IMG/VR virus record: IMGVR_UViG_2541047955_000001
Span: 1 to 42,920 of that record
Strand: one strand, 5' to 3'
DNA length: 42,920 nt
From: a virus
Lineage: Duplodnaviria > Heunggongvirae > Uroviricota > Caudoviricetes
In this document: positions 1-42,920 of the stretch, one piece after another
Numbering within the stretch: the first letter of the stretch is position 1
How the letters are laid out: every line of letters starts with the position of its first letter
Made by a program: the position numbers and the translations under genes
The notes under the pieces: model-generated
Told to the model about the DNA's origin: nothing
The model's input: the letters and a program-made list of their open reading frames with translations, nothing else
Databases searched by the model: none

Positions 1-1254
1 ATGCTGGAACAAATGGGCATTGCCGCGAAGCAAGCCTCGTATAAATTAGCGCAACTCTCCAGCCGCGAAAAAAATCGTGTGCTGGAAAAAATCGCCGATG
101 AACTGGAAGCACAAAGCGAAAGTATCCTCAACGCTAACGCGCAGGATGTTGCAGACGCGCGTGCCAATGGCCTTAGCGAAGCGATGCTTGACCGTCTGGC
201 ACTGACGCCCGCACGGCTGAAAGGCATTGCCGACGATGTGCGCCAGGTGTGCAATCTCGCCGATCCGGTGGGGCAGGTAATCGATGGCGGCGTACTGGAC
301 AGCGGCCTGCGTCTGGAGCGCCGTCGCGTGCCGCTGGGGGTGATTGGCGTGATTTATGAAGCGCGCCCGAACGTGACGGTTGATGTTGCTTCCCTGTGCC
401 TGAAAACCGGTAACGCGGTGATCCTGCGCGGCGGCAAAGAAACCTGTCGCACTAACGCTGCAACGGTAGCGGTGATTCAGGACGCCCTGAAATCCTGCGG
501 CTTACCGGCGGGTGCCGTGCAGGCAATTGATAATCCTGACCGTGCGCTGGTCAGTGAAATGCTGCGTATGGATAAATACATCGACATGCTGATCCCGCGC
601 GGTGGGGCTGGTTTGCATAAACTGTGCCGCGAGCAGTCGACAATCCCGGTGATCACAGGCGGTATAGGCGTATGCCATATTTACGTTGATGAAAGCGCAG
701 AGATCGCTGAAGTATTAAAAGTGATCGTCAACGCGAAAACTCAGCGACCAAGCACATGTAATACGGTAGAAACCTTGCTGGTAAATAAAAACATCGCCGA
801 TAGCTTCCTGCCCGCATTAAGCAAGCAAATGGCGGAAAGCGGCGTGACGTTACACGCAGATGCTGCTGCGCTGGCGCAGTTGCAGACAGGCCCCGCGAAG
901 GTGGTGGCGGTTAAAGCCGAAGAGTATGACGATGAGTTTCTGTCATTAGATTTGAACGTCAAAATCGTTAGCGATCTTGACGATGCCATCGCCCATATTC
1001 GTGAACACGGCACGCAACACTCCGATGCGATCCTGACCCGCGATATGCGCAACGCCCAGCGTTTTGTTAACGAAGTGGATTCCTCCGCTGTTTACGTTAA
1101 CGCCTCTACGCGTTTTACCGACGGCGGCCAGTTTGGACTGGGGGCGGAAGTTGCGGTAAGCACACAAAAACTCCACGCGCGCGGCCCAATGGGGCTGGAA
1201 GCACTGACCACTTATAAGTGGATCGGCATTGGTGATTACACCATTCGTGCGTAA
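1..1254 (+). CDS. proA: gamma-glutamyl phosphate reductase
   Basis: 417-aa ORF; sequence matches E. coli ProA as recalled ([30 protein letters not shown]... YTIRA); host chromosomal gene. Confidence 0.97.
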
Positions 1255-1368
1255 ATAAAACCGGGTGATGCAAAAGTAGCCATTTGATTCACAAGGCCAT
1301 TGACGCATCGCCCGGTTAGTTTTAACCTTGTCCACCGTGATTCACGTTCGTGAACATGTCCTTTCAGG

Positions 1369-1444
1369 GCCGATATAGCTCAGTTGGTAGAGCAGCGCAT
1401 TCGTAATGCGAAGGTCGTAGGTTCGACTCCTATTATCGGCACCA
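1369..1444 (+). tRNA. thrW: tRNA-Thr (anticodon CGU)
   Basis: 76-nt cloverleaf GCCGATATAGCTCAGTTGGTAGAGCAGCGCATTCGTAATGCG...ATCGGCACCA; anticodon loop TTCGTAA; classic P22 attB tRNA. Confidence 0.93.
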
Positions 1445-1446
1445 TT
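1399..1446. other. attL core (3' part of thrW)
   Basis: attcgtaatgcgaaggtcgtaggttcgactcctattatcggcaccatt repeated at 41423-41470. Confidence 0.85.
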
Positions 1447-1458
1447 TAAATCAATAAG

Positions 1459-2619
1459 TTACCGCACATTTAAGTAAACCACGTTCTCCTCTTGTGCCGT
1501 ATTTGTGCCATTGCGACTTATAATCGCATCGATTTTGCTCGCGTGCTCGGTGAGATGCCCGGCTGAAAGGTGAGCGTATCTTTGAACCATTTCGAGAGTT
1601 TCCCATCCCCCCATCTCTTTAAGTGCAAGAAGAGAGACTCCGGACTGAACCAGCCAGCTTGCCCAGGTGTGTCTCAGGTCATGGAATCGGAAGTTGCTAA
1701 TGCCTGCCCGCTTTAACGCTCCCTTCCATGCTTTGTTGCTATCGGTTCTCATCTTCCTTACCGCAGCTGTTTTTGTTCCGTCGCTTCGGTAGGCAGGTTT
1801 GGTGTGGACAAATACCCATCTCTTATGGAGCCCCTGCTGTTTTCTTAATATCTGGCATGCGGTTTCGTTAAGAGGAACTCCGATCGCATTGCCAGCTTTT
1901 GTTTCATCAGGGTGCATCCATGCCATTTTCTTATCCAGATCGACCTGTGACCACTCAAGGTCTGTAACGTTGGAACGGCGAAGGCCTGTCGTGATTGCAA
2001 ACATGACCACAGGGAAGAAATGAGGAGCAATTTCTGCAAACAGGCGCTTCGATTCCTCCTCTGTAAGCCATCTGATTCGTCCATTCTTAACGCGTGGTGT
2101 TGATATTTTGGGTGCCCTGTCAAGCCATCCCCATTCAACAGCCATATTGAGAATAGCACGAAGTATTGCCAGATGCCGCGTCTTCGTTCCTTTGCTTGCC
2201 AGCTTTGGTTTATACTCCGGCACTGGCTTGCCAAGCCGCAAACACCTGTCCCGGCTCATTTCCCAGTTCAGGCGATGGCGGCGGTTTTCCATCCCGTCTA
2301 CCGCCTCCATTATTTTTTCTGTTGTTATGTCAGAGAGAATGGTTTCTCTGAAGTGCAACATCCAGAACGATATAATGCTCTTGTCATCATCAATGGACTT
2401 CTTATCCGCTTTCTCACGCAGCCACCGTATGCAGGCTTCCTTGAATAGCTTTTTCGGTGATTCCCCGAGATTTTTTACTCTCCACGCTTCTGCTTTCAGA
2501 CGATCGTGAAGTTCTTGCGCTTGCCTTTTGTCCGATGTTTCAAGAGAGCGTCTAACTCTTGATCCATCTGGCGCGACGAAATCGCAGTGCCACGTGCCAC
2601 CGCGTAGTTTGATTGACAT
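1459..2619 (-). CDS. int: tyrosine integrase, P22 Int type
   Basis: 386 aa; C-terminal HDLRHTWASWLVQSGV...YAHL catalytic region; N-terminus resembles P22 Int; adjacent to tRNA 3' end. Confidence 0.95.
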   Translation of the reverse strand: MSIKLRGGTWHCDFVAPDGSRVRRSLETSDKRQAQELHDRLKAEAWRVKNLGESPKKLFKEACIRWLREKADKKSIDDDKSIISFWMLHFRETILSDITTEKIMEAVDGMENRRHRLNWEMSRDRCLRLGKPVPEYKPKLASKGTKTRHLAILRAILNMAVEWGWLDRAPKISTPRVKNGRIRWLTEEESKRLFAEIAPHFFPVVMFAITTGLRRSNVTDLEWSQVDLDKKMAWMHPDETKAGNAIGVPLNETACQILRKQQGLHKRWVFVHTKPAYRSDGTKTAAVRKMRTDSNKAWKGALKRAGISNFRFHDLRHTWASWLVQSGVSLLALKEMGGWETLEMVQRYAHLSAGHLTEHASKIDAIISRNGTNTAQEENVVYLNVR

Positions 2620-2843
2620 GCTTTAACCTCCTGCACATCAACCGCATTCACCGCGCTATTGTGTCTCACAGACTTAAGCGCCGCAATGCAGTCTGACTTG
2701 CAAATGCGATATGGGCTTTTAGGTTTATCTGGATTTATCTTTGCGGCCTGAAGTCGTCCACTTCGTATCCACTGCGTGATAGTTCCTTTGTCTACCTTCA
2801 GATACGACGCTGCCTCTTCACGAGTGAAGATTTCTTCTTCCAC
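2496..2843 (-). CDS. xis: excisionase
   Basis: 115 aa, immediately upstream of and overlapping int; HTH-like N-terminus; size matches P22 Xis. Confidence 0.7.
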   Translation of the reverse strand: MEEEIFTREEAASYLKVDKGTITQWIRSGRLQAAKINPDKPKSPYRICKSDCIAALKSVRHNSAVNAVDVQEVKACQSNYAVARGTAISSRQMDQELDALLKHRTKGKRKNFTIV

Positions 2844-2932
2844 CTGGAGTCTCCATTTATTGAGTTGGTATTATTGCGGTAGGTCTGGATATCTTGAGAA
2901 ATGAACAGTCCTCATCGAGTGTGAGACTGTGG

Positions 2933-3277
2933 TTAGTCCTTGCGTAGTTCGCTAATTCTTCTGTAAGTCTCTGGTGCTTTGTTTCCGTGTATCTTCATTT
3001 CAGACTTCAACAGAGCAACAAGGGAATTCCATTCGTTGAGGATTCCTTTGAATGCCGGAACGCGCTTTGCAACCTTGTCGAATGAATCTCTGATTTCTGG
3101 AATCTGCTCAACAAGTGCAACGCATCGTCGGAAATCGGCTGCGTCATGTGGAGCGCCGAAGTGATGACCATAGATATTCTTTTTCAGTCCACATGCGATT
3201 GAGGCAAGAGTTGCGCTACTGATGCCGACATCGCCAGTCGATTGCCATTTCAAAACCTTCATAGCCAAATCTGACAT
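2933..3277 (-). CDS. hypothetical early-left protein
   Basis: 114-aa ORF in the leftward operon; no recognised motif. Confidence 0.5.
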   Translation of the reverse strand: MSDLAMKVLKWQSTGDVGISSATLASIACGLKKNIYGHHFGAPHDAADFRRCVALVEQIPEIRDSFDKVAKRVPAFKGILNEWNSLVALLKSEMKIHGNKAPETYRRISELRKD

Positions 3278-3289
3278 TTCTTGTCTCCA

Positions 3290-3316
3290 ATAAAAAAACC
3301 GCCATCAGGCGGCTTG
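3290..3316 (-). terminator. intrinsic terminator (minus strand)
   Basis: Minus-strand hairpin GCCGCC-TGAT-GGCGG followed by T6. Confidence 0.6.
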
Positions 3317-3472
3317 GTGTTCTTTCAGTTCTTCAATTCGAATATTGGTTACGTCTGCATGTGCTATCTGCGCCCATATCATCCAGTGGTCATAGCAGTC
3401 GTTGATGTTCTCTGCTTCGATAACTCTGTTAAATGGCTCTCCATTCCATTCACCTGTGACTCGGAAGTGCAT
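3305..3472 (-). CDS. small hypothetical protein (55 aa)
   Basis: Not in ORF track (<60 aa); MHFRVTGEWNGEPF...; GGAGA-type RBS 5 nt upstream; flanked by terminators. Confidence 0.4.
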   Translation of the reverse strand: MHFRVTGEWNGEPFNRVIEAENINDCYDHWMIWAQIAHADVTNIRIEELKEHQAA

Positions 3473-3489
3473 TTATCATCTCCATAAAA

Positions 3490-3545
3490 CAAAACTCGCC
3501 GTAGCGAGTTCAGATAAAAGAAAACCCGCACTCGGCGGGTTCGCA
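3490..3545 (-). terminator. two tandem intrinsic terminators (minus strand)
   Basis: Minus-strand hairpins CCCGC-CGAGT-GCGGG+TTTTCTTTT and CTCGC-TAC-GGCGAG+TTTTGTTTT. Confidence 0.55.
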
Positions 3546-3820
3546 TTCGTTCAAATTGCGTTTACTTCTTGGCGTTCTGCTCATCCATATCGATATACCA
3601 TGGGTTGCTTCCCTTGGGCATGTTTAACGACTGCTCGCGATAGTATCTGATGCGCTCCATGAAATATTCGCGTGAGTGCTCAGGTTGCTATCATGATACC
3701 TGCTCAGTGATAACAGGTATGTTAAGGCGCTCTCTGTACTCCATGCCTGATGCTGCAAGGTCAACGTTTACCTTGTTCTGTTTTTCTTTCGATTTCTCGG
3801 CGATGTTATGCCTGACATTG

Positions 3821-4063
3821 TCAACCCGCCTCCTTCTGAACATAACGGTTATAAATCAGTCCCTGAGGGCCATAAGGAAGCGGGATGTGCAACTCCTCTG
3901 GTTCAGAAACTATCCATTCCCCGGCCATCTCGGCTGGAGAGGTAATGATAAGTTGTTTGCTAATAAAAGGACCACTCCTCTCAACAACAAGCTTACCATC
4001 TTCATTAATAAAAGCTTGGATGTCAGGTGTGCTTCCACACTTGGTGATGCAGCGTTTGAACAT
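3821..4063 (-). CDS. hypothetical protein
   Basis: Track ORF 3821-4105; start placed at internal Met with GGGGGA-type RBS; the overlapping plus-strand ORF looks antisense-like. Confidence 0.4.
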   Translation of the reverse strand: MFKRCITKCGSTPDIQAFINEDGKLVVERSGPFISKQLIITSPAEMAGEWIVSEPEELHIPLPYGPQGLIYNRYVQKEAG

Positions 4064-4189
4064 TTTGTGTCCCCCCATTTTATGTACGGGGTAATTATAA
4101 CACATTGAAATATAGTAATATTTGACGTAGATTTCTTTTGATCTATAAGCGATTTTTTAATGCTTTTAAGTTATAAATACTTGTTTTCA

Positions 4190-4951
4190 TCACCCATCTT
4201 GCTGCGGTGCTACTATTGAAAAGTACTCACACCCTTTAGCCCAAATAGTTTTGATAGTTGTCCAACTGACTGGAACCTTGATTTCGATTCTCCCGCTGCC
4301 GTCACAAGTTTCGCAATCATCATCACCAAAGCATTCCGGGCAGCTTATAAACGTAGTTTCTGAAAATTCACCGGATAGCACACCCTTAGCGCCGTTCTCA
4401 GCGGTTAGTTTCTTCGGCACTATAACCCAACCATCCGGAGTTACCGGAGAGTTGCCATTTATATCGAAGTTTGGCTCTGCGTCCTGAACCAGGAGGATGT
4501 AACCATTCTTGGCAGTATCAAGTTCTAACGCCTCGGTGACGGTGCCGAAATAGCGATTACCTAAATCAGCATCACAAGTGCTTACATCAATGGAAACTTC
4601 CATGCCTTCGATTAATTCTGCCAAGTTGTAAGCTTGGCTTACAGGTTCGGCTTCCAGTTCTGCTATGCGCTTATTTGCTGCTTCCAGCTCATCCAGCAGC
4701 GCCAAGACGGTAGCAGGATTGGCTGCGGCGATGAATTCAGCATTGGCCTGCTGTTCCATTTGGAAATCTTCATCGAAACCGCTTTCAGGATGCGCTCCTT
4801 CAATTCTGCAAATGGGAATATATCCAACAACGTCACGATGAATTAGCGCATCATCACAATCAGATCGGCTCTCTCCATATTCGAGCGACCACACACCACA
4901 CGTTGCTTTCTCTGCCTTTTCACGCAGTGCCTGATAGTCAATCTTGCTCAC
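4190..4951 (-). CDS. Ead/Ea22-like protein
   Basis: 253 aa; central coiled coil LLDELEAANKRIAELEAE typical of Ea22-like proteins; C-terminal CPECFGDDDCETCDGSG Cys motif. Confidence 0.6.
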   Translation of the reverse strand: MSKIDYQALREKAEKATCGVWSLEYGESRSDCDDALIHRDVVGYIPICRIEGAHPESGFDEDFQMEQQANAEFIAAANPATVLALLDELEAANKRIAELEAEPVSQAYNLAELIEGMEVSIDVSTCDADLGNRYFGTVTEALELDTAKNGYILLVQDAEPNFDINGNSPVTPDGWVIVPKKLTAENGAKGVLSGEFSETTFISCPECFGDDDCETCDGSGRIEIKVPVSWTTIKTIWAKGCEYFSIVAPQQDG

Positions 4952-5192
4952 TGGTTGCCTCCTGCTTTTCTGCCTTCAACACCATGCGAGAACCATCATC
5001 CAGCTCCCACGCGATCTCACCACCTTCAGCCATGACCAGTCGCCACACCAATTGAGCAGCCTCATTGGTAACATCACGACCTGGATCATTGCCAACGCGC
5101 ATACGTCCACCTTCAACATCGCGCATTTTTGCCAGCATGATAGTTTTTGATAGCGGTGAAAAACCAAGCTGTAGTCGTGCTGAATTACTCAC
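4938..5192 (-). CDS. hypothetical protein
   Basis: 84-aa track ORF with GTG start overlapping the upstream stop. Confidence 0.4.
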
Positions 5193-5356
5193 TGGTTGCC
5201 TCCTTTACGCCACATCGCATTCAGATATTTGTTTTGATTCACTGATGGAAAAGAATTTCTCTTAAGCAATTCCTCTCTCGATGGCATTGGCTTTACGCGT
5301 TGGCGAATAATCATTTCTGCCGGAAGAATGCCTGGATTGTATGCAAGTCCTCTCAT
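5189..5356 (-). CDS. small hypothetical protein (55 aa)
   Basis: Not in track; [15 protein letters not shown]...; start overlaps the stop of the upstream gene (ATGA). Confidence 0.4.
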
Positions 5357-5643
5357 GATTTACTCTCCACTAACTGGTCAATAGCCATGCTAAGTGACAT
5401 ACCTAAAGTTTCGATATGCTGCTGAATATCCTGTAGCGTCTGCGCCTGAGATAACAGGATTTCACGGTTGCATAACTCTTTAACCAGATGCTCAAACTTG
5501 CTGTAATAACCGATACGGCTTAGTGTTTCTTTCCCTGCATTCTCGCCTTCTTTGATAATTCCTCTTTCGCTAAGAATCAGATCGTGTTTTGTTCCGGTAA
5601 TAACGTATTTTCCGAGGTCGATGTTTAGCTTCATTGTTTTCAT
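5353..5643 (-). CDS. hypothetical protein
   Basis: Track ORF 5353-5796; start placed at [10 protein letters not shown] with GAGGA RBS. Confidence 0.5.
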
Positions 5644-5653
5644 TGTTAATTCC

Positions 5654-5950
5654 TCAGTCATTACTGATAGCGCCATAGCGTGAGCGGTAATTACGCAGGC
5701 GCGGGTCGATATATTCAGGGAAGTGGGTATATGTGGCTTTGCGGAATGGTCGGATTGATGTCTGGTAAATTCGCTCGCGTTCTTCTTTCTCTGCAAGCCA
5801 TATACAGTGGCGAAATTCCTTTTCCTCTTTCGTTTCCTGCGGTAGAGACATTATCCGGTCGTAGTTTTTTCTGAATTTATCCAGCACCTCCGATACGGAA
5901 TTGCCGGAACATCGGCGTGGGTCATCCTCACCATACAGAGGCGCTGGCAT
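5654..5950 (-). CDS. hypothetical protein
   Basis: 98-aa ORF left of the ssb/erf pair, the position occupied by abc genes in P22. Confidence 0.5.
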   Translation of the reverse strand: MPAPLYGEDDPRRCSGNSVSEVLDKFRKNYDRIMSLPQETKEEKEFRHCIWLAEKEERERIYQTSIRPFRKATYTHFPEYIDPRLRNYRSRYGAISND

Positions 5951-5973
5951 AATGGAATCCTTATTTTTCTATA

Positions 5974-6357
5974 TCAGAATGGGATGGAATCGTCGTATAC
6001 AGGAGTGTTCTGCTGGTTACTACTTTGCTGCTGCGGGCCATTTCCTGAAGCTGTAAATCCAATCTTTGCATTCAGTAATTCAAGAGTAATTGATTGACCA
6101 TTTTGCCCCTGATAAACATCAACCCTGATGTTTTCTCCGGTAATTTCCACAATGCCACCTTCAACAAGAACGCTACGGTGGTAATCCGCTTGCGCTCCTG
6201 GCTTGGCAAATACAACGGCGCTGTAGTTTGTCCATTCTTTCTTTTTTGTCTGGCGATCGTAATACTGAACGCCAGCACGGATGTTGAATCCGATATTTTC
6301 CCCGGCCTGAAACTCTCTTGCGGGCTTGTTTAGTCTTACAGTAATCGAATGTGCCAT
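5974..6357 (-). CDS. phage single-stranded DNA-binding protein-like
   Basis: 127 aa from internal Met; C-terminal acidic tail ...PVYDDSIPF resembles the SSB DDDIPF tail; start overlaps the erf stop (TAATG). Confidence 0.65.
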   Translation of the reverse strand: MAHSITVRLNKPAREFQAGENIGFNIRAGVQYYDRQTKKKEWTNYSAVVFAKPGAQADYHRSVLVEGGIVEITGENIRVDVYQGQNGQSITLELLNAKIGFTASGNGPQQQSSNQQNTPVYDDSIPF

Positions 6358-6962
6358 TAAGCAGCAGCTCCTTCTAATTCGTCTCGTCTGATGTTGTAAA
6401 CGTCCTGCGCTTTGTGCTGCTCCGGTGTGCCTTCGAGCATCTTCCACGCTTTGGCGAACGCCTGTTTAAGCTCTTCCACGGTGTTTTTCTGCAATGCTGC
6501 GTCAGTGAATGCTTTTAGAACCTGTTCAGGTGTAGGTGATAGTTTTGATTGCTTTGCTGCTGCGTTCTGCTGATGTTTATGCTCGTCGGTATCTGCATCT
6601 TTCGCATCATCAATGCCGAACAAACCATTGAGGCAATACTTGCGTGCATAAGAGCTTGTAGCTCCCGTAACTTGTGCAGAATCCATTCCTTTCTTGCTTT
6701 CTTCCTCTCGTGCAAGGGCGGTTGCCGTATGACTGTTTTCGCCATCGGTAATAGTTGCCGTGGCTTTCACGTAATACCGATCACCAATCAACACAACTTC
6801 ATCGCTGATTGATAAAAACAGGCCATTCAGTAACGGCTTAACGCCTTCAAGAATGTCTTCGCAGCTTCTGTATTTATATTTACCGAATGAGTTGTACTGA
6901 TTCTTTGGCGCGTTCAGATTCTCCTGAATAGCTGCCAGTCTTGCGTAAAATTCTTTGCTCAT
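6357..6962 (-). CDS. erf: Erf recombination protein
   Basis: MSKEFYARLAAIQENLNAPKNQYNSFGKYKYRSCEDILEGVKPLL... matches P22 Erf as recalled. Confidence 0.88.
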   Translation of the reverse strand: MSKEFYARLAAIQENLNAPKNQYNSFGKYKYRSCEDILEGVKPLLNGLFLSISDEVVLIGDRYYVKATATITDGENSHTATALAREEESKKGMDSAQVTGATSSYARKYCLNGLFGIDDAKDADTDEHKHQQNAAAKQSKLSPTPEQVLKAFTDAALQKNTVEELKQAFAKAWKMLEGTPEQHKAQDVYNIRRDELEGAAA

Positions 6963-7511
6963 ATGATTGTTCTCAGAATGGACACGGCCCAAGGAAATAA
7001 CGCTGATTTAATACTTCGACTCGGGACAAGTTAAGGCATACCCGCATTCCTTCGCGGTCGCCATTATGTCGATACCAGAGAGCTTTCTGCGTGTACATGC
7101 GCCTCTGTAACTTGCTCTCCTTCACTGTGGTTGCAAGTGACATGAATATCTCCTTCGTTACCGATTAATTCTTTCATCTGACGAATGAATTCTTCGTCTG
7201 ACCAGTTATCTGTAAAACTCATTTCCTGCGATACCATGGAAGGTTGATAGCTAATTTCATCTCTTTATTTGCTTCAAGCCACATTTTGGAATCACCAATA
7301 AATCTGGCTATTACTGCTTTGTTTTGTGCAGCACGAAGTATCTGGTGATTGATGGCTATTTCATTGCGCATAATAAGACCTCAACTCTTTTCCATCCGTC
7401 ACGTAATTTACGGGTGATTCGTTCAAGTAAAGATTCATTTAGTTGGAAGGCACCCATGCGAGCGCCTCCCGCGATTGCGTAAATCATGGGTGGTTCCTTA
7501 TGTTGGTTTTA

Positions 7512-8480
7512 TTAGTAGGTTATTTTTGTTGCGAATACTTCGCCTTTTACGATGGCTGTTATGATATTTTTAGCAACATCTTCTGATGCACCAACCTTGA
7601 TAAGGTCAGCAAGTATTTTGTTATTTACTTCTTTCCGGTGAGCTTTATCCTTTGCTCTACGCTCTTCTTCTTCCTTGATTCTTTTTTCTTCTGCTATTCT
7701 GGCTTGCTCTTTTGCTTCAGCCTCGCGACGGATTCGTTCAGCCTCCTCCTGTGCTTTTCTGCGTTCTGCTTCAATTGCTGCCTGCTTTTCTCTTTCAGCT
7801 CGTTCTGCTGCCTCTTTTGCTTCGCGCTGTGCTCGTTGCTCGGCTTCAATGCGTTCACGCTCTGCACGTTCCGCTGCGGCCTTAGCTTCTGCTTCTCGCC
7901 TTGCTGCTGCTTCAATTTCGGCTTTTGCCTTTGCTTCGGCTTCAGCTCTGGCTTTCTCTTCAGCTTCTCTTTTTAAGCGTTCTTCATGCTCTCGCTTTTC
8001 CTGCTCCGCTTTGAGTCTTGCCTCTTCTCTTTGGCGGTCAAATTCGCGATCCATCAAAATCGCTATTTCATGGTCAGACTCAATTTGCTTTGCGAGAGCT
8101 TCAGCTGCTGCCTTAGCTTCTTCTTCGGCTTTAATCCGCGCCTGTTCTTCCTCATAATCAGTAAGAGGCTGGCGTGCCTTGGCTTTCAGTTCATCAAGGC
8201 GATCGCGCACTGTCTTGCGGTTGGCATCAATTAGCTTTGGAATTTCCTTCAGTTCAGCAACAAGGTCTTTTCCAAGACCATCGAGATATGTTTTCGTCTG
8301 CGCAACTTTATACGCCAGAGAAGCGATCTCCTTTCTGCCCTTTGCCGTTGTGATATCAGGCACAAAGGACATAACTTCACGTTCAACCTTTTGAAGGATT
8401 TCTTCAATCTGGTCGGCAGACTGAAATACAGTCATTGCATTTGCTTTTTCAATAACAACTAAATCTGTTACTTCACTCAT
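7512..8480 (-). CDS. hypothetical coiled-coil protein with Glu/Arg/Ala/Lys-rich low-complexity region
   Basis: Track ORF 7512-8534; start at MSEVTDL with GGAGGA RBS; ~170-aa tract of AEAKAKAEIEAAARREAEAKAAAERAER-type repeats. Confidence 0.6.
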   Translation of the reverse strand: MSEVTDLVVIEKANAMTVFQSADQIEEILQKVEREVMSFVPDITTAKGRKEIASLAYKVAQTKTYLDGLGKDLVAELKEIPKLIDANRKTVRDRLDELKAKARQPLTDYEEEQARIKAEEEAKAAAEALAKQIESDHEIAILMDREFDRQREEARLKAEQEKREHEERLKREAEEKARAEAEAKAKAEIEAAARREAEAKAAAERAERERIEAEQRAQREAKEAAERAEREKQAAIEAERRKAQEEAERIRREAEAKEQARIAEEKRIKEEEERRAKDKAHRKEVNNKILADLIKVGASEDVAKNIITAIVKGEVFATKITY

Positions 8481-8614
8481 ATATCCTCCATCAAAAAAAT
8501 TGCCCTCACATCGGAGGGCAAAGAAGATTTCCAATAATCAGAACAAGTCGGCTCCTGTTTAGTTAAGAGCGACATTGCTCCGTGTATTCACTCGTTGGAA
8601 TGAATACACAGTGC

Positions 8615-8803
8615 TTATTCGTCATGCATTTCAGGTAATTCTTCGTATTCGACTCCCCATACGTTTTTACACCAACTAACTCGCTCATATCTTTTACAAA
8701 AATCAGACCACATAACTTGTGTTCCATCATGGTTTGTTATTATTTCTGTAATATCACCAACACTAACAAAACTGGTATTAGAAGCAGTTATTTTTACTTT
8801 CAT
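8615..8803 (-). CDS. hypothetical protein
   Basis: 62-aa ORF in the leftward early operon. Confidence 0.4.
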   Translation of the reverse strand: MKVKITASNTSFVSVGDITEIITNHDGTQVMWSDFCKRYERVSWCKNVWGVEYEELPEMHDE

Positions 8804-9123
8804 TACTTATCTCCAAGAGCTTTTCTGATTGCTGCAAGACCTTTATTAACAGCTCCATACCATTCTGGATATGTTGTCGTTGTTCTATTTTTGGTTTGCT
8901 TAAGTAGTAACTGAAGTGCTTCGAGAAGGTCAGGCGCTGCCGCTATTAGATTGGCATCTTCAATGCATTGAACTTCCTCACAGATTGCAATATACGAACG
9001 CCAGCCTGTGCCATTTTCAAGAGAGTCTGCCTGGATGATTTTAATCTCATCGCCATCCATCATTATTTCCCACTTACCTTCAGTACCTTTAAATTCCATG
9101 TTAGCCTCTGTTGTTTGTGCCAA
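8803..9123 (-). CDS. hypothetical protein
   Basis: 106-aa ORF, protein-like composition. Confidence 0.5.
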   Translation of the reverse strand: MAQTTEANMEFKGTEGKWEIMMDGDEIKIIQADSLENGTGWRSYIAICEEVQCIEDANLIAAAPDLLEALQLLLKQTKNRTTTTYPEWYGAVNKGLAAIRKALGDK

Positions 9124-9138
9124 AAATAAAGGCCACCA

Positions 9139-9390
9139 TCAGGCAGCCTTGTTGTAAATGTTGCAGGTATCAAGTAAGTAATTAGATGGAGCGCCATAAA
9201 TTATGAATTCATCGTTTGTCGGGTCCATCTCCATCTCTTGGCCTATTGCCATTCTTGCGTCAGTGTCATCAGAGGCGAAGCATAAAACAGCCCACGCACC
9301 CATTGTTTTAAAAAGAACTGCAATTGGCTGTGGTTTTACTGAATTTGCGTTAGCGCGAAAATCACAAATCGCACTTTCATGAAACTCCAT
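9139..9390 (-). CDS. hypothetical protein
   Basis: 83-aa ORF. Confidence 0.45.
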   Translation of the reverse strand: MEFHESAICDFRANANSVKPQPIAVLFKTMGAWAVLCFASDDTDARMAIGQEMEMDPTNDEFIIYGAPSNYLLDTCNIYNKAA

Positions 9391-9444
9391 ATATCACCTC
9401 AAATAAGTGGTTTGCTGCGAAAGTAAATACGCTTAAGTTACCTG

Positions 9445-9582
9445 TTATTTATCCCACCAAGTTCCGTATCTATCTATCCAGTTACACCAATCATCGACAC
9501 TCCATTTTGTTGTGTCGCATTTTGGCAACTGGCATGAATATCTACCTTCTTTGTAAAGTCGGCGTTTGACTTTCTTGAGCAT
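9445..9582 (-). CDS. small Cys-containing hypothetical protein (45 aa)
   Basis: Not in track; MLKKVKRRLYKEGRYSCQLPKCDTTKWSVDDWCNW...; GAGGTGAG RBS. Confidence 0.35.
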   Translation of the reverse strand: MLKKVKRRLYKEGRYSCQLPKCDTTKWSVDDWCNWIDRYGTWWDK

Positions 9583-9698
9583 GGCTCACCTCAATCGTAA
9601 TAAGTTGGAATTGATTTTCCGCGTTGCTTCTGGCGGCCTGAGCAAGTCACACCCATTTCACTGCGTGGCTTGCGGTAGTAAATTAGATTTGTTCAGAC

Positions 9699-9721
9699 AA
9701 TAAAAAACCCACCGAAGTGGG
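9699..9721 (-). terminator. intrinsic terminator (minus strand)
   Basis: Minus-strand hairpin CCCAC-TTCG-GTGGG followed by T6, directly after the 9722 stop. Confidence 0.55.
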
Positions 9722-10066
9722 CTATGACCATTTTTTATTTGGATTTCGTTGGTGAGCGTGATTAACAACTCTGTGCATTACATCCTCATATTTTTCATCT
9801 TCAATTTTTTCGACATCGCGAGGAAATGGTGTTGCTAATGCTTTGTCAACTTTATCCATTGGGTCTTCATTAATCTTATATTCAGGACCGTCATCTATAG
9901 CATTAAATCCAGGTGTTACACCGTTTTTTAATGCATATGCTATCCTCTTTTCCCATCTCGCTATTCTCCTCCTGTCTCGAGATGTAAGACCTCTATCAGA
10001 TACTTTTCTGTTTTGTCCGCGGTCAGGATTAACATAAATAGTCTTTTTCACCATAAGCATACTCAA
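9722..10066 (-). CDS. hypothetical basic protein
   Basis: 114-aa ORF, highly charged, immediately downstream of the N-like gene. Confidence 0.5.
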   Translation of the reverse strand: MSMLMVKKTIYVNPDRGQNRKVSDRGLTSRDRRRIARWEKRIAYALKNGVTPGFNAIDDGPEYKINEDPMDKVDKALATPFPRDVEKIEDEKYEDVMHRVVNHAHQRNPNKKWS

Positions 10067-10368
10067 TAAGCACCGTACGGTAGTTTACTGTACAATTTTA
10101 TTTTTTGGACTGCATGTATTTTGTTTCCTAATGGGTTTGAATCTTTGTAATAAATACTTCTATTTTTTCGAACGACTTCTTCTTTCTTCTTGCAGCAAAG
10201 GATTCCTAGTGATGCTGCTTTGTCTGCTTTGACGCAACCAGAGAGCTTTAGCGCAATTTTTCGCGCCAGTGCTTCATTACTGCGTCGCTCGGCAATAAGT
10301 TCTGCTCTGCGAGCTTTGTAGCGGCTTTTTGCCGTACCTTTGGATTCTTTCCAGACAATGGTTACCAT
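10063..10368 (-). CDS. N-like transcription antiterminator (P22 gene 24 position)
   Basis: Start at MVTIVW with AAAGGAGA RBS; N-terminal arginine-rich motif GTAKSRYKARRAELIAERR; first gene of the leftward operon next to c2. Confidence 0.55.
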   Translation of the reverse strand: MVTIVWKESKGTAKSRYKARRAELIAERRSNEALARKIALKLSGCVKADKAASLGILCCKKKEEVVRKNRSIYYKDSNPLGNKIHAVQKIKLYSKLPYGAY

Positions 10369-10660
10369 GATGGTCTCCTTTAAGTGGCTTTGGCGCATGA
10401 CGCGTCGAGGTGCTTATCTTCTCGATCGCTGTCTTGCAGCTGCAATTCGCGCCATCCCCAAAACCACTCAAGTTCTGGTCTCAACGGTTAGGTTGAGAGT
10501 CCGTCGATGTTAAAGAGCCTGCCAATCTGTTCCGTTTGGCTTCCAGCGTCCTGCTGATGGCTTAAATTTAAGACTTCTTAATTTATTGGTCAAGTGCATT
10601 TTTGAAGAAAACTTAATTCTATGGGCGTGAATTTAGTTTGTCTTTGATTTTTAACGGGAA

Positions 10661-10682
10661 ATAAAAAAGGGGCGAAAGCCCC
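10661..10682 (-). terminator. intrinsic terminator after c2 (minus strand)
   Basis: Hairpin GGGGC-TTTC-GCCCC followed by T-run on the minus strand, immediately 3' of the c2 stop. Confidence 0.6.
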
Positions 10683-11333
10683 TTAAGGAAGGTTTGCTAG
10701 CTTGGCATCAACGACAACGCCAATGATTTTACAGTTCCCATTGATTTCAATCATTGGGTATTGTGGATTGAGTGGTTTCAGGAATTTTCTACCGGCATCA
10801 ATAACTAACTTTTTGAATGTCGCCTCGTTTTCTCCTTCAAGTTTGGCGACTACCAGCTTTCCATTACGTGGTTCGACTTCTGGGTCGACGAGAATAATCA
10901 TCCCCTCAGGAATACTCAGTCCTGCCGGGGCAGTCATTGAATCGCCTTTAACGTCGAGCCAAAAAGAGTCTTCAGAACAATCTACCGTTGTGTCGTACCA
11001 GTTATCTATTGCACGCCTATGATATGGCTCTACAGCTTCCATCCAACATCCTGCGCTTACCCAACTAATTAGAGGATACGAACCTCTTGGATCATGCCTG
11101 CTGTGATAGGCAATGTTTGAAAGACTATCCTCTCCTTTCAACAGGTAATCAGGGGAGCACTGCAAAGCCTTGGCTAAGGCCAATAGGTTTTCGCCATTGG
11201 GCTCAGTTTCAGATCGCTCCCATTGGGAAATAGCAACATTAGACACGCCAACCATCTTGCCAAGGGCAGCCTGCCTAATCTTGAGTTCTTTTCTGCGAGC
11301 GCGAATACGCTCACCCATCAGTTGTGTATTCAT
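10683..11333 (-). CDS. c2: C2 repressor (CI analogue, LexA/S24-like C-terminus)
   Basis: 216 aa, near-identical to P22 C2 as recalled (MNTQLMGERIRARRK...IIGVVVDAKLANLP). Confidence 0.95.
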   Translation of the reverse strand: MNTQLMGERIRARRKELKIRQAALGKMVGVSNVAISQWERSETEPNGENLLALAKALQCSPDYLLKGEDSLSNIAYHSRHDPRGSYPLISWVSAGCWMEAVEPYHRRAIDNWYDTTVDCSEDSFWLDVKGDSMTAPAGLSIPEGMIILVDPEVEPRNGKLVVAKLEGENEATFKKLVIDAGRKFLKPLNPQYPMIEINGNCKIIGVVVDAKLANLP

Positions 11334-11413
11334 AGTTAAGACATCTTAAATAAACTTGACTTAAGATTCCTTTGGTGGATAATTTAAGTGTTCTTTAATT
11401 TCGGAGCGAGTCT
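11334..11413. promoter_or_regulatory. OR operator region with divergent PRM and PR
   Basis: Between divergent c2 and cro; P22-type operator half-sites (ATTTAAGTGTTCTTTAAT) and TTGACT-16 nt-GATAAT promoter toward cro. Confidence 0.6.
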
Positions 11414-11599
11414 ATGTACAAAAAAGATGTTATTGACCACTTCGGAACCCAGCGTGCTGTTGCTAAAGCACTAGGCATTAGCGATGCAGCAGTCTCTCAG
11501 TGGAAAGAAGTTATCCCAGAGAAAGACGCCTATCGATTGGAAATCGTTACAGCTGGCGCCCTGAAGTATCAAGAAAGTGCTTACCGCCAAGCGGCATAA
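11414..11599 (+). CDS. cro: Cro repressor
   Basis: 61 aa; HTH QRAVAKALGISDAAVSQW; divergent from c2. Confidence 0.9.
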   Translation: MYKKDVIDHFGTQRAVAKALGISDAAVSQWKEVIPEKDAYRLEIVTAGALKYQESAYRQAA

Positions 11600-11714
11600 G
11601 CAAATTGCTCTTTAACAGTTCTGGCCTTTCACCTCTAACCGGGTGAGCAAACATCAGCGGCAAATCCATTGGGTGTGCCGCTATAACTCAATATCAATAT
11701 AGGAAAATTAACAA

Positions 11715-12011
11715 ATGGCACAAGCAAGCTACAGCAAGCCAACCCAGCGAGAAATTGATCGCGCTGAAACTGATTTACTCATCAACCTGTCAACGCTTAC
11801 CCAGCGCGGTCTGGCAAAGATGATTGGCTGTCATGAATCGAAGATAAGCAGAACGGACTGGAGATTTATTGCTTCGGTCTTGTGTGCTTTCGGAATGGCA
11901 TCAGACATCAGTCCGATTAGCAGGGCTTTTAAGTATGCGCTTGATGAAATCACAAAGAAAAAATCCCCGGCCGCCACCGAGGATTTTAAGCAAATTGATA
12001 TGCAATTCTGA
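11715..12011 (+). CDS. CII-like transcriptional activator (P22 c1 position)
   Basis: 98 aa; resembles lambda CII in HTH and C-terminus (KKKSPAATE...QIDMQF). Confidence 0.7.
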   Translation: MAQASYSKPTQREIDRAETDLLINLSTLTQRGLAKMIGCHESKISRTDWRFIASVLCAFGMASDISPISRAFKYALDEITKKKSPAATEDFKQIDMQF

Positions 12012-12043
12012 GGGAATTACTGGATCAATCCACAGGAGTAATT

Positions 12044-12205
12044 ATGACAAAACGTCGTAAGAAATACCAGGAAAAAGAAGAGATTCGACACCCTGATTCA
12101 CCTGAGGGATTAGTGGTAGCCGCAGCAAATAACAGGGCGTTCGCAGAGCGCCTTGTTGGTGTTTACAGACTAGCCAAAGCAGGAGTGAAACATGGGCGTC
12201 GTTAA
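12044..12205 (+). CDS. small hypothetical protein (53 aa)
   Basis: Not in track; MTKRRKKYQEKEEIRH...; AGGAG RBS 6 nt upstream; overlaps the O-like start. Confidence 0.4.
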   Translation: MTKRRKKYQEKEEIRHPDSPEGLVVAAANNRAFAERLVGVYRLAKAGVKHGRR

Positions 12206-13022
12206 GTTAGCTGATTACAGGCCTCAACTGGAGGTCGTGGAGCATCGCGTGGCAGAACTCGAAGATGGCTACACTCGGACTGCAAACACACTGTTAGAAG
12301 CCGCCATGCTTTCTGGACTTACTCTACATCAGTTACTGATTGTTATGGCTGTGTGGCGCAAGACATACGGTTACAACAAAAAAATAGATTGGATCGGAAA
12401 CGAACAGTTCGCTGAACTCACTGGCATGGCACCAACCAAATGCTCTACCGCCAAAAACGAGCTTATCAGAATGGGAGTTCTCATTCAGGTGGGGCGTCAA
12501 GTTGGTATGAATACAAACATTTCCGAGTGGAAAACGAAAGTTAACGGATTCGGTAAAACATTTACCAATTCGGTAAAACAAACCTTCACCAAATCGGTAA
12601 AAAGCAATTTACCGAATCAGTCAAACACAAAAGACAATATACAAAAGACAATAAATACAAATACCCCCTTACCCCCTAACGGGGGCGGCGATGGGCAGGT
12701 TAAACCTGAACGTCGCAAGGCAGAACGAATCGACTACGAATCCTTCCTGAACGCCTACAACACCGAAGTCGGTGACAGACTTCCACACGCTGTTGCGGTC
12801 AACGAGAAACGAAAACGCCGCCTGAAGAAAATCATCCCGCAACTGAAAACGCCAAACGTGGACGGTTTCAGAGCGTATGTCAGGGCGTTTGTGCATCAGG
12901 CCAAGCCGTTTTACTTCGGAGACAACGACACGGGCTGGACGGCTGATTTTGATTACCTGCTGAGAGAAGACTCGTTAACGGGAGTTCGGGAAGGGAAGTT
13001 TGCAGACAGGGGGATTGCATGA
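12192..13022 (+). CDS. replication initiator, lambda O-like (P22 gene 18)
   Basis: 276 aa; contains the origin iterons internally; followed by an overlapping helicase gene. Confidence 0.85.
12546..12665 (+). repeat. replication origin: iterons plus AT-rich tract
   Basis: Three direct TTCGGTAAAACA-type repeats and an inverted TTTACCGAAT copy, then AT-rich aaagacaatatacaaaagacaataaatacaaata. Confidence 0.6.
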
Positions 13023-14395
13023 GACAGGATATCGAAGCGAGCGTTATCGGTGGCCTGCTGATTGGTGGATTAACTCCAACCGCCAGTGACGTTCTGGCAA
13101 CGCTGGAGCCGGAAGCGTTTTCAATTCCGCTCTACCGGAAAGCCTTCGAGGTTATTCGCAAGCAGGCGAGAAACAGAAACCTAATCGATGCGCTGATGGT
13201 TGCCGAGGCGTGCGGAGAGGAGCATTTCACGTCAATCCTGATGACCAGCAAAAACTGCCCGAGTGCCGCAAACCTGAAGGGATATGCCGGAATGGTCGCG
13301 GATAACTATCACCGCCGTCTGGTGCTGGAAATCATGGATGAAATGCGTGAACCAATCCAAAGCGGAACCATCGACGCATCGAGTCAGGCGATGGATGAAC
13401 TTGTAAAGCGTCTTTCAGCCATCAGAAAGCCCCGTGACGAGGTTAAACCTGTACGGTTAGGGGAAATCATCACTGACTACACTGACACGCTTGACAGGCG
13501 TCTGAGGAACGGAGAAGAGTCAGATACCCTGAAGACCGGAATCGACGAACTTGACGCCATCACCGGAGGGATGAACGCGGAAGACCTTGTGATAATCGCC
13601 GCTCGTCCTGGTATGGGGAAAACCGAACTGGCGCTGAAGATTGCCGAAGGCGTTGCAAGCCGCGTTATTCCTGGTTCTGACGTCCGGCGCGGGGTATTGA
13701 TTTTCTCAATGGAAATGAGCGCATTGCAGATTGCAGAGCGAAGCATTGCCAACGCCGGGAGGATGTCGGTTAGCGTACTGCGAAATCCTGCATCGATGGA
13801 TGACGAAGGCTGGGCGCGTGTTGCTAACGGCATGAGTCAGCTTGCAGATTTGGATGTATGGGTAGTCGATGCCTCGCGGTTATCGGTCGAAGAAATTCGC
13901 TCAATCGCAGAGCGGCACAAACAGGAAAATCCAAACCTGTCACTCATCATGGCGGATTATCTTGGCCTGATTGAGAAGCCGAAAGCAGACCGCAACGACC
14001 TCGCAATTGCTCACATCTCCGGAAGCCTGAAGGCGATGGCGAAAGACCTGAAAACACCGGTTATCTCCCTGAGTCAGCTTTCGCGCGATGTTGAGAAGCG
14101 ACCAAACAAACGCCCGACAAACGCAGATTTGCGTGATTCAGGAAGCATTGAGCAGGACGCAGACTCAATCATCATGCTCTATCGGGAAGCGGTATATGAC
14201 GAGAACAGTAGCGCCGCGCCATTTGCTGAAATCATCGTGACGAAAAACCGTTTTGGCTCGCTTGGTACGGTTTACCAGCGGTTCTGCAACGGACACTTTG
14301 TTGCATGTGACCAGGATGAAGCCAGACAGATTTGCACAGCATCAAATGCGCCTGCTGCGCGTGGCAGACGATATGCACAAGGGGCGGACGTATGA
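13019..14395 (+). CDS. DnaB-type replicative helicase (P22 gene 12)
   Basis: 458 aa; Walker [15 protein letters not shown] and DnaB-type C-terminal domain. Confidence 0.9.
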
Positions 14396-14421
14396 CCATC
14401 TACATCACTGAGCTAATAACA

Positions 14422-14448
14422 GGGGCTATTTACACAGTAGCCCTTTTT
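14422..14448 (+). terminator. intrinsic terminator (tR2-like) before the nin region
   Basis: Hairpin GGGCTA-tttacacag-TAGCCC followed by TTTTTTATT. Confidence 0.55.
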
Positions 14449-14476
14449 TATTGGATTAAGAACGAGGGGGATCCTG

Positions 14477-14689
14477 ATGGACACCGTTAACGGAATGTGT
14501 TCAGACGCACCGCGTGCCAAAAAATGTAAATGCGGAAAATCACCGACAATATTCGACATGGAGAACGGGTGCCAAATCTACTGCGCTAACCACGCTGCTG
14601 TGGCGGCCGCGAATTATCGCAGTGCGGTAACGGAGTGGAATAACCTGAAATCTGTTAGAGAGGGAAGTCATGAAAAAACTAACCTTTGA
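14477..14689 (+). CDS. hypothetical Cys-rich protein
   Basis: 70 aa; CKCGK...CQIYCANH suggests a zinc-binding fold. Confidence 0.45.
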   Translation: MDTVNGMCSDAPRAKKCKCGKSPTIFDMENGCQIYCANHAAVAAANYRSAVTEWNNLKSVREGSHEKTNL

Positions 14690-15110
14690 AATTCGATCTC
14701 CAGCACATCAGCAAAACGCTATTCACGCAGTACAGCAAATTCTTCCAGACCCAACCAAACCAATCGTAGTAACCATTCAGGAACGCAACCGCAGCTTAGA
14801 CCAGAATCGAAAGCTTTGGGCTTGCCTTGGTGACGTCTCTCGTCAGGTTGAATGGCATGGTCGCTGGCTGGATGCAGAAAGCTGGAAGTGTGTGTTTACC
14901 GCAGCATTAAAGCAGCAGGATGTTGTTCCTAACCTTGCCGGGAATGGCTTTGTGGTAATAGGTCAGTCAACCAGCAGGATGCGTGTAAGCGAATTTGCGG
15001 AGCTATTAGAGCTTATACAGGCATTCGGTACAGAGCGTGGCGTTAAGTGGTCAGACGAAGCGCGACTGGCTCTCGAATGGAAAGCGCGATGGGGAGATCG
15101 GGCTGCATGA
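14670..15110 (+). CDS. ninB: NinB (Orf-family recombination protein)
   Basis: 146 aa; matches NinB of lambdoid phages as recalled. Confidence 0.85.
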   Translation: MKKLTFEIRSPAHQQNAIHAVQQILPDPTKPIVVTIQERNRSLDQNRKLWACLGDVSRQVEWHGRWLDAESWKCVFTAALKQQDVVPNLAGNGFVVIGQSTSRMRVSEFAELLELIQAFGTERGVKWSDEARLALEWKARWGDRAA

Positions 15111-15634
15111 CTATCAAATCAAATACGCCAGCACACGACAAGGACTGCTGGCAAACGCCGCTTTGGCTTTTTGATGCACTGGATATTGAGTTTGGATTCT
15201 GGCTGGATTCGGCAGCGAGCGACAAAAATGCTCTGTGCGCTCACTGGTTAACTGAGGCCGACGACGCGCTCAATTCTGAGTGGGTAAGCCACGGTGCAAT
15301 CTGGAATAACCCACCGTACAGCAATATCAGGCCGTTGGTAGAAAAAGCCGCTGAGCAGTGCATACAACAGCGACAGACGGTAGTGATGCTTGTGCCAGAG
15401 GATATGTCAGTCGGATGGTTCAGCAAGGCTCTGGAGAGCGTTGACGAAGTTCGCATTATCACTGATGGACGGATTAATTTTATCGAACCATCGACGGGGC
15501 TGGAGAAGAAGGGAAACAGCAAAGGCTCAATGCTGCTGATTTGGCGACCGTTCATCAGTCCTCGACGGATGTTTACTACCGTATCCAAAGCGGCATTGAT
15601 GGCGATCGGGCAGGGCGTCAGGAGGGCGGCATGA
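15107..15634 (+). CDS. DNA N6-adenine methyltransferase (phage Dam family)
   Basis: Start placed at ATG overlapping the ninB stop (ATGA); NPPY catalytic motif (WNNPPYS). Confidence 0.8.
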
Positions 15635-15813
15635 GACGACAGCGACGAAGTATCACCGACATAATCTGCGAAAACTGCAAATACCTTCCAACGAAACGCT
15701 CCAGAAATAAACGCAAGCCAATCCCAAAAGAATCTGACGTAAAAACCTTCAACTACACGGCTCACCTGTGGGATATCCGGTGGCTTAGAGAACGTGCGAG
15801 GAAAACAAGGTGA
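15631..15813 (+). CDS. ninE: NinE
   Basis: 60 aa [38 protein letters not shown]... matches lambdoid NinE as recalled. Confidence 0.8.
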
Positions 15814-15980
15814 TTGACCAAAATCGAAGTTACGAACAAGGAAGTGTCGAGCGAGCTTTAACGTGCGCTAACTGCGGTCAGAAGCTGCATGTGCTGGAAG
15901 TTCATGTGTGTGAGCACTGCTGCGCAGAACTGATGAGCGATCCGAATAGCTCAATGTACGAGGAAGAAGACGATGAATGA
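15810..15980 (+). CDS. ninF: NinF (GTG start)
   Basis: 56 aa, not in track; [38 protein letters not shown]...; Cys4 motif. Confidence 0.6.
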
Positions 15981-16695
15981 GTTAATAAATGGCAATGCCA
16001 TCAAAATGACAAGCATTGAAATCGCTGAGTTGGTGGGAAGTCGTCATGACAAGGTGAAACAATCTATTGAACGACTGGCGGCTCGAGGTGTGATCCGAAA
16101 TCCCCCAATGGTGGTTTTCGAAAAAATCAATAACTTAGGATTACTTCGTGGCGTAGAGGCTTACGTTTTTGAGGGAGAACAAGGTAAGCGAGACAGTATT
16201 GTCGTTGTAGCCCAGTTGTCGCCGGAATTCACCGCTCGTCTTGTTGACCGTTGGCGAGAGCTTGAAGACGCTGCGGTTAATATCCCCAAAACTCTACCAG
16301 AAGCGTTGCGCCTTGCTGCTGATCTTGCTGAGCAGAAAATGCAACTGGAAAACCAGCTCGCAATTGCAGCACCTAAAGTTGAGTTTGCCGATCGCGTTGG
16401 CGAGGCCAGCGGAATTTTGATTGGAAACTTTGCAAAGGTTGTTGGAATTGGTCCAAACAAACTGTTTGCGTGGATGCGCGATCACAAAATCCTTATTGCT
16501 TCAGGTTCCCGGCGCAATGTGCCAATGCAGGAATATATGGATCGCGGCTATTTCACAGTGAAAGAAACAGCGGTCAATACAAATCACGGAATACAGATAT
16601 CGTTCACCACAAAAATCACCGGGCGTGGTCAACAGTGGCTGACCAGAAAGCTTCTCGATAACGGAATGCTGAAAGTAACAGGGGAGGCTGCTTAA
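15973..16695 (+). CDS. Rha-family regulatory protein with KilAC-type C-terminal domain
   Basis: 240 aa; N-terminal MTSIEIAELVGSRHDKVKQSIERL (Rha-like) and C-terminal antirepressor-like DNA-binding region. Confidence 0.7.
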   Translation: MNELINGNAIKMTSIEIAELVGSRHDKVKQSIERLAARGVIRNPPMVVFEKINNLGLLRGVEAYVFEGEQGKRDSIVVVAQLSPEFTARLVDRWRELEDAAVNIPKTLPEALRLAADLAEQKMQLENQLAIAAPKVEFADRVGEASGILIGNFAKVVGIGPNKLFAWMRDHKILIASGSRRNVPMQEYMDRGYFTVKETAVNTNHGIQISFTTKITGRGQQWLTRKLLDNGMLKVTGEAA

Positions 16696-16985
16696 TGGCT
16701 AACCTACGCAAAGAAGCGCGCGGCAGAGAATGTCAGGTACGTATTTACGGCGTATGCAATGGTAATCCTGAAACTACAGTTCTGGCACATTACCGGATGG
16801 CTGGAATTTGCGGAACGGGAATGAAACCTGACGACCTGATTGGCGCATGGGCTTGTAGCGCGTGTCACGATGAAATCGACCGACGCACCCATAATCTCGA
16901 CAACAAAGACGCCAGACTTTACCACCTCGAAGGCGTGATCAGGACGCAGGCGATACTGCTGAAGGAGGGGAAGATTAAGTCATGA
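16695..16985 (+). CDS. NinX-like protein
   Basis: 96 aa; conserved Cys/His residues; position between Rha and rusA. Confidence 0.6.
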   Translation: MANLRKEARGRECQVRIYGVCNGNPETTVLAHYRMAGICGTGMKPDDLIGAWACSACHDEIDRRTHNLDNKDARLYHLEGVIRTQAILLKEGKIKS

Positions 16986-17344
16986 ACGAATATCAGTTTG
17001 TGCTTCCATACCCGCCGTCGGTGAATACCTACTGGCGAAGACGGGGAAGCCAATACTACATCAGCGATAAAGGCCAGAAATACCGAAAAGACGTTCAGCA
17101 AATCATCCGCCAACTTAAGTTAGACATTTTCACCAAATCACGACTCCGCATCAAAGTCATCGCAGACGTTCCAGACTCCCGCCGCCGCGACCTCGACAAC
17201 ATCCTGAAAGGTTTACTCGACTCCCTTATCCACGCCGGATTTGCGGAAGACGACGAGCAATTCGATGACATTCGCGTAATTCGTGGCGTGAAAGTACCAG
17301 GCGGAAGGCTTGGAATAAAAATCACCGAACTGGAGAACGTATGA
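16982..17344 (+). CDS. rusA: RusA Holliday-junction resolvase
   Basis: 120 aa; MNEYQFVLPYPPSVNTYW... with RRRDLDN acidic catalytic region. Confidence 0.85.
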   Translation: MNEYQFVLPYPPSVNTYWRRRGSQYYISDKGQKYRKDVQQIIRQLKLDIFTKSRLRIKVIADVPDSRRRDLDNILKGLLDSLIHAGFAEDDEQFDDIRVIRGVKVPGGRLGIKITELENV

Positions 17345-17529
17345 ACGCCACAATTCAAACGATACCAGAGCTTCTTATCCAGACACGAGGCAATCAGACC
17401 GAAGTGGCGAGGATGCTTTCCTGCGCAAGAGGAACGGTGCTCAAGTACAACCGAGACAGCAAAGGCGAACGTCACGTAATAGTTAACGGCGTCCTGATGG
17501 TCAAACAGGGCAAGAGAGGAAGACGATGA
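17341..17529 (+). CDS. ninH: NinH
   Basis: 62 aa; GNQTEVARMLSCARGTV HTH resembles lambda NinH. Confidence 0.7.
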   Translation: MNATIQTIPELLIQTRGNQTEVARMLSCARGTVLKYNRDSKGERHVIVNGVLMVKQGKRGRR

Positions 17530-18014
17530 GCATAAGAGAACTAAACCTCACCAAAGAACAGCACGAGTGGCTGAATGGCTGGCTTGAACTGTGGGGCGCA
17601 TGGGTTTATTCAGGTCGTCTGGAAAAGCGCATGAGCAGCGTAATAGCGAAGTTCATGGAGAGCGTAGAGCCGGGAAGAGTTATGACAAGGCCAATGTGTA
17701 ATGATGATGATGGAATGTTGATTTCTCAGGTCGTCGATTCCGTCATGTACATTGACAAGAAAGCCTTTGGAATCCTCCTCAGCTACTACGCTCATGGCTC
17801 TTCCAAGCACGCCATTGCATCTTACTATCATCGCGTCGCAAGACCTCGCAAGATGTTATGCCGGGGCGGCGGGCGCATTCAAAAACCATCGCTCGCAACC
17901 TGTCGACGGGAAGTTGACGAAATCCTCAATGCCTCGTTGTTTATGATTTACCCGGTTCTGGATAGTGCGTTTAAAAACCGGAAACGTGTAGAGAAAATTA
18001 AACATGTAGCATAG
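17526..18014 (+). CDS. late-gene antiterminator Q (P22 gene 23 type)
   Basis: 162 aa; last gene of the nin operon, immediately upstream of a promoter/terminator and the lysis cassette. Confidence 0.7.
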   Translation: MSIRELNLTKEQHEWLNGWLELWGAWVYSGRLEKRMSSVIAKFMESVEPGRVMTRPMCNDDDGMLISQVVDSVMYIDKKAFGILLSYYAHGSSKHAIASYYHRVARPRKMLCRGGGRIQKPSLATCRREVDEILNASLFMIYPVLDSAFKNRKRVEKIKHVA

Positions 18015-18060
18015 AACGTGTTGACATCATTGAGCAAATGAGCAACACTATTCGCATAAG
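18015..18060 (+). promoter_or_regulatory. putative late promoter PR' / Q-utilisation region
   Basis: TTGACA at 18020-18025 right after the Q stop; position equivalent to lambda PR'. Confidence 0.35.
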
Positions 18061-18061
18061 C

Positions 18062-18100
18062 TGCCGTTAGTGACTCTTAAGTTGCAACGGTGGCTTTTTT
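18062..18100 (+). terminator. putative tR'-like terminator
   Basis: CCGTT...AACGG stem and GC-rich segment followed by T7 (tggcttttttta). Confidence 0.4.
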
Positions 18101-18105
18101 TATTT

Positions 18106-18180
18106 GGGTCAGTCGTATAAAGGTCATTACGGAAGGCTGTTAACCTTCTTATCGTGGTTCGAGTCCACGCTGTCCCGCCA
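18106..18180 (+). tRNA. tRNA-like, Asn (GUU) anticodon, imperfect stems
   Basis: 75 nt ending CCA; anticodon stem GAAGG/CCTTC, loop CTGTTAA; T-loop TTCGAGT; one T-T mismatch in acceptor and D stems. Confidence 0.45.
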
Positions 18181-18185
18181 AATAT

Positions 18186-18261
18186 GCTGGTTTAGCTCCA
18201 ATGGTAGAGCGGTCGCCTTGTAAGCGAATGGGTAGCGGTTCAAGTCCGTTAACCAGCACCA
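18186..18261 (+). tRNA. tRNA-Thr (UGU)
   Basis: 76 nt; 7-bp acceptor stem GCTGGTT/AACCAGC; D stem GCTC/GAGC; anticodon loop CTTGTAA; T-loop TTCAAGT; 3' CCA. Confidence 0.6.
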
Positions 18262-18503
18262 TAACTGAGCCGTAGCCACTGGCTATCCTGAATTCATCAG
18301 TGATAGTTACGCTGCGGCCTTCTACACATGACCTTCGTGAAAGCGGGTGGCAAGAGGCTGCGCTAACAACCTCCTGCCGTTTTGCCCGTGCATATCGGTC
18401 ACGAACAAATCTGATTACTAAACACAGTAGCCTGGATTTGTTCTATCAGTAATCGACCTTATTCCTAATTAAATAGAGCAAATCCCCTTATTGGGGGTAA
18501 GAC

Positions 18504-18827
18504 ATGAAGATGCCAGAAAAACATGACCTGTTAGCCGCCATTCTCGCGGCAAAGGAACAAGGCATCGGGGCAATCCTTGCGTTTGCAATGGCGTACCTTC
18601 GCGGCAGATATAATGGCGGTGCGTTTACAAAAACAGTAATCGACGCAACGATGTGCGCCATTATCGCCTGGTTCATTCGTGATCTTCTCGACCTCGCCGG
18701 ACTAAGTAGCAATCTCGCTTATATAACGAGCGTGTTCATCGGCTACATCGGTACTGACTCGATTGGTTCGCTTATCAAACGCTTCGCTGCTAAAAAAGCC
18801 GGAGTAGAAGATGGTGGAAATCAATAA
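18504..18827 (+). CDS. S: holin, lambda S type with dual-start motif
   Basis: 107 aa [39 protein letters not shown]... near-identical to lambda S as recalled. Confidence 0.95.
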
Positions 18828-19287
18828 TCAACGTAAGGCGTTCCTCGATATGCTGGCGTGGTCAGAGGGAACTGATAACGGACGACAGAAAACCAGAAAT
18901 CATGGTTATGACGTCATTGTAGGCGGAGAGCTATTCACTGATTACTCCGATCACCCTCGCAAACTTGTCACGCTAAACCCCAAACTCAAATCAACAGCAG
19001 CCGGACGTTACCAGCTTCTTTCCCGTTGGTGGGATGCCTACCGCAAGCAGCTTGGCCTGAAAGACTTCTCTCCGAAAAGTCAGGACGCTGTGGCATTGCA
19101 GCAGATTAAGGAGCGTGGCGCTTTGCCGATGATTGATCGTGGTGATATTCGTCAGGCAATTGACCGTTGCAGCAATATCTGGGCTTCACTGCCGGGCGCT
19201 GGTTATGGTCAGTTCGAGCATAAGGCTGACAGCCTGATTGCAAAATTCAAAGAAGCAGGCGGAACGGTCAGAGAGATTGAGGTATGA
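18811..19287 (+). CDS. R: endolysin, lambda R lytic transglycosylase
   Basis: 158 aa [39 protein letters not shown]... near-identical to lambda R as recalled. Confidence 0.95.
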
Positions 19288-19751
19288 GCAGAGTAACCGC
19301 GATTATCTCCGCTCTGATTATCTGCATCATCGTCTGTCTGTCATGGGCGGTTAATCATTACCGTGATAACGCCATCGCCTACAAAGAACAGCGTGATAAA
19401 AAAGTCAGTGAGCTGAAGCAGGCGACTGTCACCATTACTGACATGCAGCAACGCCAGCGTTCTGCTGATGCACTCGATGCTAAATACACGAAGGAGTTAG
19501 CTGATGCGAAAGCTGAAAATGATGCTCTTCGGCGCAAGCTTGATAATGGTGGTCGGGTGTTCGTCAAAGGAAAATGCCCTGTGCCATCCTCAGACGAAAC
19601 CTCCAGCGCCTCCGGCATGGGCAATGATGCCACCGTCGAACTCTCTCCAGTTGCTGGACGAAACGTTCTCGGTATCCGGGACGGAATCATCAGAGACCAG
19701 ACAGCACTGAGAACGCTTCAGGGATACATCAGGACGCAATGCCTTCGATGA
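19284..19751 (+). CDS. Rz: i-spanin Rz
   Basis: 155 aa; N-terminal [32 protein letters not shown]... like lambda Rz; C-terminus divergent. Confidence 0.9.
19504..19710 (+). CDS. Rz1: o-spanin Rz1 embedded in Rz (+1 frame)
   Basis: 68 aa; lipobox VVGC and proline-rich KPPAPPAW segment; nested inside Rz. Confidence 0.8.
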
Positions 19752-20198
19752 TAGCGATAATTTTACTCATCATCCTTCACATCTGGCTCTGTAGACAGGG
19801 TGGTGATCACTTCTGGAGTGAATCCAGATTAAACATCTCATTGCTGATGCTTGAAGTTGAGCATCTGGCGCGCGGTAAGGGGCTGCGTTGAGATAAGAGC
19901 CAGTTCATTACAAAGCCTATCTACGGGTGGGCTTGATAATGAAACCGGAATTTATTCTGGGAAACCAGTTACGGCAGTACAGCGAAACAACCCAAGCCAG
20001 TAAGTGGGGAAATAACACTGGCAGCCACTGAAAGATGAACCTCCTGCCTTATGGCAAAAAAGATTCTTTGTGGTGGCGGACTGATGGAAAGACATCGGTT
20101 ATTGCAGAGGCCATTCAATGAGTGGTCTCGACAATGGCTTATACCCTACACGGGATAACTTAACTGATATCCCTTTTAACGGATAAACGGAGCCAACA

Positions 20199-20441
20199 AT
20201 GGCAGAGATTATTCCCATGACTGAAGAACAGAAATTCCAGTTAGAGATTTACAAACTGGTCATGAACCAGAACGCAGCCGCAGAAGAGGCATTTCAGTTC
20301 ATTGGCACTGACGAGCTGAAGCTTGAGCTATTCAAAATTCACTTCCAGTCAGGTGGCGCTAATTCAGATATCACGATCCGCACATTTGAAGCTGTGCGTA
20401 AATCGAAGGAAGCGTTAGACCTGTTCACTACCGGAGCATAA
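20199..20441 (+). CDS. hypothetical protein
   Basis: 80-aa ORF between the lysis cassette and the small terminase. Confidence 0.5.
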   Translation: MAEIIPMTEEQKFQLEIYKLVMNQNAAAEEAFQFIGTDELKLELFKIHFQSGGANSDITIRTFEAVRKSKEALDLFTTGA

Positions 20442-20520
20442 ACATGGCAACTCAAGGTTTCGACAACCCATCCAAATTCCGCGATGAATGGGATAAGCAA
20501 GCAGAAGGGAAATAATCAAT

Positions 20521-21009
20521 ATGGCAGCACCAAAGGGCAACCGATTTTGGGAGGCCCGCAGTAGTCATGGGCGAAATCCTAAATTCGAATCGCCTGAGGC
20601 GCTGTGGGCTGCTTGTTGTGAATACTTCGAGTGGGCTGATGATAACCCGCTATGGGAGGGTAAGGTATTTTCATATCAGGGAGAAATAATTAAGGCTAAT
20701 GTCCCTAAGATGCGAGCCATGACTATTTCAGGATTGTGTACCTTCCTTGATATCACCAGGCAAACATGGGGAACCTTCCGGTCAATGGAAGGTTTTTCTG
20801 ACGTCACATCACGAGCGGAAGACATCATCTACGACCAGAAATTCTCTGGCGCAGCCGCTGACCTTCTCAACGCTAACATCATCGCCCGTGATTTGGGCCT
20901 CAAAGAGCAGTCGCAAGTTGAAGACGTGACACCTGATAAGGGAGATCGCGATAAGCGACGCTCTCGTATCAAGGAGCTATTCAACCGTGGAACTGGACGC
21001 GATTCTTGA
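20521..21009 (+). CDS. terminase small subunit (P22 gp3 type)
   Basis: 162 aa; N- and C-termini match P22 gp3 as recalled. Confidence 0.9.
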
Positions 21010-22486
21010 TAACCTGAGCGACGAAGAGCAAATCGAATTGCTCGAGCTACTCGAAGAAGAAGAGAACTACCGTAACACACACCTGCTATATGAATTTACG
21101 CCATACAGCAAACAGCGTGAGTTCATCGACGCCGGGCATGACTATCCAGAGCGCTGTTTTATGGCTGGTAACCAGCTTGGTAAGTCATTTACTGGTGCTG
21201 CTGAAGTCGCGTTTCACCTTACCGGGCGTTATCCGGGCACAAAAGGCTATCCTGCTGATGGTAAATATGGCGGTGAGTGGAAAGGTAAGCGTTTCTATGA
21301 GCCTGTTGTCTTCTGGATTGGTGGAGAGACAAACGAGACTGTAACCAAAACGACTCAACGCATCCTGTGCGGTCGTATCGAAGAGAATGGTGAGCCAGGC
21401 TACGGTTCCATACCGAAAGAGGACATCATTAGCTGGAAGAAGTCTCCTTTCTTTCCGAACCTTGTTGATCATCTTCTGGTTAAGCATCACACGGCTGATG
21501 GCGTTGAAGATGGCATTTCAATCTGCTACTTCAAACCATACTCGCAAGGCCGTGCTCGCTGGCAGGGTGACACAATCCACGGAGTGTGGTTTGACGAAGA
21601 ACCACCATACAGCATTTATGGCGAAGGGCTTACCCGTACCAACAAATACGGGCAATTCTCAATTCTGACGTTTACCCCGCTGATGGGGATGTCTGACGTT
21701 GTTACCAAGTTCCTGAAGAACCCCAGCAAGTCGCAGAAAGTGGTCAACATGACCATCTATGACGCTGAGCACTATACCGACGAGCAGAAAGAGCAAATCA
21801 TCGCATCCTATCCAGAGCATGAGAGAGAGGCGCGTGCTCGCGGTATTCCTACGATGGGTAGCGGTCGAATCTTCCAGATACCGGAAGAGACGATTAAGTG
21901 TCAGCCGTTCGAGTGTCCTGATCACTTCTACGTAATTGGTGGGATGGATTTCGGATGGGATCACCCTCAGGCGCAGGTTCAGCTTTGGTGGGATAAGGAC
22001 GCAGACACAATCTACGTTTCACGCGTGTGGAAGGCGAAAGAAAAGACAGCCGTTCAGGCGTGGGGAGCTGTTAAATCATGGGCGCATAAAGTGCCAACCG
22101 CATGGCCTCATGACGGAAACCAGCATGAGAAGGGCGGCGGTGAGCAGCTTAAAGGGCAGTACGCGGACGCTGGTTTTATGATGTTGCAGGAGCATGCGAC
22201 ATGGCCTGATGGCGGTAATGCTGTTGAGCCTGGCATCACTGAATTGCGAGACATGATGCTCGACGGTCGCTTCAAAGTATTCAACACCTGTGAGCCATTC
22301 TTTGAGGAGTTCCGCCTCTATCACCGTGATGAAAACGGGAAAATCGTCAAGCTTAACGACGACGTGCTATCCGCCGTTCGCTATGCATACATGATGCGCC
22401 GCTTCGCAAAAATGATGCGCGACATCAAAAAACCAAAAGAGAAAAAGATACCAGCCCCAATCAGGCCCATCGCACGGAGAACTTAA
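20987..22486 (+). CDS. terminase large subunit (P22 gp2 type)
   Basis: 499 aa; Walker A GNQLGKS; overlaps terS by 23 nt as in P22. Confidence 0.95.
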
Positions 22487-24652
22487 ATGGCCGACGAAAA
22501 CAGACTCAATTCCATTCTGTGTAAGTTTGACGCAGACTGGATGGCGAGCGATGAAGCCAGAACCGAGGCGACAAATGACCTGTATTTTAGCCGAGTGTCG
22601 CAATGGGATGACTGGCTATCAAACTACACGACTCTGCAATATCGCGGACAATTCGATGTTGTTCGCCCGGTGGTCAGGAAACTGGTCGCAGAGATGCGCC
22701 GGAACCCTATCGACGTTCTCTTCCGACCCAAAGACGGCGCTAATCCTGATGCTGCCGATGTGTTGATGGGGATGTATCGTACTGATATGCGCCATAACAC
22801 GGCAAAGATTGCCGTTAACGTTGGCGTTCGTGAGCAGATAGAGTCCGGCGTTGGTGCATGGCGTCTGGTCACGCAGTACGAAGACAACGATCCAACAAGC
22901 AACAATCAGGTAATCCGACGCCTTCCAATCCATGAAGCCTGCTCACACGTCATATGGGACGCCAATAGCAAGCAGATGGATAAGAGCGACGCTAAGCACT
23001 GCACGATGATTAACGCTTTGTCACGCAATGGCTGGAAAGAGTTCGCAGAGGATTACGGTATTGATCCGGATACCTTGCCATCTTTCCAGAATCCGAACGA
23101 TACATGGCTGTTCCCTTGGGTATCGAATGATGTCGTCTACGTCGCTGAGTATTACGAGGTCGAAGAGAAGAAAGAGAAGGTCTTCATCTACCGCGACCCG
23201 CTGACAGGTGAGCCGGTCAGCTATTACCAGCAGGATATCAAAGACGTCATCGACGACCTGGCTAATCGTGGATTCATTAAGGTAGCAGAGCGCAAGGTGA
23301 AGCGTCGGCGTGTGTATAAGTCGATCATCACCTGCACGCAGATACTGAAAGACCGCGAGAAGATAGCCGGAGAGCATATTCCAATCGTTCCAGTGTATGG
23401 CGAATGGTCATTCGCTGGTGACAAGGAGTGCTACGAAGGAGTGGTAAGGCTGACGAAAGACGGTCAGCGCCTTCGTAACATGATCATGTCATTCAACGCC
23501 GATATTGTTGCTCGTTCACCGAAGAAGAAACCGACCTTCTTCCCTGAGCAAATCGAAGGCTACGAATACATGTACGGTGGAAATGATGACTATCCGTACT
23601 ATCTGCAGAACAGGACCGATGAAAACGGTAACGACCTGCCGATTGGTCCAATCTCCTACATGGAAAACCCTGAAGTGCCGCAAGCCAACGCTTACATGCT
23701 TGAGGCTGCCACCAACGCAGTGAAAGAGGTGGCTAGTCTTGGTGTGGATGCGCAGGCGGCAAATGGTCAGGTCGCTTTCGATACCGTCAATCAACTGAAC
23801 ATGCGGGCAGACCTTGAGACATACGTGTTTCAGGATAACCTGGCTACCGCAATGCGACGTGATGGCGAGATTTATGCCTCAATGGTCAACGATATTTATG
23901 ACGTTCCTCGTCATGTAACGCTGACACTTGAAGATGGAAGCGAGAAAGACGTTCAACTCTACGCGCAAGTTGTAGATTACCAGTCCGGTAATGTGGTCAC
24001 ACTCAACGACATTCGCGGTCGCTATGAGTGCTATACAGACGTTGGGCCATCCTTCCAGAGTATGAAGGAACAGAACCGCGCAGAGATTCAGGAATTGCTC
24101 ACTAAGGTTCCGCAAGGTACTCCAGAGTTCCAGATGCTGATGCTGCAATACTTCACGCTGCTTGACGGTAAAGGCGTCGAGATGATGCGAGAGTACGCTA
24201 ACAAGCAACTGGTGATGATGGGGCTGAAGAAACCAGAAACACCTGAAGAGATGGAGATGGTACAGCAGGCACAACAACAGCCGCAGCAGCCATCAGCAGA
24301 GCAAATTCAGGCGCAGGGTATCCTTCTGCAAGGTCAGGCTGAATTGCTCAAGGCAGAGAACCAACAGGCGCAGATTCAGGTTGAAGCCGCCAAGGTTGAA
24401 GCCCAAAACCAACTCAACGCCGCGAAGATTGCAGAAATCTTTAACAATATGGACCTCGACAAGCAGGCAGAACTGCGTGAGTACCTCAAGCTCGTAGGTC
24501 AATTCCAGCAACAGCGCAGCAAAGATGCTCGTGCTAACGCTGAGCTGCTTCTTAAAGATGCAGACCAGACTCATTCACAACGCATGGATTTCGCGAATCT
24601 TATGCGTCAAGTTCAAATCCCCTCCGGCGGAGTAGCCGAGACACCTCAATAA
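22487..24652 (+). CDS. portal protein (P22 gp1 type)
   Basis: 721 aa; strong similarity to P22 portal along the whole length as recalled, including Gln-rich C-terminal barrel. Confidence 0.95.
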
Positions 24653-24665
24653 GAGAGAGTTAATC

Positions 24666-25577
24666 ATGGACCAAACCACCGACATTCAGGCTTCTGAAGA
24701 ATTAACCCTGCCCGGCAATCATGCAGCGGCATCTGCTGATGGCTTAGTTGTCGATAATGCCAACGACAACGCAGGTCAGGAAGAAGGCTTCGAGATTGTC
24801 CTGAAAGACGATGAGAAACCAAAACAAGACCCGGCAACTAATGCTGAATTTGCCCGTCGCCGCATCGAACGCAAACGCCAGCGTGAGCTTGAGCAGCAGA
24901 TGGAAGCGGTTAAGCGTGGAGAGTTGCCGGAGCACCTGCGGGTGAACCCTGAGTTACCAAAACAACCAGACCCTAACGATTATCTTTCCGAAGATGCACT
25001 GGCTAAGTACGACTATGACCAGAGCCGCGCACTGGCTGCCTTCCAGCAGGCAAACAGTGAATGGCAGATCAAGGCTATGGACGCACGAAGCCAGGCTGTC
25101 GCCGAGCAGGGTCGCAAAACTCAGGAGTTCACCCAGCAATCAGCGCAATACGTCGAGGCTGCTCGTAAGCACTACGATGCAGCGGAAAAGCTCAATATCC
25201 CTGACTATCAGGAGAAAGAGGATGCATTCATGCAACTGGTGCCGCCAGCAGTTGGTGCCGACATCATGCGCCTCTTCCCGGAGAAATCCGCCGCTCTCAT
25301 GTATCACCTTGGTGCTAATCCTGAGAAAACACGCCAGTTGCTGGCGATGGACGGGCAATCCGCGCTGATTGAACTCACTCGACTGTCAGAACGTTTAACT
25401 CTCAAGCCTAGAGCCAAGCCTGTTTCAGAAGCCCCGTTACCTGATGAACCCATTCAGGGACACGCTGTTGCTGCAAATATCTCTGCGATTGAAAAGCAGA
25501 TGGAGGCGGCAGCAAACAAAGGGGATGTAGAGACGTACCGCAAGCTCAAGGCGCAACTGAATAAAGGAATTCGATAA
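24666..25577 (+). CDS. scaffolding protein (P22 gp8 type)
   Basis: 303 aa; matches P22 gp8 as recalled. Confidence 0.9.
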
Positions 25578-26872
25578 TGGCATTAAATGAAGGTCAACTG
25601 GTCACGTATGCTCTGGATGAAATCATCGAAACCGTCCAGAACCTGACGCCAATGGCGTCCAAAGTGACAAAATACACCCCTCCGGCAGAATCCATGCAAC
25701 GTTCAAGCAACACCGTGTGGATGCCTGTTGAGCAGGAAGCGCCAACCCAGACTGGCTGGGATTTAACTGGCAATGCAACCGGGATTCTGGAACTCTCCGT
25801 GAAATGCAACATGGGCGATCCGGATAACGATTTCTTCGAGCTTCGTGCAGATGACCTGCGTGATGAGCGTTCTTACCGTCGCCGCATCCAGGCATCCGCC
25901 AAAAAACTGGCGAATAACATTGAGTCAGCGATTGCCAAACAGGCAACTGAAATGGGCTCGCTTGTTGTTCACGATACCCGCGCAATTGGTCCATCTACTG
26001 GCCTGTCTGGCTGGGATTTTGTGTCTGATGCAGAGCGCCTGATGTTCTCCCGTGAGCTAAACCGCGATATGGGCATCAGTTACTTCCTGAACCCTGACGA
26101 TTACCGCAAAGCAGGCCGCAACCTGGTAGATGGTGACATCTTCGGGCGCGTTCCTGAAGAAGCGTATCGCAACGGTACTATTCAGCGTCAGATTGCTGGC
26201 TTTGATGAAATTCTTCGCTCACCGAAACTTCCGGCAGTTACCAAGTCAACCGCTACTGGTGTAACTGTTTCTGGTGCGCAGAAGTTTAAGCCGCAGGCAT
26301 ACACCCTTGATACCGATGGTAACAAAGAGAACGTCGACAACCGTGTTGCAACGGTGACCGTATCCTCCACCACCGGGTTTAAGCGCGGCGACAAAATCAG
26401 CTTCACTGGTGTGAAATTCCTGTCTCAGATGGCGAAGAACGTGCTGACTGATGATGCGACTTTCTCAATCACCCGTGTGATCGATGGTACTCACATCGAA
26501 ATCACGCCGAAGCCGATTGCGCTTGATGACGCTTCACTGACAAAAGAAGAGAAGGCTTACGCTAACGTAAACACCTCTCTTGCTGATACCACTCCGGTAA
26601 ACGTTCTGAACGTGGCAACAACCACCGCTAACGTGTTCTGGGCTGATGACTCAATCCGTCTGCTGTCTCAGCCGATCCCGGTAACCCATGAACTGTTTGC
26701 TGGCATGAAAACGTCTTCCTTCAGCATTCCTGGTATTGGTGTTAACGGCATCTTCGCAACGCAGGGTGATATCAACACTCTGTCTGGTAAGTGCCGTATT
26801 GCTGTGTGGTATTCAGCATGTGCTGTACGGCCAGAGGCAATTGGTGTTGGTCTGCCTAATCAGACCGCGTGA
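25577..26872 (+). CDS. major coat protein (P22 gp5 type)
   Basis: 431 aa; matches P22 coat protein as recalled. Confidence 0.95.
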
Positions 26873-26880
26873 TAACCAGA

Positions 26881-26903
26881 GGGAGCTTCGGCTCCCTTTT
26901 TAT
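26881..26903 (+). terminator. intrinsic terminator after the coat gene
   Basis: Hairpin GGGAGC-TTCG-GCTCCC followed by TTTTTAT. Confidence 0.6.
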
Positions 26904-26915
26904 CTGGAGACAAGC

Positions 26916-27177
<262 letters not shown>

Positions 27178-27200
<23 letters not shown>

Positions 27201-27678
27201 TTTAGTTCTTGCGGCATTACGTAAGCTCGGTGTGGCATCAAATGCCACGTTAACCGATGTCGAACCGCAGTCTATGGAAGACGGCGTCAACGACCTTGAA
27301 ATGATGATGGCTGAATGGCTTGGCGGTGATGCGTCACCTGGTATCAACGTTGGCTACATTTTCGCTGATGCAGATGTCGCTCCAGATCCTGGCGATGAAC
27401 ACGGTTTATCAAATAACGCTATCAATGCCGTCATTTTCAACCTTGCCTGCCGCATTGCTCCGGATTATGCGCTGGAAGCGTCTGCAAAACTTATAACCAC
27501 TGCCAGATACGGGAAAGAGCGACTCGTCAAACTGTCTGCAATGGACAGAGCAAAAGCCGCTAAATGTAAGTCCGGTTATCCAAACCGTATGCCTGTTGGT
27601 AGCGGTAACAAGTTGGCGAAGTGGAACGGTTGGAATTACTTCCACCGAAAGGAACCTTGCGATAACGGGAGCGAATAA
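27178..27678 (+). CDS. head-completion / tail accessory protein gp4
   Basis: 166 aa from internal ATG; [30 protein letters not shown]... matches P22 gp4 as recalled. Confidence 0.85.
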
Positions 27679-29096
27679 TGCCGATTCAGCAACTTCCGCT
27701 TATGAAAGGTGTCGGCAAAGACTTTAGAAACGCTGACTATATCGACTATATGCCAGTGAATATGCTGGCTACACCCAAAGAAATACTCAACAGCAGCGGA
27801 TATCTTCGCTCATTCCCGGGCATTGCCAAACGTTCTGATGTGAACGGTGTATCTCGCGGCGTCGAGTACAACATGGCGCAGAGTGCTGTTTATCGCGTGT
27901 GTGGTGGCAAGCTGTACAAAGGAGAAAGTGAAGTCGGTGATGTTGCCGGAAGTGGTAGAGTATCAATGGCGCATGGTCGGACATCACAGGCGGTAGGCGT
28001 TAATGGTCAACTGGTCGAGTATCGTTATGATGGCGCGGTCAAAACCGTCTCAAACTGGCCTACAGACAGCGGATTCACGCAGTATGAGTTAGGCTCGGTC
28101 CGCGACATTACGCGCTTACGTGGGCGTTATGCGTGGTCAAAAGACGGAACTGATTCATGGTTTATCACTGACCTTGAAGACGAATCGCATCCTGACCGCT
28201 ACAGCGCACAATATCGCGCAGAATCGCAGCCGGACGGCATCATCGGCATAGGTACATGGCGAGACTTCATCGTCTGCTTTGGTTCATCGACGATTGAGTA
28301 TTTTTCCCTGACTGGTGCAACCACCGTTGGTGCTGCTTTGTATGTCGCCCAGCCATCGCTGATGGTGCAGAAAGGCATTGCCGGAACTTACTGCAAAACG
28401 CCGTTTGCTGATTCGTATGCGTTTATCAGCAATCCGGCAACGGGTGCGCCGTCTGTATACATCATCGGCTCCGGTCAGGTATCACCAATCGCCAGCGCGA
28501 GCATTGAGAAAATTCTTCGCTCCTACACTGCTGATGAACTGGCTGATGGCGTGATGGAATCTCTGCGATTTGATGCGCATGAGTTGCTGATTATCCACCT
28601 TCCGCGCCATGTTCTTGTTTACGACGCATCTTCAAGCGCCAATGGTCCGCAATGGTGTGTGTTGAAAACTGGCCTGTATGACGATGTGTACCGCGCTATC
28701 GACTTCATTTACGAAGGCAATCAGATAACGTGCGGCGATAAGCTGGAGTCCGTGACCGGGAAATTGCAATTCGATATCAGCAGCCAGTACGACAAGCAAC
28801 AGGAACACCTGTTGTTTACTCCGTTGTTCAAAGCAGATAACGCCAGAGTTTTCGACCTTGAGGTTGAGTCGTCAACTGGAGTTGCGCAGTATGCTGACCG
28901 CCTTTTTCTCTCTGCAACCACTGACGGCATCAATTACGGGCGTGAGCAGATGATTGAGCAGAATGAACCGTTCGTTTACGACAAACGCGTTTTGTGGAAG
29001 CGTGTCGGGCGCATCAGGAAAAATGTCGGCTTCAAATTGCGCGTTATCACGAAGTCACCTGTCACTCTGTCTGGTTGCCAGATAAGGATTGAGTAA
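27678..29096 (+). CDS. tail accessory protein gp10
   Basis: 472 aa, same size as P22 gp10; N-terminus [24 protein letters not shown]. Confidence 0.85.
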
Positions 29097-30049
29097 TGGC
29101 TGATTCGAATCTCAATGAGCCGGTAACAATTCAGGCTACACGACTCGATACATCAATCCTTCCACGCAATATCTTCTCACAGTCGTATCTACTTTACGTT
29201 ATCGCACAGGGCACTGATGTTGGTAACGTGGCTAACAAGGCCAACGAAGCAGGGAAGGGGGCTTATGATGCACAGGTGAAGAATGATGAGCAGGATGTCA
29301 CCCTTGCAGACCATGAATCCAGAATTGAAGCTGCTGAAGCAACTCTCATCAATCATGAAAATAGAATTGCAGCAGCGGAAAGCACTCTTGCAGATCATGA
29401 AACAAGGATTACGGCTGCTGAAACAGAGCTGGCTGATCACGAGACGCGAATTGCTGCCAATGAATCTGAGTTAGCAAACCATGATGCGCGCATAACTCAG
29501 AATACAACTGATATCGACGCACTTGATACCAGGCTCACAGCGGCAGAGGGAAGTATTTCGACGCTACAAAGCACAGTTGGTGATCACTCAACAAGAATAT
29601 CTGCGCTTGAGTATGCCACCACGCGCAAGAAATCAGAGGTTGTTTACTCAGGAGTATCAGTAACCATTCCAACAGCGCCGACCAACCTTGTTAGCCTACT
29701 GAAAACGCTCACGCCGTCATCCGGCACGTTGGCACCATTCTTCGACACCGTTAACAACAAGATGGTTGTGTTCAACGAGAACAAAACCTTGTTCTTCAAG
29801 CTGGCGATCGTCGGGACGTGGCCCAGCGGAACAGCCAACAGGTCAATGCAGCTAACCTTTTCCGGCTCTGTTCCTGACACACTGGTAAGCAGCCGCAACT
29901 CGGCGACAACGACCGATAACATCCTGTTAGCTACGTTCTTCAGCGTGGATAAAGACGGCTTTCTTGCCACAAATGGCAGTACGTTAACCATTCAGTCGAA
30001 TGGTGCGGCGTTTACTGCCACAACCATCAAAATCATTGCGGAGCAGTGA
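29096..30049 (+). CDS. tail needle gp26 with extended C-terminal domain
   Basis: 317 aa; conserved needle N-terminus [25 protein letters not shown]; coiled-coil repeats; ~90 extra C-terminal residues vs P22 gp26. Confidence 0.8.
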
Positions 30050-30528
30050 TGGAAATAAAGCTCATCGATAATCCGGTGAAGCTTGCAGAATTCCTCAACA
30101 ACCCGGCAAACACGGGAAATATCGTAGACAGTGGAGATAAATACTACATCAAGCCTGATGCGGTATATCTCGGCATCTACGAAGGATTAGTGCTGGCTGG
30201 GGTTCATGAAGTGCGTAACTTCTGGCATAGCGTTGTTGAATGCCATGCTGTGTACGACCCCGGATTCCGAGGCGAATATGCACTGCAAGGGCATCGATTA
30301 TTCTGCAAATGGCTTCTCGAAAACTCACCATTCCTTAACAGCATCACCATGGTTCCTGACATCACCAAATACGGACGGGCAATTATCCGTTTGCTTGGCG
30401 CTACCCGTGTTGGTCACCTTGATGATGCTTATACCAGCAATGGAAAGCCTGTAGGCATCACGATTTATCAGTTACCGCGCTCAAAATACGAGGAGCTAAA
30501 GAATGTTAATTTTCCAGATTGCCAATAA
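30046..30528 (+). CDS. gp14-position protein
   Basis: 160 aa; assignment by synteny (after gp26, before gp7) only. Confidence 0.45.
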
Positions 30529-31177
30529 GCACCTCAGCAAAGCTGTTTACTGCAAAGGCGGCAGTGATGGCGGTTCAAAAGCCCAGGCACGCGCAACTGA
30601 AAAGGGTATCGAATTGCAGCGTGAAATGTGGCAAACGAACATGCAAAACCTTGCACCGTTCACGCCACTCGCTCAACAGTACGTATCAGAGTTGCAGAAT
30701 CTTTCCTCTCTTCAGGGGCAAGGTCAGGCGCTTAACCAGTATTACAACTCCCAGCAGTACAAAGACCTTGCTGGTCAGGCGCGTTACCAGAGTCTGGCAG
30801 CAGCAGAGGCAACGGGTGGATTAGGCTCTACAGCAACAGGAAACCAGTTAGCATCAATCGCACCTACACTCGGTCAAAACTGGCTGTCAGGTCAGATGAA
30901 CAACTACAACAATCTGGCAAATATCGGCCTTGGTGCTCTTACAGGTCAGGCAAACGCTGGACAAAACTACGCCAACAACGTCAGCCAGTTGTATCAACAG
31001 CAGGCAGCAGCATCTGCGGCTAATGCTAACCGACCATCAGGACTGCAATCAGCCTTGGGAGGTGCCATGAGCGGTGCGGCATCAGGGGCGATGATTGGCT
31101 CTGTGGTGCCTGGAATAGGTACAGCTGTTGGCGCTATTGGTGGCGGTATTATCGGTGGTCTTGGATCATTGTTTTAA
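30503..31177 (+). CDS. ejection protein gp7
   Basis: 224 aa; Gly/Gln/Ala-rich with Gly-rich hydrophobic C-terminus; synteny and size match P22 gp7. Confidence 0.6.
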   Translation: MLIFQIANKHLSKAVYCKGGSDGGSKAQARATEKGIELQREMWQTNMQNLAPFTPLAQQYVSELQNLSSLQGQGQALNQYYNSQQYKDLAGQARYQSLAAAEATGGLGSTATGNQLASIAPTLGQNWLSGQMNNYNNLANIGLGALTGQANAGQNYANNVSQLYQQQAAASAANANRPSGLQSALGGAMSGAASGAMIGSVVPGIGTAVGAIGGGIIGGLGSLF

Positions 31178-31186
31178 GGTGGGAAT

Positions 31187-32599
31187 ATGGCTACTTGGCA
31201 ACAAGGAATCAACTCAGGCGGCTTTCTTGCTGGTATCGGTGGGCAAAACTCAAATGCGCCAAAGGCAAGTGATGTAAGTGAGGCGTTGGCCTATATTCGC
31301 CAGAACAACGAAATGGAGCGTTCAGGTCGCAATAACATCGGCCTTCAGGCGTTGCAGGGACTGGGTAGTGTCGCTCAAACATATCAAGCCGCAAAGCAAC
31401 AGGAAGCGGATGCTGCATTCCAAAAAGAATATGCGGCAGCCATCCAGTCAGGTGATCGGCAGCAGGTTCGAGATCTGATGACCAAATATCCTGGTCAATT
31501 AGAGAAAATTCAGTCTGGTATGAAGTGGGCAGACGAAGACCAGCGCAATTCTATCGGCACCTTAGCGGCTGGCGCTCGCCTTGCGGCCTCGTCTCCAGAA
31601 GCAATGCAATCATGGCTGCAAAACAACGCCAAGGAACTGACTCGCGTCGGTGTTGACCCTAACAGCGTTGCTCAGATGTATCAGCAGAACCCTTCAGGAT
31701 TTGGTGAGTTTGTTGATCACCTTGGGATGGCTGCTCTCGGTCCGATTGACTACTTCAATGTTCAGGACAAGATGGCTGGTCGTGAGATTGACCGAGGCAG
31801 ACTGGCAGAGACAATCCGCAGCAATCAGGCTGGTGAAGCACTTCAGGCGAGAGGGCAAAACCTTTCCTATCAGTCAGCAATGACTGGGCACAATATCGCA
31901 GCACAGCGCTTGGCTCTGGATCAGCAAGAGTTCGGGTTTAAGATGCAGCAAGCGCAGGAAAAGGCACAGCAGTTGATTAGCGAAGCACCTAAGCTGTCAG
32001 TAAACATGGAAAAAGGCATCGAGACAGCTGTAAACAATGCCACAGCATCATCAAACTCAGCCAATTCCATGAGTGCGCTTGCTCAACAGTTCAGAGCAGA
32101 AAAACCAACGACAGGTTTGTTCGGTAACGCACAGAACATGTTCGCAAAACTTACCGGAAGCGATACGACATTGCGTGATTTGCGCATTCGCCAAAATGCC
32201 CTTGTTAACAGTCAGGTTCTTAAATTCCTACCTCCCGGCCCAGCAACGGATAAAGACGTTGAGATCGTTCGACAGGGTGCGCCAACTGACATGGATAACC
32301 CTGAGACGGTCGCAAGATGGCTTGATGCAATGGCAAACCTTGAGCGACGAAACGCGCAGTTTAATGAGTTTAAAGCCGAGTGGATGAGCGCGAATGGCAA
32401 CCCTGGACAATCGCGTAATGGCGGTCAGATATTGGGGTTGGATGTTAAAAAAGGTGAATCATTGGGGAGTGCCGTTAAGCGGTATATGTCATTGAATACT
32501 GACGCAGCGCCAGCACAAGATTCGACAACTTCAGGAGAACCACGGAATCAGGTTGGATCATATACCTCAAAATCAGGCATTCAATTTACGGTGGAATGA
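31187..32599 (+). CDS. ejection protein gp20
   Basis: 470 aa; synteny and size match P22 gp20. Confidence 0.7.
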
Positions 32600-34437
32600 T
32601 GAAAGTAACTGCAAACGGTAAGACATTTACCTTTCCTGATGGTACGAGCACCGAAGATATTGGCACCGCCATTGATGAGTATTTTGCTGGTCAGGCTGTT
32701 CAGCAACAAACAGTTAATCAGGCCAATAATGCACCAACACGGGAAGAACCATCATTGATGCAACAAGCTGGCGATTGGCTCACTGGTGGTCAAAGTGCAG
32801 GGCAAATTGCAGAACAGGCTGGTCGTGGTCTGGTAAACATACCATTTGACGTATTGCAGGGTGGCGCAAGTCTGATTAATGCAATCAGTCAGGGGCTTGG
32901 TGGGCCAAAAGTTTTGGATGATGTTTATCGTCCAGTAGACAGACCGACAGACCCCTACGCTCAAGCTGGAGAAACAATTGGCGGGTATTTAGTTCCAGGA
33001 ATTGGAACGGCAGGAAGCATGGCTATTGGATCACTGGCAGAGGCCGCAAATCAGAAAGGCGATTTCGCACAAAATGCAGCTAAAAATGCCGGAGTTAACC
33101 TTGCCGCTCAGGGTGTTCTTTCCGCAGCAGCAAAGGGAATAGGGCGTGGAATAACGGCTATAAAAGGTGATATTGCGCCAGAAGTGGCGAAGAAAATTGC
33201 CACTTCAGAATCGATGGGCGTGACACCAATGACATCTGATGTTATCCCGCCGAAAAATGCTTTCACTCGCGGCCTTACTCAGGATGCCGAGGGGGCTTTG
33301 CTCGGGACAGGCTCAAAGCGAGCGGAGCAATATGCAACGCGTAGTAAGCTGGTAAGCAATTATTTTGACCGTTTTGGTGAGTACAACCCTGATGATGTGG
33401 TGAAATCTCTGACCACCACGTTAAGGGGGCGGAAGGATGCTGCTGGCGCTGTTATCAATGACGTCACCAATAAAATGGGTAATGCCGCAGTTGATACCAC
33501 AAATACCATGAATGCTCTGAATACAGCGATCGCAAGACAGGAACGGCTTGGGACTTCAGCCAATCAAAGCCTGCTTACATCCTTGCGTAACCTACGTGAA
33601 GAATTAGCAAACCCTGCAACTGATTTGGATGTTACGTTTGATCTCTTGCGTCAGCACAGAACAGCATTTAGATCTAATGTTCAGGGAGATTCTATGGTCT
33701 TCCCCAACCAGGCAAAAGCAGCTACCAATATGGTAGAGAATGCAATGTCAAAAGACCTTCGTAACGCAGTTGCTAAAAACCTCGGTGCATCAGACGCAGC
33801 AAAATACCTTAAAGCAAATTCAGATTATGCAAACGTTTATAATAAGGTGCTTAATAAAAACATTGCTAACAAGCTCAACAAGGCAAGCAGTGAAGCCAGT
33901 CCTGAACTTATAAATACCGTTGTATTAAGCAGAAAACCATCTGACGTGAAACGAATCTGGAGCGCATTGGATGATAAAGGGAAAGATGCTATGCGTGCAG
34001 CTTACGTCAGCAAAATAGCGGAAAAGGCCGGTGATTCTCCAGCCAAGTTCATCACTGAAGTTAATAAGCTGAAATCTCAGTCAGGTGGTGAAATTTACAA
34101 CACTATTTTTTCTGGAAAGCACATGAAAGAGCTTGATTCTCTTCATGAAGTTCTACAGCAAACAGCAAGGTCAGACACCGCAAATGTAGTAACTCAGACG
34201 GGGCAATCGCAAGCCAACCGGATAAGGACGATTGGCGCAACTGCGACTCTTGGCGTATCAATGGGGCTTGAGGCTGGCTTTGGTGCAATGATGCGTTTGT
34301 ATGAGTCTAAAGCAGCAAGGAATGCTCTCTTACGTTTGGCAAACACCAAAGCAGGAACACCAGCCTATGAAAGAGCGCTGAATAACGCCGCAAATGCCAT
34401 CAGACCAATACTTGCCAATGATGCAACTGATCGCTAA
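32596..34437 (+). CDS. ejection protein gp16
   Basis: 613 aa; N-terminus [22 protein letters not shown]; size and synteny match P22 gp16. Confidence 0.75.
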
Positions 34438-34458
34438 GGGTTGATGTCATGGATGTTG

Positions 34459-35097
34459 TTAATTGCGAATGGAATCGCGGAACTCTTTGCTTGATAGAAA
34501 AGGATCTGTTCTCCTTAACTCATCATAGTTTTTATTAAACTTTCTTGCTTCACCCGGGTATCTGTTGAACAAAACATTGCAGAAAAAAGAGAGCAATAAC
34601 TCACATATGAATGCTAATACCCTGAAAAATAAAGGTATAAAAAGAAGGGAAGGTTCATTGAAGTCTCTATTCCAAACAAAATAGACAATCATCCCGACAT
34701 ACCAAATTGATATCCCTATACTGATGATTGTTCCAACAGAGGTAACTACGATCCCGATTAAGTCGGACAGTCTGTTTGCCAGTAACTCATTTGAGTATCT
34801 TGCAATCATATACCGCCAACATTTTGCAATATCATCCTGATCTGTAGAGTCTTCTGGAATAGCTAGGCTTCTACATATTGAAGTAGCTCTTTTTTTCTCA
34901 ACTCTTTTTGAGAGCCATCCATTAAAGAGATACATCAACACCTGCGTTGCTATTCCTGCACCAAGTGATATCAAAGACATCCCCAAAAATCGCCATCCTG
35001 GAGATAGTGACTGGTACTGCCAAACAAAAAAAATTAAAAAACCCAATGAGCCTATGACATAGGCTGATGTATCGCTATATATATCTATTTTTTTCAT
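34459..35097 (-). CDS. integral membrane protein, possible SieA-like superinfection exclusion factor
   Basis: Track ORF 34459-35130 (GTG); start at ATG with AAGGAG RBS; ~4 hydrophobic helices; AT-rich; occupies the P22 sieA position. Confidence 0.55.
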   Translation of the reverse strand: MKKIDIYSDTSAYVIGSLGFLIFFVWQYQSLSPGWRFLGMSLISLGAGIATQVLMYLFNGWLSKRVEKKRATSICRSLAIPEDSTDQDDIAKCWRYMIARYSNELLANRLSDLIGIVVTSVGTIISIGISIWYVGMIVYFVWNRDFNEPSLLFIPLFFRVLAFICELLLSFFCNVLFNRYPGEARKFNKNYDELRRTDPFLSSKEFRDSIRN

Positions 35098-35147
35098 TGA
35101 GTAGCCACTCCTTAGTTTTGAGCAGAACACCGGATGATAATGTTTTG

Positions 35148-35399
35148 TTATGTGTCTTTTGGGATTCTATCCAGTAACTCGTTGGAAATTTTATCAAGTA
35201 AAGATTTTATTTGTTTAAGATCTAATGATTTGTCTACTGATGAGACGTCAGATGATAACGCATCCTCAAGAATTTGAACTATCTCTGAGTTCATAGATCG
35301 ACCGTTTCGTTTAGCCCTTTCCGCAATAGCACTACGCATGCCGTCAGGCATTCTAACCGTAAATCTTTCTATGAAATTTGATTCGTCTTTTTCTGACAT
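35148..35399 (-). CDS. ribbon-helix-helix regulator (Arc/Mnt superfamily)
   Basis: 83 aa from internal Met; FTVRMPDGMRSAIAERAKRNGRSMNSEIVQILEDAL is a typical RHH core. Confidence 0.6.
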   Translation of the reverse strand: MSEKDESNFIERFTVRMPDGMRSAIAERAKRNGRSMNSEIVQILEDALSSDVSSVDKSLDLKQIKSLLDKISNELLDRIPKDT

Positions 35400-35439
35400 T
35401 TTCTTATTCGCAAGGCATATGAGCAATAAAAAACACAGT

Positions 35440-35505
35440 AGCATCATATTGACATTATGAGCAATGGCATCATAATGGTGTCATGACATCATGGTGATGT
35501 CATTA
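35440..35505. promoter_or_regulatory. divergent promoter/operator of immI-like region
   Basis: TTGACA-17 nt-ATAATG overlapping the near-palindrome ATGGTGTCATGACATCAT (GTCATGAC core). Confidence 0.4.
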
Positions 35506-35519
35506 TGACGGAGATATTG

Positions 35520-35696
35520 ATGATGAGCGATGTTCTTTACAGTGGTCGTAAAAGTCAGAGTTTCCAGCTTCGTTTGCCAGCGCGAATGAAGGAGGAGATC
35601 AGACGCGTAGCTGAAATGGATGGAATTTCTATCAACTCTGCGATTGTGCAGCGACTGGCTAAAAGCCTGAGAGAGGAAAGAGCTAATGCCCAGTAA
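35520..35696 (+). CDS. Arc-like ribbon-helix-helix repressor
   Basis: Track ORF 35505-35696; start at ATGATG after GGAGA; FQLRLPARMKEEIRRVAEMDGISINSAIVQRL RHH core. Confidence 0.6.
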   Translation: MMSDVLYSGRKSQSFQLRLPARMKEEIRRVAEMDGISINSAIVQRLAKSLREERANAQ

Positions 35697-35769
35697 AAAT
35701 AGTGAAGCCCGGAAGTGCGCGAACACAAACCGGGCCTCTATGTCAGTAACCGTACTCAAGGAAACTAAC

Positions 35770-36408
35770 ATGAATATTGTAGCAAAATCAGATTATAACT
35801 TCCAAGGATTCACTTTTAACCCTGTAACAGAGGGCGGGTCTATCTGGTTTACCTCCACCGAACTAGCTAAGGCTCTCGGCTATAAAAAAACTGATGCCAT
35901 CAGCCAAATTTATGCCCGTAATGCTGACGAATTTTCCGACTCAATGTCATTGACCCTCAATATGAAGGTCAACGGAATAAACAATAGCTTACGTAACAAA
36001 TCGGTCAGAGTTTACTCACTCCGAGGCGCTCACTTGGTGGCGATGTTTGCTTCTACGCCCAAGGCCAAAGAGTTCCGCCGCTGGGTGCTGGATATTTTGG
36101 ATCGGCAGGCAGAATGCTCACCGATTGCAAAACAGTTTACTGACGAAGAACTGGTTAATCTCTGCTACTTACAATTGTGGATGGAGAAGAGTCAACAAAT
36201 GTGCAAACACATCTACCCTGGAATGAAGCAAATTGGTTCTGAGCTTTCAGGAAAGATTTACGATATTGCATATGAGACTCGCTACATGTCAGAAGAAACC
36301 AAGAAATCGCTTCTTCGTGAAATGAAGAATCTTGATCCCAACAATTTTGTCGTAAAGAACGCTCAGCCAATGCTGGCAAAACTTCGCGGCGAGGAATGGA
36401 TTCATTGA
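35770..36408 (+). CDS. Bro-N domain antirepressor-like protein
   Basis: Track ORF 35686-36408; start at MNIVAKS with AAGGA RBS; Bro-N signature FNPVTEGGSIWFTSTELAKALGY...RVYSLRGAHLVAMFASTPKAKEFRRWVLD. Confidence 0.7.
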   Translation: MNIVAKSDYNFQGFTFNPVTEGGSIWFTSTELAKALGYKKTDAISQIYARNADEFSDSMSLTLNMKVNGINNSLRNKSVRVYSLRGAHLVAMFASTPKAKEFRRWVLDILDRQAECSPIAKQFTDEELVNLCYLQLWMEKSQQMCKHIYPGMKQIGSELSGKIYDIAYETRYMSEETKKSLLREMKNLDPNNFVVKNAQPMLAKLRGEEWIH

Positions 36409-36495
36409 TTGGTGCACAGGACGGCGCAAAAGAAAACCGCCAGTGTGCTGCTGGCGGCCTATGTCACACCCTTACTACCACATAAGGAATGCCTA

Positions 36496-37224
36496 ATGAC
36501 TTTTAAGAATGTAGCAAACATCGGATCCGTTGTCACGGATAAAACCATTGATAGCCAGTACCTGTTAGAGATGGTCAATCATGCTCGTAGACAGTGCGGG
36601 GAAAAAGAAGTTCGCAATAACGACTTTATTGCACGCATTAAGGATGAACTTGAAGGTGAGCACTACGAAATTTTCGTAGTTCAAAAATCAAACAAGACAA
36701 CTTCTGAAAAAGTTGTTATGTCAATTAAGCAAGCCCTTCGAGTGGCTGCTCGTGAATCTAAAGCTGTTCGCCGCTCACTTGTAGACCAACTTGAAAGTAT
36801 GCAAGAAGCGCACATTAAAAGCGGTAAATCGTCGAGTGGACTTGTTGAGTATCGCCAGGCGCGAACACTGAAAATGACGGTTGAAGCTGTTACCAATCTG
36901 TTCGATCTGATGCCAAATCTTGCGCCTGAGGCAAAGCAGACAGCGGCAGCAAGTATAATCAACCCGCTCGTTGGTTTTAATGCAATACCTCTTCCGGCAA
37001 TAGAAGAGCATTACTACTCAGCAGGGGAGGTTGCAGAGCAGCTTGGAGTAACGGCCAACAAGATTGGTCGCATTGCTAACGCAAACAACCTCAAAACTGA
37101 GCAGTACGGGAAGTTCTTCCTGGATAAATCTGCGCATTCCAGCAAACAGGTGGAAGCATTCCGCTACAATGCGGAAGGTGTTAAAGCACTACAACACCTG
37201 ATTCATGGGAGTAATGTTGCATAA
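36496..37224 (+). CDS. antirepressor-like protein with KilAC-type C-terminal region
   Basis: Track ORF 36409-37224; start at MTFKNV with AAGGA RBS; C-terminal YSAGEVAEQLGVTANKIGRIANANNLKTEQYGKFF. Confidence 0.5.
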   Translation: MTFKNVANIGSVVTDKTIDSQYLLEMVNHARRQCGEKEVRNNDFIARIKDELEGEHYEIFVVQKSNKTTSEKVVMSIKQALRVAARESKAVRRSLVDQLESMQEAHIKSGKSSSGLVEYRQARTLKMTVEAVTNLFDLMPNLAPEAKQTAAASIINPLVGFNAIPLPAIEEHYYSAGEVAEQLGVTANKIGRIANANNLKTEQYGKFFLDKSAHSSKQVEAFRYNAEGVKALQHLIHGSNVA

Positions 37225-37445
37225 TGGCAAAGAAAAAATATGGCATTATGCCTCCAAGAATCAAAGGAAGAGCCAGGGTAAAAGGCGATGCTGGAAGGTA
37301 TCACATTCTTGGAGTTCTGTGGCATGAGAGAGCTTTAATTTTAAGTAGACCTCATGGGTACATTGAAAAGGTATCTATAGATAGAGTAGAGATTCTTCCC
37401 CTTACACCTGAAGAAGAAGAAACGTACGGACTTTTTGATAACTAA
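37224..37445 (+). CDS. hypothetical protein
   Basis: 73-aa ORF, translationally coupled to the upstream gene (TAATG), followed by a terminator. Confidence 0.45.
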   Translation: MAKKKYGIMPPRIKGRARVKGDAGRYHILGVLWHERALILSRPHGYIEKVSIDRVEILPLTPEEEETYGLFDN

Positions 37446-37452
37446 CCAACTA

Positions 37453-37480
37453 AACCCGCTTAATCGCGGGTTTTTTCTTT
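37453..37480 (+). terminator. intrinsic terminator ending the arc–ant-like operon
   Basis: Hairpin CCCGC-ttaatc-GCGGG followed by TTTTTTCTTTT. Confidence 0.5.
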
Positions 37481-37717
37481 TCTAAGGATATCAGCCGCAA
37501 CTTCTTTTACTCGTTCCGAGATTAATGAGGCCAGCCTCTCTTCTTCATCACGATACCCGCTTACAGGTGATGGTTTGGAGAGTGATTCTTCCATCGTAGC
37601 CACAATTTCGGAATTGATAGACCTGTTATTCATTTTTGCACGCTGTTTAATCTTGGCGTGCAACTCGTGCGTAAGCCTCAAGTGGAACTGCGCCTCATCG
37701 TATTTGCTGTACATCAT
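37460..37717 (-). CDS. Mnt-like ribbon-helix-helix repressor
   Basis: Track ORF 37460-37798; start at ATGATG after GGTGAGG; NRSINSEIVATMEESLSKPSPVSGYRDEEERLA resembles P22 Mnt as recalled. Confidence 0.65.
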   Translation of the reverse strand: MMYSKYDEAQFHLRLTHELHAKIKQRAKMNNRSINSEIVATMEESLSKPSPVSGYRDEEERLASLISERVKEVAADILRKEKTRD

Positions 37718-37859
37718 CAATGCCTCACCAAATGGGTGGAATGGCATCGTAAAACCTACTGTACAAATCAACAATCGTACCATTTCGGTATGTAACAAAT
37801 ACCAACCGTAGCCATGCTGCGGCGATTCCTTGTATCTGGAGCAAATTAAATGACAGACA

Positions 37860-38360
37860 TTACCTACTCAACAGATGGTCAGCAACCATGTTTGCTGCCT
37901 TATAAGCTATAGCCGCTTCATCAATGGTGTTGAATCTCCCAAGGGTTATGTTTTTACCTGAGACATTTATCTGAGCTTGCCATTGATTTCTGGCTTGACA
38001 GAAAGTTACCCCCTTGATTCCAGCATTGCTATTTCGAGGTCCGACATTTAATGCATTTACGACTCTGCTGACATCCCTAAGGTTTGAGATTGCGTTATTT
38101 CTTCTGTTTCTATCAATGTGGTCAATCTCTTGTTTGGGCCATTCGCCATATACATACAGCCAGGCAAGTCTATGTGCAAAATATCTTACGCCATCAATAT
38201 TAATTGCGTTATATCCATAAGAAATTGTGCCAGCAACTTTCCCAACAGCACCTCTGGCGCTTAATTTCTTTTTCCAAGTGAAAATTCCTGTTTCTTTATT
38301 GTAATCGAGAACCTCCATAAGGCGCTCCCGAGTTACTACCTCGTGACGTCTCTTACTCAT
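37860..38360 (-). CDS. HNH endonuclease with AP2-type DNA-binding domain
   Basis: Track ORF 37860-38402; start at MSKRRH after GGAGA; HNH motif [27 protein letters not shown]; C-terminal AP2-like [27 protein letters not shown]. Confidence 0.75.
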
Positions 38361-38373
38361 TATTTTCTCCGGA

Positions 38374-41088
38374 ATGTTTATTATGCCAGAACAATTATAC
38401 AACGTTGTTGTTTCACAACCAAGTCAGTTATTTACTTTAGCTCGCTCGTTTAAAGCAAATGCCAATGGCAAAATTTATATCGGTAAAATTGACACTGACC
38501 CTGTAAATCCTGAAAACCAGATTCAGGTTTATGTGGAGAACGAAGACGGTTCTCACGTTCCTGTTTCGCAACCAATAATCATTAACGCTGCCGGATATCC
38601 GGTATATAACGGACAGATTGCCAAATTCGTAACCGTGCAAGGCCATTCTATGGCTGTTTACGATGCTTATGGCACTCAGCAGTTTTATTTTCCAAATGTA
38701 TTAAAATACGATCCAGATCAGTTTGGCCCAGACTTCAAAGAGCAGTTATCTCAATCAGGAGCATACATTAATGATGATTCAAAAGGTGATGCATTAATTG
38801 GGGTAAGGCAGCCATTTACCGGGGCTGCAACTATAACTCAGCATGAAAACAATGCTCTTTTCTTAAATGTAAAACAATTTGGAGCAATTGGGGATGGGAA
38901 ATATCATCCATTATCTGAGTGGTTTTCTTCAATTTCTGAAGCAAAATCCTTATATCCTTTTGTTGACTCATTATCTCAGTCAATAGACTGGGCCGCGTGG
39001 CAAGCTGCCCTTAACACAGGAAAGGTTATTTATGGTACTGATAATGCGTATGTAATAACGGATACGTTAACACCTGTTTCTGGTGGTGGGATAATTTGTC
39101 TTGGTGTGGGCAAATGGGTCTCAGGATATACTGCAACATTTGCTCCTGATATTACCACAGGGACCACATTCCTGATGTACGGGGTAGGAAATAAAAAATA
39201 TACTGTAGATTGTGTTTCTAATATGGATGTTAGTGGTGGTGTGGTTTCTAACCCATCTTCCGAAGACCCGTATACAACAACGGCACCTGCGTCATCATAT
39301 GATTTATTGGATTTTACTAACGGTGATGCTAATGGGACTACAAGAGCCACGCTTAAACCATTCTCTGCCGCAATATTGATGCCTGAGACAGGATGTGTTC
39401 GCCTTGAGAACTTTCGTGTTGTTCCATATTTCAATGGGCTGGATGGTTATAAAGACATTGCAAATACCGGTCTTGGCGATGAGTGGGATGTAGGTATTTG
39501 GTCACGTGCGTCTTTTGGCAATGAATACCGCAATTTGCAGGTGGTTGGATACTGGCGCAAGACGGCACTTTTAAAAACGAACATTCCTGTATCTGGCACG
39601 CTGGCCGCTCAGGGCGAGGATGAAAACTATTATCACTGTAGATTCCAAGGATTCAAGGGTATTTCGATCCGCGCCCATGATGTATTCCGAATTACAGCGG
39701 TAACGTCCAGCACTATCGAAATACCATGGTCAGCAAGCCACACCTTCGAAACGTCCGGGGTTTTAAGATCTGGAGGCAGGAATTTCACTTATTCAGGATT
39801 ATCCGTATCCGGTGATAAGTTAGTATTTACTGGAGTGTCTAACGCTTCTGAGGCAACAGTAGGTTCTACTATACGGCGAAATGACATAGATAACTTTGGT
39901 ATGGCGGGAACGCAATTTTTCGATTGCTACATTACCAGCCTGTATCACCACACACATCTGCTTGCCACATCGCAATACCTGTCTCAACCATTCAGCCGAC
40001 CATCAGAGTGTATGGAGGTTTCAGGGGAACCAGTTCGCGGTGTACAGGTACATGCAGGAACCATTCAGGGATGGGATGATGTTCTTATTCATCTACATGA
40101 CTGTGGAAATATGAACTTTTACAGTACATATTTCGAAAGCCAGCAAGCATATGTAACTATAAATGGTGGTAATGCTATTGGTTATGGAGCACGTATGATA
40201 GCTTCCCGGCAATCAACAAGCTCATTACCATATGCAGCAGGGAATACTCGAGTGCTTAGAATGGTCGGGTGCTCTGAAGGCAATGGCGTTGACTGGGGTC
40301 CTGTATTTAACAACTATACAGGAGGAAGATATAATTCCGGAGACGGTGTATTTAACCCCCGCGATGCATTTATAGACCATAAATCTCTTCCTGAGCAGTC
40401 AGGAGGTGAGTCAAGACTCGTATCACAAAAAGGAAATGCCAGAGTAGTATGTGGTGTTGGTAAAACTGTACTGCTTGGACCAACGTCAGGAGATTGTAAT
40501 TTACAGAGTAATACTGGAAGTTTAAATATTAGAAGTGGGATAAGAGTAAGAATCGGTCACGCTGATGGAACAGACTGGTGGTTGGCAGATGCTAATAAAA
40601 TAGCTCCTGTTGATGATAATGTTAAAGCCATTGGACAGCCATCAAACAGATGCTCTGTTATTTATGCAGGAACCGGGTCAATCAATACATCAGATGAAAC
40701 TCTTAAAACAAGATATGATATTCTTAATGCAGAGCGTGATGCCGCTATTGAAATAAAGTCAGTCATCTATAAATTTAAATTTAATGACTCAATTAATAAC
40801 AAAGGAATTGAGTCGTCCAGGTATCATTTTGGCGTTGGCGCTCAAACCGTAGGGGATATTCTTAGAAAGCATGGTTTAAACCCTGAGCAATATGCTTTTT
40901 GGTGTTACGATGAATGGCCTGACGTATGGGATGAAGAGGTGATAACTGAAGAGAGCACAGATCCTGATACAGGTGAGAAAATTTATTCTCAATATAAAAC
41001 AGGAGATATGATTCTTGTAAAAAAAGCAGGAGGACGCTACGGAATTCGTTATGACGAATTGGCTATGTTTATATTAATGGCAATGTAG
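38374..41088 (+). CDS. tailspike: P22/Sf6-type head-binding domain, beta-helix depolymerase, C-terminal S74 chaperone domain
   Basis: 904 aa; conserved N-terminal head-binding region; FGAIGDGK beta-helix start motif; C-terminal SDETLK...[10 protein letters not shown]74 signature; true start may be ATG at 38383. Confidence 0.9.
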
Positions 41089-41106
41089 TTGCAATAAATG
41101 CAGTAT

Positions 41107-41137
41107 ATCCCGCATAAAAAATGCGGGATTGTTTTTA
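41107..41137 (+). terminator. intrinsic terminator after the tailspike
   Basis: Hairpin ATCCCGCAT-aaaaa-ATGCGGGAT followed by TGTTTTTAT. Confidence 0.6.
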
Positions 41138-41422
41138 TCTGGTGTATTTATGAATTTTAAGTAAATTTTAGTATTGATTACTGCATCGCAGTTAAAGCCT
41201 CATTACCTATGAGGTAAAACTGAGACACACAAGGCTTTGCACTGGATTGCAAGGCTTTGTGCTCTTCTATGCTGGGTGGCTACATGTTTGAAGATCGTTG
41301 TGCCGTATTTGTGACATACACATGACAACATCATGCATCAACTTTCTGTTTGTGCCATCAACTATTGCTTGGTGAATGCGGTTAATGCTTGCTAAAACAG
41401 ATAGTTATGATTGGTGCTACAG

Positions 41423-41470
41423 ATTCGTAATGCGAAGGTCGTAGGTTCGACTCCTATTATCGGCACCATT
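41423..41470. other. attR core (displaced 3' fragment of thrW)
   Basis: 48-bp exact copy of thrW 3' portion 1399-1446; no 5' tRNA half present. Confidence 0.85.

Positions 41471-42920: not shown

Follow-up and report, generated by a model that had tools for sequence, protein, structure and literature searches.

The window, by which we mean the whole stretch of 42,920 nucleotides that was analysed, carries near its left end an intact threonine tRNA gene, thrW, adjoined by genes for an integrase and an excisionase, and near its right end, beyond the tailspike gene (38374–41088), a second copy of the 3' part of thrW followed by host DNA. The features that define this arrangement are:

1369–1444, plus strand: thrW, an intact tRNA-Thr(CGT) gene, its 3' part inside attL (ARAGORN).
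1399–1446: the attL copy of the 48-bp core identity (exact repeat).
1459–2619, minus strand: int, a tyrosine integrase of 386 aa, SfX/HK542 type (Pfam Phage_integrase, E 9e-35).
2496–2843, minus strand: xis, a P22-type excisionase of 115 aa, overlapping int (Pfam HTH_17).
41107–41129, plus strand: a terminator-like hairpin 3' of the tailspike gene.
41423–41470: the attR copy of the 48-bp core identity, a tRNA fragment and not a gene (exact repeat).
41623–41961, plus strand: the truncated integrase of a resident thrW island, in the host flank (Pfam Arm-DNA-bind_3 only).

The two att copies are identical over 48 bp, the greatest length over which the thrW region and the right end of the window match exactly, and they form a direct repeat of the core at both ends of the prophage that is the same as the 3' part of the target gene. 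A preliminary description of this DNA had given the repeat as the 3' 48 bp of thrW; the exact 48-bp identity stands, although it is made up of the 3' 46 nt of the gene together with the 2 nt that follow it (TT). ARAGORN calls no tRNA at 41423–41470, and the published 23-bp core of the P22 attP, ATGCGAAGGTCGTAGGTTCGACT (quoted in PMC8022706), lies inside the repeat. Between the two copies are int, xis and about 40 kb of P22-like phage DNA, the remainder of the prophage being that of a mosaic P22-like podovirus. The intact thrW adjoins int as had been described, with int beginning 15 bp past the tRNA gene, and the segment that separates the tailspike terminator from attR, put earlier at about 285 bp, measures roughly 285–290 bp.

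Both genes needed for a recombination module of this kind, a full-length tyrosine recombinase and an excisionase, adjoin attL. The Phage_integrase domain of Int is complete, and the protein is 99.5% identical to the Int of the viable phages HK446/HK542 and 55% identical to that of P22, while Xis is 42% identical to P22 Xis and has the length of the annotated HK542 excisionase. We see no inactivating change in int or xis, such a change being what the preliminary description had named as telling against integration, and the lengths of both open reading frames are those annotated in HK542.

We rebuilt the empty site by joining positions 1100–1446 of the window to positions 41471–41820, giving a sequence of 697 bp. 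E. coli Nissle 1917 and ATCC 25922 are among the genomes that contain this sequence without interruption and at 100% identity, and there are 705 complete genomes that cover at least 80% of it. Because the flanks are contiguous in other genomes, the ~40 kb represent an insertion bounded exactly by the 48-bp repeats. The truncated island integrase adjoins thrW in the empty-site genomes too, and thrW therefore held an island remnant already. The exact attL/attR repeat, the contiguous empty site and the full-length Int together bear out the earlier proposal of integration into thrW, and we regard it as proven that a ~40-kb P22-like prophage is inserted in this threonine tRNA gene. The insertion would have come about by lambda-style site-specific recombination between attP and the 3' part of thrW, and would have relied on an SfX/HK542-type Int, a heterobivalent tyrosine recombinase, together with a Xis of P22 type; in the attL product (1399–1446) an intact thrW would have been rebuilt beside int, with attR formed at 41423–41470.

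The boundaries of the prophage, its target and its recombination module are already known in kind, and match phages in GenBank. Positions 1399–2900 are 98.3% identical to ECP1, mEp213 and mEp043 over all 1502 bp, 98.1–98.2% identical to HK542 and HK446, and 98.3% identical to SfX over the part that the SfX record covers; the integrase and attachment site thus belong to a module that coliphages are already known to carry. In the records of HK542 and HK446 the site is annotated 'attP; similar to thrW tRNA gene', and integration of SfX at thrW downstream of proA is documented (PMC3306764). At the other end of the prophage, the P arm is 94–95% identical to HK542-type phages from 41216 onward.

When the two arms of the reconstructed attP are compared with each other, a common 16-mer, TTGTGCCGTATTTGTG, is found at 41298 and at 1492, with a third, related copy at 41349. 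The repeats seen here, and the other elements of the two arms, are located as follows:

1449–1461, plus strand: AATCAATAAGTTA, an exact match to the IHF consensus WATCAANNNNTTR (regular-expression scan of the reconstructed attP).
1492–1511, plus strand: two adjacent candidate arm-type Int sites of the P' arm, TTGTGCCGT and TTGTGCCAT, 11 bp apart.
41228–41261: the conserved stem-loop CACAAGGCTTTGCA-CTGGAT-TGCAAGGCTTTGTG (folds, phage records, alignment).
41298–41317, plus strand: an adjacent pair of candidate arm-type sites of the P arm, TTGTGCCGT and TTGTGACAT.
41350–41358, plus strand: the third candidate arm-type site of the P arm, TTGTGCCAT.

The pattern TTGTGMCRT has six matches in the 42.9 kb, five of which are no more than 130 bp from the two cores and all on the plus strand, a count that is to be read as post hoc since the pattern was derived from the sites and then counted; the sixth match overlaps the cII start codon. 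The P' pair falls within the 3'-terminal part of int. Of eight P arms belonging to this attP type, all have the GTTGTGCCGTATTTGTGACATA pair unchanged and seven keep TTGTGCCAT at 41350, the eighth having TTGTGTCAT instead. Positions counted from the first base of the core identity can be set beside those of similar repeats in other phages:

Window, TGTG[CA]C: P arm at -124, -113 and -72; P' arm at +94 and +105.
P22, TGGGAC: P arm at -125, -114 and -60; P' arm at +94 and +105.
SfII, TG[GA]GAC: P arm at -125, -114 and -60; P' arm at +94 and +105.
HK639 (Int 57% identical), TGTGTC: P arm at -135, -124 and -68 (opposite strand); P' arm at +93 and +104.
Epsilon34, TG[GT]GAC: P arm at -62; P' arm at +93 and +104.
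Klebsiella phage 2b (Int 59% identical), TGTGTC: P' arm at +93 and +104, read from the sequence.

At four of the five positions the sites in the window are within 1 bp of the repeats in P22 and SfII, and the TGGGAC repeats of P22 are ones that we take, from the logic of the sequence, to be the P22 arm sites. At the matching P' position, HK639 and Klebsiella phage 2b, whose Int proteins are 57–59% identical, have TTGTGTCGTATTTGTGTC, and the P' pair of epsilon34 mixes both variants of the motif, ATGGGACAT and TTGTGACAT. The TTGTGMCRT repeats are therefore present on both arms and clustered at att in a conserved layout, with a motif that diverges along with Int, and we consider the five TTGTG(C/A)C(G/A)T copies to be likely arm-type sites. 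Int would then have as its accessory sites three direct repeats in the P arm at attR (41298, 41309 and 41350) and two in the P' arm at attL (1492 and 1503), and the match at 1449–1461, which separates the core from the P' arm sites, is a candidate H' IHF site. An 11-bp inverted match between 41220 and 1668 was set aside as coincidental, as the DNA at this place codes for HDLRHT, a conserved motif of Int.

The preliminary description had pointed to a different pair of repeats as possible arm-type sites, namely two direct copies of CAAGGCTTTG within the segment between the tailspike terminator and attR. Two copies are indeed present, although one base to the right of where they had been placed, at 41230–41239 and 41250–41259. 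A third copy occurs by chance on the minus strand (11163–11172), and the decamer is not over-represented when one mismatch is allowed, with seven occurrences in the window against 4.6 expected. The pair itself is not a chance occurrence, because the element of which it forms part is conserved in 174 phage records. As arm sites for the N-terminal domain of Int, the two copies would aid assembly of the attR or attP intasome, and their arrangement as direct repeats in the P arm, two helical turns (20 bp) apart and just within the HK542-type attP homology that starts at 41216, is in favour of this reading. However, a search that allowed one mismatch finds no copy in the P' arm beside attL, and the left copy is variable, being CAAATCTTTG or CAAAGCTTTG in phages with 99%-identical Int, and CAAGG-, CAAAT- or CAAAG-CTTTG in the eight P arms of this attP type, only two of which have the exact direct repeat. 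The pair also falls outside the span of the five sites that fit the P22 layout; moreover the element crosses integrase families, being common to lambda, phi80, P22, epsilon34 and Stx phages, which have other integrases, and in lambda it is outside every annotated Int footprint. The proposal that these are arm-type sites does not survive these observations, and we give it hardly any credence. As judged from the sequence, the two CAAGGCTTTG copies pair with each other to form a conserved stem-loop, and are not sites for integrase.

The decamers make up the arms of this stem-loop. CAAGGCTTTG is nearly its own reverse complement, and direct copies placed 20 bp apart therefore also form an inverted repeat. 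Folded as the plus strand, the element has a perfect 14-bp stem that includes two G-U pairs, and on this strand a terminator scan makes a call at the stem-loop, with 14 pairs and the tail CTCTTCTATG. Folded in the sense of int, the stem has two A-C mismatches, and there is a U4 run 8 nt away with no immediate U run; the same scan calls no minus-strand terminator at the stem-loop. The 174 matching phage records are those found with 62 bp around the stem-loop, and they include lambda and its relatives, phi80, HK106, Stx phages and Sf101, and also P22-like phages, SfII/SfV and epsilon34, among which integrases and att sites differ. A comparison with Rfam at the stem-loop in the window, lambda/DN1, P22 and HK542 gives nothing with E up to 1.

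A scan of viral contigs with GGNTTGCAAGGCTTT returned mostly chance matches, and 34 distinct sequences passed a stem-pairing filter, a few of these being from reference loci and not from viral contigs. Most of the stem-loop loci scanned are prophage ends without an adjacent int, at which typing of the integrase is impossible; sorted by their int-proximal flank, the 34 variants fall into about six groups, and on the distal flank most of them have a conserved tail, GAGACAAAAnTGAGACACA. When 29 distinct variants are aligned, pairing in the proposed register holds for 87.9% of cells, as against at most 59% in slid registers, although the alignment is biased in that one arm was fixed by the search pattern. 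Two stem pairs in this alignment show double changes from CG to UA, and the observed covariation score of 0.153, against a shuffled mean of 0.134, provides modest support for the stem.

The element has been annotated in several phage records, as a minus-strand rho-independent terminator in SfII, as a terminator in phage L and as a 'possible rho-independent terminator for transcription from int' in epsilon34. These phages differ from the present one in having the element inside the P arm, and in having either another att specificity (argU, epsilon34) or a P22-type Int.

The comparison with lambda is informative about where the element stands relative to a known terminator. Positions 41226–41294 of the window match lambda 27473–27536 at 81%, and the lambda counterpart of the stem-loop is at about 27475–27509, with all four of the regions annotated as Int-binding to its right. 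When lambda 27449–27629 is folded in the sense of int, a separate and stronger hairpin is seen at about 27536–27585, ACAGAGC-AUUAGCGCAAGG...CUUGCGCUAAU-UUUUUGU, with an 18-bp extended stem and a U6 run, and this hairpin ends 276 nt past int. The lambda terminator tI lies 277 nt beyond int, and the hairpin at about 27536–27585 is thus presumably tI/sib. In lambda the counterpart of the conserved element is another hairpin, which lies about 27 nt past the U6-tailed one, and to our knowledge no function has been assigned to it. We therefore rejected the idea that the stem-loop is a homologue of lambda sib, as it aligns to 27475–27509 and not to the U6-tailed hairpin at 27536–27585.

In the reconstructed attP the stem-loop lies about 220–255 nt past the int stop and, in the sense of int, it is the sole stable hairpin between this stop and the tailspike terminator. 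In the circular phage it has the leftward int transcript on one side and, on the other, the rightward late operon, in which the tailspike gene comes last, and integration carries it to the end of the prophage opposite int. Because it is the only stable hairpin and lies between convergent transcription units, our best guess is that the stem-loop acts as a terminator or as a hairpin that forms 3' ends, possibly in both directions. We put this function forward tentatively, as having not quite an even chance of being correct.

The same location could suit a retroregulator of the sib type, in which RNase III would cut RNA reading through from the early-left promoter and destabilise the int mRNA, and integration, by splitting the stem-loop from int, would leave the prophage able to make Int on induction. 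As with lambda sib (PMC2951348, PMC5300877), the stem-loop follows int on the far side of attP and is moved away on integration, and both its being the sole stable int-sense hairpin before the tailspike terminator and the internal mismatches of the int-sense stem fit such a role. Nevertheless an interrupted stem of 14 bp would make a short substrate for RNase III, and the element is not homologous to the terminator hairpin that lambda itself has in this place, and we think retroregulation unlikely. A further alternative is that the element works not as RNA but as a site for a protein of the recombination complex, such as a P22-type Xis, IHF or Fis. In P22, SfII and epsilon34 the element is found between the distal arm pair and the third arm site, where the Xis and Fis sites of lambda occupy the equivalent place, and the decamers are direct repeats like lambda X1 and X2. 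For P22-type attP, with the stem-loop between arm sites, a role inside the recombination complex is possible. In the present phage, however, the element is outside the arm sites, at -195 to -162, and in lambda, which has an unrelated Xis, it is far outside attP; it does not match the IHF consensus, and its left decamer varies among phages with ~98% identical int-xis DNA. We consider a protein site of this kind improbable here.

The sequence can also be read as TTGC-N6-TTGC-N6-TTGT (41237–41260, plus strand), which would be a binding site for CII driving a CII-dependent promoter, and the authors of the epsilon34 genome annotated two putative CII-binding sites in the element (PMC2629481). The other matches to TTGCN6TTGC, on the minus strand, are at places where such sites might be looked for, one being at the start of the cII gene (pRE-like) and the other antisense in a candidate Q gene (paQ-like). 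Yet the three matches in the window are not above the chance expectation of 4.0, and the TTGCA/TGCAA palindrome will of itself produce phased repeats of this kind. The element is not followed by a conserved -10, because the flank differs between attP classes, and a rightward promoter at this point would read antisense into int. With a count at chance level and no conserved -10 we rejected the CII box as the main reading, and regard it as highly improbable.

Taken as a whole, the account that we favour, built on the observed insertion, repeats, homologies, motif positions and folds, is that of a prophage in thrW with arm sites of the TTGTGMCRT type and with a stem-loop that is a candidate terminator and not a pair of Int sites, and we hold this account to be probable. 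Its significance is mostly limited to correct annotation, the boundaries, target and module being textbook. The CAAGGCTTTG pair is best annotated as a conserved stem-loop, and footprinting or attP minimisation is more fittingly aimed at the TTGTGCC repeats of the two arms than at this pair. The recurrence of the stem-loop across integrase families, including its position beside lambda tI, is a small loose end in lambdoid phage biology. It is conceivable, although we are doubtful of it, that the stem-loop and the GAGACAAAAnTGAGACACA tail constitute a cassette at the outer edge of attP that is shared by about six att classes of lambdoid phages, lambda among them, either as a common regulatory element or as a breakpoint for module exchange. 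If this is so, the cassette might insulate int from late or conversion genes, for example as a bidirectional terminator or processing site, or it might alternatively mark the point at which int-att modules are swapped between phages.

The module described here has the same thrW target and gene order as SfX, HK542, HK446, HK75, mEp213, mEp043, mEpX2 and ECP1, although it is carried by a P22-like podovirus with a tailspike, whereas the module of the HK542 group is carried by HK97-/lambda-like siphoviruses, and the DNA to the left of 41216 is unrelated to HK542-type phages. It resembles P22 in its tRNA target and core, in having xis overlap int, in the IHF-like site beside the core and in the layout of five repeats (-125, -114, about -60 to -72, +94 and +105), but the repeat motif is TTGTGCC here and TGGGACA in P22, and the stem-loop, which in P22 lies between the distal pair and the third site, is here outside all of the arm sites. 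As in lambda, the P' sites fall in the last codons of int. Notwithstanding a sequence that is not homologous to lambda tI/sib, the stem-loop resembles it in being located downstream of int across attP and in being detached from int in the prophage.

The conserved stem-loop of the P arm, with its 14-bp stem, contains three phased TTGC/TTGT repeats (TTGC-N6-TTGC-N6-TTGT; 41237-41260, + strand), which match the CII-box consensus at the level of sequence. Elsewhere in the window TTGCN6TTGC is matched only twice, both times on the minus strand or antisense, at the following positions:

11724-11737, minus strand, where the cII gene begins, a pRE-like position
17838-17851, antisense within the candidate Q gene, a paQ-like position

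The same scan of the window found no TTGCN6TTGC box upstream of int. The candidate gene for the antiterminator Q lies at 17526-18014, and shortly downstream of it, at 18106-18261, the prophage has two tRNA genes, one for Asn (GTT) and one for Thr (TGT). In the tailspike (38374-41088), the N-terminal head-binding domain is of the P22 type and the C-terminal chaperone domain (Peptidase_S74) is of the endosialidase type.

Immediately to the left of the stem-loop lies CTGAGACACA (41220-41229), which is part of a conserved tail, GAGACAAAAnTGAGACACA, that accompanies the stem-loop in most phages in our alignment of stem-loop variants. In P22, TGGGACAAAAATGGGACATA stands at the equivalent positions (617-640 of L005), which are also those of the two distal putative arm sites. 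The tail could be left over from arm sites of the P22 type, or the descent could have run the other way.

On the core side of the stem-loop, the third candidate arm-type site is surrounded by a tandem 20-bp unit that starts with CATCAAC (41336-41375; copies 70% identical), and the ATCAA core present in each copy resembles half an IHF site. As the eight related P arms of the same attP type hardly differ anywhere between about -100 and the core, we regard this whole stretch as a candidate location of Xis or IHF sites. Beyond attR, the resident thrW island has an integrase gene (41623-41961) that is cut after its arm-binding domain, leaving 112 aa, and is directly followed by very AT-rich DNA (41962-42400), an arrangement that is the same in genomes without the prophage.

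In the phage DN1 record (MF374379.1), a 162-nt 'antisense RNA' is listed on the + strand at 22494-22655 with reference to the BL21(DE3) annotation; its end lies about 25 nt past the lambda copy of the stem-loop, and no Rfam family matches it. In a three-way alignment, the interval that separates the conserved stem-loop from the first arm site is about 27 bases longer in lambda than in the attP type of the window (lambda record L001, ~27536-27585, compared with window 41262-41300). These extra bases supply one arm of the U6-tailed terminator hairpin of lambda, and the other arm, CTTGCGCTAAT, aligns with GTTGTGCCGTA, the first candidate arm-type site of the window.

What the first reader, a model, noticed from the sequence alone, without database searches (positions are those of the whole stretch)
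3290..3660. Small ORFs insulated by strong intrinsic terminators in the early-left region
A 55-aa ORF (3305-3472) with a good RBS is bracketed by a terminator at 3290-3316 and two tandem terminators at 3490-3545. A further ~33-aa ORF lies just upstream (about 3553-3654). Genes insulated by terminators on both sides in an antiterminated operon are typical of morons expressed from their own promoter in the lysogen.
Basis: seen in the sequence. Interest (0 to 1): 0.4.

Follow-up and report, generated by a model that had tools for sequence, protein, structure and literature searches.

The report
Phage lambda orf55 with flanking terminators
The 55-codon gene between three transcription terminators is the already described orf55 cassette of phage lambda, present in about 40% of complete E. 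coli genomes, and the neighbouring 33-codon reading frame is only the tail of a broken DNA-polymerase theta gene, so the finding is real but ordinary.

Summary
On the minus strand there are three strong intrinsic terminators (3542-3522, 3511-3492, 3315-3296) around a 55-aa ORF (3472-3305) with a GGAG ribosome-binding site.

It is not new. The ORF is 100% identical in protein to phage lambda orf55 (lambdap35) and phage 434 ORF55. The same three hairpins were predicted in lambda as t3/t4/t5 (PMC4195576), and GenBank annotates tL4 at the upstream-hairpin position in 434 and HK022. The t4-orf55-t5 unit occurs in 2,178 of 5,426 complete E. coli genomes.

The "33-aa ORF" (3660-3562) is not a gene. 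It lies in the same frame as a 50-aa ORF that matches DNA polymerase III theta, and two adjacent stops (TGA TAG) separate them. It is the C-terminal remnant of a theta/HOT-like pseudogene.

The moron reading is only partly supported. orf55 plus t5 does behave as a cassette: it is precisely absent in two related loci, with the junction in an 11-12 nt T-tract + SD repeat. No promoter fits in the 19 nt between t4 and the start codon, and the literature places orf55 under pL.

Most likely orf55 is a delayed-early gene reached by N-antiterminated read-through. The terminators would then block unmodified transcription just upstream of the excision/integration genes. The biochemical function of Orf55 is unknown; the published T7 Gp2 analogy is weak.

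The parts
3522..3542 (-). Upstream intrinsic terminator hairpin 1, with its T-tract running to about 3512. It sits at the position of lambda t3 and the tL4 of 434 and HK022, but with an unrelated stem sequence that belongs to the theta-gene module.
   Evidence: -12.4 kcal/mol. Alignment A1 shows that homology to lambda/434/HK022 begins in its T-tract. A hairpin is present in all 13 loci in two sequence types.
3492..3511 (-). Upstream intrinsic terminator hairpin 2 (= lambda t4). Its T-tract, 3491-3484, runs directly into the orf55 ribosome-binding site.
   Evidence: -11.9 kcal/mol, z -4.2. Nearly identical in lambda, 434 and HK022, with an A-U versus G-U change in the stem. Predicted as t4 of lambda in PMC4195576 Table 4.
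3480..3483 (-). Shine-Dalgarno GGAG of orf55, 7 nt before the ATG. It is part of the repeat TTTTATGGAGA (3489-3479).
   Evidence: Sequence read. GGAG is GGCG in two related alleles, L006 and L009.
3305..3472 (-). orf55 (lambda lambdap35 / 434 ORF55 / PHROG 676): a 55-aa acidic beta-beta-alpha-beta protein.
   Evidence: 100% protein identity to lambda and 434. phrog_676 at 6.6e-40. Among 8 alleles, 8 codons vary only synonymously and 5 carry conservative amino-acid changes. AF2 pLDDT 90.2. Distant homologues at 36-52% identity.
3296..3315 (-). Downstream intrinsic terminator (= lambda t5). The orf55 stop codon TGA lies in its loop, and its T-tract runs 3295-3289.
   Evidence: -13.0 kcal/mol. 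Homology between loci ends right after its T-tract, followed by ORF114, xis or torI. Predicted as t5 of lambda in PMC4195576.
3284..3295 (-). TTTTATTGGAGA: T-tract plus the SD of ORF114. It is a near-repeat of TTTTATGGAGA at 3489-3479, and it is the junction at which orf55+t5 is present or absent.
   Evidence: orf55-less loci L008 (E. coli ERP001) and L011 (Stx2a_WGPS8) read ...GTTTTATGGAGACAAGAAATG.
2933..3277 (-). ORF114 (434 ORF114, PHROG 1229), function unknown. It is the next gene downstream, before the xis-like HTH gene.
   Evidence: 3.2e-51.
3562..3843 (-). DNA polymerase III theta (HolE / P1 HOT-like) pseudogene. It has in-frame stops TGA (3693-3691) and TAG (3690-3688).
   Evidence: Pfam PF06440 at 3.4e-15 on the 50-aa part. 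phrog_1105 profile positions 4-42 match the 50-aa ORF and positions 55-79 match the 32-aa ORF. One continuous frame. RefSeq annotates it as a pseudogene in every genome fetched. Intact homologues have Arg at the TGA codon.
3821..4063 (-). 80-aa gene of unknown function (PHROG 9613) that overlaps the start of the theta pseudogene.
   Evidence: RefSeq CDS WP_000476264.1. phrog_9613 at 3e-51.
4094..4102 (-). Candidate extended -10 promoter TGTTATAAT, in an AT-rich gap (32-33% GC), 30 nt upstream of the 80-aa gene's ATG. A lead only.
   Evidence: Only match in the window, with 1.16 expected by chance. Sequence read. GC dip.

Best explanation
The locus is the lambda-type orf55 cassette with its terminator cluster (tL4-type), lying at the distal end of the N-antiterminated early-left (pL) operon just upstream of the excision/integration genes.

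Shown:
- orf55 is a real protein-coding gene, identical to lambda lambdap35.
- Three canonical intrinsic terminators flank it on the coding strand.
- The mosaic breakpoints between phages fall in the T-tracts of the outer hairpins.
- orf55 plus t5 is gained or lost at an 11-12 nt T-tract + SD repeat.
- The upstream '33-aa ORF' is the tail of a theta (HolE/HOT-like) gene killed by a nonsense mutation, with a second one in this copy.

Inferred:
- After induction or infection, RNA polymerase modified by the N-like protein reads through t3, t4 and t5, and orf55 is translated from the long pL transcript using its own SD.
- In the repressed prophage, or for any polymerase that is not N-modified, the tandem hairpins stop transcription before it reaches orf55, ORF114, xis and int. 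They therefore insulate the excision module.
- Orf55 itself is a small acidic beta-beta-alpha-beta protein. It most plausibly acts by binding a host protein early in lytic growth. Lambda genetics place it in the 'bin' region that blocks host replication initiation. Its target is unknown.
For: Identity with known elements:
- ORF55 is 100% identical in protein to lambda NP_597778 and 434 AAA67903.
- The DNA alignment with lambda, 434 and HK022 covers t4, orf55 and t5.
- GenBank annotates t-L4 / tL4 at the upstream hairpin in 434 and HK022.
- PMC4195576 Table 4 lists lambda t3, t4 and t5 with these sequences.

Terminators are real:
-.
- All three hairpins are retained in every related locus despite stem substitutions (A-U versus G-U) and two unrelated t3 sequences.

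orf55 is coding:
- Mostly synonymous or conservative variation.
- Homologues down to 36% identity.
- pLDDT 90.

Cassette behaviour:
-.
- The unit is present in 2,178 of 5,426 complete E. coli genomes.
- It lies next to four different excision/integration contexts.

Operon context:
- N-like, cI-like, cII, O and Q genes.
- Seven of the 14 strong terminators lie on the coding strand of the early-left operon.

Literature:
- orf55 is described as under pL control (PMC5575149).
- It is part of the region implicated in inhibiting host replication initiation (PMC9239242 citing Sergueev 2002).

Theta pseudogene.
Against: - Termination and read-through at these hairpins were not measured here. I found no open-access paper with experimental data for them; the 2014 paper only predicts them.
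- I could not read the lambda ribosome-profiling paper. The review I read cites ribosome-profiling confirmation for the conserved orf60a-ea22 block, not explicitly for orf55, so translation of orf55, and its absence in the lysogen, rest on secondary statements.
- The insulation role is an inference from position only.
- In two alleles the orf55 SD is GGCG, so expression may vary.
Confidence: 0.78

Rival explanations
1. One reading: orf55 (and the small ORF) are morons, transcribed from their own promoter in the repressed prophage and insulated from the operon by terminators.
For: - orf55 has its own terminator and shows presence/absence polymorphism between otherwise collinear phages.
- It is very widespread in E. 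coli prophages.
Against: - There is no sigma-70-like promoter between or overlapping t3/t4 and the ATG (and inspection). Only 19 nt separate the t4 stem from the ATG.
- The only -10-like hexamer (GATGAT) would start transcription inside the ORF.
- The composition is not foreign.
- The lambda literature assigns orf55 to pL.
- The small ORF is a pseudogene fragment with no SD.
Confidence: 0.07
2. The tandem hairpins t3/t4 are primarily the terminators of an independent upstream unit: extended -10 promoter at 4094-4102, then the 80-aa gene, then the theta pseudogene, then t3/t4. That unit, not orf55, would be the moron-like element expressed in the lysogen. This is compatible with the best explanation for orf55 itself.
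For: - TGTTATAAT is the only TGNTATAAT in the window. It is on the coding strand, in an AT-rich gap, 30 nt before the ATG.
- The t3 hairpin is specific to the theta module and differs from lambda's t3.
- The block is shared at 98-100% identity by about 90 E. coli genomes in prophages at three or more attachment sites.
Against: - One such match is expected by chance in a window this size (1.16).
- Homology between loci continues upstream through the gap into the preceding gene, so the promoter is not a module boundary.
- There are no expression data.
Confidence: 0.2
3. Orf55 is a T7 Gp2-like inhibitor of host RNA polymerase, as modelled by Donaldson 2021 (PMC8614690).
For: - The topology is the same small beta-beta-alpha-beta fold.
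- Gp2-family proteins appear in BFVD at E 0.04-0.07.
- Orf55 is acidic, as Gp2 is.
Against: - No BFVD hit reaches E <= 0.001.
- There is no sequence-profile match to any PDB chain.
- R45, aligned by the 2021 paper with a functionally essential Gp2 arginine, is not conserved in distant family members.
Confidence: 0.1
4. The 32-aa ORF is an independent small gene, or the theta gene is still functional through UGA read-through.
For: - The single in-frame TGA allele is shared by about 90 genomes.
- UGA is the leakiest stop codon in E. coli (general knowledge).
- PHROGs holds families made of the two halves, phrog_10131 and phrog_29833.
Against: - This window has a second stop (TAG) immediately after the TGA.
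- Another lineage has Arg at that codon but a C-terminal frameshift.
- There is no SD before the ATG at 3660.
- RefSeq calls it a pseudogene in every genome fetched.
Confidence: 0.03

Closest known systems
Phage lambda orf55 (lambdap35, NP_597778; lambda 29118-29285) with predicted terminators t3, t4 and t5 of the exo-xis region
   Same: - The protein is 100% identical.
- t4, the SD, orf55 and t5 are collinear and about 96% identical in DNA.
- The position is the same: the last accessory gene before the excision module.
   Different: - In lambda the upstream neighbour is ea8.5 and the downstream neighbour is xis. Here they are a theta pseudogene and ORF114 followed by an HTH_17 xis-like gene.
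- The t3 hairpin has an unrelated sequence.
Phage 434 ORF114-ORF55-tL4 (GenBank M60848) and HK022 tL4 (X51962)
   Same: - The order is the same: tL4 hairpin, t4, ORF55, t5, ORF114.
- DNA identity is 96%.
   Different: - 434 and HK022 have the lambda-type tL4 stem and lambda-type xis/int.
- 434 also has a t'I terminator after ORF114, which this window lacks.
Morons of lambdoid phages (Juhala, Hendrix and colleagues, 2000; cited from my own knowledge)
   Same: - A single extra gene with its own terminator.
- It is present or absent between otherwise collinear genomes.
   Different: - No promoter.
- No compositional difference from the flanks.
- It lies in the early operon rather than the late operon.
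- It is reported as expressed from pL.
DNA polymerase III theta (E. coli HolE) and phage P1 HOT (PF06440)
   Same: The 50-aa and 32-aa ORFs together align over the whole theta profile, and the closest intact prophage homologues are about 64-76% identical.
   Different: The gene is interrupted by TGA at a conserved Arg codon, plus TAG in this copy, so it is a pseudogene.
T7 Gp2 RNA polymerase inhibitor
   Same: A small acidic beta-beta-alpha-beta fold.
   Different: - No sequence similarity.
- A weak and non-specific structural match.
- The key arginine is not conserved in the Orf55 family.

Membership tests
Lambda orf55 / PHROG 676 | Sequence identity to lambda lambdap35 and 434 ORF55 | tested here: met
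   100% over 55 aa; phrog_676 at 6.6e-40.
Lambda orf55 / PHROG 676 | Flanked by the t4 hairpin upstream and the t5 hairpin overlapping the stop codon | tested here: met
   Alignment A1; hairpins present in all loci.
Lambda orf55 / PHROG 676 | Located between the accessory (exo-xis type) genes and the excision/integration module of the pL operon | tested here: met
   Gene order.
Intrinsic (Rho-independent) terminator | GC-rich stem, 3-8 nt loop, immediately followed by a U-tract on the transcribed strand | tested here: met
   8-bp stems with 4-5 GC pairs, loops of 4-5 nt, T-rich tails; -11.9 to -13.0 kcal/mol; enrichment over shuffles.
Intrinsic (Rho-independent) terminator | Termination of RNA polymerase in vitro or in vivo | not testable with these tools
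   No experimental data were found for these sites. PMC4195576 gives predictions only.
Moron | Own promoter upstream of the gene | tested here: not met
   No promoter-like site in the consensus scan. Only 19 nt lie between the t4 stem and the ATG. This is sequence evidence only.
Moron | Own terminator downstream | tested here: met
   t5 at 3315-3296.
Moron | Present or absent between otherwise collinear phage genomes | tested here: met
   L008 and L011 lack orf55+t5 precisely.
Moron | Expressed from the repressed prophage | not testable with these tools
   Needs RNA or Ribo-seq data from a lysogen. The lambda ribosome-profiling paper is not held.
Moron | Base composition distinct from the neighbouring genes | tested here: not met
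   GC 43.5% against 44-48% in the flanks.
DNA polymerase III theta / HOT (PF06440) | Match to the family profile | tested here: met
   PF06440 at 3.4e-15; phrog_1105 on both halves.
DNA polymerase III theta / HOT (PF06440) | Uninterrupted reading frame of about 76-93 codons | tested here: not met
   In-frame TGA and TAG. RefSeq annotates a pseudogene.
T7 Gp2-like RNAP inhibitor | Specific structural similarity to Gp2 | tested here: inconclusive
T7 Gp2-like RNAP inhibitor | Conservation of the beta-3 arginines needed for RNAP binding | tested here: not met
   R45 is replaced by V, E, H, N or D in distant Orf55 homologues, and N43 takes the place of the other arginine.
T7 Gp2-like RNAP inhibitor | Binding to the RNAP beta' jaw and inhibition of transcription | not testable with these tools
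   A biochemical assay is needed.

The most novel reading that the evidence does not exclude
orf55 plus t5 is a discrete [SD-gene-terminator] cassette that moves between prophages by recombination at the 11-12 nt T-tract + SD repeat. In addition, Orf55 is made at a low level in the lysogen, from terminator read-through or a cryptic start, and acts there as an acidic inhibitor of a host replication or transcription protein. That would make it a promoter-less moron with a host-directed function.
Probability: 0.08. Interest if true: 0.4.

Novelty: already known. Interest (0 to 1): 0.12.

Why it matters
As found, it matters little. The gene, its position and its flanking hairpins are already described for lambda, 434 and HK022, and the cassette sits in about 40% of complete E. 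coli genomes.

Three points still deserve attention:
- No function is known for a gene this widespread. Lambda genetics place it in the region that blocks host replication initiation.
- Phage mosaic junctions fall exactly on the terminator T-tracts and SD sequences. This illustrates concretely how short regulatory motifs serve as recombination joints.
- Short ORFs next to pseudogenised genes, here the theta tail, are easily mistaken for small genes.

Tried and rejected
- Rfam at gathering threshold and at E <= 1 on 2800-4300 found no sRNA family. Only sub-threshold rsmX and isrK noise appeared, so an sRNA reading of the hairpins was dropped.
- Pfam and NCBIfam gave nothing for ORF55, ORF114 or the 80-aa protein.
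- PHROGs gave only 'unknown function' families for them.
- Megablast of 3520-4200 against the phage collection found no match. The theta module was found only in E. coli chromosomes.
- A literature search for tL4 returned nothing relevant. The search for tL3 returned only Red-plasmid papers.
- The lambda ribosome-profiling paper (PNAS 2013) is not held, so orf55 translation in the lysogen versus after induction could not be checked.
- lambdap35 was 'not tested' in the CRISPRi essentiality map.
- An 'ORF55' described as anti-Avs in a 2025 preprint is an unrelated DNA ligase of phage DruSM1.
- P0121, an apparently intact 93-aa theta, has Trp at the TGA codon. I read this as translation with a different genetic code, not as an intact allele.
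- The direct-repeat tool missed the T-tract + SD repeat because of its 1-nt indel. It was found by reading the junctions.
- A possible SD-sequestering extension of the t4 stem appears in the MFE fold but not in the centroid fold, so it was not pursued.
- Synonymous versus non-synonymous counts on the theta halves rest on too few substitutions to be informative.

Full report
**Context.** The window is a lambdoid prophage integrated beside proA and a tRNA-Thr gene (tRNA at 1369-1441).
- On the minus strand it carries an integrase (1459-2619) and an HTH_17 xis-like gene (2496-2843).
- Further right are Ea22-like, DUF7446 and DUF2737 genes, an Erf recombinase and an anti-RecBCD gene.
- Next come an N-like antiterminator (10063-10398, -) and a Nun-like gene (9722-10066, -).
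- It also has a cI-like repressor (10683-11333, -), cII, O, a DnaB-like helicase and Q.
- The finding therefore lies at the distal end of the leftward early operon, which is transcribed on the minus strand toward int.
- RefSeq holds a 100% identical copy in E. coli AHB29, NZ_OZ547246.

**Observation.** The three hairpins are the three best terminator-like sites in the first 8 kb, and all are on the coding strand.
- They fold at -12.4, -11.9 and -13.0 kcal/mol.
- With stricter criteria of my own (stem of at least 7 bp with at least 4 GC pairs, and at least 6 T in 8), the whole window holds 14 sites. Forty dinucleotide shuffles gave 0.9 +/- 1.0.
- No shuffle had three sites on one strand within 300 nt.
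- Seven of the 14 lie on the coding strand of the early-left operon, as expected for an antiterminated operon.
- ORF55 (3472-3305) has GGAG 7 nt before its ATG. That SD follows directly on the T-tract of the second hairpin.
- The ORF55 stop codon lies in the loop of the third hairpin.
The one correction is that the small upstream ORF is 3660-3562 (32 aa).

**Identity.** Megablast against phages found 196 records that match ORF114, ORF55 and the hairpins at 90-99% identity.
- The GenBank record of phage 434 (M60848) annotates ORF114, ORF55 and a terminator 't-L4'. The HK022 record (X51962) annotates 'tL4' at the upstream hairpin.
- Lambda has the same 55-aa gene, lambdap35, at 29118-29285, between ea8.5 and xis.
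- The three proteins are 100% identical. The DNA alignment covers the second hairpin, the SD, the ORF and the third hairpin.
- Bloch et al. 2014 (PMC4195576, Table 4) list exactly these hairpins as predicted lambda terminators t3, t4 and t5.
- The exo-xis literature names the gene orf55 and describes it as under pL control (PMC5575149; PMC3824215).
- The gene is included in the region implicated in blocking host replication initiation (PMC9239242 citing Sergueev 2002).
- The t4-orf55-t5 segment is present in 2,178 of 5,426 complete E. coli genomes, with up to four places in one genome.

**orf55 is a real gene.**
- Among eight distinct alleles, 8 variable codons are purely synonymous. Five carry conservative changes (N/D, N/S, I/L, D/E).
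- A profile search of 1.84 billion representative proteins found only 53 clusters. These include full-length members at 36-52% identity that keep W9, N10, F14, E19, E21, D22, D25, W33 and A39.
- AlphaFold2 gives a confident beta-beta-alpha-beta model with pLDDT 90.2.

**Function of Orf55.** Donaldson (PMC8614690) proposed an analogy to the T7 Gp2 RNA polymerase inhibitor. I tested this.
- Foldseek against BFVD gives no hit at E <= 0.001. Gp2-family proteins appear at E 0.04-0.07.
- A sequence profile finds nothing in the PDB.
- R45 was aligned by Donaldson with an essential Gp2 arginine, but it is not conserved in the distant family members.
- The Gp2 analogy is therefore not excluded, but it has no specific support.
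- What is conserved is an acidic patch (E19, E21, D22, D25) at the strand-helix junction. That fits a small protein-binding inhibitor, but the target is unknown.

**Cassette structure.** Comparison of 13 loci shows where homology breaks.
- Upstream, homology to lambda, 434 and HK022 begins in the T-tract of the first hairpin. The stem itself is a different sequence here (GAACCCGC.../...GCGGGTT) from that in lambda (ATCCTCGC.../...GCGGGGAT). It travels with the theta module.
- Downstream, homology ends right after the T-tract of the third hairpin. What follows is ORF114 (this window, 434, HK022), xis (lambda, L006, L007) or torI (L005, L010).
- Two loci with different first hairpins, L008 (E. 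coli ERP001) and L011 (Stx2a_WGPS8), lack orf55 and t5 precisely. They read ...GTTTTATGGAGACAAGAAATG(ORF114).
- The joint lies in TTTTATGGAGA (3489-3479), which recurs as TTTTATTGGAGA (3295-3284).
- orf55 plus t5 is therefore a unit gained or lost at an 11-12 nt T-tract + SD repeat.
- All three hairpins fold in every locus, and their stem changes are pair-compatible (A-U versus G-U).

**Promoter question.** The moron model needs a promoter, and I found no evidence for one.
- The consensus scan finds none near orf55.
- The t4 stem ends 19 nt before the ATG.
- The only -10-like hexamer (GATGAT) ends 2 nt before the ATG, so it could not give a translatable mRNA.
- The GC content of orf55 equals that of its flanks.
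- The one good promoter-like element lies further upstream. It is an extended -10, TGTTATAAT, at 4094-4102 (-), in a 32-33% GC gap 30 nt before the ATG of an 80-aa gene.
- That element is the only such match in the window, but about one is expected by chance. Homology between loci continues through it. It is only a lead that t3/t4 might also terminate an independent upstream unit.

**The '33-aa ORF'.**
- Translating 3852-3553 (-) gives one frame...NIPVITEQVS**QPEHSREYFMERIRYYREQSLNMPKGSNPWYIDMDEQNAKK*.
- The first 50 codons match DNA polymerase III theta (PF06440 at 3.4e-15; phrog_1105 positions 4-42). The 32-aa ORF matches positions 55-79 of the same profile.
- Intact prophage and plasmid homologues read ...AREQPEH... 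at the site of the stops.
- About 90 E. coli genomes carry this allele at 95% identity or more, in prophages at three or more attachment sites: thrW, dsdC/torI and ybhC.
- All six related loci I read in full (L004-L009) have TGA at the Arg codon. Only this window and AHB29 also have TAG at the next codon.
- A related E. coli protein (P0122) has Arg at that codon but a C-terminal frameshift.
- RefSeq annotates the gene as a pseudogene in every genome I fetched.
- There is no SD before the ATG at 3660.
- The small ORF is therefore a remnant, not a gene.

**Mechanism and confidence.**
- Shown: the identity of the elements, the coding status of orf55, the quality and conservation of the hairpins, the cassette joints, and the pseudogene.
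- Inferred from lambda biology: polymerase modified by the N-like protein reads through the three hairpins after induction, and orf55 is translated from that transcript.
- Also inferred: unmodified polymerase stops at t3/t4. This keeps stray transcription out of orf55, ORF114, xis and int in the lysogen.
- The terminator array always lies immediately upstream of the excision module, whatever the integrase type. That fits an insulating role, but it could equally reflect recombination at these joints.

**Verdict.** This is a correct observation of an already known, very common element. The moron interpretation holds only for the cassette behaviour, not for an own promoter. The second ORF is an artefact of pseudogene decay.

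Noticed in passing
window 3562-3843 (-), stops at 3693-3691 and 3690-3688: A prophage theta (HolE/HOT-like) gene carries an in-frame TGA at a conserved Arg codon. The allele is shared by about 90 complete E. coli genomes, in prophages at three or more attachment sites. This window and E. coli AHB29 add a second stop (TAG) at the next codon, and another lineage has a frameshift instead. A pseudogene seems to be spreading by mosaic exchange.
   Followed up: yes
window 4094-4102 (-), gap 4064-4189: The only extended -10 motif in the window (TGTTATAAT) sits in a 32-33% GC intergenic gap, 30 nt upstream of an 80-aa gene of unknown function (PHROG 9613). It could drive an N-independent unit ending at the tandem terminators.
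   Followed up: partly
window 3479-3489 and 3284-3295 (-); also 14421-14455 (+): The motif 'terminator T-tract + TTTTAT(T)GGAG' recurs after t4, after t5, and after a strong plus-strand terminator at 14421-14445 (tail TTTTATTGGA). T-tract/SD joints may be general recombination points in this phage group.
   Followed up: partly
L006 and L009, orf55 SD: Two related alleles have GGCG instead of GGAG in the orf55 ribosome-binding site, and in L009 orf55 is also cut by an IS3 element. This hints that orf55 expression is dispensable in some lineages.
   Followed up: no
window 9722-10066 (-) and 10063-10398 (-): A gene matching the 'Nun-like transcription termination factor' family (phrog_5632, 4.8e-71) lies directly downstream of, and overlaps by 4 nt, a gene matching 'anti-termination protein N-like' (phrog_271). 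Having both in one prophage is unusual relative to lambda (N only) and HK022 (Nun only).
   Followed up: no
window 7512-8534 (-): A 340-aa protein with a very long charged Glu/Ala/Lys/Arg-rich repeat region (…EAEAKAKAEIEAAARREAEAKAAAERAERERIEAEQRAQREAKEAAERAEREKQ…). It has no Pfam match, only PHROGs of unknown function.
   Followed up: no
window 18106-18258 (+): Two tRNA genes lie just downstream of the Q antiterminator gene (17526-18014), the arrangement typical of Stx-type lambdoid phages.
   Followed up: no
window 2933-3277 (-): ORF114 (434 ORF114, PHROG 1229) is a conserved gene of unknown function. In some prophages it follows the tandem terminators directly, using the same SD joint as orf55.
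   Followed up: partly

Follow-up and report, generated by a model that had tools for sequence, protein, structure and literature searches.

The Ea22-like gene described here belongs to the early-left operon (the exo-xis or 'ea' region) of a P22/HK620/Sf6-like prophage, and it is a mosaic. The gene lies in a stretch of viral DNA of 42,920 nucleotides (Caudoviricetes; IMG/VR record IMGVR_UViG_2541047955_000001), the whole of which is called the window. It combines an Ead/Ea22 helical N-terminus, a middle module, an invariant joint and a C-terminal cassette, and this cassette is an autonomous, acidic domain of about 75 residues that is widespread and uncatalogued in Pfam and NCBIfam. The overall explanation that is preferred, with slightly more confidence than doubt, is that of a mosaic Ea22-like gene with a zinc-stapled protein-binding cassette and not that of a DnaJ co-chaperone. 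The anatomical part of this account is very probably correct; the mechanism, in which the cassette works as a binding module, is put forward tentatively.

A mosaic gene in the early-left operon

The features of the gene are listed in Table 1. The open reading frame exists exactly as given in an earlier note on this DNA, and a protein that is 100% identical to its 253-aa product is annotated in RefSeq with the same start (WP_021575651.1, 'ead/Ea22-like family protein'). According to the ORF coordinates and the annotation of the identical prophage, the start overlaps by 14 nt with the end of the upstream DUF7446 gene (4938..5192). Three plus-strand ORFs of 78, 70 and 58 aa that overlap the gene were rejected as unsupported; the minus-strand frame is conserved in hundreds of homologues.

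In E. coli AHB29, the gene for WP_021575651.1 is part of a chromosomal prophage of the P22/HK620/Sf6 type at tRNA-Thr/proA, where it belongs to the early-left operon. The gene order of this prophage is erf, the anti-RecBCD gene abc2, DUF5405, DUF2737, DUF7446, the Ea22-like gene, several small ORFs, an HTH/xis-like gene, integrase, tRNA-Thr and proA. The window has the same layout, with tRNA-Thr at 1369-1444. The Ea22-like gene occupies the location that characterizes the family, namely the accessory part of the early-left region, with the recombination genes on one side and xis/int on the other. The same slot is occupied by lambda Ea22 (P03756) and by the variants V1-V3 of Ea22 in Stx phages, which share the N-terminal Pfam family with the window protein as well as the design of a common N-terminus and helix followed by an exchangeable C-terminal domain (PMC10834534, PMC7093339). 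The similarity to lambda Ea22 itself is limited to the first ~68 residues, with 26% identity (BLASTP, E=2e-4).

The Ea22-like identity proposed in the earlier note is borne out by the match of residues 2-117 to the Pfam family Ead_Ea22 (PF13935), which has an E-value of 7.7e-24 and a score of 85.3 bits against a cut-off of 27 bits. In a Pfam scan of the whole 253-aa protein this was the sole domain, while NCBIfam gave no match for either the whole protein or the tail, the PHROGs matches of the whole protein were confined to families of unknown function (phrog_60 and others) and a phmmer search of the full protein against the PDB sequences returned nothing. The helix LLDELEAANKRIAELEAE (residues 85-102) is predicted to be helical with a pLDDT of 80-92. 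Its heptad signal is weak, with at best 5 of 13 a/d positions occupied by I, L, M or V and no convincing coiled-coil register; a coiled coil in the Ea22 region is plausible by family membership. The full-length AlphaFold model is poor overall (pLDDT 62) and was used for secondary-structure boundaries only, but it does reproduce the C-terminal module. The middle module has a low-confidence model (pLDDT <50) and no family match, and a PHROG scan of this module alone gave nothing.

The mosaic structure is most visible at the joint GNSPVTPDGW. A megablast search against phage genomes gave 305 records, none of which spans more than 69% of the Ea22-like gene. DNA similarity to HK629, HK620 and HK633 (95-96% identity) ends at nt 525, which corresponds to residue 175, and over the first 525-540 nt, joint included, HK629 gp33, HK620 HkaG and Sf6 gp21 share 94-96% DNA identity with the window gene. 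When HK629 gp33, Sf6 gp21 and three tail-carrying proteins are aligned with the window protein, all ten residues of the joint are invariant. The tails behind it differ: HK629 has a DUF551-like tail with the sequence VTHWMPLP, Sf6 has another one and the window protein has the cysteine-containing cassette. With the 88-aa tail as the query, the matches to Sf6 and Stx1a phages were limited to its first 20 residues GNSPVTPDGWVIVPKKLTAE, i.e., the joint and the next ten residues. Judged from these alignments, GNSPVTPDGW behaves as a recombination joint for tail exchange. The full-length combination is rare, as at least 80% of the gene is covered in 5 of 5,426 complete E. coli genomes; the tail alone is present in 191 of the 5,426.

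Table 1. Features of the Ea22-like gene, with positions in the window and residue numbers of the 253-aa protein
Feature	Positions	Strand	Basis and remarks
Ea22-like gene, complete	4190..4951	minus	253 codons + stop, GTG start; ORF list, sequence, identical RefSeq CDS WP_021575651.1
Shine-Dalgarno AGGAGG	4958..4963	minus	6-nt spacer to GTG; read from sequence
Ead/Ea22 family region, residues 2-117	4601..4948	minus	Pfam PF13935; confident helices at residues 61-76 and 79-101
Middle module, residues 118-165	4457..4600	minus	Common to HK629 gp33 and the N-terminus of relative P0019 (alignment)
Joint GNSPVTPDGW, residues 166-175	4427..4456	minus	Invariant linker; end of the similarity to the HK629, HK620 and Sf6 genes and site of C-terminal cassette exchange
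LTAENGAK / putative zinc-hairpin module, residues 176-253	4193..4426	minus	Autonomous acidic domain; homologue spread, stand-alone forms, model, pI
Most conserved motif LTAENGAKGVLSGEF, residues 182-196	4364..4408	minus	Conserved to 90% or more among 79 diverse members; K189 invariant; kept in Cys-less relatives
Cys4 knuckle CPECFGDDDCETCDGSG, residues 204-220	4292..4342	minus	Predicted tip of beta-hairpin; putative ligands C204, C207, C213, C216
C-terminal helix WTTIKTIWAKGCEYF, residues 230-244	4220..4264	minus	W230 invariant; I233, K234, I236 conserved; helix 65-80 of the module model

The C-terminal cassette as an autonomous domain

When the last 88 residues of the protein were searched exhaustively with HMMER, 1,316 representative clusters (at the 50% identity level) were retrieved at E<=0.001, 830 of them at E<=1e-10. 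The proteins that carry the cassette range from 95 to 442 aa among the best 150 of these matches, and a search seeded with three distant phage homologues recovered many stand-alone module proteins of 74-95 aa, for example a 74-aa protein of a Cupriavidus prophage. Carriers are found in phages of Enterobacteria, Pseudomonas, Vibrio, Cupriavidus and other hosts. The partners of the cassette were determined by a Pfam census of 145 representatives, as single-linkage clustering of the N-terminal partners was uninformative, with short shared linkers chaining everything together. The census gave dATP/dGTP pyrophosphohydrolase (DUF550) in 10 proteins, Ead_Ea22 in 8, DUF551 in 8, usually behind the module, Lar in 2 and ASCH/DUF3850 in 1; the remaining carriers have no Pfam domain. 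Three relatives of the stand-alone or Cys-less kind (in a Cupriavidus prophage, a 105-kb contig and a metagenomic phage) each lie in a phage accessory region; they share no recurring neighbour, and their surroundings gave no lead to a function. Neither Pfam nor NCBIfam contains a model for the module, which in PHROGs falls inside phrog_60, a family of unknown function. Full-text literature searches found no paper with the motif LTAENGAK, and a search for 'Ea22-like' yielded no functional study of this tail.

The best-conserved features of the domain are the flanking segments LTAENGAK..GEF and W..IK.I, which lie outside the knuckle. In an alignment of 79 diverse sequences, the columns conserved to at least 90% are P179, L182, T183, A184, E185, N186, G187, A188, K189, L192, G194, E195 and F196 and, further downstream, C213, C216, W230, I233, K234 and I236. 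Set against a binding reading of the domain, the strongly conserved polar residues E185, N186, K189, E195 and K234 might just as well belong to a small catalytic or ligand-binding site as to a protein interface. Using the same 79-sequence alignment, AlphaFold2 modelled the 88-residue tail with a mean pLDDT of 87.3 and 62 residues at or above 90. The model starts with an ordered N-terminal stretch that includes a short helix (184-192) and continues with a strand (~197-203), the Cys4 loop (204-220), a second strand (~221-227) and a helix (~230-245), and the loop is placed between the two strands in the full-length model as well. In the model, the LTAENGAK..GEF segment and the C-terminal W..IK.I helix are packed around a beta-hairpin with the four cysteines at its tip. 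Foldseek found no convincing neighbour of the module model in the PDB (best E=2.4, TM<=0.34), and in BFVD, a set of predicted viral structures, the best match had an E-value of 0.12 and all matches were uncharacterised. The module is strongly acidic, with a pI of 4.36 compared to 4.15 for the whole protein. Its net charge is negative in 77 of 78 family modules (median -7.2), and the tip of the hairpin is acidic whether or not it has cysteines (median of 6 acidic residues versus 1 basic residue).

The four cysteines C204, C207, C213 and C216 represent four conserved putative ligands at a predicted hairpin tip, as in Cys4 knuckles in general. The earlier note had named a lack of conservation of the cysteines among homologues as the outcome that would speak against its proposal; they are kept in all 303 close homologues, they are invariant in three phage relatives from Serratia, Pseudomonas and Vibrio at 34-40% identity, and at least four cysteines are present in about 88-90% of 78 non-redundant members, that is, in most of the family. 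A fifth cysteine of the window protein, C241, is unconserved. The GxG glycines are unconserved too, with variants such as DCSG, DRSG, DSSG, CDDCGDAG and CEVCGGEI. Among the 78 members, 41 have one full CxxCxGxG unit together with a CxxC, 11 have two full units with a longer spacer between them and 16 have four or more cysteines in another arrangement (CCC...CxxC, CxCxxCxxCH), while two further Cys4 sequences fall outside the regular-expression count. Three members have one to three cysteines and five have none. These eight members without a Cys4 site keep the flanking motifs; in the Cys-less relatives, LTAENGAK..GEF and V.W..IK.I are retained and the knuckle is replaced by a short acidic hairpin, e.g., LDENGDE or LDDNGNE. 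The cysteine site is strongly, but not universally, conserved.

Relation to DnaJ and other known proteins

The earlier note had compared the cysteine segment to the zinc-binding CxxCxGxG repeats of DnaJ. The segment CPECFGDDDCETCDGSGRI (residues 204-222) contains one exact unit (CETCDGSG, 213-220) and one partial copy (CPECFGDD, 204-211), which is not a repeat array. What stands is the type of knuckle: by their sequence pattern, the cysteines form a single putative DnaJ-type CxxC...CxxCxGxG pair that matches half of the DnaJ Cys-rich domain, and the relatives with two full units, which have them at the same place, point in the same direction. As a check, the earlier note had suggested a profile search of the C-terminal 60 residues. 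The window tail has 12-residue sub-threshold Pfam matches to GRXCR1/2_C (E=0.034) and Anti-TRAP (PF15777; E=0.081, 13.4 bits against a cut-off of 32 bits), and the window sequence does not match DnaJ_CXXCXGXG (PF00684) even at E<=10. PF00684 is matched at E<=0.1 by 14 of the 79 members, with a best E-value of 1.8e-5, Anti-TRAP by six, GRXCR1/2_C by six and BSD2_CRD by one. Even the best relative stays below the curated cut-offs, with 25.3 bits against 32.7 for PF00684, covering profile positions 1-35 of 65, and 22.6 bits for Anti-TRAP. When the family profile was compared with all PDB sequences, the best matches were the DNAJA3 zinc finger (2ctt, E=0.006) and E. coli DnaJ (1exk, E=0.008), with anti-TRAP matched as well; the alignments to 2ctt and 1exk are confined to CxxC...CxxCxGxG.

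Like the cassette, the Cys-rich domain of DnaJ/Hsp40 (PF00684; 1exk, 2ctt) carries its CxxCxGxG knuckle on a beta-hairpin. It has, however, four repeats and two zinc centres, whereas the cassette has four conserved cysteines and one candidate centre, and the spacer in DnaJ is ~10-18 residues instead of 5. The knuckle of the cassette is embedded in an alpha/beta scaffold that is unrelated to DnaJ. Moreover, Pfam and NCBIfam scans found neither a J-domain (HPD motif) nor the C-terminal substrate-binding domains of DnaJ in the 253-aa protein. Together with the Cys-less relatives and the position of the conserved core outside the knuckle, these differences speak against the chaperone-like zinc module that the earlier note had considered notable. 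Nor is the DnaJ-like feature new as such, as some carriers of the cassette are already named 'molecular chaperone DnaJ' or 'DnaJ-like protein' in RefSeq, UniRef and nr; the label 'DnaJ chaperone' on these carriers is misleading and not justified. A literature search for CXXCXGXG and phage returned genome-annotation mentions only.

There are other small proteins in which a DnaJ-type knuckle serves as a protein-binding scaffold, namely Anti-TRAP (3lcz), the C-terminal domain of GRXCR1/2 and BSD2, to which the sub-threshold Pfam matches relate. No significant relationship extends beyond the knuckle of ~12-30 residues, and nothing in these proteins corresponds to the LTAENGAK segment or the C-terminal helix. 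Lambda Ea8.5, a homeodomain/zinc-finger hybrid cited in PMC10834534, provides a precedent for a small zinc-binding protein in the exo-xis region, although its fold and family are different. An Ea22 variant with a Cys4 tail is not described in PMC10834534, where 'zinc' refers to Ea8.5 only. The C-terminal domain of lambda Ea22, solved by NMR, and the DUF551-type tails are unrelated to the cassette, and no likeness to the lambda domain was found by BLASTP, PDB sequence search or Foldseek.

Possible roles of the cassette

Most likely, the tail serves as a protein-binding cassette that is stapled by zinc and carried on an Ea22 scaffold. The four cysteines would bind one Zn2+ as a structural staple of the long hairpin tip. 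This site is considered structural rather than catalytic or chaperone-related because in a minority of relatives a short, acidic hairpin with an NG turn stands in place of the knuckle and the remainder of the domain is retained. The cassette would act as a protein-binding module, either targeting or inhibitory, for a partner that is conserved across Proteobacteria, and the oligomerising Ea22 scaffold would display it in several copies. Lambda Ea22 is tetrameric and pro-lysogenic, its C-terminal domains vary between phages (PMC10834534, PMC7093339), and a pro-lysogenic effect is known only for Ea22 of lambda, Phi24B, 933W and P27 (PMC7093339). The cassette would modulate the host early after infection or induction, much in the way that lambda Ea22 biases the lysis-lysogeny decision.

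Other roles have to be weighed against this one. The cassette could be an oligomerisation or stability tag that dimerises or stabilises its fusion and has no target of its own. Its occurrence behind very many unrelated N-terminal parts would fit such a role, as would the finding that the C-terminal domain of lambda Ea22 forms a dimer and by itself fails to reproduce the phenotype (PMC10834534). It is nonetheless quite unlikely, as the stand-alone forms of 74-95 aa are common and a pure tag would lack a role by itself, and polar residues of surface type are very strongly conserved even between phages whose hosts are distant, which suggests a specific ligand. It is very unlikely that the protein modulates the chaperone system as a DnaJ mimic, i.e., that the knuckle imitates the DnaJ zinc centre and the protein recruits, competes with or redirects the host DnaK/DnaJ. 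The DnaJ zinc centre helps to lock substrates onto DnaK, and replication of lambdoid phages depends on the host DnaK and DnaJ; the DnaJ-type knuckle, the relatives that match the PF00684, Anti-TRAP and BSD2_CRD models, the profile matches to 2ctt and 1exk and the records that name carriers as DnaJ chaperones are all in line with mimicry, although these names are automatic. The protein has one of the two zinc centres only and lacks both the J-domain and the DnaJ C-terminal domain, however. The window protein has no PF00684 match at E<=10, the relatives remain below the curated cut-off, Cys-less members exist, the GxG glycines vary, the conserved core lies outside the knuckle and the fold of the whole domain matches no DnaJ structure.

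A chemical role, in which the conserved E/N/K residues or the cysteine pairs, as a thiol-disulfide site, act on a host or phage substrate, is highly improbable. Thiol-disulfide activity has been reported for some DnaJ-type zinc fingers, E185, N186, K189, E195 and K234 are near-invariant, and dATP/dGTP pyrophosphohydrolase and ASCH domains are among the fusion partners. Against a small enzyme or redox module stand the size of the domain, which with only ~75 residues matches no pocket-forming fold, and the Cys-less members, which argue against cysteine chemistry as the conserved function. Cys4 hairpins are also common among DNA- and RNA-binding zinc ribbons, and the gene is located in a regulatory early region, as might be expected for a regulator of transcription or recombination. 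Binding of nucleic acids by the cassette is nevertheless disfavoured because the net charge of the module is negative in all but one of the 78 members; with the low pI of module and whole protein and the acidic hairpin tip in addition, a nucleic-acid-binding zinc ribbon is barely credible.

What the analysis of the cassette adds to existing knowledge can be delimited. The annotation of the gene as Ea22-like, the mosaicism of the region, the variability of Ea22 tails and the presence of DnaJ-type knuckles in small phage proteins were already known. New are the recognition of the tail as a domain in its own right, which is widespread and uncatalogued and whose single putative zinc knuckle is optional, the invariant exchange joint and the demonstration that the name 'DnaJ chaperone' is unjustified. 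The practical gain is modest; the account supplies domain boundaries and candidate residues, namely the four cysteines, the LTAENGAK motif, W230 and K234.

The choice of lambdoid and Shiga-toxin phages between lysis and lysogeny is influenced by Ea22 proteins via phage-specific C-terminal domains. The putative zinc-hairpin tail adds another to these domains and is not restricted to Ea22. Possibly, although this is rather unlikely, the cassette is a domain dedicated to targeting or inhibiting a single, highly conserved protein of Proteobacteria, which might be a chaperone, part of the replisome or an immune sensor. Phages would use the cassette alone as an inhibitor or fuse it behind effectors such as the Ea22 scaffold, dNTP pyrophosphohydrolase or Lar to bring these to the target. 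If such a common target exists, the cassette would represent a new domain family for host takeover or anti-defence.

Attachment end and early-left operon of the prophage

The features discussed here are listed in the table. At the attachment end of the prophage (window 1-2619), proA is followed by tRNA-Thr (cgt) and then by the integrase, and this order therefore places the integration site of the element at the thrW-type tRNA next to proBA. Two further tRNA genes are carried by the phage itself; this pair (18106-18261) lies immediately 5′ of the lysis genes.

In the early-left operon, the GTG start of the Ea22-like gene overlaps the 3′ end of the upstream DUF7446 gene (4938..5192) by 14 nt (4938-4951, minus strand), and the strong AGGAGG of the Ea22-like gene falls within the DUF7446 gene. 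Judged from the sequence, this arrangement suggests that the genes along the operon are translationally coupled. Counting downstream from the Ea22-like gene, the theta pseudogene lies two genes away. The 340-aa ORF corresponds in position to a 322-aa CDS (locus 2472-3440; window about 7512-8480) in the identical prophage of E. coli AHB29, where its sole annotation is 'coiled-coil domain-containing protein'.

Features of the prophage and its attachment end, in window coordinates
Feature	Position	Strand	Remark
proA	1-1254	+	attachment end
tRNA-Thr (cgt)	1369-1444		between proA and integrase
Integrase	1459-2619	-	after tRNA-Thr (cgt)
DNA polymerase III theta (HOT-like) pseudogene	about 3562-3843	-	frameshifted; RefSeq annotation of identical prophage
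Middle module (residues 118-165)	4457-4600	-	EVSIDVSTCDADLGNRYFGTVTEALELDTAKNGYILLVQDAEPNFDIN
340-aa ORF	7512-8534	-	early-left operon, between immunity region and cIII/kil
tRNA-Asn (gtt)	18106-18180	+	within prophage
tRNA-Thr (tgt)	18186-18261	+	within prophage

C-terminal tripeptide of Ea22 proteins

A '+GE' C-terminal tripeptide is reported to be common among Ea22 proteins (PMC7093339). Many carriers of the zinc-hairpin module (residues 176-253 of the Ea22-like protein) have this tripeptide and end in ...KGE, as illustrated by the homologues P0108, P0117, P0239 and P0349, whereas the window protein ends in ...QQDG. At the nucleotide level, the tripeptide may simply encode the Shine–Dalgarno region of the next gene (AAR GGN GAR).

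Placement of the two modules

For the middle module, which precedes the GNSPVTPDGW joint, no family match was found, and its structure model is of low confidence. The middle module is mobile in its own right: a 137-aa protein (P0019), which bears the database name 'molecular chaperone DnaJ', has it as its N-terminus. The zinc-hairpin module is N-terminal in Pseudomonas phage vB_PstS-pAN (L003 2968-3516), where an extension of ~90 aa follows, and in Klebsiella and Raoultella proteins (P0362-P0364 and P0315), where it is followed by DUF551. Since a second domain lies behind it in these phages, the module is not a strictly C-terminal cassette.

Follow-up and report, generated by a model that had tools for sequence, protein, structure and literature searches.

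Phage P22 encodes, downstream of erf in its early-left operon, the anti-RecBCD protein Abc2, which does not require ORF56 for binding RecBCD or for its function in recombination assays (PMC9836394; Murphy 2000, as cited). [quoted passage not shown] The slot between erf and abc2 is occupied in P22 by the gene encoding Abc1. The presence of an SSB-like protein in the Abc1 slot has previously been described for phage HK620 (PMC5928155) and for phage HK97, whose gp40 has been classed as SSB-1b (PMC12315714).

Loci of the same type were studied in phages HK75 and HK446 in a 2026 preprint on the OLD abortive-infection nuclease of P2. According to this preprint, Gp33, a small protein encoded upstream of erf, triggers P2 OLD and is a suspected RecBCD manipulator, and Gp27 (Oad2) of HK446, which is related to P22 EaE, directly inhibits OLD. 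Its authors refer to the region as a hotspot for anti-defence genes. In phage lambda, the equivalent compartment is the exo-xis region (orf60a, orf61, orf63, orf73, ea22, and ea8.5), in which small early genes extend from the recombination genes to xis/int and are reported to influence the lysis-lysogeny decision.

The DNA stretch that we analysed (42,920 nt; referred to as the window) starts with proA (1-1254) and a tRNA gene (1369-1441; the only Rfam match, named tRNA-Thr in RefSeq). Next come the genes of an integrase (1459-2619, minus strand) and an excisionase-like protein, after which a long series of genes occupies the minus strand. The RefSeq chromosome NZ_OZ547246 is 100% identical to the window over positions 1255-12000. 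The order of its annotated genes in the direction of transcription is as follows: the side of the cI-type repressor, cIII, kil, the genes of an ERF family protein, a hypothetical protein, a phage anti-RecBCD protein, the DUF5405, DUF2737 and DUF7446 proteins, and an ead/Ea22-like protein, then further small genes, an HTH (xis-like) gene, and the integrase gene, with cI/cro lying beyond kil and cIII. The corresponding minus-strand genes of the window are erf, ssb, abc2, the genes of DUF5405, DUF2737 and DUF7446, and ead/Ea22. The nearest phage is HK446, the module of which is about 96% identical at the DNA level and the attP of which is annotated as similar to thrW. An HK446/HK97-like lambdoid prophage is inserted here at tRNA-Thr (thrW) beside proA, and the region is its early-left operon. 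Among 5426 complete E. coli genomes, 1408 contain parts of this gene set. Results of our analysis make it very probable that the recombination module ends, and the accessory ('ea') region begins, in the part of the operon considered here, and that abc2 and three cassettes that do not encode Abc proteins belong to one leftward transcript.

The recombination modules of HK446 and HK97 comprise the same genes in the same order as that of the window (encoding Erf, a gp40-type SSB, and Abc2), with about 96% DNA identity. The product of erf (6357-6962, minus strand), a single-strand annealing protein, is 75% identical to P22 Erf and matches the Pfam ERF family (PF04404, E=5e-44). The next gene (5974-6357, minus strand) encodes a 127 aa SSB-like protein of the HK97 gp40/HK446 gp31 type, HK446 gp31 itself being annotated as similar to HK97 Gp40. 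This protein has no Pfam match, but it matches the single-strand DNA binding protein family phrog_44 (E=1e-25) and ends with DDSIPF. Thus, the slot that contains the Abc1 gene in P22 contains an SSB-like gene in the window. A BLASTP search of all window proteins with P22 Abc1 gave a single match, to orf114, at the chance level (E=1.3); the likeness to Abc1 is limited to the gene neighbourhood, and no ORF of the chain that follows ssb is similar to it. Apart from the recombination module, HK446 has in common with the window the DUF5405 and DUF2737 genes and the thrW integration module. The two differ behind DUF2737, where HK446 has the gene of Oad2 (gp27) and a deleted ead, and the window has the DUF7446 gene and an intact ead/Ea22.

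Four small ORFs, all on the minus strand, follow erf and the SSB-like gene directly, as reported in the first-pass annotation, which had proposed, by analogy with the place of abc1 and abc2 in P22, that they could all encode recombination-accessory proteins or nuclease inhibitors. For the first of them (5654-5950, 98 aa), this guess was exact. As judged by its sequence, the 98 aa protein is a true Abc2 (anti-RecBCD protein 2). It is 91.8% identical to P22 Abc2 over the full length of 98 aa, and it matches Pfam family PF11043 (Anti-RecBCD_p2) over profile positions 1-97 of 97 (E=3.1e-61, 204 bits with a cut-off of 25), phrog_656 ('abc2 anti-RecBCD', E=4e-56), and the Abc2 chains of the cryo-EM structures 8b1t and 8b1u (E=8e-56). 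Its RefSeq product name is 'phage anti-RecBCD protein'. The alignment to 8b1t indicates that Pro68 is kept, within the conserved IRPFRK at residues 66-71, and that residues 1-66, which form the part modelled on RecC, differ from those of P22 Abc2 only by A8E, L32R, and A65S. Elsewhere, the two sequences differ by the insertion of one residue and at a few positions of the disordered C-terminal part. Besides Pro68, the two proteins share their length to within one residue and the place of their genes in the early-left operon, behind erf; they differ in host (E. coli vs. Salmonella) and in that abc2 of the window is not accompanied by abc1. By analogy with P22 Abc2, the protein would bind the RecC subunit of host RecBCD, recruit host PpiB at Pro68, and render RecBCD insensitive to Chi, upon which Erf and SSB of the phage would take over recombination.

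For the three other ORFs the guess did not stand: when aligned with P22 Abc1 and Abc2, the 96 aa, 55 aa, and 84 aa proteins gave best BLASTP E values above 0.3. Nor are they devoid of recognisable motifs, as had been stated for the whole group, since each of the four ORFs has a Pfam match above the curated cut-off and a PHROG match. The three proteins belong to the DUF5405, DUF2737, and DUF7446 families, which are other than those of the lambda exo-xis region, and the Pfam scan gave no other family for them; the gene common to the lambda region and the window is that of the Ea22 family. We encountered one further group of Abc2-like proteins. Proteins of 97-99 aa encoded in three other loci (L095, 2910-3206; L096, 3197-3490; L097, 1857-2156) share only 33% identity with Abc2 and score below the Pfam threshold, and they keep the ends of Abc2 (M-x-x-P-L-x-G at the start and RYGxxxND at the end) and the position before the DUF5405 and DUF2737 genes. 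They appear to be an unannotated, diverged branch of the Abc2 family.

The genes from erf to ead are closely packed. The first-pass description of the small ORFs as a chain with overlapping stop and start codons applies to two of their three junctions: the 96 aa and 55 aa ORFs overlap by ATGA (5353-5356) and the 55 aa and 84 aa ORFs by GTGA (5189-5192), but abc2 is separated from the 96 aa ORF by a 10-nt gap, and a GAGGA Shine-Dalgarno sequence spans its TGA stop codon. Of the flanking junctions, that of erf and ssb is a 1-nt overlap (TAATG), that of ssb and abc2 a gap of 23 nt, and that of the 84 aa ORF and the 253 aa ead/Ea22-like gene a 14-nt overlap, with the GTG start of ead at 4951. Overlaps of 4 nt are the commonest type in bacterial and phage operons, and the packing observed here is therefore ordinary. 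Probably, the translation of each gene helps to start that of the next one, i.e., the genes are translationally coupled. A consensus scan of the minus strand between 4190 and 6992 revealed no promoter-like site and one weak terminator-like 6-bp stem (6822-6837, within erf), which fits a single transcript, and we infer that the genes from erf to ead are read as one leftward transcript. Towards xis, the minus strand of the operon has, between small genes, three strong terminator-like hairpins with U-tracts (3296-3315, 3492-3511, and 3522-3542), and their read-through would need antitermination. Beside them, at about 3562-3843 (minus strand), RefSeq indicates a frameshifted pseudogene similar to that of the DNA polymerase III theta subunit; a 32 aa ORF within it (3562-3660) matches phrog_1105 (theta subunit).

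The last of the four small genes (4938-5192, minus strand, GTG start) encodes the 84 aa DUF7446 family protein (PF24233, E=1.3e-18, 67 bits with a cut-off of 24.1; phrog_1578, E=9e-34). Its GTG start is preceded at a distance of 6 nt by the Shine-Dalgarno sequence AGGAGG. The gene has one copy of an exact 17-nt direct repeat, AGGAGGCAACCAGTGAG, at either end; the window contains two copies vs. 0.01 expected by chance. The upstream copy (5188-5204, minus strand) holds the Shine-Dalgarno sequence and GTG start of the DUF7446 gene and the stop codon of the DUF2737 gene. The downstream copy (4947-4963, minus strand), inside the 3' end of the DUF7446 gene, holds the Shine-Dalgarno sequence and GTG start of ead/Ea22 (4190-4951, minus strand; 253 aa; PF13935 Ead_Ea22, E=8e-24; annotated as such in RefSeq). 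The repeat combines the ribosome-binding site and GTG of the downstream gene with the last codons and stop codon of the upstream one. The start of ead that follows the repeat, GTGAGCAAGATTGACTATCAGGCACTGCGTGA, matches the boundary sequence bsq3 annotated in phage Sf6. In related loci, the same 17-nt junction joins many different gene pairs, and in some of them it leads from DUF2737 straight to ead. The repeat looks like a site at which cassettes get swapped in and out. Most probably, the DUF5405, DUF2737, and DUF7446 genes are small exchangeable cassettes joined via short conserved boundary sequences, and the overlaps of stop and start codons arise because such reusable mosaic joints carry the ribosome-binding site and start codon of the downstream gene.

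The DUF7446 gene is an uncommon cassette in this slot. It occurs within 600 nt downstream of abc2 in one of 74 IMG/VR loci with abc2 and in 4 of 80 locus architectures from this source. The family as a whole comprises 375 clusters, confined to Enterobacterales. Its 38 representatives at the 50% identity level, retrieved in an exhaustive representative search, included no informative relative, and the AlphaFold2 model of the protein is poor (pLDDT 63). The commonest DUF7446 gene of Salmonella (4001-4246 in the chromosomal loci L100-L105) lies among TraF_2 and DUF2859 genes. Such a gene context is typical of integrative conjugative elements. The occurrence of the Salmonella gene in a context of this kind indicates that the family is not phage-specific and moves between phages and other mobile elements.

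Our best guess, judging by the position of their genes, is that the three small DUF proteins are produced early and act on host factors or host defences, i.e., that they serve host takeover or anti-defence. A narrower version of this reading, namely, that they counteract systems that fire upon RecBCD tampering, such as OLD, retrons, and Gabija, and are not RecBCD effectors, is possible, and we hold it only tentatively. It is suggested by the gene content of the slot. In HK446, the gene of Oad2, a direct inhibitor of P2 OLD, lies exactly between DUF2737 and the boundary sequence, i.e., where the window has the DUF7446 gene, in the locus called an anti-defence hotspot by the authors of the preprint; P22 EaE occupies the same slot, and neither EaE nor Oad2 has sequence similarity to the DUF7446 protein. 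A homolog of the OLD trigger, 86% identical to HK446 Gp33, is encoded in the window at 7064/7070-7222 (minus strand), whereas no Oad2 homolog was found in the whole window (best tblastn E=1.6), so that other protection would be useful. The rapid turnover of cassettes at fixed junctions and the presence of DUF7446 on other mobile elements point in the same direction. However, all these indications are positional. No match of PADLOC defence-system models (eight proteins tested) or of any other family points to defence, and the DUF2737 and DUF5405 proteins are highly conserved and not fast-evolving. A P2-type DUF5405 protein (VUD38044.1, UDP0003) is included in the gene table of the accessory-gene screen of Silas et al. 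(supplementary file 19, bioRxiv 10.1101/2023.04.06.535777), and the main text of that report revealed no phenotype for it.

Of the three DUF proteins, DUF2737 is most likely the one tied to RecBCD hijacking of the Abc2 type. The gene (5189-5356, minus strand) encodes a 55 aa, very basic protein (pI 11.0) that matches PF10930 (E=9e-32, 109 bits with a cut-off of 25) and phrog_1117 (E=2e-37). It is an orthologue of P22 ORF56, to which it is 77% identical, and of HK97 gp38. Both of these are of the same size and encoded in the same place after abc2, except that in the window DUF5405 intervenes between abc2 and DUF2737. At the C-terminus, DUF2737 proteins have a tail (RKGGNQ in the window, RSGKK elsewhere) that varies with the cassette that comes next. 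We surveyed 80 IMG/VR loci with abc2, a sample in which Abc2 proteins with 98% or higher identity to the query are over-represented; in 74 loci, the sequence downstream of abc2 extended for 700 nt or more. In all 74, DUF2737 follows abc2, directly or past DUF5405: it is directly behind abc2 in 41 loci, behind DUF5405 in 21, and represented in the remaining 12 by one allele with an internal deletion. Since DUF5405 is present in just those 21 loci, it is an optional insert behind abc2. The deleted DUF2737 allele has an early stop (MRGLA*) and was found in loci L007, L008, L012, L013, L023, L024, L036, L039, L040, L047, L049, and L053; its recurrence indicates that the gene can be lost in at least one circulating lineage.

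The pairing of DUF2737 with abc2 is also kept in P22, ES18, and the phages TL-2011a and MG40, whose Abc2 proteins are 62% and 66% identical, respectively. Among GTDB species representatives, all eight DUF2737 loci have an Abc2-family gene in the operon, including the 33%-identical versions, and in the phage collection full-length Abc2 is present in 224 records and full-length DUF2737 in 221. The linkage is nevertheless not obligatory. In HK140, the DUF5405-DUF2737 pair lies behind a Mu Gam-like gene and abc2 is missing, and about 480 Guernseyvirinae records encode the C-terminal core of DUF2737, in a setting of small early genes, and have no Abc2 match. The activity of P22 Abc2 without ORF56 indicates further that DUF2737 is not needed for the core activity of Abc2. 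The linkage is thus real, and a common function of the two proteins is hypothetical. We favour DUF2737 over the two other proteins because the linkage holds even where Abc2 identity is as low as 33%.

A stronger form of this idea would make DUF2737 a working partner of Abc2-family proteins, which tunes the Abc2-RecBCD-PpiB complex or provides a shield from defences that sense RecBCD hijacking, with DUF5405 and DUF7446 as alternative anti-defence cassettes in the hotspot. The small size and strongly basic character of the protein and its adjacency to abc2-family genes over the range of 98% to 33% Abc2 identity are consistent with such a role. Positional 'guilt by association' is, however, weak in mosaic phage genomes, and we regard this partnership as rather improbable.

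Still less probable is the proposal that each of the four small proteins assists recombination or inhibits RecBCD in the manner of Abc1 and Abc2. Their genes do lie directly behind erf and ssb in one operon, one of them does encode Abc2, DUF2737 is nearly always linked to Abc2-family genes, and loci of this type encode a further suspected RecBCD manipulator, Gp33. But the three DUF proteins share no sequence similarity with P22 Abc1 or Abc2. Moreover, P2-like phages and N4-size podoviruses have DUF5405 where there is no recombination module, the core of DUF2737 is present in lytic Guernseyvirinae that lack abc2, and DUF7446 is present in the loci resembling conjugative elements. The published survey PMC12315714 also counts no gene beyond abc2 in the recombination module.

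The DUF5405 protein of the window (96 aa; 5353-5643, minus strand) is encoded from an ATG at 5643, the mechanically called ORF extending to a TTG at 5796. It matches PF17399 (26 bits with a cut-off of 21.6) and phrog_154 (E=1e-32), is of the HK446 gp29 type, and is 97% identical to gp24, the product of Sf6 gene 24, and 35% identical to P2 Orf83. The family is found also in podoviruses of 70 kb (N4-size), and in P2-like phages its gene adjoins replication gene A, the start of which is overlapped by orf83 in P2 itself. The predicted structure, with four strands and two helices, is confident (pLDDT 89). It gave no convincing match to solved structures, and in the Foldseek search its top matches were DUF5405 proteins and all fold relatives were uncharacterised phage proteins, from phages of Gram-negative and Gram-positive hosts.

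The description of phrog_154 and several phage records name such proteins 'replication initiation protein', and the overlap of orf83 with gene A in P2 might seem to agree with this name. We find such a function very improbable for the 96 aa protein. Pfam and RefSeq assign it a domain of unknown function, it is small and matches no solved initiator, its fold relatives are without exception uncharacterised, and in lambdoid phages the replication genes are distant from its gene, which belongs to the early-left operon. We rejected the label, having found neither homology nor fold similarity to a characterised initiator; most likely, it has been propagated from the neighbouring gene A of P2. A search of PDB sequences with the 96 aa, 55 aa, and 84 aa proteins gave nothing meaningful. 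The literature on DUF2737, DUF5405, and DUF7446 yielded one incidental mention, and that on P2 orf83 nothing functional.

That any of the small ORFs arose by chance and is not a gene is extremely improbable, their shortness, the GTG start of one of them, and the near identity of the DUF7446 DNA copies that were available for dN/dS comparison being outweighed by the curated family matches of all four, the conservation of the proteins across genera, dN/dS values well below 1 for abc2, DUF5405, and DUF2737 (0.09-0.44 vs. diverged homologs), and a Shine-Dalgarno sequence at correct spacing before each start codon. ORFs of the opposite strand in the region 4944-5874 gave no family match, and NCBIfam gave no match for any ORF.

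The non-Abc cassettes behind abc2 are therefore to be regarded as genes, and as such they are already known: all four small genes belong to named families and are annotated in RefSeq (as those of an anti-RecBCD protein, DUF5405, DUF2737, and DUF7446), and abc2 is structurally characterised. Of modest value are the three small conserved DUF proteins, encoded in a type of locus that carries both triggers and inhibitors of host immunity, exemplified by Gp33 and Oad2 in HK446. These proteins could be included at low cost in screens for anti-defence or RecBCD-related functions, and the tight linkage of abc2 and DUF2737 is a concrete, testable lead.

Follow-up and report, generated by a model that had tools for sequence, protein, structure and literature searches.

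The window analysed here, a stretch of 42,920 nucleotides, carries on its minus strand an erf gene directly followed by a short gene whose product is labelled a hypothetical protein. [quoted passage not shown] A first-pass annotation, made from the sequence alone, had read the two genes as a recombinase and a short SSB-like protein expressed together.

Genomic context and organization of the locus

The window corresponds to a prophage in E. coli that is inserted at tRNA-Thr(CGT) (1369..1444), adjoining proA, and whose integrase is encoded at 1459..2619. Its leftward early region contains erf, the short gene and abc2; upstream of erf lie two small ORFs, then kil (7371..7219) and then cIII (7487..7356), while a LexA-family repressor, cro, cII, a replication protein and a DnaB-type helicase are found further right. 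Between positions 5900 and 7000 the DNA is 97-98.6% identical to a stretch of HK97, HK106 and HK542 whose genes are annotated Erf, hypothetical protein and Abc2. The identity is 96-98% with several Stx-converting phages and 99.9% with a bloodstream isolate of E. coli. A match to the stretch was detected in 583 of 5,426 complete E. coli genomes, approximately one in nine.

The erf gene (6357..6962, minus strand) encodes a protein of 201 residues, and its assignment to the Erf family of single-strand annealing proteins, already made in the first-pass annotation, is borne out by matches to Pfam ERF PF04404 (E=5e-44, 150 bits against a cutoff of 25) and PHROG 155 (8e-57), as well as by 75% identity to P22 Erf. 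The downstream gene, a homologue of the HK97 gp40 gene, had been described as encoding 127 residues ending in YDDSIPF, with no strand given; it does so at 5974..6357 on the minus strand (127 residues plus the stop codon), the product beginning with MAHSITVRLN and ending with NTPVYDDSIPF. After a gap of 23 nt, the third gene of the recombination module, abc2, starts at 5950 and extends over 5654..5950 on the same strand; its product of 98 residues, an anti-RecBCD protein, matches Pfam PF11043 (E=3e-61), and the E. coli record with 99.9% identity lists it as 'phage anti-RecBCD protein'.

As read from the sequence, and in agreement with what had been noted before, the stop codon of erf and the start codon of the short gene overlap at TAATG (6355..6359, minus strand), a single base at 6357 being common to the TAA (6359..6357) and the ATG (6357..6355). 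TAATG is present at this start in 84 of the 91 related loci scanned, most of them close relatives, and is also kept in Serratia and other divergent Erf/SSB pairs; thus, the overlap is not attributable to chance. A Shine-Dalgarno-like AGAAGGAG lies inside the last erf codons at 6375..6368 (6368..6375, minus strand) and is a plausible ribosome-binding site of the short gene, the upstream context that contains it recurring in related loci. A longer reading of this gene, with 157 residues from a GTG at 6447, was rejected because it overlaps erf, and because the MAHSIT N-terminus and the Shine-Dalgarno-like sequence are the features conserved in the family.

Predicted fold of the 127-residue protein

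Conventional domain models hardly recognise the product of the short gene. No Pfam family matched it at E<=1, TIGR00621 scored 13.8 bits, below its cutoff of 53.95, and a phmmer search against PDB sequences returned nothing relevant. Among 39 members of its family, referred to as SSB-1b, the Pfam SSB model PF00436 touched only 8, with a best E of 0.0038, and the profile built from these 39 relatives scored best, among PDB sequences, against Streptomyces coelicolor SSB (E=0.16). The 'hypothetical protein' label assigned by PGAP is thus due to the curated SSB models missing this lineage. PHROG 44, described as 'single strand DNA binding protein', matched the protein with E=1e-25, and hhalign aligned the 39-relative profile with E. 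coli SSB at 86% probability.

In this same alignment, Y32, W42, F50 and Y82 of the 127-residue protein are paired with W40, W54, F60 and W88 of E. coli SSB, the residues that stack onto single-stranded DNA, so that the four DNA-stacking aromatic positions appear to be conserved. When the family was clustered at 50% identity, giving 119 representative clusters, an aromatic residue was found at position 42 in 118 of them, at position 50 in 117 and at position 82 in 82. Thr43 is aligned with His55 of E. coli SSB, a residue that matters for tetramer formation and is changed in the ssb-1 mutant, whose tetramer is destabilised.

The first-pass annotation had proposed fold prediction as a check of its SSB-like reading, and the outcome was positive for an OB fold. 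AlphaFold2, run with the alignment of 39 relatives, produced a model of mean pLDDT 82, in which residues 1-104 (6046..6357, minus strand) are mostly above 90, with block values from 82 to 96, and display an OB topology of strands plus one helix at residues 55-63. Residues 107-127 are predicted to be disordered (pLDDT <50), and comprise most of a short linker rich in Q, N and S (residues 105-121, 5995..6045, minus strand; low pLDDT) and the C-terminal tip D-D-S-I-P-F (5977..5994, minus strand), which corresponds to D-D-D-I-P-F in E. coli SSB. Foldseek searches of the PDB with this model gave bacterial or mitochondrial SSBs or PriB for all of the top 50 matches, which are only moderate (E from 4e-5 to 1e-3, TM 0.4-0.55, rmsd 5-6 Å, 10-19% identity). 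In the BFVD, matches carrying a name were nearly all phage SSBs, the exceptions being a few 'uncharacterized' entries and a single dna-ligase entry, whose E lies slightly above 1e-3. Altogether, the predicted fold, the structural matches and the conserved tip agree with the SSB-like reading, and identification of the protein as a divergent phage SSB of the SSB-1b type is supported by these models.

The protein is predicted to have several features of E. coli SSB: an OB fold in which a single helix separates strands, aromatic residues at the four stacking positions, and a disordered linker that leads to a tip of the form D-D-x-I-P-F. On the contrary, it differs in its low identity (10-19%), in the Thr at the His55 position and in a linker of ~17 residues against ~56. 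The E. coli K-12 SSB sequence, used here for the host protein, has a counted length of 178 residues, in accordance with the earlier statement that the phage protein is the shorter one, a difference mainly explained by the short disordered linker.

The SSB-1b family, its tip and its conservation

Homologue searches collected 313 proteins, none of them with a precomputed Pfam SSB domain, and when 1.84 billion representatives were searched exhaustively with a profile, only 213 clusters were obtained at E<=1e-3. Judged by these searches, the SSB-1b family forms a small lineage of its own, which stays apart from the canonical SSBs. All its members consist of an OB domain of ~104 residues followed by a Q/P/G/N-rich linker that ranges from ~17 to ~100 residues, those with longer linkers reaching 145-215 residues in total. 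In most of them the last residues are D-D-x-I-P-F or closely similar, and a tip-like C-terminal end is present in at least 64 of the 119 representative clusters. Among close IMG/VR relatives, 76 of 76 are intact at 127 residues and end in YDDSIPF. Thus, the proposal that this end is an acidic C-terminal tail of SSB type holds in that it resembles the SSB tip and is kept across the family.

Comparison of the 127-codon ORF with seven divergent homologues gave pS values of 0.74-0.86, which are saturated, and pN values of 0.10-0.26, indicating strong purifying selection; relative to HK97, dN/dS is 0.21. These data bear on the possibility that the gene encodes an OB-fold protein other than an SSB, such as a primosome adaptor resembling PriB or an OB domain that binds proteins, or that it is decaying. 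PriB chains do occur among the Foldseek matches, the curated SSB models are all without a match, and frameshifted copies are found in phage HF4s (where the gene is annotated "ssb protein" in spite of its frameshift), in P0037 and at the HK97 3' end. However, PriB has neither a disordered linker nor an acidic tip, while the SSB-1b family has both, together with the SSB aromatic pattern, and decay is opposed by the strong purifying selection and by the intact state of all the close relatives. This possibility is consequently considered very improbable.

The HK97 copy deserves separate consideration, since it is the type sequence of the family. HK97 gp40 was named SSB-1b from its AlphaFold 3 predicted fold (PMC12315714, Genome Res 2025), and the window copy resembles it both in sequence, with 97% amino-acid identity over the OB domain and 97% DNA identity along the locus, and in occupying the slot between erf and abc2. 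Unlike HK97 reference gp40, the window copy keeps the DDSIPF tip: in the reference, one extra A changes the end from ...DDSIPF* to ...DDSNPILI*, and the tip is destroyed. Should this 1-nt insertion prove real, HK97 can live with an SSB that has lost its tip. When the main text of PMC12315714 was searched for terms, neither an acidic tail nor a C-terminal tail nor IPF came up, a silence that may be due to the extra A in the HK97 reference.

Gene neighbourhood of the SSB-1b family

The first viral-contig scan gave only loci 96-99% identical to the window, and diversity was obtained from look-ups of exact proteins and from scans with divergent members; a scan of genome contigs contributed at least 11 loci. 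Among the first seven diverse family members looked up, three lie directly after a Pfam-ERF gene and one after a gene assigned to Rad52_Rad22 by Pfam and to Erf-like proteins by PHROG. As for the other three, one follows two exonuclease genes, one sits among endonuclease VII-like genes, and one has only unrecognised neighbours. Four of four further members follow Erf with a 1-nt overlap. From these neighbourhoods, the SSB-1b family belongs to phage clusters for DNA recombination and DNA metabolism, where it is most often directly behind the gene of an annealing protein. The literature examined on phage SSBs, retrons and defence triggers held nothing specific to the family.

Such surroundings also allow weighing a role in replication, in which the 127-residue protein would mainly coat lagging-strand or rolling-circle single-stranded DNA and its adjacency to erf would merely reflect modular gene order. 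Phage SSBs commonly serve replication, and some family members adjoin DNA-polymerase-type exonuclease genes. On the contrary, the gene of the window sits between erf and abc2 in the recombination cluster, which runs leftward, whereas the replication protein and the DnaB-like helicase belong to a rightward replication module, and a one-base overlap binds it to erf in most loci. In addition, lambdoid phages generally replicate with the host SSB. A mainly replicative function is therefore judged improbable.

Erf and its C-terminal module

AlphaFold2 predicts that Erf consists of an N-terminal annealing domain and a disordered segment at residues 126-142, after which come three helices (145-158, 162-175 and 181-200). 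These helices make up a C-terminal module, here termed type A (residues ~145-201, 6360..6530, minus strand). The alignment behind this model is shallow, since the relatives listed in the full-length Erf search are all at least 79% identical. With the whole Erf model as query, Foldseek gave no match at E<=1e-3, and the homologue search with the 62-residue C-terminal piece retrieved only 16 fragment-like proteins.

Alignment with P22 Erf shows the N-domain to be far better conserved than the C-terminal module, and the module also occurs on other proteins. The C-terminus of a P-loop "ATP-binding protein" from Erwinia phage vB_EhrS_59 matches it with 51% identity, and the module is present on a second, unrelated Erf core (loci L092, L112 and L118), whose N-domain is only 24-31% identical to the HK97-type cores compared. 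It is found as well on a P-loop ATPase that precedes the SSB-1b gene in a Leminorella prophage (L114).

Co-variation of the Erf module with the SSB tip

Sorting of 253 loci produced 64 distinct combinations of module and tip. Modules of type A (...AFAKAWKML.GT.EQ.KA...) or A-like account for 48 combinations, all with IPF or IPY tips, three of them being obvious point or frameshift variants. A second type, B (...AYAWT..L.GN..LL.KA...), accounts for seven combinations, all with W-D-D-x-[P/A]-P-F tips. No mixed combination of module and tip was found among these 55 distinct A/B combinations, and in L096, the only locus whose Erf has no module, the SSB-1b behind it has no tip either.

Types A and B are both found on each of two Erf cores, so that the pattern is not due to the Erf core itself, and it holds across two unrelated Erf cores plus a P-loop ATPase core. 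Neither does similarity of the OB domains sort by module type. As an example, loci L102 and L088, the latter a Serratia locus with a type B module, have Erf N-domains 94% identical, OB domains 82% identical and modules only 42% identical, and their tips differ. Co-variation of this kind suggests that the Erf C-terminal module docks the SSB tip directly, on the evidence of few independent switches. Linkage is made less likely as a cause of the pattern, but only in part, as the module abuts the SSB gene and independent events are few. That the three-helix module, of ~55 residues, is a portable receptor for SSB tips, organised in matched specificity pairs (type A with DDSIPF, type B with WDDxPPF), is offered as a tentative proposal, which we consider possible without holding it probable.

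The tip might instead be directed at the host. In such a case, the protein would be mainly a hijacker or decoy of the host SSB interactome, its tip sequestering host SSB partners (for example ExoI, RecQ, RecJ, RecO, PriA or the chi subunit of Pol III) or redirecting them to phage DNA or away from it, and not being specific for Erf. Several observations agree with this: DDSIPF differs from the host DDDIPF at one position; the SSB-1b of the Leminorella prophage (L114) ends in PPMDFDDDIPF, identical to the E. coli SSB tail; the SSB gene adjoins abc2, which encodes another host-manipulating protein; and some family members are beside nucleases with no recognisable annealing protein nearby. Against it, the OB domain and the stacking aromatic positions are strongly conserved, although a pure tail decoy would have no need of them, and in the subgroup with W-D-D-x-P-P-F tips the departure from the host tip goes along with that of the Erf module, which points to a phage partner. 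Action as a decoy is thus regarded as rather unlikely. The decoy reading and that of Erf loading are not mutually exclusive.

Proposed mechanism

Considering all of the above, the locus is probably an HK97/HK75-type recombination module of a lambdoid P22-like prophage, composed of erf, the SSB-1b gene and abc2, read leftward within the early-left operon and devoid of a phage exonuclease, that would work as follows. Single-stranded DNA would be generated by Abc2-modified RecBCD or by another host nuclease, as established for P22. The 127-residue protein would then coat this DNA through its SSB-type OB domain, in line with the predicted fold and aromatic residues, while its short flexible linker would present the host-like D-D-S-I-P-F tip. 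This tip would recruit Erf, probably by way of the swappable three-helix module, as the co-variation and the precedents of the HK620 Sak4-SSB and Red-beta-SSB pairs suggest. Erf could subsequently load on the SSB-coated DNA, replace the SSB or ride on it, and anneal complementary strands. The TAATG overlap and the Shine-Dalgarno-like sequence inside erf would couple translation of the two genes, so that Erf and SSB-1b are produced together, a coupling to which the conserved 1-nt overlap points. More speculatively, the phage SSB may also engage host proteins that are partners of SSB, given that its tip is nearly identical to that of the host SSB.

Comparison with known recombination systems

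Modules combining an anti-RecBCD protein, an SSB and a strand-annealing protein, without a nuclease, have been reported in 27 of 325 lambdoid phages (PMC12315714). With the P22 erf-abc1-abc2 cluster, the locus shares an Erf 75% identical, a homologous abc2 and a 1-nt overlap after erf, and the P22 model, in which Abc2 modifies RecBCD (PMC9836394), is the basis of the first step proposed above. In P22, the slot after erf is occupied by Abc1, a protein of 94 residues unrelated to SSB-1b, and Arf lies upstream; homology of the 127-residue protein to Abc1 was rejected, BLASTP giving no alignment at E<=100. At its C-terminal end, P22 Erf carries a divergent form of the module. Since P22 works without a phage SSB although its Erf is 75% identical, the phage SSB is an accessory, and not an essential, component.

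Phage HK620 shows the same gene order of annealing protein, SSB and abc2 (sak4-ssb-abc2). Its SSB (HkaK, 'SSB-2') has an acidic tip, NDYPPF, and these last six residues are required for stimulation of Sak4, being needed for Sak4 binding to SSB-coated single-stranded DNA and for stimulation of annealing and recombineering (PMC5928155). Homology between HkaK and SSB-1b was also rejected, with an hhalign probability of 0.3%, the general character of the tip being all they have in common. Unlike in our locus, the HK620 annealase is a RecA-like ATPase (Sak4), without the Erf-type C-terminal module. Regarding lambda, the C-terminal domain of Red-beta is what binds the C-tail of SSB (PMC6393309), and Erf is predicted to resemble Red-beta in having a small three-helix C-terminal domain after a flexible linker, which is here proposed as the dock of the SSB tip; no sequence similarity between the two was detectable.

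Significance

The pairing of erf with an SSB gene and the SSB assignment are already published, HK97 gp40 having been described as SSB-1b (PMC12315714), and the arrangement is common. The tip, the correspondence of aromatic residues and the co-variation of module and tip are modest additions, the last of them going beyond the literature examined, and do not define a new kind of system. They are of value for annotation, as the gene is labelled "hypothetical protein" and its type sequence, HK97 gp40, hides the diagnostic tail through a 1-nt insertion.

If confirmed biochemically, the co-variation would allow the recognition between phage annealases and their SSBs to be described by a simple rule. 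Were the portable-receptor proposal true, pairs of SSB-1b and annealase would be partly orthogonal loading systems, and the host-like character of type A would explain that type-A annealases also work with the host SSB. Recombineering proteins transfer poorly between hosts (PMC5928155, PMC6393309), a problem on which a rule for annealase-SSB recognition would bear, and, were the proposal true, swaps of tip and module would offer a way of adjusting how portable recombineering systems are.

SSB-1b C-Terminal Tails in HK97 and Other Loci

Comparison of the 3' end of the SSB-1b gene, the predicted SSB-family gene following erf, with that of its homologue in the HK97 reference (L001:4070-4459 vs. 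window 5974-6030) revealed one additional A near the end of HK97 gene 40, whose product is consequently 129 aa long and ends in DDSNPILI, versus 127 aa and DDSIPF in the window. The SSB tip, the C-terminal D-D-x-I-P-F motif, is therefore masked in the type sequence, while YDDSIPF is kept in all 76 close relatives from IMG/VR. Either the laboratory phage truly carries this extra nucleotide as a mutation, or the HK97 reference contains a sequencing error at that point. In phage HF4s (L002:2562-2957) the 127-aa gene is present in frameshifted form: the 94-aa 'ssb protein' and the adjacent 'putative phage protein' together correspond to it, the frame being switched past ...DRQTKRK.

Tails were also inspected in more divergent loci. 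The SSB-1b member of a Leminorella prophage (L114:1468-1914) terminates in PPMDFDDDIPF, the eleven C-terminal residues of E. coli SSB, and its tail looks as if it had been copied from a host SSB or had converged on one. On a metagenomic phage contig (L096:2944-4022), a short Erf of 176 aa lacking the C-terminal module is followed, across a gap of 26 nt, by an SSB-1b member whose tail is long and Q-rich and ends in ...NFNQPQR without the acidic tip, so that the Erf C-terminal module and the SSB-1b acidic tip are jointly absent in this locus.

Neighboring ORFs and Other Elements

Just upstream of erf, two small overlapping ORFs of 56 and 57 aa (window 6973-7143 and 7064-7237, both on the minus strand) have matches in PHROGs 1723 and 2123, each of which carries the label 'recombinase', and are the positional counterparts of two small HK97 'recombinase' CDS upstream of erf. 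Neither matches Pfam Phage_Arf, and for proteins this small the label seems to be an annotation carry-over. The ORF at window 7512-8534 (minus strand; 322-340 aa), with a long, highly charged central region rich in E, A, K and R, is labelled a coiled-coil protein in the E. coli relative, and the HF4s annotation reads 'similar to phi80 Agt'; it showed no Pfam match and matched only PHROGs of unknown function.

Elsewhere in the prophage, adjoining tRNA-Asn(GTT) and tRNA-Thr(TGT) genes are found at window 18106-18261 (plus strand). In the early-left stretch, the E. coli record that is 99.9% identical annotates 'DNA polymerase III subunit theta' as a pseudogene with a frameshift (L003:5663-5944); it maps to about 3562-3843 of the window (minus strand) and would be a phage-borne theta homologue.

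The Erf C-Terminal Module on Other Cores

The predicted three-helix module ending Erf (window 6360-6530, minus strand) is also borne by P-loop ATPase proteins of Sak4-like appearance, for example gp42 of Erwinia phage vB_EhrS_59 (L098:1805-2668; 51% identity across 55 aa) and a protein of the Leminorella grimontii prophage (L114:578-1498). It has evidently been shuffled among different annealase cores.

Follow-up and report, generated by a model that had tools for sequence, protein, structure and literature searches.

A homologue of phage phi80 Agt with a predicted ER/K-type helix in the leftward early operon of a lambdoid phage, and its association with phage recombination genes

Recombineering is built on the lambda Red, RecET and Erf systems, which also shape the mosaicism of phage genomes. 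The usual account of such a system is of two genes, to which an inhibitor of RecBCD may be added. In phage phi80 a further gene, agt, reportedly neutralises the toxicity of GamL, an inhibitor of RecBCD and SbcCD; the agt/gamL genetics are said to come from Rotman et al. 2012. The GenBank record of phi80 labels agt 'anti-toxin for Gam; Mog (modifier of Gam)' and gamL 'toxic without Mog', and our literature search for secondary accounts of agt and GamL found none.

We analysed a viral DNA of 42,920 nucleotides (IMG/VR record IMGVR_UViG_2541047955_000001, here called the window), which encodes a 322-amino-acid (AA) protein near its recombination genes. BLASTP aligns this protein with phi80 (Lula) Agt (NC_021190, YP_007947961) over residues 1–322 at 51% identity (E 4e-65), which makes it a homologue of phi80 Agt/Mog over its full length. 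The initial annotation, made from the sequence alone, had called its function unknown and thereby overlooked a homologue annotated as an antidote to GamL toxicity. The two proteins share their 322-AA length, their layout of N-terminal domain, ER/K helix and C-terminal domain, and a place ahead of an annealing-protein gene in the leftward early operon. On the other hand, the N-terminal domains are only 41% identical, the phi80 C-terminal domain is of another type, and the genes downstream are gamL-recT-exo in phi80 as against cIII-kil-erf-SSB-like-abc2, with no GamL, in the window. The two proteins diverge less in the middle segment and the ER/K region (dN 0.30 and 0.27, respectively) than in the two end domains (0.64 and 0.72). 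The family to which both belong comprises more than 5,700 clusters and accompanies recombination cassettes in proteobacterial phages, and phi80 is the only phage in which it has been characterised genetically.

The gene and the leftward early operon

The features of the locus are collected in Table 1. The gene starts with an ATG at 8480–8478 on the minus strand; a longer, TTG-started ORF (to 8534) was rejected because the aligned homologues begin at MSE.T.L or a few residues away. The ORF, the Shine-Dalgarno sequence, the third-position bias of substitutions and the homologues all agree on a real gene of 322 AAs, as first annotated. Relative to a diverged homologue (L070), the N-terminal domain has 5, 2 and 38 substitutions at codon positions 1, 2 and 3 (dN 0.034, dS 0.78, dN/dS about 0.04) and the ER/K region has 36, 35 and 72. 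Judged by these counts, the minus-strand frame is the one under selection, and selection on the N-terminal domain is strongly purifying, not diversifying.

Table 1. Features of the Agt-like gene and its surroundings in the window
Feature	Position	Strand	Basis or remark
Intrinsic terminator	8492..8521	-	just upstream of gene; terminator scan and RNA fold
Shine-Dalgarno GGAGGA	8484..8489	-	3 nt ahead of ATG; read from sequence
322-AA Agt-like protein CDS	7512..8480	-	ORF and translation; stop codon 7512-7514
N-terminal domain, residues 1-110	8151..8480	-	selection, alignments, profile, model
Middle helical segment, residues 111-149	8034..8150	-	conserved island IESDHEIAILMDREFDR; homologue alignment
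Predicted ER/K-type charged helix, residues 150-280	7641..8033	-	charge pairing, model, length variation
C-terminal domain, residues 281-322	7515..7640	-	family conservation; model pLDDT ~95
Spurious antisense ORF, 112 AA	7638..7976	+	follows from AA composition of real gene
Spurious antisense ORF, 160 AA	7675..8157	+	follows from AA composition of real gene
Downstream recombination module and small early genes	5654..7487	-	Pfam matches, translations
cIII	7356-7487	-	Pfam Lambda_CIII 4e-15
kil	7219-7371	-	Pfam Lambda_Kil 4.5e-18
Two small ORFs	within 5654..7487, listed between kil and erf	-	
erf	6357-6962	-	Pfam ERF 5e-44
SSB-like gene	5974-6357	-	translation ends ...DDSIPF
abc2	5654-5950	-	Pfam Anti-RecBCD_p2 3e-61
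cI-type repressor	10683-11333		
int	1459-2619		

To judge the two long ORFs on the opposite strand, the 322-AA protein was recoded 1,000 times with random synonymous codons; the antisense open frames then measured 150±43 and 188±43 codons, as against 171 and 129 observed. Since such recodings give antisense frames as long or longer, the plus-strand ORFs are by-products of the real gene. The initial annotation was thus correct in calling them spurious, but its explanation, repetitive GC-rich coding DNA, gives way to AA composition: the gene is 45.6% GC, against 46.8% for the window, and its repetitive part is 50.7%. Nor do the AEAKAKAE-type repeats that it described amount to true tandem repeats in the DNA, where Tandem Repeats Finder gives at best an array of period 6 with 61% matches; the direct repeats in the gene are few (27–37 nt, 66–89% identity). 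A gene on the plus strand, or an untranslated region, had been named at the outset as the alternative to consider, and long plus-strand ORFs are indeed present. However, composition alone predicts them, the substitutions track the codon phase of the minus-strand protein, and that protein is kept in thousands of homologues; we give this alternative practically no chance, the recoding, codon-phase and homologue evidence having already refuted it.

The gene lies between a cI-type repressor gene and int and shares its strand with cIII, kil, erf and abc2, and this order agrees with the annotated maps of phages mEp043, Sf6 and CUS-3. It is a real delayed-early gene of the leftward operon, where it had been placed from the start. 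The surroundings are those of a lambdoid phage, with small accessory genes (ral-type, kil, cIII) around it. The terminator just upstream has an 8-bp stem (five G-C pairs), a 6-nt loop and a T7 run, and is the equivalent of Sf6 'tL2A', which is annotated just before Sf6 gene 33; expression of the gene would then need N-mediated read-through.

Two end domains and a predicted ER/K helix

On family alignments and 66 genomic loci, the protein belongs to a very large uncharacterised family with one layout, in which an ER/K helix of roughly 130 residues joins an N-terminal domain of some 110 to a C-terminal domain of some 40. The core motif of the N-terminal domain is VPD.TTAKGRKEIASLAYKV..KT.LD..GK.L...K..PK.ID..R...R..LD.L....R.PLT.(W/Y)E, whose residues are invariant or nearly so across four family alignments. 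It is rich in conserved Lys and Arg and has a pLDDT of about 90 in the AlphaFold model used here, which was made with a deep alignment of 119 sequences (a shallow-alignment run gave a poor N-terminal domain). This domain has no Pfam or PDB match, and a sequence-profile search of the PDB returned nothing below E 0.1. The middle segment is longer, and not low in complexity, in most of the distant relatives. It is followed by a possible hinge (residues 149–161), where the model breaks the helix at 151–161 with pLDDT below 55.

The C-terminal domain has the pattern H-R-x-x-(I/V)-N, helix, Gly, helix and then G.IP.V.I.Y, with an aromatic last residue, and it reassorts independently of the N-terminal domain across the family. 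It may bear a weak resemblance to RuvA domain III and to UBA domains: its profile matches PDB entries weakly (best E 0.031), RuvA domain III supplying eight of the 16 weak matches, and hhalign against an approximate E. coli RuvA sequence gives a probability of 66% over 29 columns. Pfam searches with the whole protein, its separate domains and 40 diverse relatives found no family; Foldseek of the predicted model against the PDB had a best E of 1.2, and the BFVD search matched only nameless family members.

Glu (19.6%), Ala (18.6%), Lys (11.2%) and Arg (10.6%) dominate the composition of the protein, and E, A, R, K and Q make up at least 90% of residues ~150–280. By a window-based measure the E/D/K/R/A/Q-rich sequence is 145 residues contiguous and 178 in total, or 45–55% of the protein, and the description of about half of it as a Glu/Ala/Arg/Lys run holds. 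The label 'coiled coil' is not supported, because a hydrophobic heptad seam is absent and an i/i+4 ER/K charge pattern is present. I, L, V, M, F, Y and W account for 6% of the run and for at most 11% of the a and d positions in any heptad register (if Ala is counted the best register reaches 39%, against a background of 33%), and a search for a hydrophobic periodicity of 3.5 residues in the run found none. Opposite-charge pairs (Glu with Lys/Arg) at i/i+4, on the other hand, number 52 as against 23.6±3.7 in shuffled sequences (z about 7), with no excess at i/i+3 (23 against 24.0) and a charge period of about 8. AlphaFold predicts residues 162–295 as one helix, the model being silent on oligomeric state. 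The charged run thus looks, from its sequence, like an ER/K single α-helix rather than a heptad coiled coil; it may form a single helix, a helical hairpin or a dimer, and a single straight helix would be about 20 nm long.

The pattern extends to the family, in which 182 of 183 relatives have an equivalent segment (median 134 AAs) and charge pairing has a median z of 4.75, exceeding 3 in 87% of members. In-frame length differences among close homologues (245–333 AAs) all fall inside the ER/K region, as the proposed comparison of repeat lengths brought out; close alleles with a half-length spacer (245 AAs) are common, so the exact length of the helix is not critical. The ER/K single-α-helix (SAH) linkers of myosin VI/X and caldesmon have the same dense E/K/R, i/i+4 pairing and period-8 charge, the near absence of hydrophobic residues and the long predicted single helix. 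The present run, for which the SAH state is predicted from sequence and model, has more alanine than the classical motifs. A bacterial virus would be an unusual setting for an ER/K single-helix motif.

The same composition explains a database name. RefSeq, several phage records and E. coli genome annotations usually call the gene "TolA", and domain II of TolA does share a long Ala/Lys/Glu-rich helical region, which is the origin of the name. A TolA-like cell-envelope protein is nevertheless hardly credible. With NCBIfam tolA_full (TIGR02794) the protein reaches only 8.6 bits (E 0.97), where the cut-off is 59.45, and the NCBIfam search as a whole gave only sub-threshold, composition-driven matches, TolA among them; there is no Pfam TolA domain. 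The maximum 19-residue Kyte-Doolittle hydropathy is 1.03 and lies at residues 293–311, not at the N-terminus. Unlike TolA, the protein has neither a membrane anchor nor the TolA C-terminal domain, and its gene is in a prophage early-left operon and not in a tol-pal neighbourhood. Every TolA criterion tested failed, and at a minimum the annotation needs correcting.

Relatives and linkage with recombination genes

Genes 98–99% identical to this one are present in 35 phage records, including Sf6 (gene 33), HK544, mEp043 and CUS-3, and a near-identical gene is found in 530 of 5,426 complete E. coli genomes (~10%). The N-terminal domain profile, for which Pfam has no model, matches 5,755 clusters (50% identity). 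Among the PHROGs the whole protein (residues 1–322) matches phrog_1376 with E 7.8e-110, and the only families found there (1376, 17211 and 21365) are of unknown function; 17211 and 21365 each correspond to one half of an allele split by a frameshift, as in CUS-3. Sf6 gene 33 has the same length (969 bp), an identical N-terminal portion (100% over 117 residues) and the same place after tL2A. Pseudomonas phage genes D3 orf53 and JBD44 gp65 are more distant (N-terminal domains ~53–55% identical), lie immediately upstream of erf-exo and encode longer proteins (354 AAs) with a middle domain that is not of low complexity. Sf6 gene 33, D3 orf53 and JBD44 gp65 all belong to PHROG 1376 and are functionally uncharacterised. 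The available part of a 2025 survey of lambdoid recombination modules, including what it gives of a section on other early-left proteins, contains neither 'TolA' nor 'coiled' and does not mention the family (PMC12315714).

The gene is disrupted by a frameshift in CUS-3 and by a nonsense mutation in phiv205-1, HK97 has no such gene at the equivalent place, and D3 erf and exo by themselves promote recombination in a lambda chassis (PMC3945230). Because of these broken or missing alleles and the sufficiency of D3 erf and exo, the gene would seem to be helpful but not essential.

We examined the neighbourhoods (the whole ±6 kb) of family members at 66 diverse loci in phages and prophages of Alpha-, Beta- and Gammaproteobacteria. 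An ERF or RecT annealing protein or a YqaJ/DUF3799 nuclease is encoded on the same strand within 1.5 kb at 60 of the 66, and within 300 nt at 40 of those 60. All 96 ERF/RecT/YqaJ/DUF3799 matches are on the same strand within 3 kb, 95 of them within 1.5 kb. Downstream ORFs (up to 1.3 kb away) match Pfam ERF (24), YqaJ (22), DUF3799 (9), RecT (7), SSB (7), AAA_24 (3) and Rad52 (2), and upstream ORFs match DUF3799 (8), RecT (7), ERF (4) and YqaJ (3); the family gene runs in the same direction as the genes for the annealing protein and the exonuclease and in most cases immediately precedes them. Annotated loci that show the linkage include D3 orf53-erf-exo, JBD44 gp65-erf-exo, phiLM21 p010-ERF-YqaJ, phi80 agt-gamL-recT-exo and, in Vibrio phage 1.132.O, erf-x-family. 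Neither end domain co-varies in type with the kind of annealing protein present. Across the Proteobacteria, the family is linked with the annealing protein/exonuclease cassette of phages.

In Firmicutes phages the equivalent upstream slot is filled by Mu-gam-like, DUF1351, DUF2483 and Gp157 genes (PMC8093625). DUF1351, DUF2483 and Sipho_Gp157 are themselves uncharacterised and have the same position beside erf, sak4 or recT (PMC8093625), and any likeness to the present family is positional only: the Pfam models of these families match none of 40 diverse members at E≤0.01, nor the N-terminal domain alone, and a detectable relationship with DUF1351 was rejected on this ground.

Proposed role

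These findings make it probable, in our judgement, that the protein is a cytoplasmic, non-essential accessory of the phage homologous-recombination module and a member of the phi80 Agt/Mog family. Its gene would fill the slot of lambda gam, and that of the Mu-gam-like, DUF1351, DUF2483 and Gp157 genes of Firmicutes phages. The charged run would be a stiff single α-helix of about 20 nm that keeps two independently evolving binding domains apart, and because of that arrangement the protein could space or tether two partners. As to biochemical mechanism, we infer by analogy with phi80 that it may tune the sharing of DNA ends between host double-strand-end nucleases and the Erf/SSB-like/Abc2 annealing system.

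A bolder form of this proposal, to which we give only a minor chance, is that the family is a widespread, unrecognised third component of phage single-strand-annealing systems that acts as a molecular ruler. The ~20-nm ER/K helix would then fix the distance between the N-terminal domain and the UBA/RuvA-III-like C-terminal domain, and so form a physical link from the phage annealing protein or exonuclease, or from a DNA end, to a host machine such as RecBCD, SbcCD or RuvB; in Gram-positive phages the functional counterparts of the family would be the 'slot-1' genes (Mu-gam-like, DUF1351, DUF2483, Gp157), to which it is unrelated. If the tuning of end nucleases or the tethering is true, it could explain the host-range limits of heterologous recombineering systems and help to improve them, and the protein could be a rare prokaryotic ER/K single-helix spacer.

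The initial annotation pointed to host takeover and anti-defence, and a general protein of that kind, an inhibitor or decoy of host immunity with no specific tie to recombination, fits several observations. The gene sits among lambdoid small accessory genes, is dispensable and often disrupted, and has mosaic domains as arms-race genes tend to do, and its slot neighbours Gam and Abc2 are themselves counter-defence proteins. However, co-oriented adjacency to recombination genes at 60 of 66 loci in three proteobacterial classes is unexpected for a generic anti-defence gene and leaves that context too vague, and the dN/dS of the N-terminal domain indicates purifying, not diversifying, selection. 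We therefore consider a general anti-defence role unlikely.

It is also decidedly unlikely that the protein is a DNA-end-binding or DNA-bridging structural protein, an analogue of Mu Gam/Ku or Rad50/SMC that acts directly on DNA. Such a role would suit the slot shared with the Mu-gam-like genes that precede erf or sak4 in phages of Firmicutes (PMC8093625), the many conserved Lys and Arg residues of the N-terminal domain and the long helix modelled between two end domains, and a Rad50 coiled-coil match was obtained at chance level (E 0.22). On the other hand, the searches detected no resemblance to Ku/Mu Gam, to Rad50 or to a DNA-binding domain of any kind, the N-terminal domain is net neutral (18 K+R against 20 D+E), and the helix has no coiled-coil seam.

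By analogy with the phi80 annotation, the protein may act as an antidote to, or a modifier of, an inhibitor of RecBCD/SbcCD. A dedicated antitoxin, paired with a Gam-like toxin as in toxin-antitoxin systems, would follow from that annotation and from the label 'antitoxin protein' in phage HF4s. However, tblastn with phi80 GamL finds homologues at only two of the 66 loci, phi80 and one other (L100), and none in the window, which has Abc2 instead, or at the other 64; the GamL-linked members share no particular N- or C-terminal domain type. GamL absence largely refutes a GamL-specific antitoxin as the general role, and we think it very improbable; for the same reason the phi80 antidote phenotype may be a side effect and not the core role of the family.

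The link to RecBCD/SbcCD inhibition is a genetic one, through phi80. Lambda Gam, phi80 GamL, P22 Abc2 and Mu Gam are found in the same slot, where the annealing-protein/exonuclease cassette begins, but have no sequence or fold similarity to the 322-AA protein, whose family co-exists with Abc2 or GamL instead of replacing either. Some phages have a family member together with one of these and others have one without any known anti-RecBCD gene; the family is thus not simply a substitute for Gam.

The Agt-like gene and its operon

Our analysis of the minus-strand gene recognized in the initial annotation confirms that it encodes a 322-residue protein, beginning at an ATG preceded by a Shine-Dalgarno sequence. 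A longer TTG-started ORF (to 8534) passes through a terminator, and it was rejected because aligned homologues start at MSE.T.L or at most a few residues away. Differences from diverged homologues track the codon phase of the gene; relative to the homologous locus L070 the N-domain (residues 1–110) has 5, 2 and 38 substitutions at codon positions 1, 2 and 3, respectively (dN 0.034, dS 0.78), and the ER/K region (residues 150–280) has 36, 35 and 72, a pattern which indicates that the minus-strand frame is real. The two long plus-strand ORFs noticed earlier do exist, and they are as spurious as was thought: across 1,000 recodings of the protein with randomly chosen synonymous codons, the open antisense frames were 150±43 and 188±43 codons long, compared to the observed 171 and 129. 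The codon-phase substitutions and these recodings exclude the alternatives that the real gene is on the plus strand or that the region is untranslated.

The protein is rich in E (19.6%), A (18.6%), K (11.2%) and R (10.6%), and residues from about 150 to 280 are at least 90% E/A/R/K/Q. By a window-based measure such sequence covers 178 of the 322 residues, 145 of them contiguous, so the estimate that about half is low-complexity was right. The coding DNA is not GC-rich as had been stated (45.6%, and 50.7% in its repetitive part, versus 46.8% for the window), and it is repetitive only in a limited sense: a 6-nt periodicity is degenerate (61% matches), and imperfect direct repeats of 27–37 nt are few; the gene contains no true tandem repeats. 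The earlier observation thus stands with corrections, and its interpretation is supported in part.

The neighbours identified by Pfam (int, erf, kil, cIII and the cI-type repressor, with cII, O and P to the right of the latter) place the gene in the leftward early operon, as proposed initially, where it heads a recombination module of the P22/HK75 type (Abc2, SSB-like, Erf). No Pfam family matches the 127-aa ORF that separates erf from abc2. Its product ends in YDDSIPF, an SSB-tip-like tail, and probably serves the module as a non-canonical single-strand-binding protein. A strong terminator with an 8-bp stem and T7 abuts the ribosome-binding site of the Agt-like gene, much as "tL2A" is annotated at the equivalent place in Sf6, before gene 33, and we infer that expression depends on N-mediated read-through. 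The stretch from the N region to the terminator contains small minus-strand ORFs (9445–9582 and 8615–9390), of which one encodes a DUF5484 protein (2.6e-12) and the remaining ones have no Pfam match.

Features of the Agt-like gene and its surroundings in the window
Feature	Position	Strand	Basis or remark
int	1459-2619		Pfam
Ea22-like gene	4190-4951		Pfam
abc2	5654-5950		Pfam Anti-RecBCD_p2, 3e-61
SSB-like ORF	5974-6357	-	SSB-tip-like tail
erf	6357-6962		Pfam ERF, 5e-44
kil	7219-7371		Pfam
cIII	7356-7487		Pfam
Agt-like gene	7512..8480	-	ORF, ATG at 8480-8478
Antisense ORF	7638-7976	+	compositional by-product; synonymous recoding
Antisense ORF	7675-8157	+	compositional by-product; synonymous recoding
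Shine-Dalgarno GGAGGA	8489-8484	-	three bases before ATG
Intrinsic terminator	8492-8521	-	stem-loop 8521-8500
cI-type repressor	10683-11333		Pfam

Two end domains and a charged helix

Agt-like proteins have two conserved end domains with a charged helix of conserved length between them. The helix had been described as a coiled coil. In residues 150–280, opposite-charge i/i+4 pairs are in large excess (52, versus 23.6±3.7 in shuffled sequences; z about 7.6) and i/i+3 pairs are not (23 versus 24.0), the charge pattern repeats about every 8 residues, and bulky hydrophobic residues make up 6% of the whole and no more than 11% of a/d positions in every heptad register. Such features are characteristic of an ER/K single α-helix rather than a heptad coiled coil, as far as sequence can tell. 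An AlphaFold2 model (119-sequence alignment, mean pLDDT 85) has helices at 12–20 and 22–38, a long helix at 46–150, a low-confidence break at 151–161, a single helix at 162–295, and a helix at 300–311 followed by an extended C-terminal tail. A helix of 131–134 residues would measure about 20 nm, although a fold-back hairpin or dimer may replace the straight form. In 183 family members the median length of the longest ER/K-type segment is 134 residues (range 24–184), and the i/i+4 charge excess has z > 3 in 87%.

An N-domain profile search found 5,755 clusters (50% identity) at E ≤ 1e-3 and 1,886 at E ≤ 1e-30, with typical lengths of 320–360 aa, and tblastn with this domain matched 191 phage records, named for Pseudomonas (58), Vibrio (52), Escherichia/Enterobacteria (32), and other hosts including Klebsiella, Erwinia, Yersinia, Shewanella, Acinetobacter, Aeromonas and Sinorhizobium. 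When 40 or 119 diverse members are aligned, a uniform layout emerges: an N-domain (VPD.TTAKGRKEIAS...KT.LD..GK.L...K..PK.ID..R...R..LD.L....R.PLT.WE), a middle helical part, an ER/K run and, at the C-terminus, a motif some 40 residues long (H-R-x-x-I-N...L...G.....AK..V..IA.G.IP.V.I.Y). All members scanned belong to PHROG 1376 (function unknown), no Pfam family matched any of the 40, and a BFVD structure search returned only family members without names and no functional lead. The gene is already known and widespread, with a named homologue in phage phi80 (agt), in a family that lacks a Pfam model, is biochemically uncharacterised and is systematically misannotated.

The two end domains have been exchanged independently of each other. 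The N-domains of P0115, L089 and L092 are 88–91% identical to that of the window protein and their C-domains only 24–29%; the values for P0117 are 59% and 100%. Neither domain's type corresponds to whether the annealing protein is ERF or RecT, or to the presence of GamL. The C-domain profile has weak matches in the PDB (best E 0.031), 8 of 16 to RuvA (domain III); hhalign gives a weak 66% probability for RuvA, and UBA domains are also weakly resembled. A protein-binding helix-Gly-helix module is a lead from these comparisons rather than a result. The repetitive middle, which is crossed by recombination between N- and C-domains throughout the family, may serve both as a spacer and as a joint for recombination.

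Linkage to recombination cassettes and a proposed role

The family is physically linked to cassettes of several annealing-protein and nuclease types. In 66 loci (61 from species-representative genomes plus five annotated phages), Pfam scans of same-strand ORFs of at least 140 aa found ERF (24), YqaJ (22), DUF3799 (9), RecT (7), SSB (7), AAA_24 (3) and Rad52 (2) within 1.3 kb downstream, and DUF3799 (8), RecT (7), ERF (4), YqaJ (3) and cI-type repressors within 2.5 kb upstream. When whole ±6 kb loci were scanned on both strands with local HMMs, all 96 ERF/RecT/YqaJ/DUF3799 matches lay no more than 3 kb from the family gene (no more than 1.5 kb for 95) and on its strand. At least one was present in 60 of the 66 loci, within 300 nt in 40 of those; several of the other six are incomplete or on short contigs. 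The commonest order is family gene, annealing protein, exonuclease (D3, JBD44, phiLM21), and Abc2 is confined to the window and two other loci. Aeromonas prophages (L101, L103 and L104, about 7100–9100) have the opposite arrangement, with the DUF3799 nuclease first, RecT second and the family gene last; 50–840 nt beyond it, and in L103 after an intervening 246-aa ORF, comes a conserved protein (about 406 aa) without a significant Pfam match. The DUF3799 (PD-(D/E)XK-like) nuclease adjoining the family gene in a Thalassospira prophage (L128 8004–9413) has an inserted SAP DNA-binding motif (Pfam SAP, 3.9e-08).

The phi80 homologue, among the 191 tblastn matches, carries the annotation "anti-toxin for Gam" and a note reading "Mog (modifier of Gam)"; next comes gamL ("gam-like host nuclease inhibitor... 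toxic without Mog"), then recT and exo. Both proteins are 322 aa and align end to end (51% identity, E 4e-65); the middle segment and ER/K region (dN 0.30 and 0.27) differ less than either end domain (0.64 and 0.72). According to Rotman et al. in 2012, gamL reportedly inhibits RecBCD and SbcCD, with agt as its antidote, and lysogens are said to be phenocopies of recD and sbcCD. A general role as GamL-specific antitoxin is largely excluded, since GamL occurs only in phi80 and one other of the 66 loci. Just upstream of agt, phi80 encodes a 278-aa "zf-TFIIB domain-containing" protein (L082 4060–4896), which recurs upstream of the family gene at L092 4395–5228 and L135 3149–3925 (76% identity in the Pantoea locus, 32% in the gammaproteobacterial one).

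The window protein is a delayed-early, cytoplasmic, dispensable Agt-family member. We propose that its charged helix would be a stiff spacer of about 20 nm, that its N- and C-ends would bind different partners, and that it may tune or couple double-strand-end processing by the host's RecBCD/SbcCD and the phage annealing system. Such a role would explain why agt neutralizes GamL toxicity in phi80 and why the family occupies a gam-like position at the cassette head. Its main rivals are a generic anti-defence protein and a direct DNA-end binder or bridge. D3 erf and exo alone function in a λ chassis (PMC3945230), so the Agt-like protein is not required for the core reaction. In Firmicutes phages the slot upstream of erf-ssb or sak4 is filled by Mu-gam-like, DUF2483, DUF1351 or Gp157 genes, for which the survey authors inferred analogous functions (PMC8093625); these share position with the Agt-like family but no sequence similarity was found by Pfam with the N-domain and 40 diverse members. 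The gene itself is not strange; its linkage to recombination modules and its conserved single-helix spacer pose a concrete, testable question.

Close relatives and broken alleles

Genes 98–99% identical to that of the window are present in HK544, mEp043, mEp213, mEp234, IME10, CUS-3 and Sf101; Sf6 gene 33 is equally long and its product matches the window protein exactly over the N-terminal 117 residues, and HK97 lacks the gene at the equivalent position. It occurs in 530 of 5,426 complete E. coli genomes. Close homologues are called hypothetical, "coiled-coil domain-containing", "antitoxin" and, most commonly, "cell envelope biogenesis protein TolA". That the protein is TolA is excluded on every count tested: it scores 8.6 bits with the NCBIfam TolA model (cut-off 59.45), Pfam finds no TolA domain, it has no membrane anchor, and it does not lie in a tol-pal neighbourhood. 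The name is an artefact of low complexity. All length variation among close homologues (245 to 333 aa) lies within the E/A/K/R region, where all indels are in-frame and include an 11-residue duplication.

Some alleles are broken. That of CUS-3 (L153 1501–2470) has an extra T after nt 336, giving ORFs of 116 and 214 aa, and PHROGs 17211 and 21365 exist because such a frameshift splits the gene in two; BFVD entry A5VWA2 is likewise a split form. The phiv205-1 allele (L154 1501–2469) has a CAG-to-TAG stop at codon 30. Three E. coli proteins (P0138, P0156 and P0164) are short chimeras of the first 70–95 residues and unrelated tails; the tail of P0138 is the last 31 residues of Abc2, a fusion which would mean a prophage deletion of cIII, kil, erf and the SSB-like gene.

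Follow-up and report, generated by a model that had tools for sequence, protein, structure and literature searches.

In lambdoid phages the segment directly 3' of the early antiterminator gene N is a variable slot, which in P22 is occupied by ral, sieB and gene 17 and in Sf6 and λ contains ral. Phage HK022 has no N gene, uses put RNA and retains just a relic of the 3' end of N; the location of the prophage promoters of its nun gene, PNun and PNun', has reportedly been described. Phage-21-type boxB is not known to be a target of Nun. An arrangement in which N and nun are adjacent is already known from mEpX1, mEp235 and PA28.

The window analysed here, the whole stretch of 42,920 nucleotides, comes from a P22-like E. 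coli prophage, and a first-pass annotation had described in it a tightly packed run of five uncharacterised small genes immediately downstream of an N-like gene. All five minus-strand ORFs (114, 45, 83, 106 and 62 aa) are present, the upstream gene is indeed N, and their position is the slot described above (Table 1). Their packing is only moderate, with gaps of 139, 54 and 39 bp and one overlap of 1 nt. The term "uncharacterised" does not fit the first gene, which is the nun gene of HK022, but it does fit the other four, whose function could not be assigned after the searches given below. The stretch is probably an early left (pL) accessory slot that contains a nun unit and four exchangeable cassettes made via N readthrough early in lytic growth.

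Table 1. Features of the early left accessory slot and of the resident N/nut system
Feature	Coordinates	Strand	Basis or remark
nutR	11606-11648		TGCTCTTTA then TTCACCTCTAACCGGGTGAG
nutL	10480-10517	minus	boxA-like GCTCTTTAA + phage-21-type boxB CTCAACCTAACCGTTGAG; read from sequence
N antiterminator gene, phage-21 type	10063-10368	minus	phrog_271, E 7.6e-31; RefSeq CDS 101 aa
~118 bp 5' of nun, common to HK022; putative site of constitutive promoters PNun and PNun'	10067-10184	minus	HK022 homology
114-aa ORF	9722-10066	minus	
nun, transcription-arrest/λ-exclusion factor	9722-10060	minus	112 aa from ATG 10060
Intrinsic terminator of nun unit	9698-9723	minus	7-bp stem, 4-nt loop, T-run
45-aa basic, Trp-rich peptide, DUF5484	9445-9582	minus	homologue of T4/RB69 gp55.4 and Sf6 gene 36
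83-aa acidic protein (VT2-Sakai H0090/mEp234 gp34 family)	9139-9390	minus	phrog_2471, E 2.9e-61
Intrinsic terminator over stop of 83-aa gene	9129-9150	minus	scan; homologous site in mEp234 annotated as rho-independent terminator
106-aa ORF	8803-9123	minus	
98-aa acidic protein, PF27050 Phage_P22_Y8K6 family	8803-9099	minus	phrog_1273, E 3e-32; RefSeq "XkdD/Y8K6 family"
62-aa acidic protein	8615-8803	minus	phrog_10407, E 2.6e-46; start overlaps 98-aa stop (TAATG)
Boundary sequence bsq4 + tL2A-type terminator (8521-8500), left border of slot	8496-8615	minus	conservation; Sf6 annotation

The product of the first ORF is identified by its sequence as HK022 Nun. A phmmer search of the PDB matches it to chain N of structure 6ALG (E 2.6e-71) with 108 of 109 residues identical, the sole difference being S11R, and its arginine-rich motif (residues 20–44) is identical at 26/26 positions to the Nun peptide of 1HJI. 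The identity to 6ALG chain N is unbroken over residues 12–109 and thus includes H93, R94, N97, H98, H100, R102, K106, K107 and W108, the C-terminal set (H93–W108) that makes contacts with RNA polymerase and nucleic acid (PMC5386594). The profile phrog_5632, "Nun-like transcription termination factor", matches the product with an E value of 4.8e-71, and relatives in mEpX1 and mEp235 already carry the Nun annotation. Three starts have been used for this gene: the 114-aa ORF begins at a TTG, RefSeq uses the ATG at 10060 (112 aa), and the solved chain corresponds to a GTG at 10051 (109 aa, HK022 numbering). Nun is a phage-exclusion factor that acts by transcription arrest, and not an anti-defence protein.

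The likeness to HK022 includes the flanks of the gene, since the ~118 bp upstream of nun and the downstream terminator are both present here; positions 9705–10180 match HK022 at 96.8% identity, and the homology stops ~118–125 bp upstream of nun. The final ~39 codons of the N gene overlap the segment that corresponds to the HK022 nun-promoter region, and a simple promoter scan upstream of nun called no consensus promoter. The terminator that had been noted at 9699–9721 is real, with a hairpin at 9723–9706 followed by a T-run, and the HK022 counterpart shows compensatory changes in the stem (CCCAC/GTGGG here against CCCGC/GCGGG). A terminator scan placed two more intrinsic terminators at 9150–9129 and 8521–8500, and an Rfam search of positions 7000–12000 gave no match.

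The prophage differs from HK022 in that an intact N gene of the phage-21 type precedes nun, which overlaps the stop codon of N. This N protein is 78% identical to that of λ imm21, and the first 46 residues, which include the arginine-rich motif, are identical. We note that RefSeq labels N and Nun alike "hypothetical protein" in the source clinical E. coli genome. The phage-21-type boxB pattern of nutL has a single occurrence in the window, and a λ-type boxB is found nowhere in it, even when 3 mismatches are allowed. With resident boxB sites of the phage-21 type and no λ-type boxB, the phage is expected to be unaffected by its own Nun. The nun gene would be a promoter-gene-terminator unit, with a promoter suggested by HK022 homology, whose product would use its arginine-rich motif to bind λ-type boxB RNA and its C-terminus as a wedge in the elongating RNA polymerase; transcription of a superinfecting λ-type phage would be arrested, and the resident phage, with phage-21-type boxB only, would be immune to its own Nun. 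The host of the prophage is predicted to be resistant to λ-type phages.

Family matches, conservation in distant phages and the Shine-Dalgarno sequences that can be read before each of the four small genes (45, 83, 98 and 62 aa) indicate that all four are real genes. Their conservation as ORFs in related phages had been named as a point to check, and the genes are kept down to 41–70% protein identity in distant phages. The 45-aa peptide matches Pfam family PF17583 at 46.7 bits against a gathering cut-off of 27, over residues 5–42 of 45, and phrog_1871 with an E value of 1.4e-22; the family is found in 589 phage records, T-even-like for the most part. It aligns over its whole length with gp55.4 of T4 and RB69; 15 positions are invariant, among them K, G, Y, P, D, T and W residues, although the T-even versions are only 41–51% identical to it. 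Sf6 gene 36 occupies the same slot, directly 3' of N, and is noted in its record as "similar to phage T4 gene Orf55.4". The gene here has a strong Shine-Dalgarno sequence, GAGGTGA, and is unannotated both in the source RefSeq record and, among the E. coli genomes with copies of it, in those listed first. The three cysteines in its product, once taken as a hint, are present, but they belong to the lambdoid version only, C17, C22 and C33 being replaced in the T-even homologues by T/E/I, G and I, respectively; not being conserved, they mark no metal site, and a zinc-finger or metal-binding peptide was dropped as a candidate. A literature search found no paper that mentions DUF5484.

The 83-aa protein belongs to a family of 56 phage records that is confined to enterobacterial lambdoid phages, Stx phages and mEp234 included. 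Its relatives mEp234 gp34 and VT2-Sakai H0090 are 98.8% identical to it, lie in the same place after N with the same overlapping terminator, and show no substantive difference; homologues of 70% identity also sit directly 3' of N. Sixteen clusters among 5.8 billion proteins belong to this family, and an exhaustive HMMER search of 1.84 billion proteins gave only 6 representatives, one of which, a 3126-aa low-complexity tandem-repeat protein matched in 42 stretches, was treated as spurious. The AlphaFold2 model of the 83-aa protein, built from a 7-sequence alignment, has a pLDDT of 54 and was too poor for a fold search, and a PDB profile search gave matches at chance level, the best of which (E 0.036–0.054) were with a segment of a beta-propeller and with a PB1 domain.

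The start of the 106-aa ORF is most likely the ATG at 9099, which gives a protein of 98 aa: homologues are mostly 89–111 aa long and align from this methionine, and the ATG is preceded by the Shine-Dalgarno sequence AGAGG, whereas the TTG of the longer ORF lies inside the T-run of the preceding terminator. The PF27050 assignment was precomputed on homologues 88–98% identical to the 98-aa protein. In BLASTP it is 39% identical to P22 orf78 over 46 aa (E 5e-6), in the C-terminal hairpin. The two genes are alike in lying in the early left slot, in encoding a hairpin with the motifs AAP(D/E)LLEAL and AI.KALG, and in being followed by a gene that starts at a 1-nt overlap; the N-terminal halves of their products are unrelated, and the PF27050 family is modular, with a swappable N-terminal or middle segment. 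AlphaFold2 gives the 98-aa protein a pLDDT of 72 overall and of 85–93 for residues 51–90, so that the C-terminal helical hairpin is predicted confidently and the N-terminal beta-meander weakly. A fold search with this model found only generic helical hairpins or uncharacterised folds, and a literature search for "XkdD" gave nothing informative on the protein family. With its constant hairpin and exchangeable N-terminal module, the protein could be a diversifying binder.

The gene 3' of the PF27050 member also varies: the 62-aa gene fills this place here and orf87 does so in P22, and mEp043 and APC_JM3.2 have a 52-aa gene there. The 62-aa gene is a counterpart of neither orf87 nor the 52-aa partner in mEp043, to which it has no similarity. 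The phrog_10407 family comprises 64 phage records and includes members from RB49-like T-even phages at 59–63% identity, and the 62-aa protein has homologues in RB49 and SP069. The C-terminal domain of RB49 ORF076c (phrog_10407/phrog_16117) is 55–63% identical to it across the full 62 aa, with 18 invariant positions. ORF076c has an additional N-terminal region of 60 residues, without a Pfam match, and the 62-aa protein is the bare domain.

The five genes had been described as one run; in a synteny comparison they form no conserved unit, each being a separately exchanged cassette. The points at which homology to HK022, mEpX1, mEp234, mEp043 and APC_JM3.2 breaks off lie between the genes, IS903 in HK022 replaces the four small genes, and the neighbours of these genes differ from phage to phage. 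A set of 5426 complete E. coli genomes has 94 with the 62-aa gene, 160, 403 and 145 with the other three small genes, and only 2 with the whole block. The left border of the slot is 93–97% identical in the same five phages despite their differing flanking genes, occurs in 327 phage records, λ among them, and is annotated in Sf6 as "bsq4; boundary sequence" and "tL2A". Its RNA fold has a z score of -6.3. A structured element at 8490–8620 with an exact boxA, considered for a time as an unusual feature, is this described bsq4/tL2A. By these comparisons the genes are independent mosaic cassettes in a known variable slot that extends from N to bsq4/tL2A.

The four small proteins are predicted to be soluble, and they come from catalogued families without an assigned function. 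None of the five products looks like a membrane-bound SieB, as had been said before, the maximum 19-residue Kyte-Doolittle hydropathy being at most 1.55. Searches of Pfam, NCBIfam and PADLOC found no family of known function for the four small proteins, the 45-aa peptide alone having a Pfam match, to DUF5484; no product of the five has a match in PADLOC-DB at E <= 0.1 or to Ral (PF11058) in Pfam and PHROGs, and PDB sequence and profile searches with the four gave chance-level matches only.

These results bear on the earlier proposal that the genes are anti-defence candidates. That at least one of the four is an anti-defence factor, either anti-restriction or an inhibitor of abortive infection or other immunity, seems rather unlikely to us: the slot carries ral in λ, P22 and Sf6 and its other members adjoin Ral, three of the proteins (83, 98 and 62 aa) are small and acidic with a pI of 4.2–4.8, and two families are common to temperate lambdoid and virulent T-even phages, which fits a host-directed function independent of lifestyle, but the four match nothing of known function in the databases just listed, and the fold search turned up no likeness to established inhibitors. 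An enrichment of counter-defence genes in such accessory regions is described in one study (10.1101/2023.04.06.535777). Two relevant ORFs were synthesised for a screen in ECOR strains by Silas et al. 2023, orf60, which is the 83-aa protein (82/83 residues identical), and orf123, a relative of the 98-aa protein with a C-terminal module in common, yet neither is among the ORFs that the study lists with a counter-defence or cell-death phenotype; its library had no member of the 45-aa and 62-aa families. An anti-defence role for the small genes is possible, and unsupported. In the somewhat wider sense of a new inhibitor that acts on host defence or on a core process of the host, such a role for one or more of the four proteins is a tentative idea, the best candidates being the 45-aa gp55.4-like peptide and the 62-aa domain because their families are common to temperate lambdoid and virulent T-even phages.

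We consider it improbable that the four are lysogenic-conversion "morons" like nun, expressed from the prophage and protecting the host from other phages. They do adjoin nun, a proven prophage-expressed exclusion gene, and the 83-aa and 62-aa genes are followed by terminators, flanking terminators being typical of morons, but the nun terminator lies directly upstream of the four, no promoter-like site precedes any of them on the coding strand save a weak one inside the 83-aa gene, and promoter-like matches in the region equal the expectation from shuffled sequence; relatives are also found in T-even phages, which are strictly virulent and for which lysogenic conversion would be meaningless. 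That the 45-aa ORF or another of the small ORFs arose by chance is hardly credible, since the 45-aa ORF, very short and without RefSeq annotation as it is, exceeds the Pfam threshold, belongs to so widespread a family, has T-even homologues with invariant positions, some homologues already being annotated (Sf6 gene 36, RB69 gp55.4), and follows a strong Shine-Dalgarno sequence.

We favour the reading of the four genes as exchangeable cassettes of the early left slot. They lie behind the nun terminator with no convincing promoter of their own, and would most likely be expressed only in the early lytic phase, by N-modified polymerase reading on from pL, although a weak internal promoter may exist; their products would be dispensable and would bind proteins of the host or of rival phages. 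An annotation gap is corrected here, N and Nun having been left as hypothetical proteins and the 45-aa gene having been omitted in RefSeq. The nun gene is already well studied, and the other four genes are ordinary swap-in accessory members of catalogued families; they are reasonable, unremarkable candidates for accessory-gene screens, one having already been screened with no phenotype reported, and the five genes open no new question. The locus corresponds to the N-to-tL2 region of λ, Sf6 and P22 (ea10, ral, sieB, gene 17) in its position, in its left border at bsq4/tL2A and in its mosaicism, and it differs from that region in that the prophage has nun and four cassettes in place of ral, sieB, ea10 and gene 17.

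Each of the five ORFs that the first-pass annotation placed downstream of the N-like gene was found, as was a terminator-like hairpin with a T-run close to the terminator that it had listed (see table), but its description of the first gene, the 114-aa ORF, as uncharacterised was wrong. The product of this gene matches PHROG 5632, "Nun-like transcription termination factor" (E 4.8e-71), and chain N of PDB 6ALG, the phage HK022 Nun protein on the E. coli elongation complex (E 2.6e-71), to which it is identical at 108 of 109 positions, S11R being the sole difference. The ORF also contains, without change, the boxB-binding peptide of PDB 1HJI (26 residues), and H93, R94, N97, H98, H100, R102, K106, K107 and W108, which matter for arrest (PMC5386594), all lie inside the identical stretch; these matches identify the product as Nun, with its functional residues intact. 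Nun binds the boxB hairpin of nascent λ nut RNA, competes with λ N and blocks polymerase translocation, and as a result HK022 lysogens exclude λ (PMC5386594, PMC4124055); nun made from the repressed prophage would exclude λ-type phages here as well. RefSeq labels both N and Nun in this prophage "hypothetical protein".

Features of the early-left accessory slot and other elements mentioned in the text
Feature	Position in window	Strand	Remark
N	10063-10368		
nun (114 aa)	9722-10066	minus	
terminator-like hairpin with T-run	9723-9706	minus	terminator scan
45-aa gene	9445-9582	minus	
83-aa gene	9139-9390	minus	
terminator-like site	9150-9129	minus	terminator scan; overlaps stop of 83-aa gene
106-aa ORF (98 aa from ATG 9099)	8803-9123	minus	
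62-aa gene	8615-8803	minus	
left border of slot, bsq4/tL2A	8496-8615 (120 nt)	minus	93-97% identity in HK022, mEpX1, mEp234, mEp043 and APC_JM3.2
boxA within border	8571-8563		exact λ consensus
terminator-like site	8521-8500	minus	terminator scan
322-aa protein gene	7512-8480	minus	Sf6 gene 33 family, phrog_1376
DNA polymerase III theta-subunit homologue	3562-3843	minus	AC9VS6_RS11910
tRNA-Asn and tRNA-Thr genes	18426-18581	plus	RefSeq

The window is 100% identical to the chromosome of E. coli isolate AHB29 (NZ_OZ547246.1) and contains a complete P22-like prophage, with capsid, portal, ejection and tailspike genes of the P22 type, that adjoins a tRNA-Thr gene and proA. On the minus strand RefSeq has, in order, a repressor of the LexA family, two genes labelled "hypothetical", another three small genes, a gene for a coiled-coil protein, then cIII, kil, erf and an anti-RecBCD gene, so the stretch lies in the early-left (pL) operon, as had been assumed. 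The early-left region also contains the phage-borne theta-subunit homologue, annotated as frameshifted (pseudogene), and the two tRNA genes lie between the late antiterminator and holin genes.

The N gene product upstream of nun is 78% identical to λ imm21 N, and residues 1–46, which include the arginine-rich motif, are identical in the two. The nutL boxB is CTCAACCTAACCGTTGAG and nutR is TGCTCTTTA followed by TTCACCTCTAACCGGGTGAG; no λ-type boxB was found in the window when up to three mismatches were allowed. Judged by sequence, the N/nut system of this prophage is of the phage 21 type. Nun is specific for λ-type nut sites and, because λ-type boxB is absent, it should be without a target on its own phage.

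Similarity to HK022 over the nun unit (window 9705–10180, 96.8% identity) takes in the terminator, nun itself and some 118 bp ahead of it, and the two sequences are divergent beyond it. The upstream segment (window 10067–10184; HK022 locus L010 6071–6184) is the last 39 codons of the window N gene, whose TGA stop codon is TGG in HK022. Since HK022, unlike this prophage, has no N gene but retains these 3' codons, the segment seems to be a remnant of an ancestral N-nun order. Constitutive prophage promoters reportedly lie immediately upstream of nun, a location ascribed to King et al. 2000, and by homology the nun promoters here would fall within the 3' end of the N coding sequence; a simple promoter scan gave no match to a consensus promoter there. 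The terminator stem differs from that of HK022 by compensatory changes (CCCAC/GTGGG versus CCCGC/GCGGG), which supports a functional hairpin, and the terminator of the first-pass annotation is best explained as the probable end of the nun unit. In HK022 an IS903 (L010 4602–5658) lies exactly between the nun terminator and bsq4, where the window (8604–9704) has the four small genes.

The left border of the slot keeps its sequence in the five phages compared despite differing neighbour genes. Window 8490–8620 (minus strand) folds into three hairpins (MFE −47.4 kcal/mol, z = −6.3), and the boxA within it is CGCTCTTAA. The segment is present in 327 phage records, including λ, and is annotated in Sf6 as "bsq4; boundary sequence" with terminator tL2A, so it is a known lambdoid feature, and the idea that the structured element is something unusual was rejected. 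It keeps the boxA and a 12-bp hairpin. The 322-aa protein encoded next to it has a long Glu/Lys/Ala/Arg-rich coiled-coil centre, and many lambdoid phages keep its gene in the interval from bsq4 to cIII.

Within the slot, Shine-Dalgarno sequences precede the 45-aa and 83-aa genes (GAGGTGA in both), ATG 9099 (AGAGG) and the 62-aa gene (GGAGA), whose ATG overlaps the preceding stop. ATG 9099, giving 98 aa, is probably the better start for the 106-aa ORF, because it is the RefSeq start, alignments with homologues (mostly 89–111 aa) begin at this methionine, and the TTG further upstream falls in the T-run of the preceding terminator. Terminator-like sites in the region exceed the shuffled expectation (8 observed versus 1.9), and promoter-like matches are at the shuffled level (6 versus 5.7). 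With the nun terminator ahead of the four small genes and promoter-like matches no commoner than expected by chance, transcription of these genes would most likely depend solely on N-modified polymerase that has started at pL, in the early lytic phase.

Sequence and profile searches, which resolved the first gene as Nun, placed the other four only in families without assigned function. The 45-aa product is a DUF5484 protein (PF17583; 46.7 bits, cut-off 27) of PHROG 1871, and 589 phage records, most of them T-even-like, have a homologue; that of RB69 is gp55.4, in the 55.1–55.6 small-ORF cluster adjoining gene 55, and the annotation of Sf6 gene 36 notes similarity to T4 Orf55.4. The 45-aa peptide is basic (pI 9.4) and contains five tryptophans, and alignment with T-even members leaves 15 invariant positions, three of them Trp. 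Its three cysteines are T/E/I, G and I in those members, so a metal site defined by them was rejected. The gene is unannotated in RefSeq here and in the five genomes listed of the 145 E. coli carriers. The 62-aa product (PHROG 10407) is acidic (pI 4.8) and soluble and has no Pfam or PDB match; its domain forms the C-terminus of RB49 ORF076c (119 aa) and relatives in RB49-like T-even phages (55–63% identity) and makes up a 58-aa protein of Salmonella phage SP069.

The 83-aa product (PHROG 2471; pI 4.2) is confined to enterobacterial lambdoid phages. Its gene was seen in 56 phage records (54 at 95–99% identity), and a set of 5.8 billion proteins yielded 16 clusters of it; in metagenomic contigs, homologues of 70% identity directly follow an N gene. 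When 1.84 billion representatives were searched exhaustively, six matched, including a 3126-aa predicted protein (P0158) regarded as a spurious low-complexity artefact: its ~42 near-identical ~70-residue repeats give a summed E of 7e-34 at only 28% identity, and its matches to DUF3333 and Imm58 are repetitive in the same way, a case of how repeat proteins can inflate HMMER scores. The AlphaFold2 model of the 83-aa protein (pLDDT 54) was too weak for use. The 98-aa product (PHROG 1273) is named "XkdD/Y8K6 family" in RefSeq, and its close homologues carry PF27050 (Phage_P22_Y8K6). In the family alignment the N-terminus (MEFKGT.G.W) and the AI.KALG end are constant and the AAPDLLEAL motif is invariant, with alternative middle segments before this motif and a variable stretch after it. 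The AlphaFold2 model of the 98-aa protein (pLDDT 72) has a confident helical hairpin at residues 44–95 preceded by a weak beta-meander, and Foldseek against viral models returned only unnamed or uncharacterised proteins. A gene for a 207-aa Nmad5 (nucleotide-modification-associated domain 5) protein is found in the slots of APC_JM3.2 (locus L007 3616–4239) and locus L018 (2840–3463), directly upstream of the PF27050 gene and sometimes with Ral.

The proposed synteny comparison across related phages shows a shared slot in which each gene is a separate cassette. Homology breakpoints in the nucleotide comparison of five phage loci lie between genes: mEpX1 shares window 9387–10560 (45-aa gene, nun and N), mEp234 shares 9107–9418 (83-aa gene), and mEp043 and APC_JM3.2 share 8799–9134 (98-aa gene). 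The 62-aa gene has no nucleotide match in these loci and only protein-level matches (at most 80% identity) in the phage collection. Among 5426 complete E. coli genomes the 62-, 98-, 83- and 45-aa genes have 94, 160, 403 and 145 carriers, respectively, and at least 80% of window 8400–10700 is present in only two. Neighbours vary as well; the gene next after the 98-aa gene is most often an unrelated one of 52 aa, and in strain S10 a 44-aa gene precedes the 62-aa gene. The breakpoints, the rarity of the whole block and the varying neighbours argue that the five genes are a chance combination of cassettes and no conserved module. By sequence, each belongs to a catalogued family and is 95–100% identical to sequences already in public genomes.

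The first-pass annotation had proposed the run as candidate anti-defence genes. The four proteins are small, soluble and dispensable (many related phages lack them), and two of their families also occur in virulent T-even phages, traits that fit a role as binders of host or rival-phage proteins; an anti-defence protein among the four is conceivable but rather unlikely. Silas et al. expressed 200 accessory genes in wild E. coli strains (10.1101/2023.04.06.535777). Their UDP0060, which is mEp234 AFM76313.1 (82 of 83 residues identical to the 83-aa product), is absent from the ORFs that they list with conditional lethality or counter-defence, as is UDP0123, a relative of the 98-aa protein with the same C-terminal module, from their lists of ORFs with phenotypes. 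The absence of UDP0060 makes it less likely that the 83-aa protein has an anti-defence effect that is strong and widely visible.

The N-plus-nun arrangement is not new, being already annotated in mEpX1, mEp235 and PA28. The slot of P22 contains sieB/esc, ral, orf78, orf87 and gene 17, among them the three genes (ral, sieB and 17) that had been expected there, and orf78 has a C-terminal part in common with the 98-aa product (39% identity over 46 aa, E 5e-6); that of Sf6 contains gene 36, ral and gene 34. Beyond Nun, the stretch is an ordinary example of this well-described mosaic slot.

Follow-up and report, generated by a model that had tools for sequence, protein, structure and literature searches.

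The interval 14477-15980 of the window, by which we mean the whole 42,920-nucleotide stretch of viral DNA analysed here, carries an adenine methyltransferase gene between ninB and ninE. With high probability, this gene is best explained as a standard lambdoid orphan GATC adenine-N6 methyltransferase (PF05869/TIGR01712, REBASE M.EcoVT2Dam type), which would act as a delayed-early link of the nin chain and serve as a methylation top-up. The gene and the overlapping nin arrangement are real, were read correctly in a preliminary description of this DNA and are already known; only a rare one-residue substitution, W77L, at a conserved position is out of the ordinary. The locus carries little weight as a discovery, since the gene and its family have been documented, as have the specificity of a near-identical relative and the overlapping nin chain.

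Layout and overlaps of the nin chain

As judged from the ORF list and a reading of the sequence, ten consecutive plus-strand genes occupy positions 14477-18014 with zero intergenic gap, in the order gp60-like ORF, ninB, methyltransferase, ninE, ninF, roi/ant, ybcO, rusA, ninH and Q. The first gene is a 70-aa cysteine-rich ORF (14477-14689) homologous to HK97 gp60 (phrog_6308, E = 4e-54) and present in 15 phage records at an identity of at least 95%. It is followed by ninB, encoding an Orf-type recombination mediator (14670-15110; PF05772, E = 1e-54; phrog_72), the 175-aa phage N-6-adenine methyltransferase (15107-15634; phrog_111, "DNA methyltransferase"), ninE (15631-15813; PF05322, E = 3e-43) and ninF, which has a GTG start (15810-15980; PF05810, E = 2e-12; phrog_672). 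The remaining members are a roi/ant-type KilAC-domain protein (15973-16695; PF03374, E = 9e-33), a putative nuclease of the ybcO family (16695-16985; PF07102, E = 2e-44), the Holliday-junction resolvase rusA (16982-17344; PF05866, E = 1e-16), ninH (17341-17529; PF06322, E = 2e-24) and, as the last gene, the late-gene antiterminator Q (17526-18014; PF06530, E = 9e-25; phrog_943). Nine of the ten ORFs score above the curated Pfam cut-off, the exception being the gp60-like ORF, which has neither a Pfam nor an NCBIfam match. The identities assigned earlier to ninB, the methyltransferase and ninE through Q are thus borne out by the Pfam, phrog and TIGR01712 matches as well as by the HK97 annotation, and these genes of the nin families lie between P and Q in the rightward early operon, as in a lambdoid nin region.

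Position 14477, where the interval begins, is the start of the cysteine-rich ORF and not of ninB, whose start is at 14670. A Lar-like restriction-alleviation identity was considered for this ORF and rejected, with no Pfam match even at E ≤ 10. In VT2-Sakai, a Lar-like gene occupies the same slot, and the VT2 protein matches PF14354 at 2e-10; BLASTP returned no alignment between the protein of ORF 14477-14689 and the VT2-Sakai Lar-like protein.

Along the chain, successive genes overlap by 20, 4, 4, 4, 8, 1, 4, 4 and 4 nt, and with an overlap at all nine junctions, intergenic bases are absent for 3.5 kb. The stop/start overlaps described previously are present in both the sequence and the ORF list, namely ATGA at 15107-15110 (ninB stop and methyltransferase start), at 15631-15634 (methyltransferase and ninE), at 17341-17344 (rusA and ninH) and at 17526-17529 (ninH and Q), together with GTGA at 15810-15813 (ninE and ninF). 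The junction given as TAATG at 16695 also exists, but its coordinate needs correction, the motif spanning 16693-16697 with its ATG at 16695. Three further junctions, absent from the preliminary description, complete the chain: an ATGA at 16982-16985 joining ybcO and rusA, an 8-nt overlap (ATGAATGA, 15973-15980) shared by ninF and roi, and a 20-nt overlap (14670-14689) shared by the gp60-like ORF and ninB. When 14477-18014 was subjected to 1000 mononucleotide shuffles and frames open for at least 50 codons were considered, 1- or 4-nt stop/start junctions occurred 0.20 times on average and three times at most, compared with seven in the real sequence. The HK97 annotation shows the same overlaps.

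Purine runs resembling a Shine-Dalgarno sequence stand ahead of each start codon in the chain, and most of its genes have such a motif of their own. Several of these motifs lie 5-8 nt upstream of their start codons, and that of rusA (GGAGG) lies 13 nt upstream. The methyltransferase has a GGAG of its own 10 nt upstream of its ATG, so re-initiation by ribosomes terminating on ninB would probably contribute to its translation. The translational coupling proposed earlier is what we infer from this geometry, and the methyltransferase would accordingly be one link in the translation of the gap-free nin chain. Such packing is well documented. Across all lambdoid phages, the nin genes have been called "exceptionally tightly packed", with ATGA motifs in large number (PMC8022706), and the ATGA-linked chain has been described since 1982 (Kroger & Hobom 1982; Cheng et al. 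1995, both cited in PMC8022706). Like the "chain of interlinked genes" of the lambda ninR region, the chain reported here fills the space from P to Q with densely arranged non-essential genes that overlap at ATGA motifs, and it is likewise preceded by a terminator of the kind that requires N antitermination. It differs from lambda ninR in being another mosaic, which resembles that of HK97 in containing the methyltransferase, roi/ant, ybcO and rusA; lambda itself carries other genes in these slots.

Family, relatives and predicted target of the methyltransferase

The assignment of an NPPY adenine methyltransferase to the slot between ninB and ninE is well founded. The protein matches PF05869 ("DNA N-6-adenine-methyltransferase (Dam)") with E = 9e-64 and 214.7 bits against a cut-off of 28.1, residues 4-169 (166 of 175) aligning to profile positions 1-167 of 169, and it matches the equivalog TIGR01712 ("phage N-6-adenine-methyltransferase") with 261.8 bits against a cut-off of 97.05. 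The catalytic motif IV, N68-P69-P70-Y71, is encoded at 15308-15319 and is invariant both in 34 close sequences and in a nine-sequence set extended to distant relatives. The protein conforms to the remaining invariant columns as well, except at position 77, where it has leucine; as judged from the alignments, L77 is a point variant inside the PF05869/TIGR01712 family and no ground for exclusion. Two competing reading frames were discarded. A longer GTG-started ORF (15047-15634, 195 aa) was rejected because all full-length homologues start at the Met equivalent to the ATG at 15107, and a minus-strand ORF (15241-15765, 174 aa) was set aside in view of the very strong full-length family match of the plus-strand frame in that region.

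The flanking genes are NinB, NinE and NinF, and no cognate restriction endonuclease adjoins the methyltransferase. The adjacent endonuclease that characterizes a type II restriction-modification system is thus missing from the flanking genes, which identifies the methyltransferase as an orphan, in agreement with its earlier description.

The whole interval 14477-15980 is 97.5% identical and collinear to HK97 DNA over its full length, and it matches, partly or wholly, 424 phage records, for example mEp506, HK544, 434, SfI and many Stx-converting phages. At a DNA identity of at least 95%, the methyltransferase gene itself is found in HK97, 434, SfI and many Stx phages and in 1566 of 5426 complete E. 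coli genomes (about 29%); among the matches listed, it is always annotated between ninB and ninE. At the protein level, it shares 98% identity with the HK97 protein and 174 of 175 residues with orf32 of VT2-Sakai, an Stx2 phage (NP_050531.1). The only substitution relative to orf32 is W77L. VT2-Sakai orf32 is here taken to be M.EcoVT2Dam, an enzyme that the source paper places in prophage VT2-Sa with no locus given. This enzyme and its HK97, 434, SfI and Stx orthologues have the same length and the same NPPY motif as the protein studied here, and the orthologous genes are likewise placed between ninB and ninE, both of which they overlap at an ATGA. The surrounding phage is different, being a P22-like/CUS-3-like mosaic here and an Stx phage in the case of VT2-Sakai.

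According to PMC6602927 (citing Radlinska & Bujnicki 2001), M.EcoVT2Dam is an orphan methyltransferase of prophage VT2-Sa "known to target 5'-GATC-3'". Its near identity to this characterized enzyme suggests GATC specificity for the product of 15107-15634, which would use S-adenosylmethionine to methylate the GATC adenine, the same site as that of the host Dam. The term "Dam-type" used in the preliminary description therefore holds for the specificity, in so far as GATC is the reported target of the VT2 enzyme, and for the Pfam name, but not for membership of the E. coli Dam family. A Pfam search at E ≤ 0.01 gave only PF05869 and no match to the classical Dam family, and E. coli Dam chains resemble the structure model only weakly (Foldseek E = 0.09-0.15, TM about 0.3), so that neither the profiles nor the structural comparison place the protein in MethyltransfD12. 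By these comparisons, it belongs to the small phage family PF05869/TIGR01712 and not to the E. coli/T4 Dam family. It has in common with the alpha-class MethyltransfD12 enzymes E. coli Dam, T4 Dam and DpnM the N6-adenine chemistry, a (D/N)PPY motif and GATC as the reported target, whereas it is about 100 residues shorter and has no separate DNA-recognition domain.

The structure model was built with AlphaFold on 34 sequences (pLDDT 73, pTM 0.76, with low values over residues 34-52). In line with a small single-domain protein of 175 aa, of which the profile leaves nine residues uncovered, the model consists of one alpha/beta domain with no separate target-recognition domain. The best Foldseek match in the PDB is human PCIF1/CAPAM, a cap-adenosine N6-methyltransferase (E = 1e-3, TM 0.53), followed by weak matches to TrmM, METTL3-14, CamA and E. 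coli Dam, and the predicted structure thereby supports the fold class of an N6-adenine Rossmann methyltransferase. A PDB sequence search with the methyltransferase found no methyltransferase chain, its weak matches being SdiA and a DHH-subfamily protein, and no solved structure of the PF05869 family appeared in either this search or the Foldseek comparison. The weak Foldseek matches agree with the fold class and are uninformative on specificity.

The predicted lack of a separate recognition domain, with nearly all of the 175 residues lying under the profile, would also fit an enzyme of relaxed or other specificity, which might modify adenines in many contexts, as Hia5 and M.EcoGII do, or recognize a motif other than GATC, and act against restriction in general. 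Prophage adenine methyltransferases that lack specificity are indeed known (PMC3299994), and an enzyme with 35% identity to M.EcoT1Dam methylates GATC with significant off-target activity (PMC4996451). Nevertheless, we regard this explanation as extremely unlikely given the identity of 174 of 175 residues to the VT2-Sakai enzyme, for which GATC specificity is reported. The Hia5 group was also rejected as the relevant family: its authors' analysis relates it to the classical Dam, DpnM and T4 Dam enzymes, and the VT2, HP1 and T1 enzymes do not feature in their paper (PMC3299994).

Operon context, GATC content and likely role

Upstream of the chain, the gene order is cI, cro and cII, then an O-type replication gene and, at the place of P, a replication gene of the DnaB type (13019-14395); cI is on the minus strand at 10683-11333. 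An N-type antiterminator gene on the minus strand (10063-10398) encodes the arginine-rich motif GTAKSRYKARRAELIAERR, which we take to be that of a phi21-like N protein; this ORF has no Pfam match. Between cro and cII on the plus strand lies a nutR-like site (11606-11647) with boxA TGCTCTTTAACA and a boxB hairpin CACCU-CUAACC-GGGUG, presumably a nutR of the phi21 type. An intrinsic-terminator-like hairpin (14421-14450, plus strand), composed of a 10-pair stem followed by TTTTATT, separates the DnaB-type P gene from the nin chain, at the position of tR2 in lambda, and it dominates the minimum-free-energy fold (z = -2.4). The methyltransferase would thus belong to a delayed-early rightward operon comprising pR, cro, nutR, cII, O, P, the tR2-like terminator, the nin genes and Q. 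Its delayed-early position behind the terminator suggests that it would be made only after N antitermination, in lytic growth or upon induction, and that it would be silent in a lysogen.

An internal promoter that might allow expression in the prophage state was sought in a scan of 12000-19000 and rejected: the best candidates match at 9 of 12 positions, and four were found where shuffled sequences gave 6.4. In the same scan, no promoter-like match was detected on the plus strand between the terminator at 14421-14450 and the methyltransferase.

These features bear on the idea that the enzyme acts mainly on the DNA of the lysogen's host, as an epigenetic regulator of lysogenic conversion similar to PamA, rather than on lytic phage DNA. 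PamA, a Dam-like NPPY enzyme of an S. aureus prophage, methylates GATC and changes host gene expression and virulence (PMC12435837). Like the enzyme described here, PamA of S. aureus USA300 is a small prophage-borne orphan, a likeness that refers to motif, prophage location and target and not to family assignment. The settings differ, however. In S. aureus, host GATC sites are DpnI-resistant without pamA, the DNA becoming DpnI-sensitive only when it is present (PMC12435837), and PamA alters the expression of host virulence genes, whereas here the host has its own Dam, which in E. coli methylates 97.8-98.9% of GATC sites (PMC3893438). Moreover, the gene lies behind a terminator in a lytic operon that the cI repressor should silence, and the scan of 12000-19000 offered no convincing internal promoter. 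A host-directed regulatory role accordingly seems highly improbable.

On the most economical reading, that of a GATC enzyme made during lytic growth, its likeliest benefit would lie in the methylation of the phage's own DNA. Virion DNA of lambda and P22 is under-methylated by the host Dam, possibly because replication outstrips modification (PMC8022706), and the enzyme would top up the GATC methylation of such rapidly replicating DNA. Topped-up GATC sites would shield progeny from MboI/DpnII-type restriction in the next host, would protect against nicking by MutH and would hold Dam-sensitive phage functions in the methylated state. The prophage contains 84 GATC sites (2.07 per kb), which represents a depletion relative to the 193 expected from a Markov model or the 157 expected from base composition, while nine sites occur in 1.25 kb of the proA host flank. 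No GATC clusters were found near the regulatory sites of the prophage, the only clusters (three sites within 120 bp) being those of the proA flank. The activity of the methyltransferase in dam+ E. coli is largely redundant, and what Dam-like enzymes do for phages is described as "still not well understood" (PMC7556043); the value of a GATC methyltransferase to a phage whose host bears Dam is a general question, not one peculiar to this locus.

This redundancy affects how the enzyme can be assayed. The preliminary description took the lack of a new methylated motif after induction as a refutation of activity, an outcome that has no refuting power in a dam+ host since the host Dam already methylates GATC. 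Methylome tests of the methyltransferase need a dam- background. The VT2 enzyme was probably characterized in a dam- host by DpnI/MboI digestion. This combination, which the preliminary description also proposed, is the standard assay of GATC specificity and has been applied to another phage enzyme (PMC7556043).

The W77L allele

Codon 77 of the methyltransferase (15335-15337) reads TTG (Leu) where relatives have TGG (Trp), owing to a G-to-T change at 15336. Each of the 33 other homologues in an alignment at 59-98% identity has tryptophan at position 77, and the residue is tryptophan or phenylalanine in all five distant homologues (34-39% identity), which come from T1-like, Vibrio, Lactococcus, Pasteurella and Gordonia phages. 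In the structure model, residue 77 lies six residues past the catalytic Tyr, in the first part of the helix that follows NPPY. The loss of a conserved aromatic residue at this position suggests that enzyme activity may be reduced, and this copy may, judging from the alignments, be less active than its relatives.

Carried further, the same observations could mean that this is a decaying prophage copy in which W77L abolishes or badly impairs enzyme activity, so that the locus methylates nothing. The conservation of an aromatic residue at position 77 in close and distant homologues alike, together with its predicted place at the start of the helix behind the catalytic Tyr, would be in keeping with such decay. 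So would the rarity of the exact allele (WP_021575660.1), which is found on 3 contigs, compared with 24 to 304 for other listed alleles of its 2325-member cluster, and the fact that the closest complete E. coli genome differs at no nucleotide other than 15336. On the other hand, the exchange for leucine is conservative in that the residue stays hydrophobic, the rest of the ORF is intact and retains every other invariant residue, and the surrounding operon bears no other sign of decay, each chain ORF with a Pfam match being full length relative to its profile. On balance, we consider inactivation unlikely, and a functional GATC methyltransferase, perhaps of reduced activity, remains the preferred reading.

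There is also a very small probability that W77L alters the enzyme in another way, for example by relaxing its GATC specificity, or, more generally, that the methyltransferase does something in a dam+ host that Dam does not, for instance prevailing over MutH in competition or toggling a phage promoter that is sensitive to Dam; such a non-redundant role, if true, would be one as yet undefined for lambdoid phages. Comparison of the L77 allele with the common W77 allele offers a cheap route to the role of residue 77.

GATC content and integration site of the prophage

The prophage (window 1445-42000) is depleted in GATC, with 84 sites compared with the 193 expected under a Markov model (ratio, 0.44), a depletion exceeded among palindromic 4-mers in the prophage only by that of CTAG. 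GATC density is 2.07 per kb in the prophage and 7.2 per kb in the 1.25-kb host proA flank (9 sites). Two stretches of approximately 2 kb each, at window 8325-10424 and 12392-14470, are free of GATC. In the flank at window 1-1444, the prophage adjoins a tRNA-Thr (CGT) gene (1369-1444) and is located downstream of an aldehyde-dehydrogenase-family gene, which is taken to be proA; the integrase gene is at 1459-2619. The virion module, including portal and coat, is P22-like, and the 904-aa tailspike (38374-41088) carries a P22 head-binding N-terminus and, at its C-terminus, a Peptidase_S74 (endosialidase chaperone) domain. Over the window's left 21 kb, the phage that matches best in DNA identity is CUS-3.

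Sequence variation and domain fusions of the methyltransferase

Codon 77 (window 15335-15337) of the phage N-6-adenine methyltransferase gene (15107-15634, + strand) is TTG, encoding Leu, whereas Trp or Phe occupies this position in all other homologues checked. The Leu77 allele is rare, being found in 3 contigs, and the nearest complete E. coli genome differs by no nucleotide other than the one changed in codon 77. In public databases, the methyltransferase is also found joined to a NinE, CII, RusA or NinB domain in ORFs P0002, P0005, P0011 and P0013; such fusions probably reflect a frameshift, a mosaic joint or a gene-calling artefact at the ATGA junctions.

Genes and putative regulatory elements bordering the nin chain

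A strong terminator-like hairpin with a 10-pair stem and a T-run (14421-14450) separates the P-position replication gene from the nin chain, in a position equivalent to that of lambda tR2. An N-type antiterminator ORF on the - strand (10063-10398) contains the arginine-rich motif GTAKSRYKARRAELIAERR, and a nutR-like site with boxA and boxB (11606-11647) is located between cro and cII; both resemble those of the phi21 type. The adjacent - strand ORF (9722-10066) contains the Arg-rich stretch SRDRRRIARWEKR and had no match in Pfam.

The gap-free chain of overlapping genes begins with a 70-aa Cys-rich ORF (14477-14689; phrog_6308), a homologue of HK97 gp60, which is present in only 15 phage records, each with at least 95% identity, and had no match in Pfam or NCBIfam. 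In the Stx2 phage VT2-Sakai, the same slot is held instead by a Lar-like restriction-alleviation gene, and no alignment between the two products could be obtained. Beyond the other end of the chain, the phage carries a pair of tRNA genes, one for Asn (GTT) and one for Thr (TGT), between Q and the holin gene (18106-18261), the slot occupied in Stx phages by tRNAs and the stx genes. The closest E. coli genome has the same two tRNAs in its annotation.
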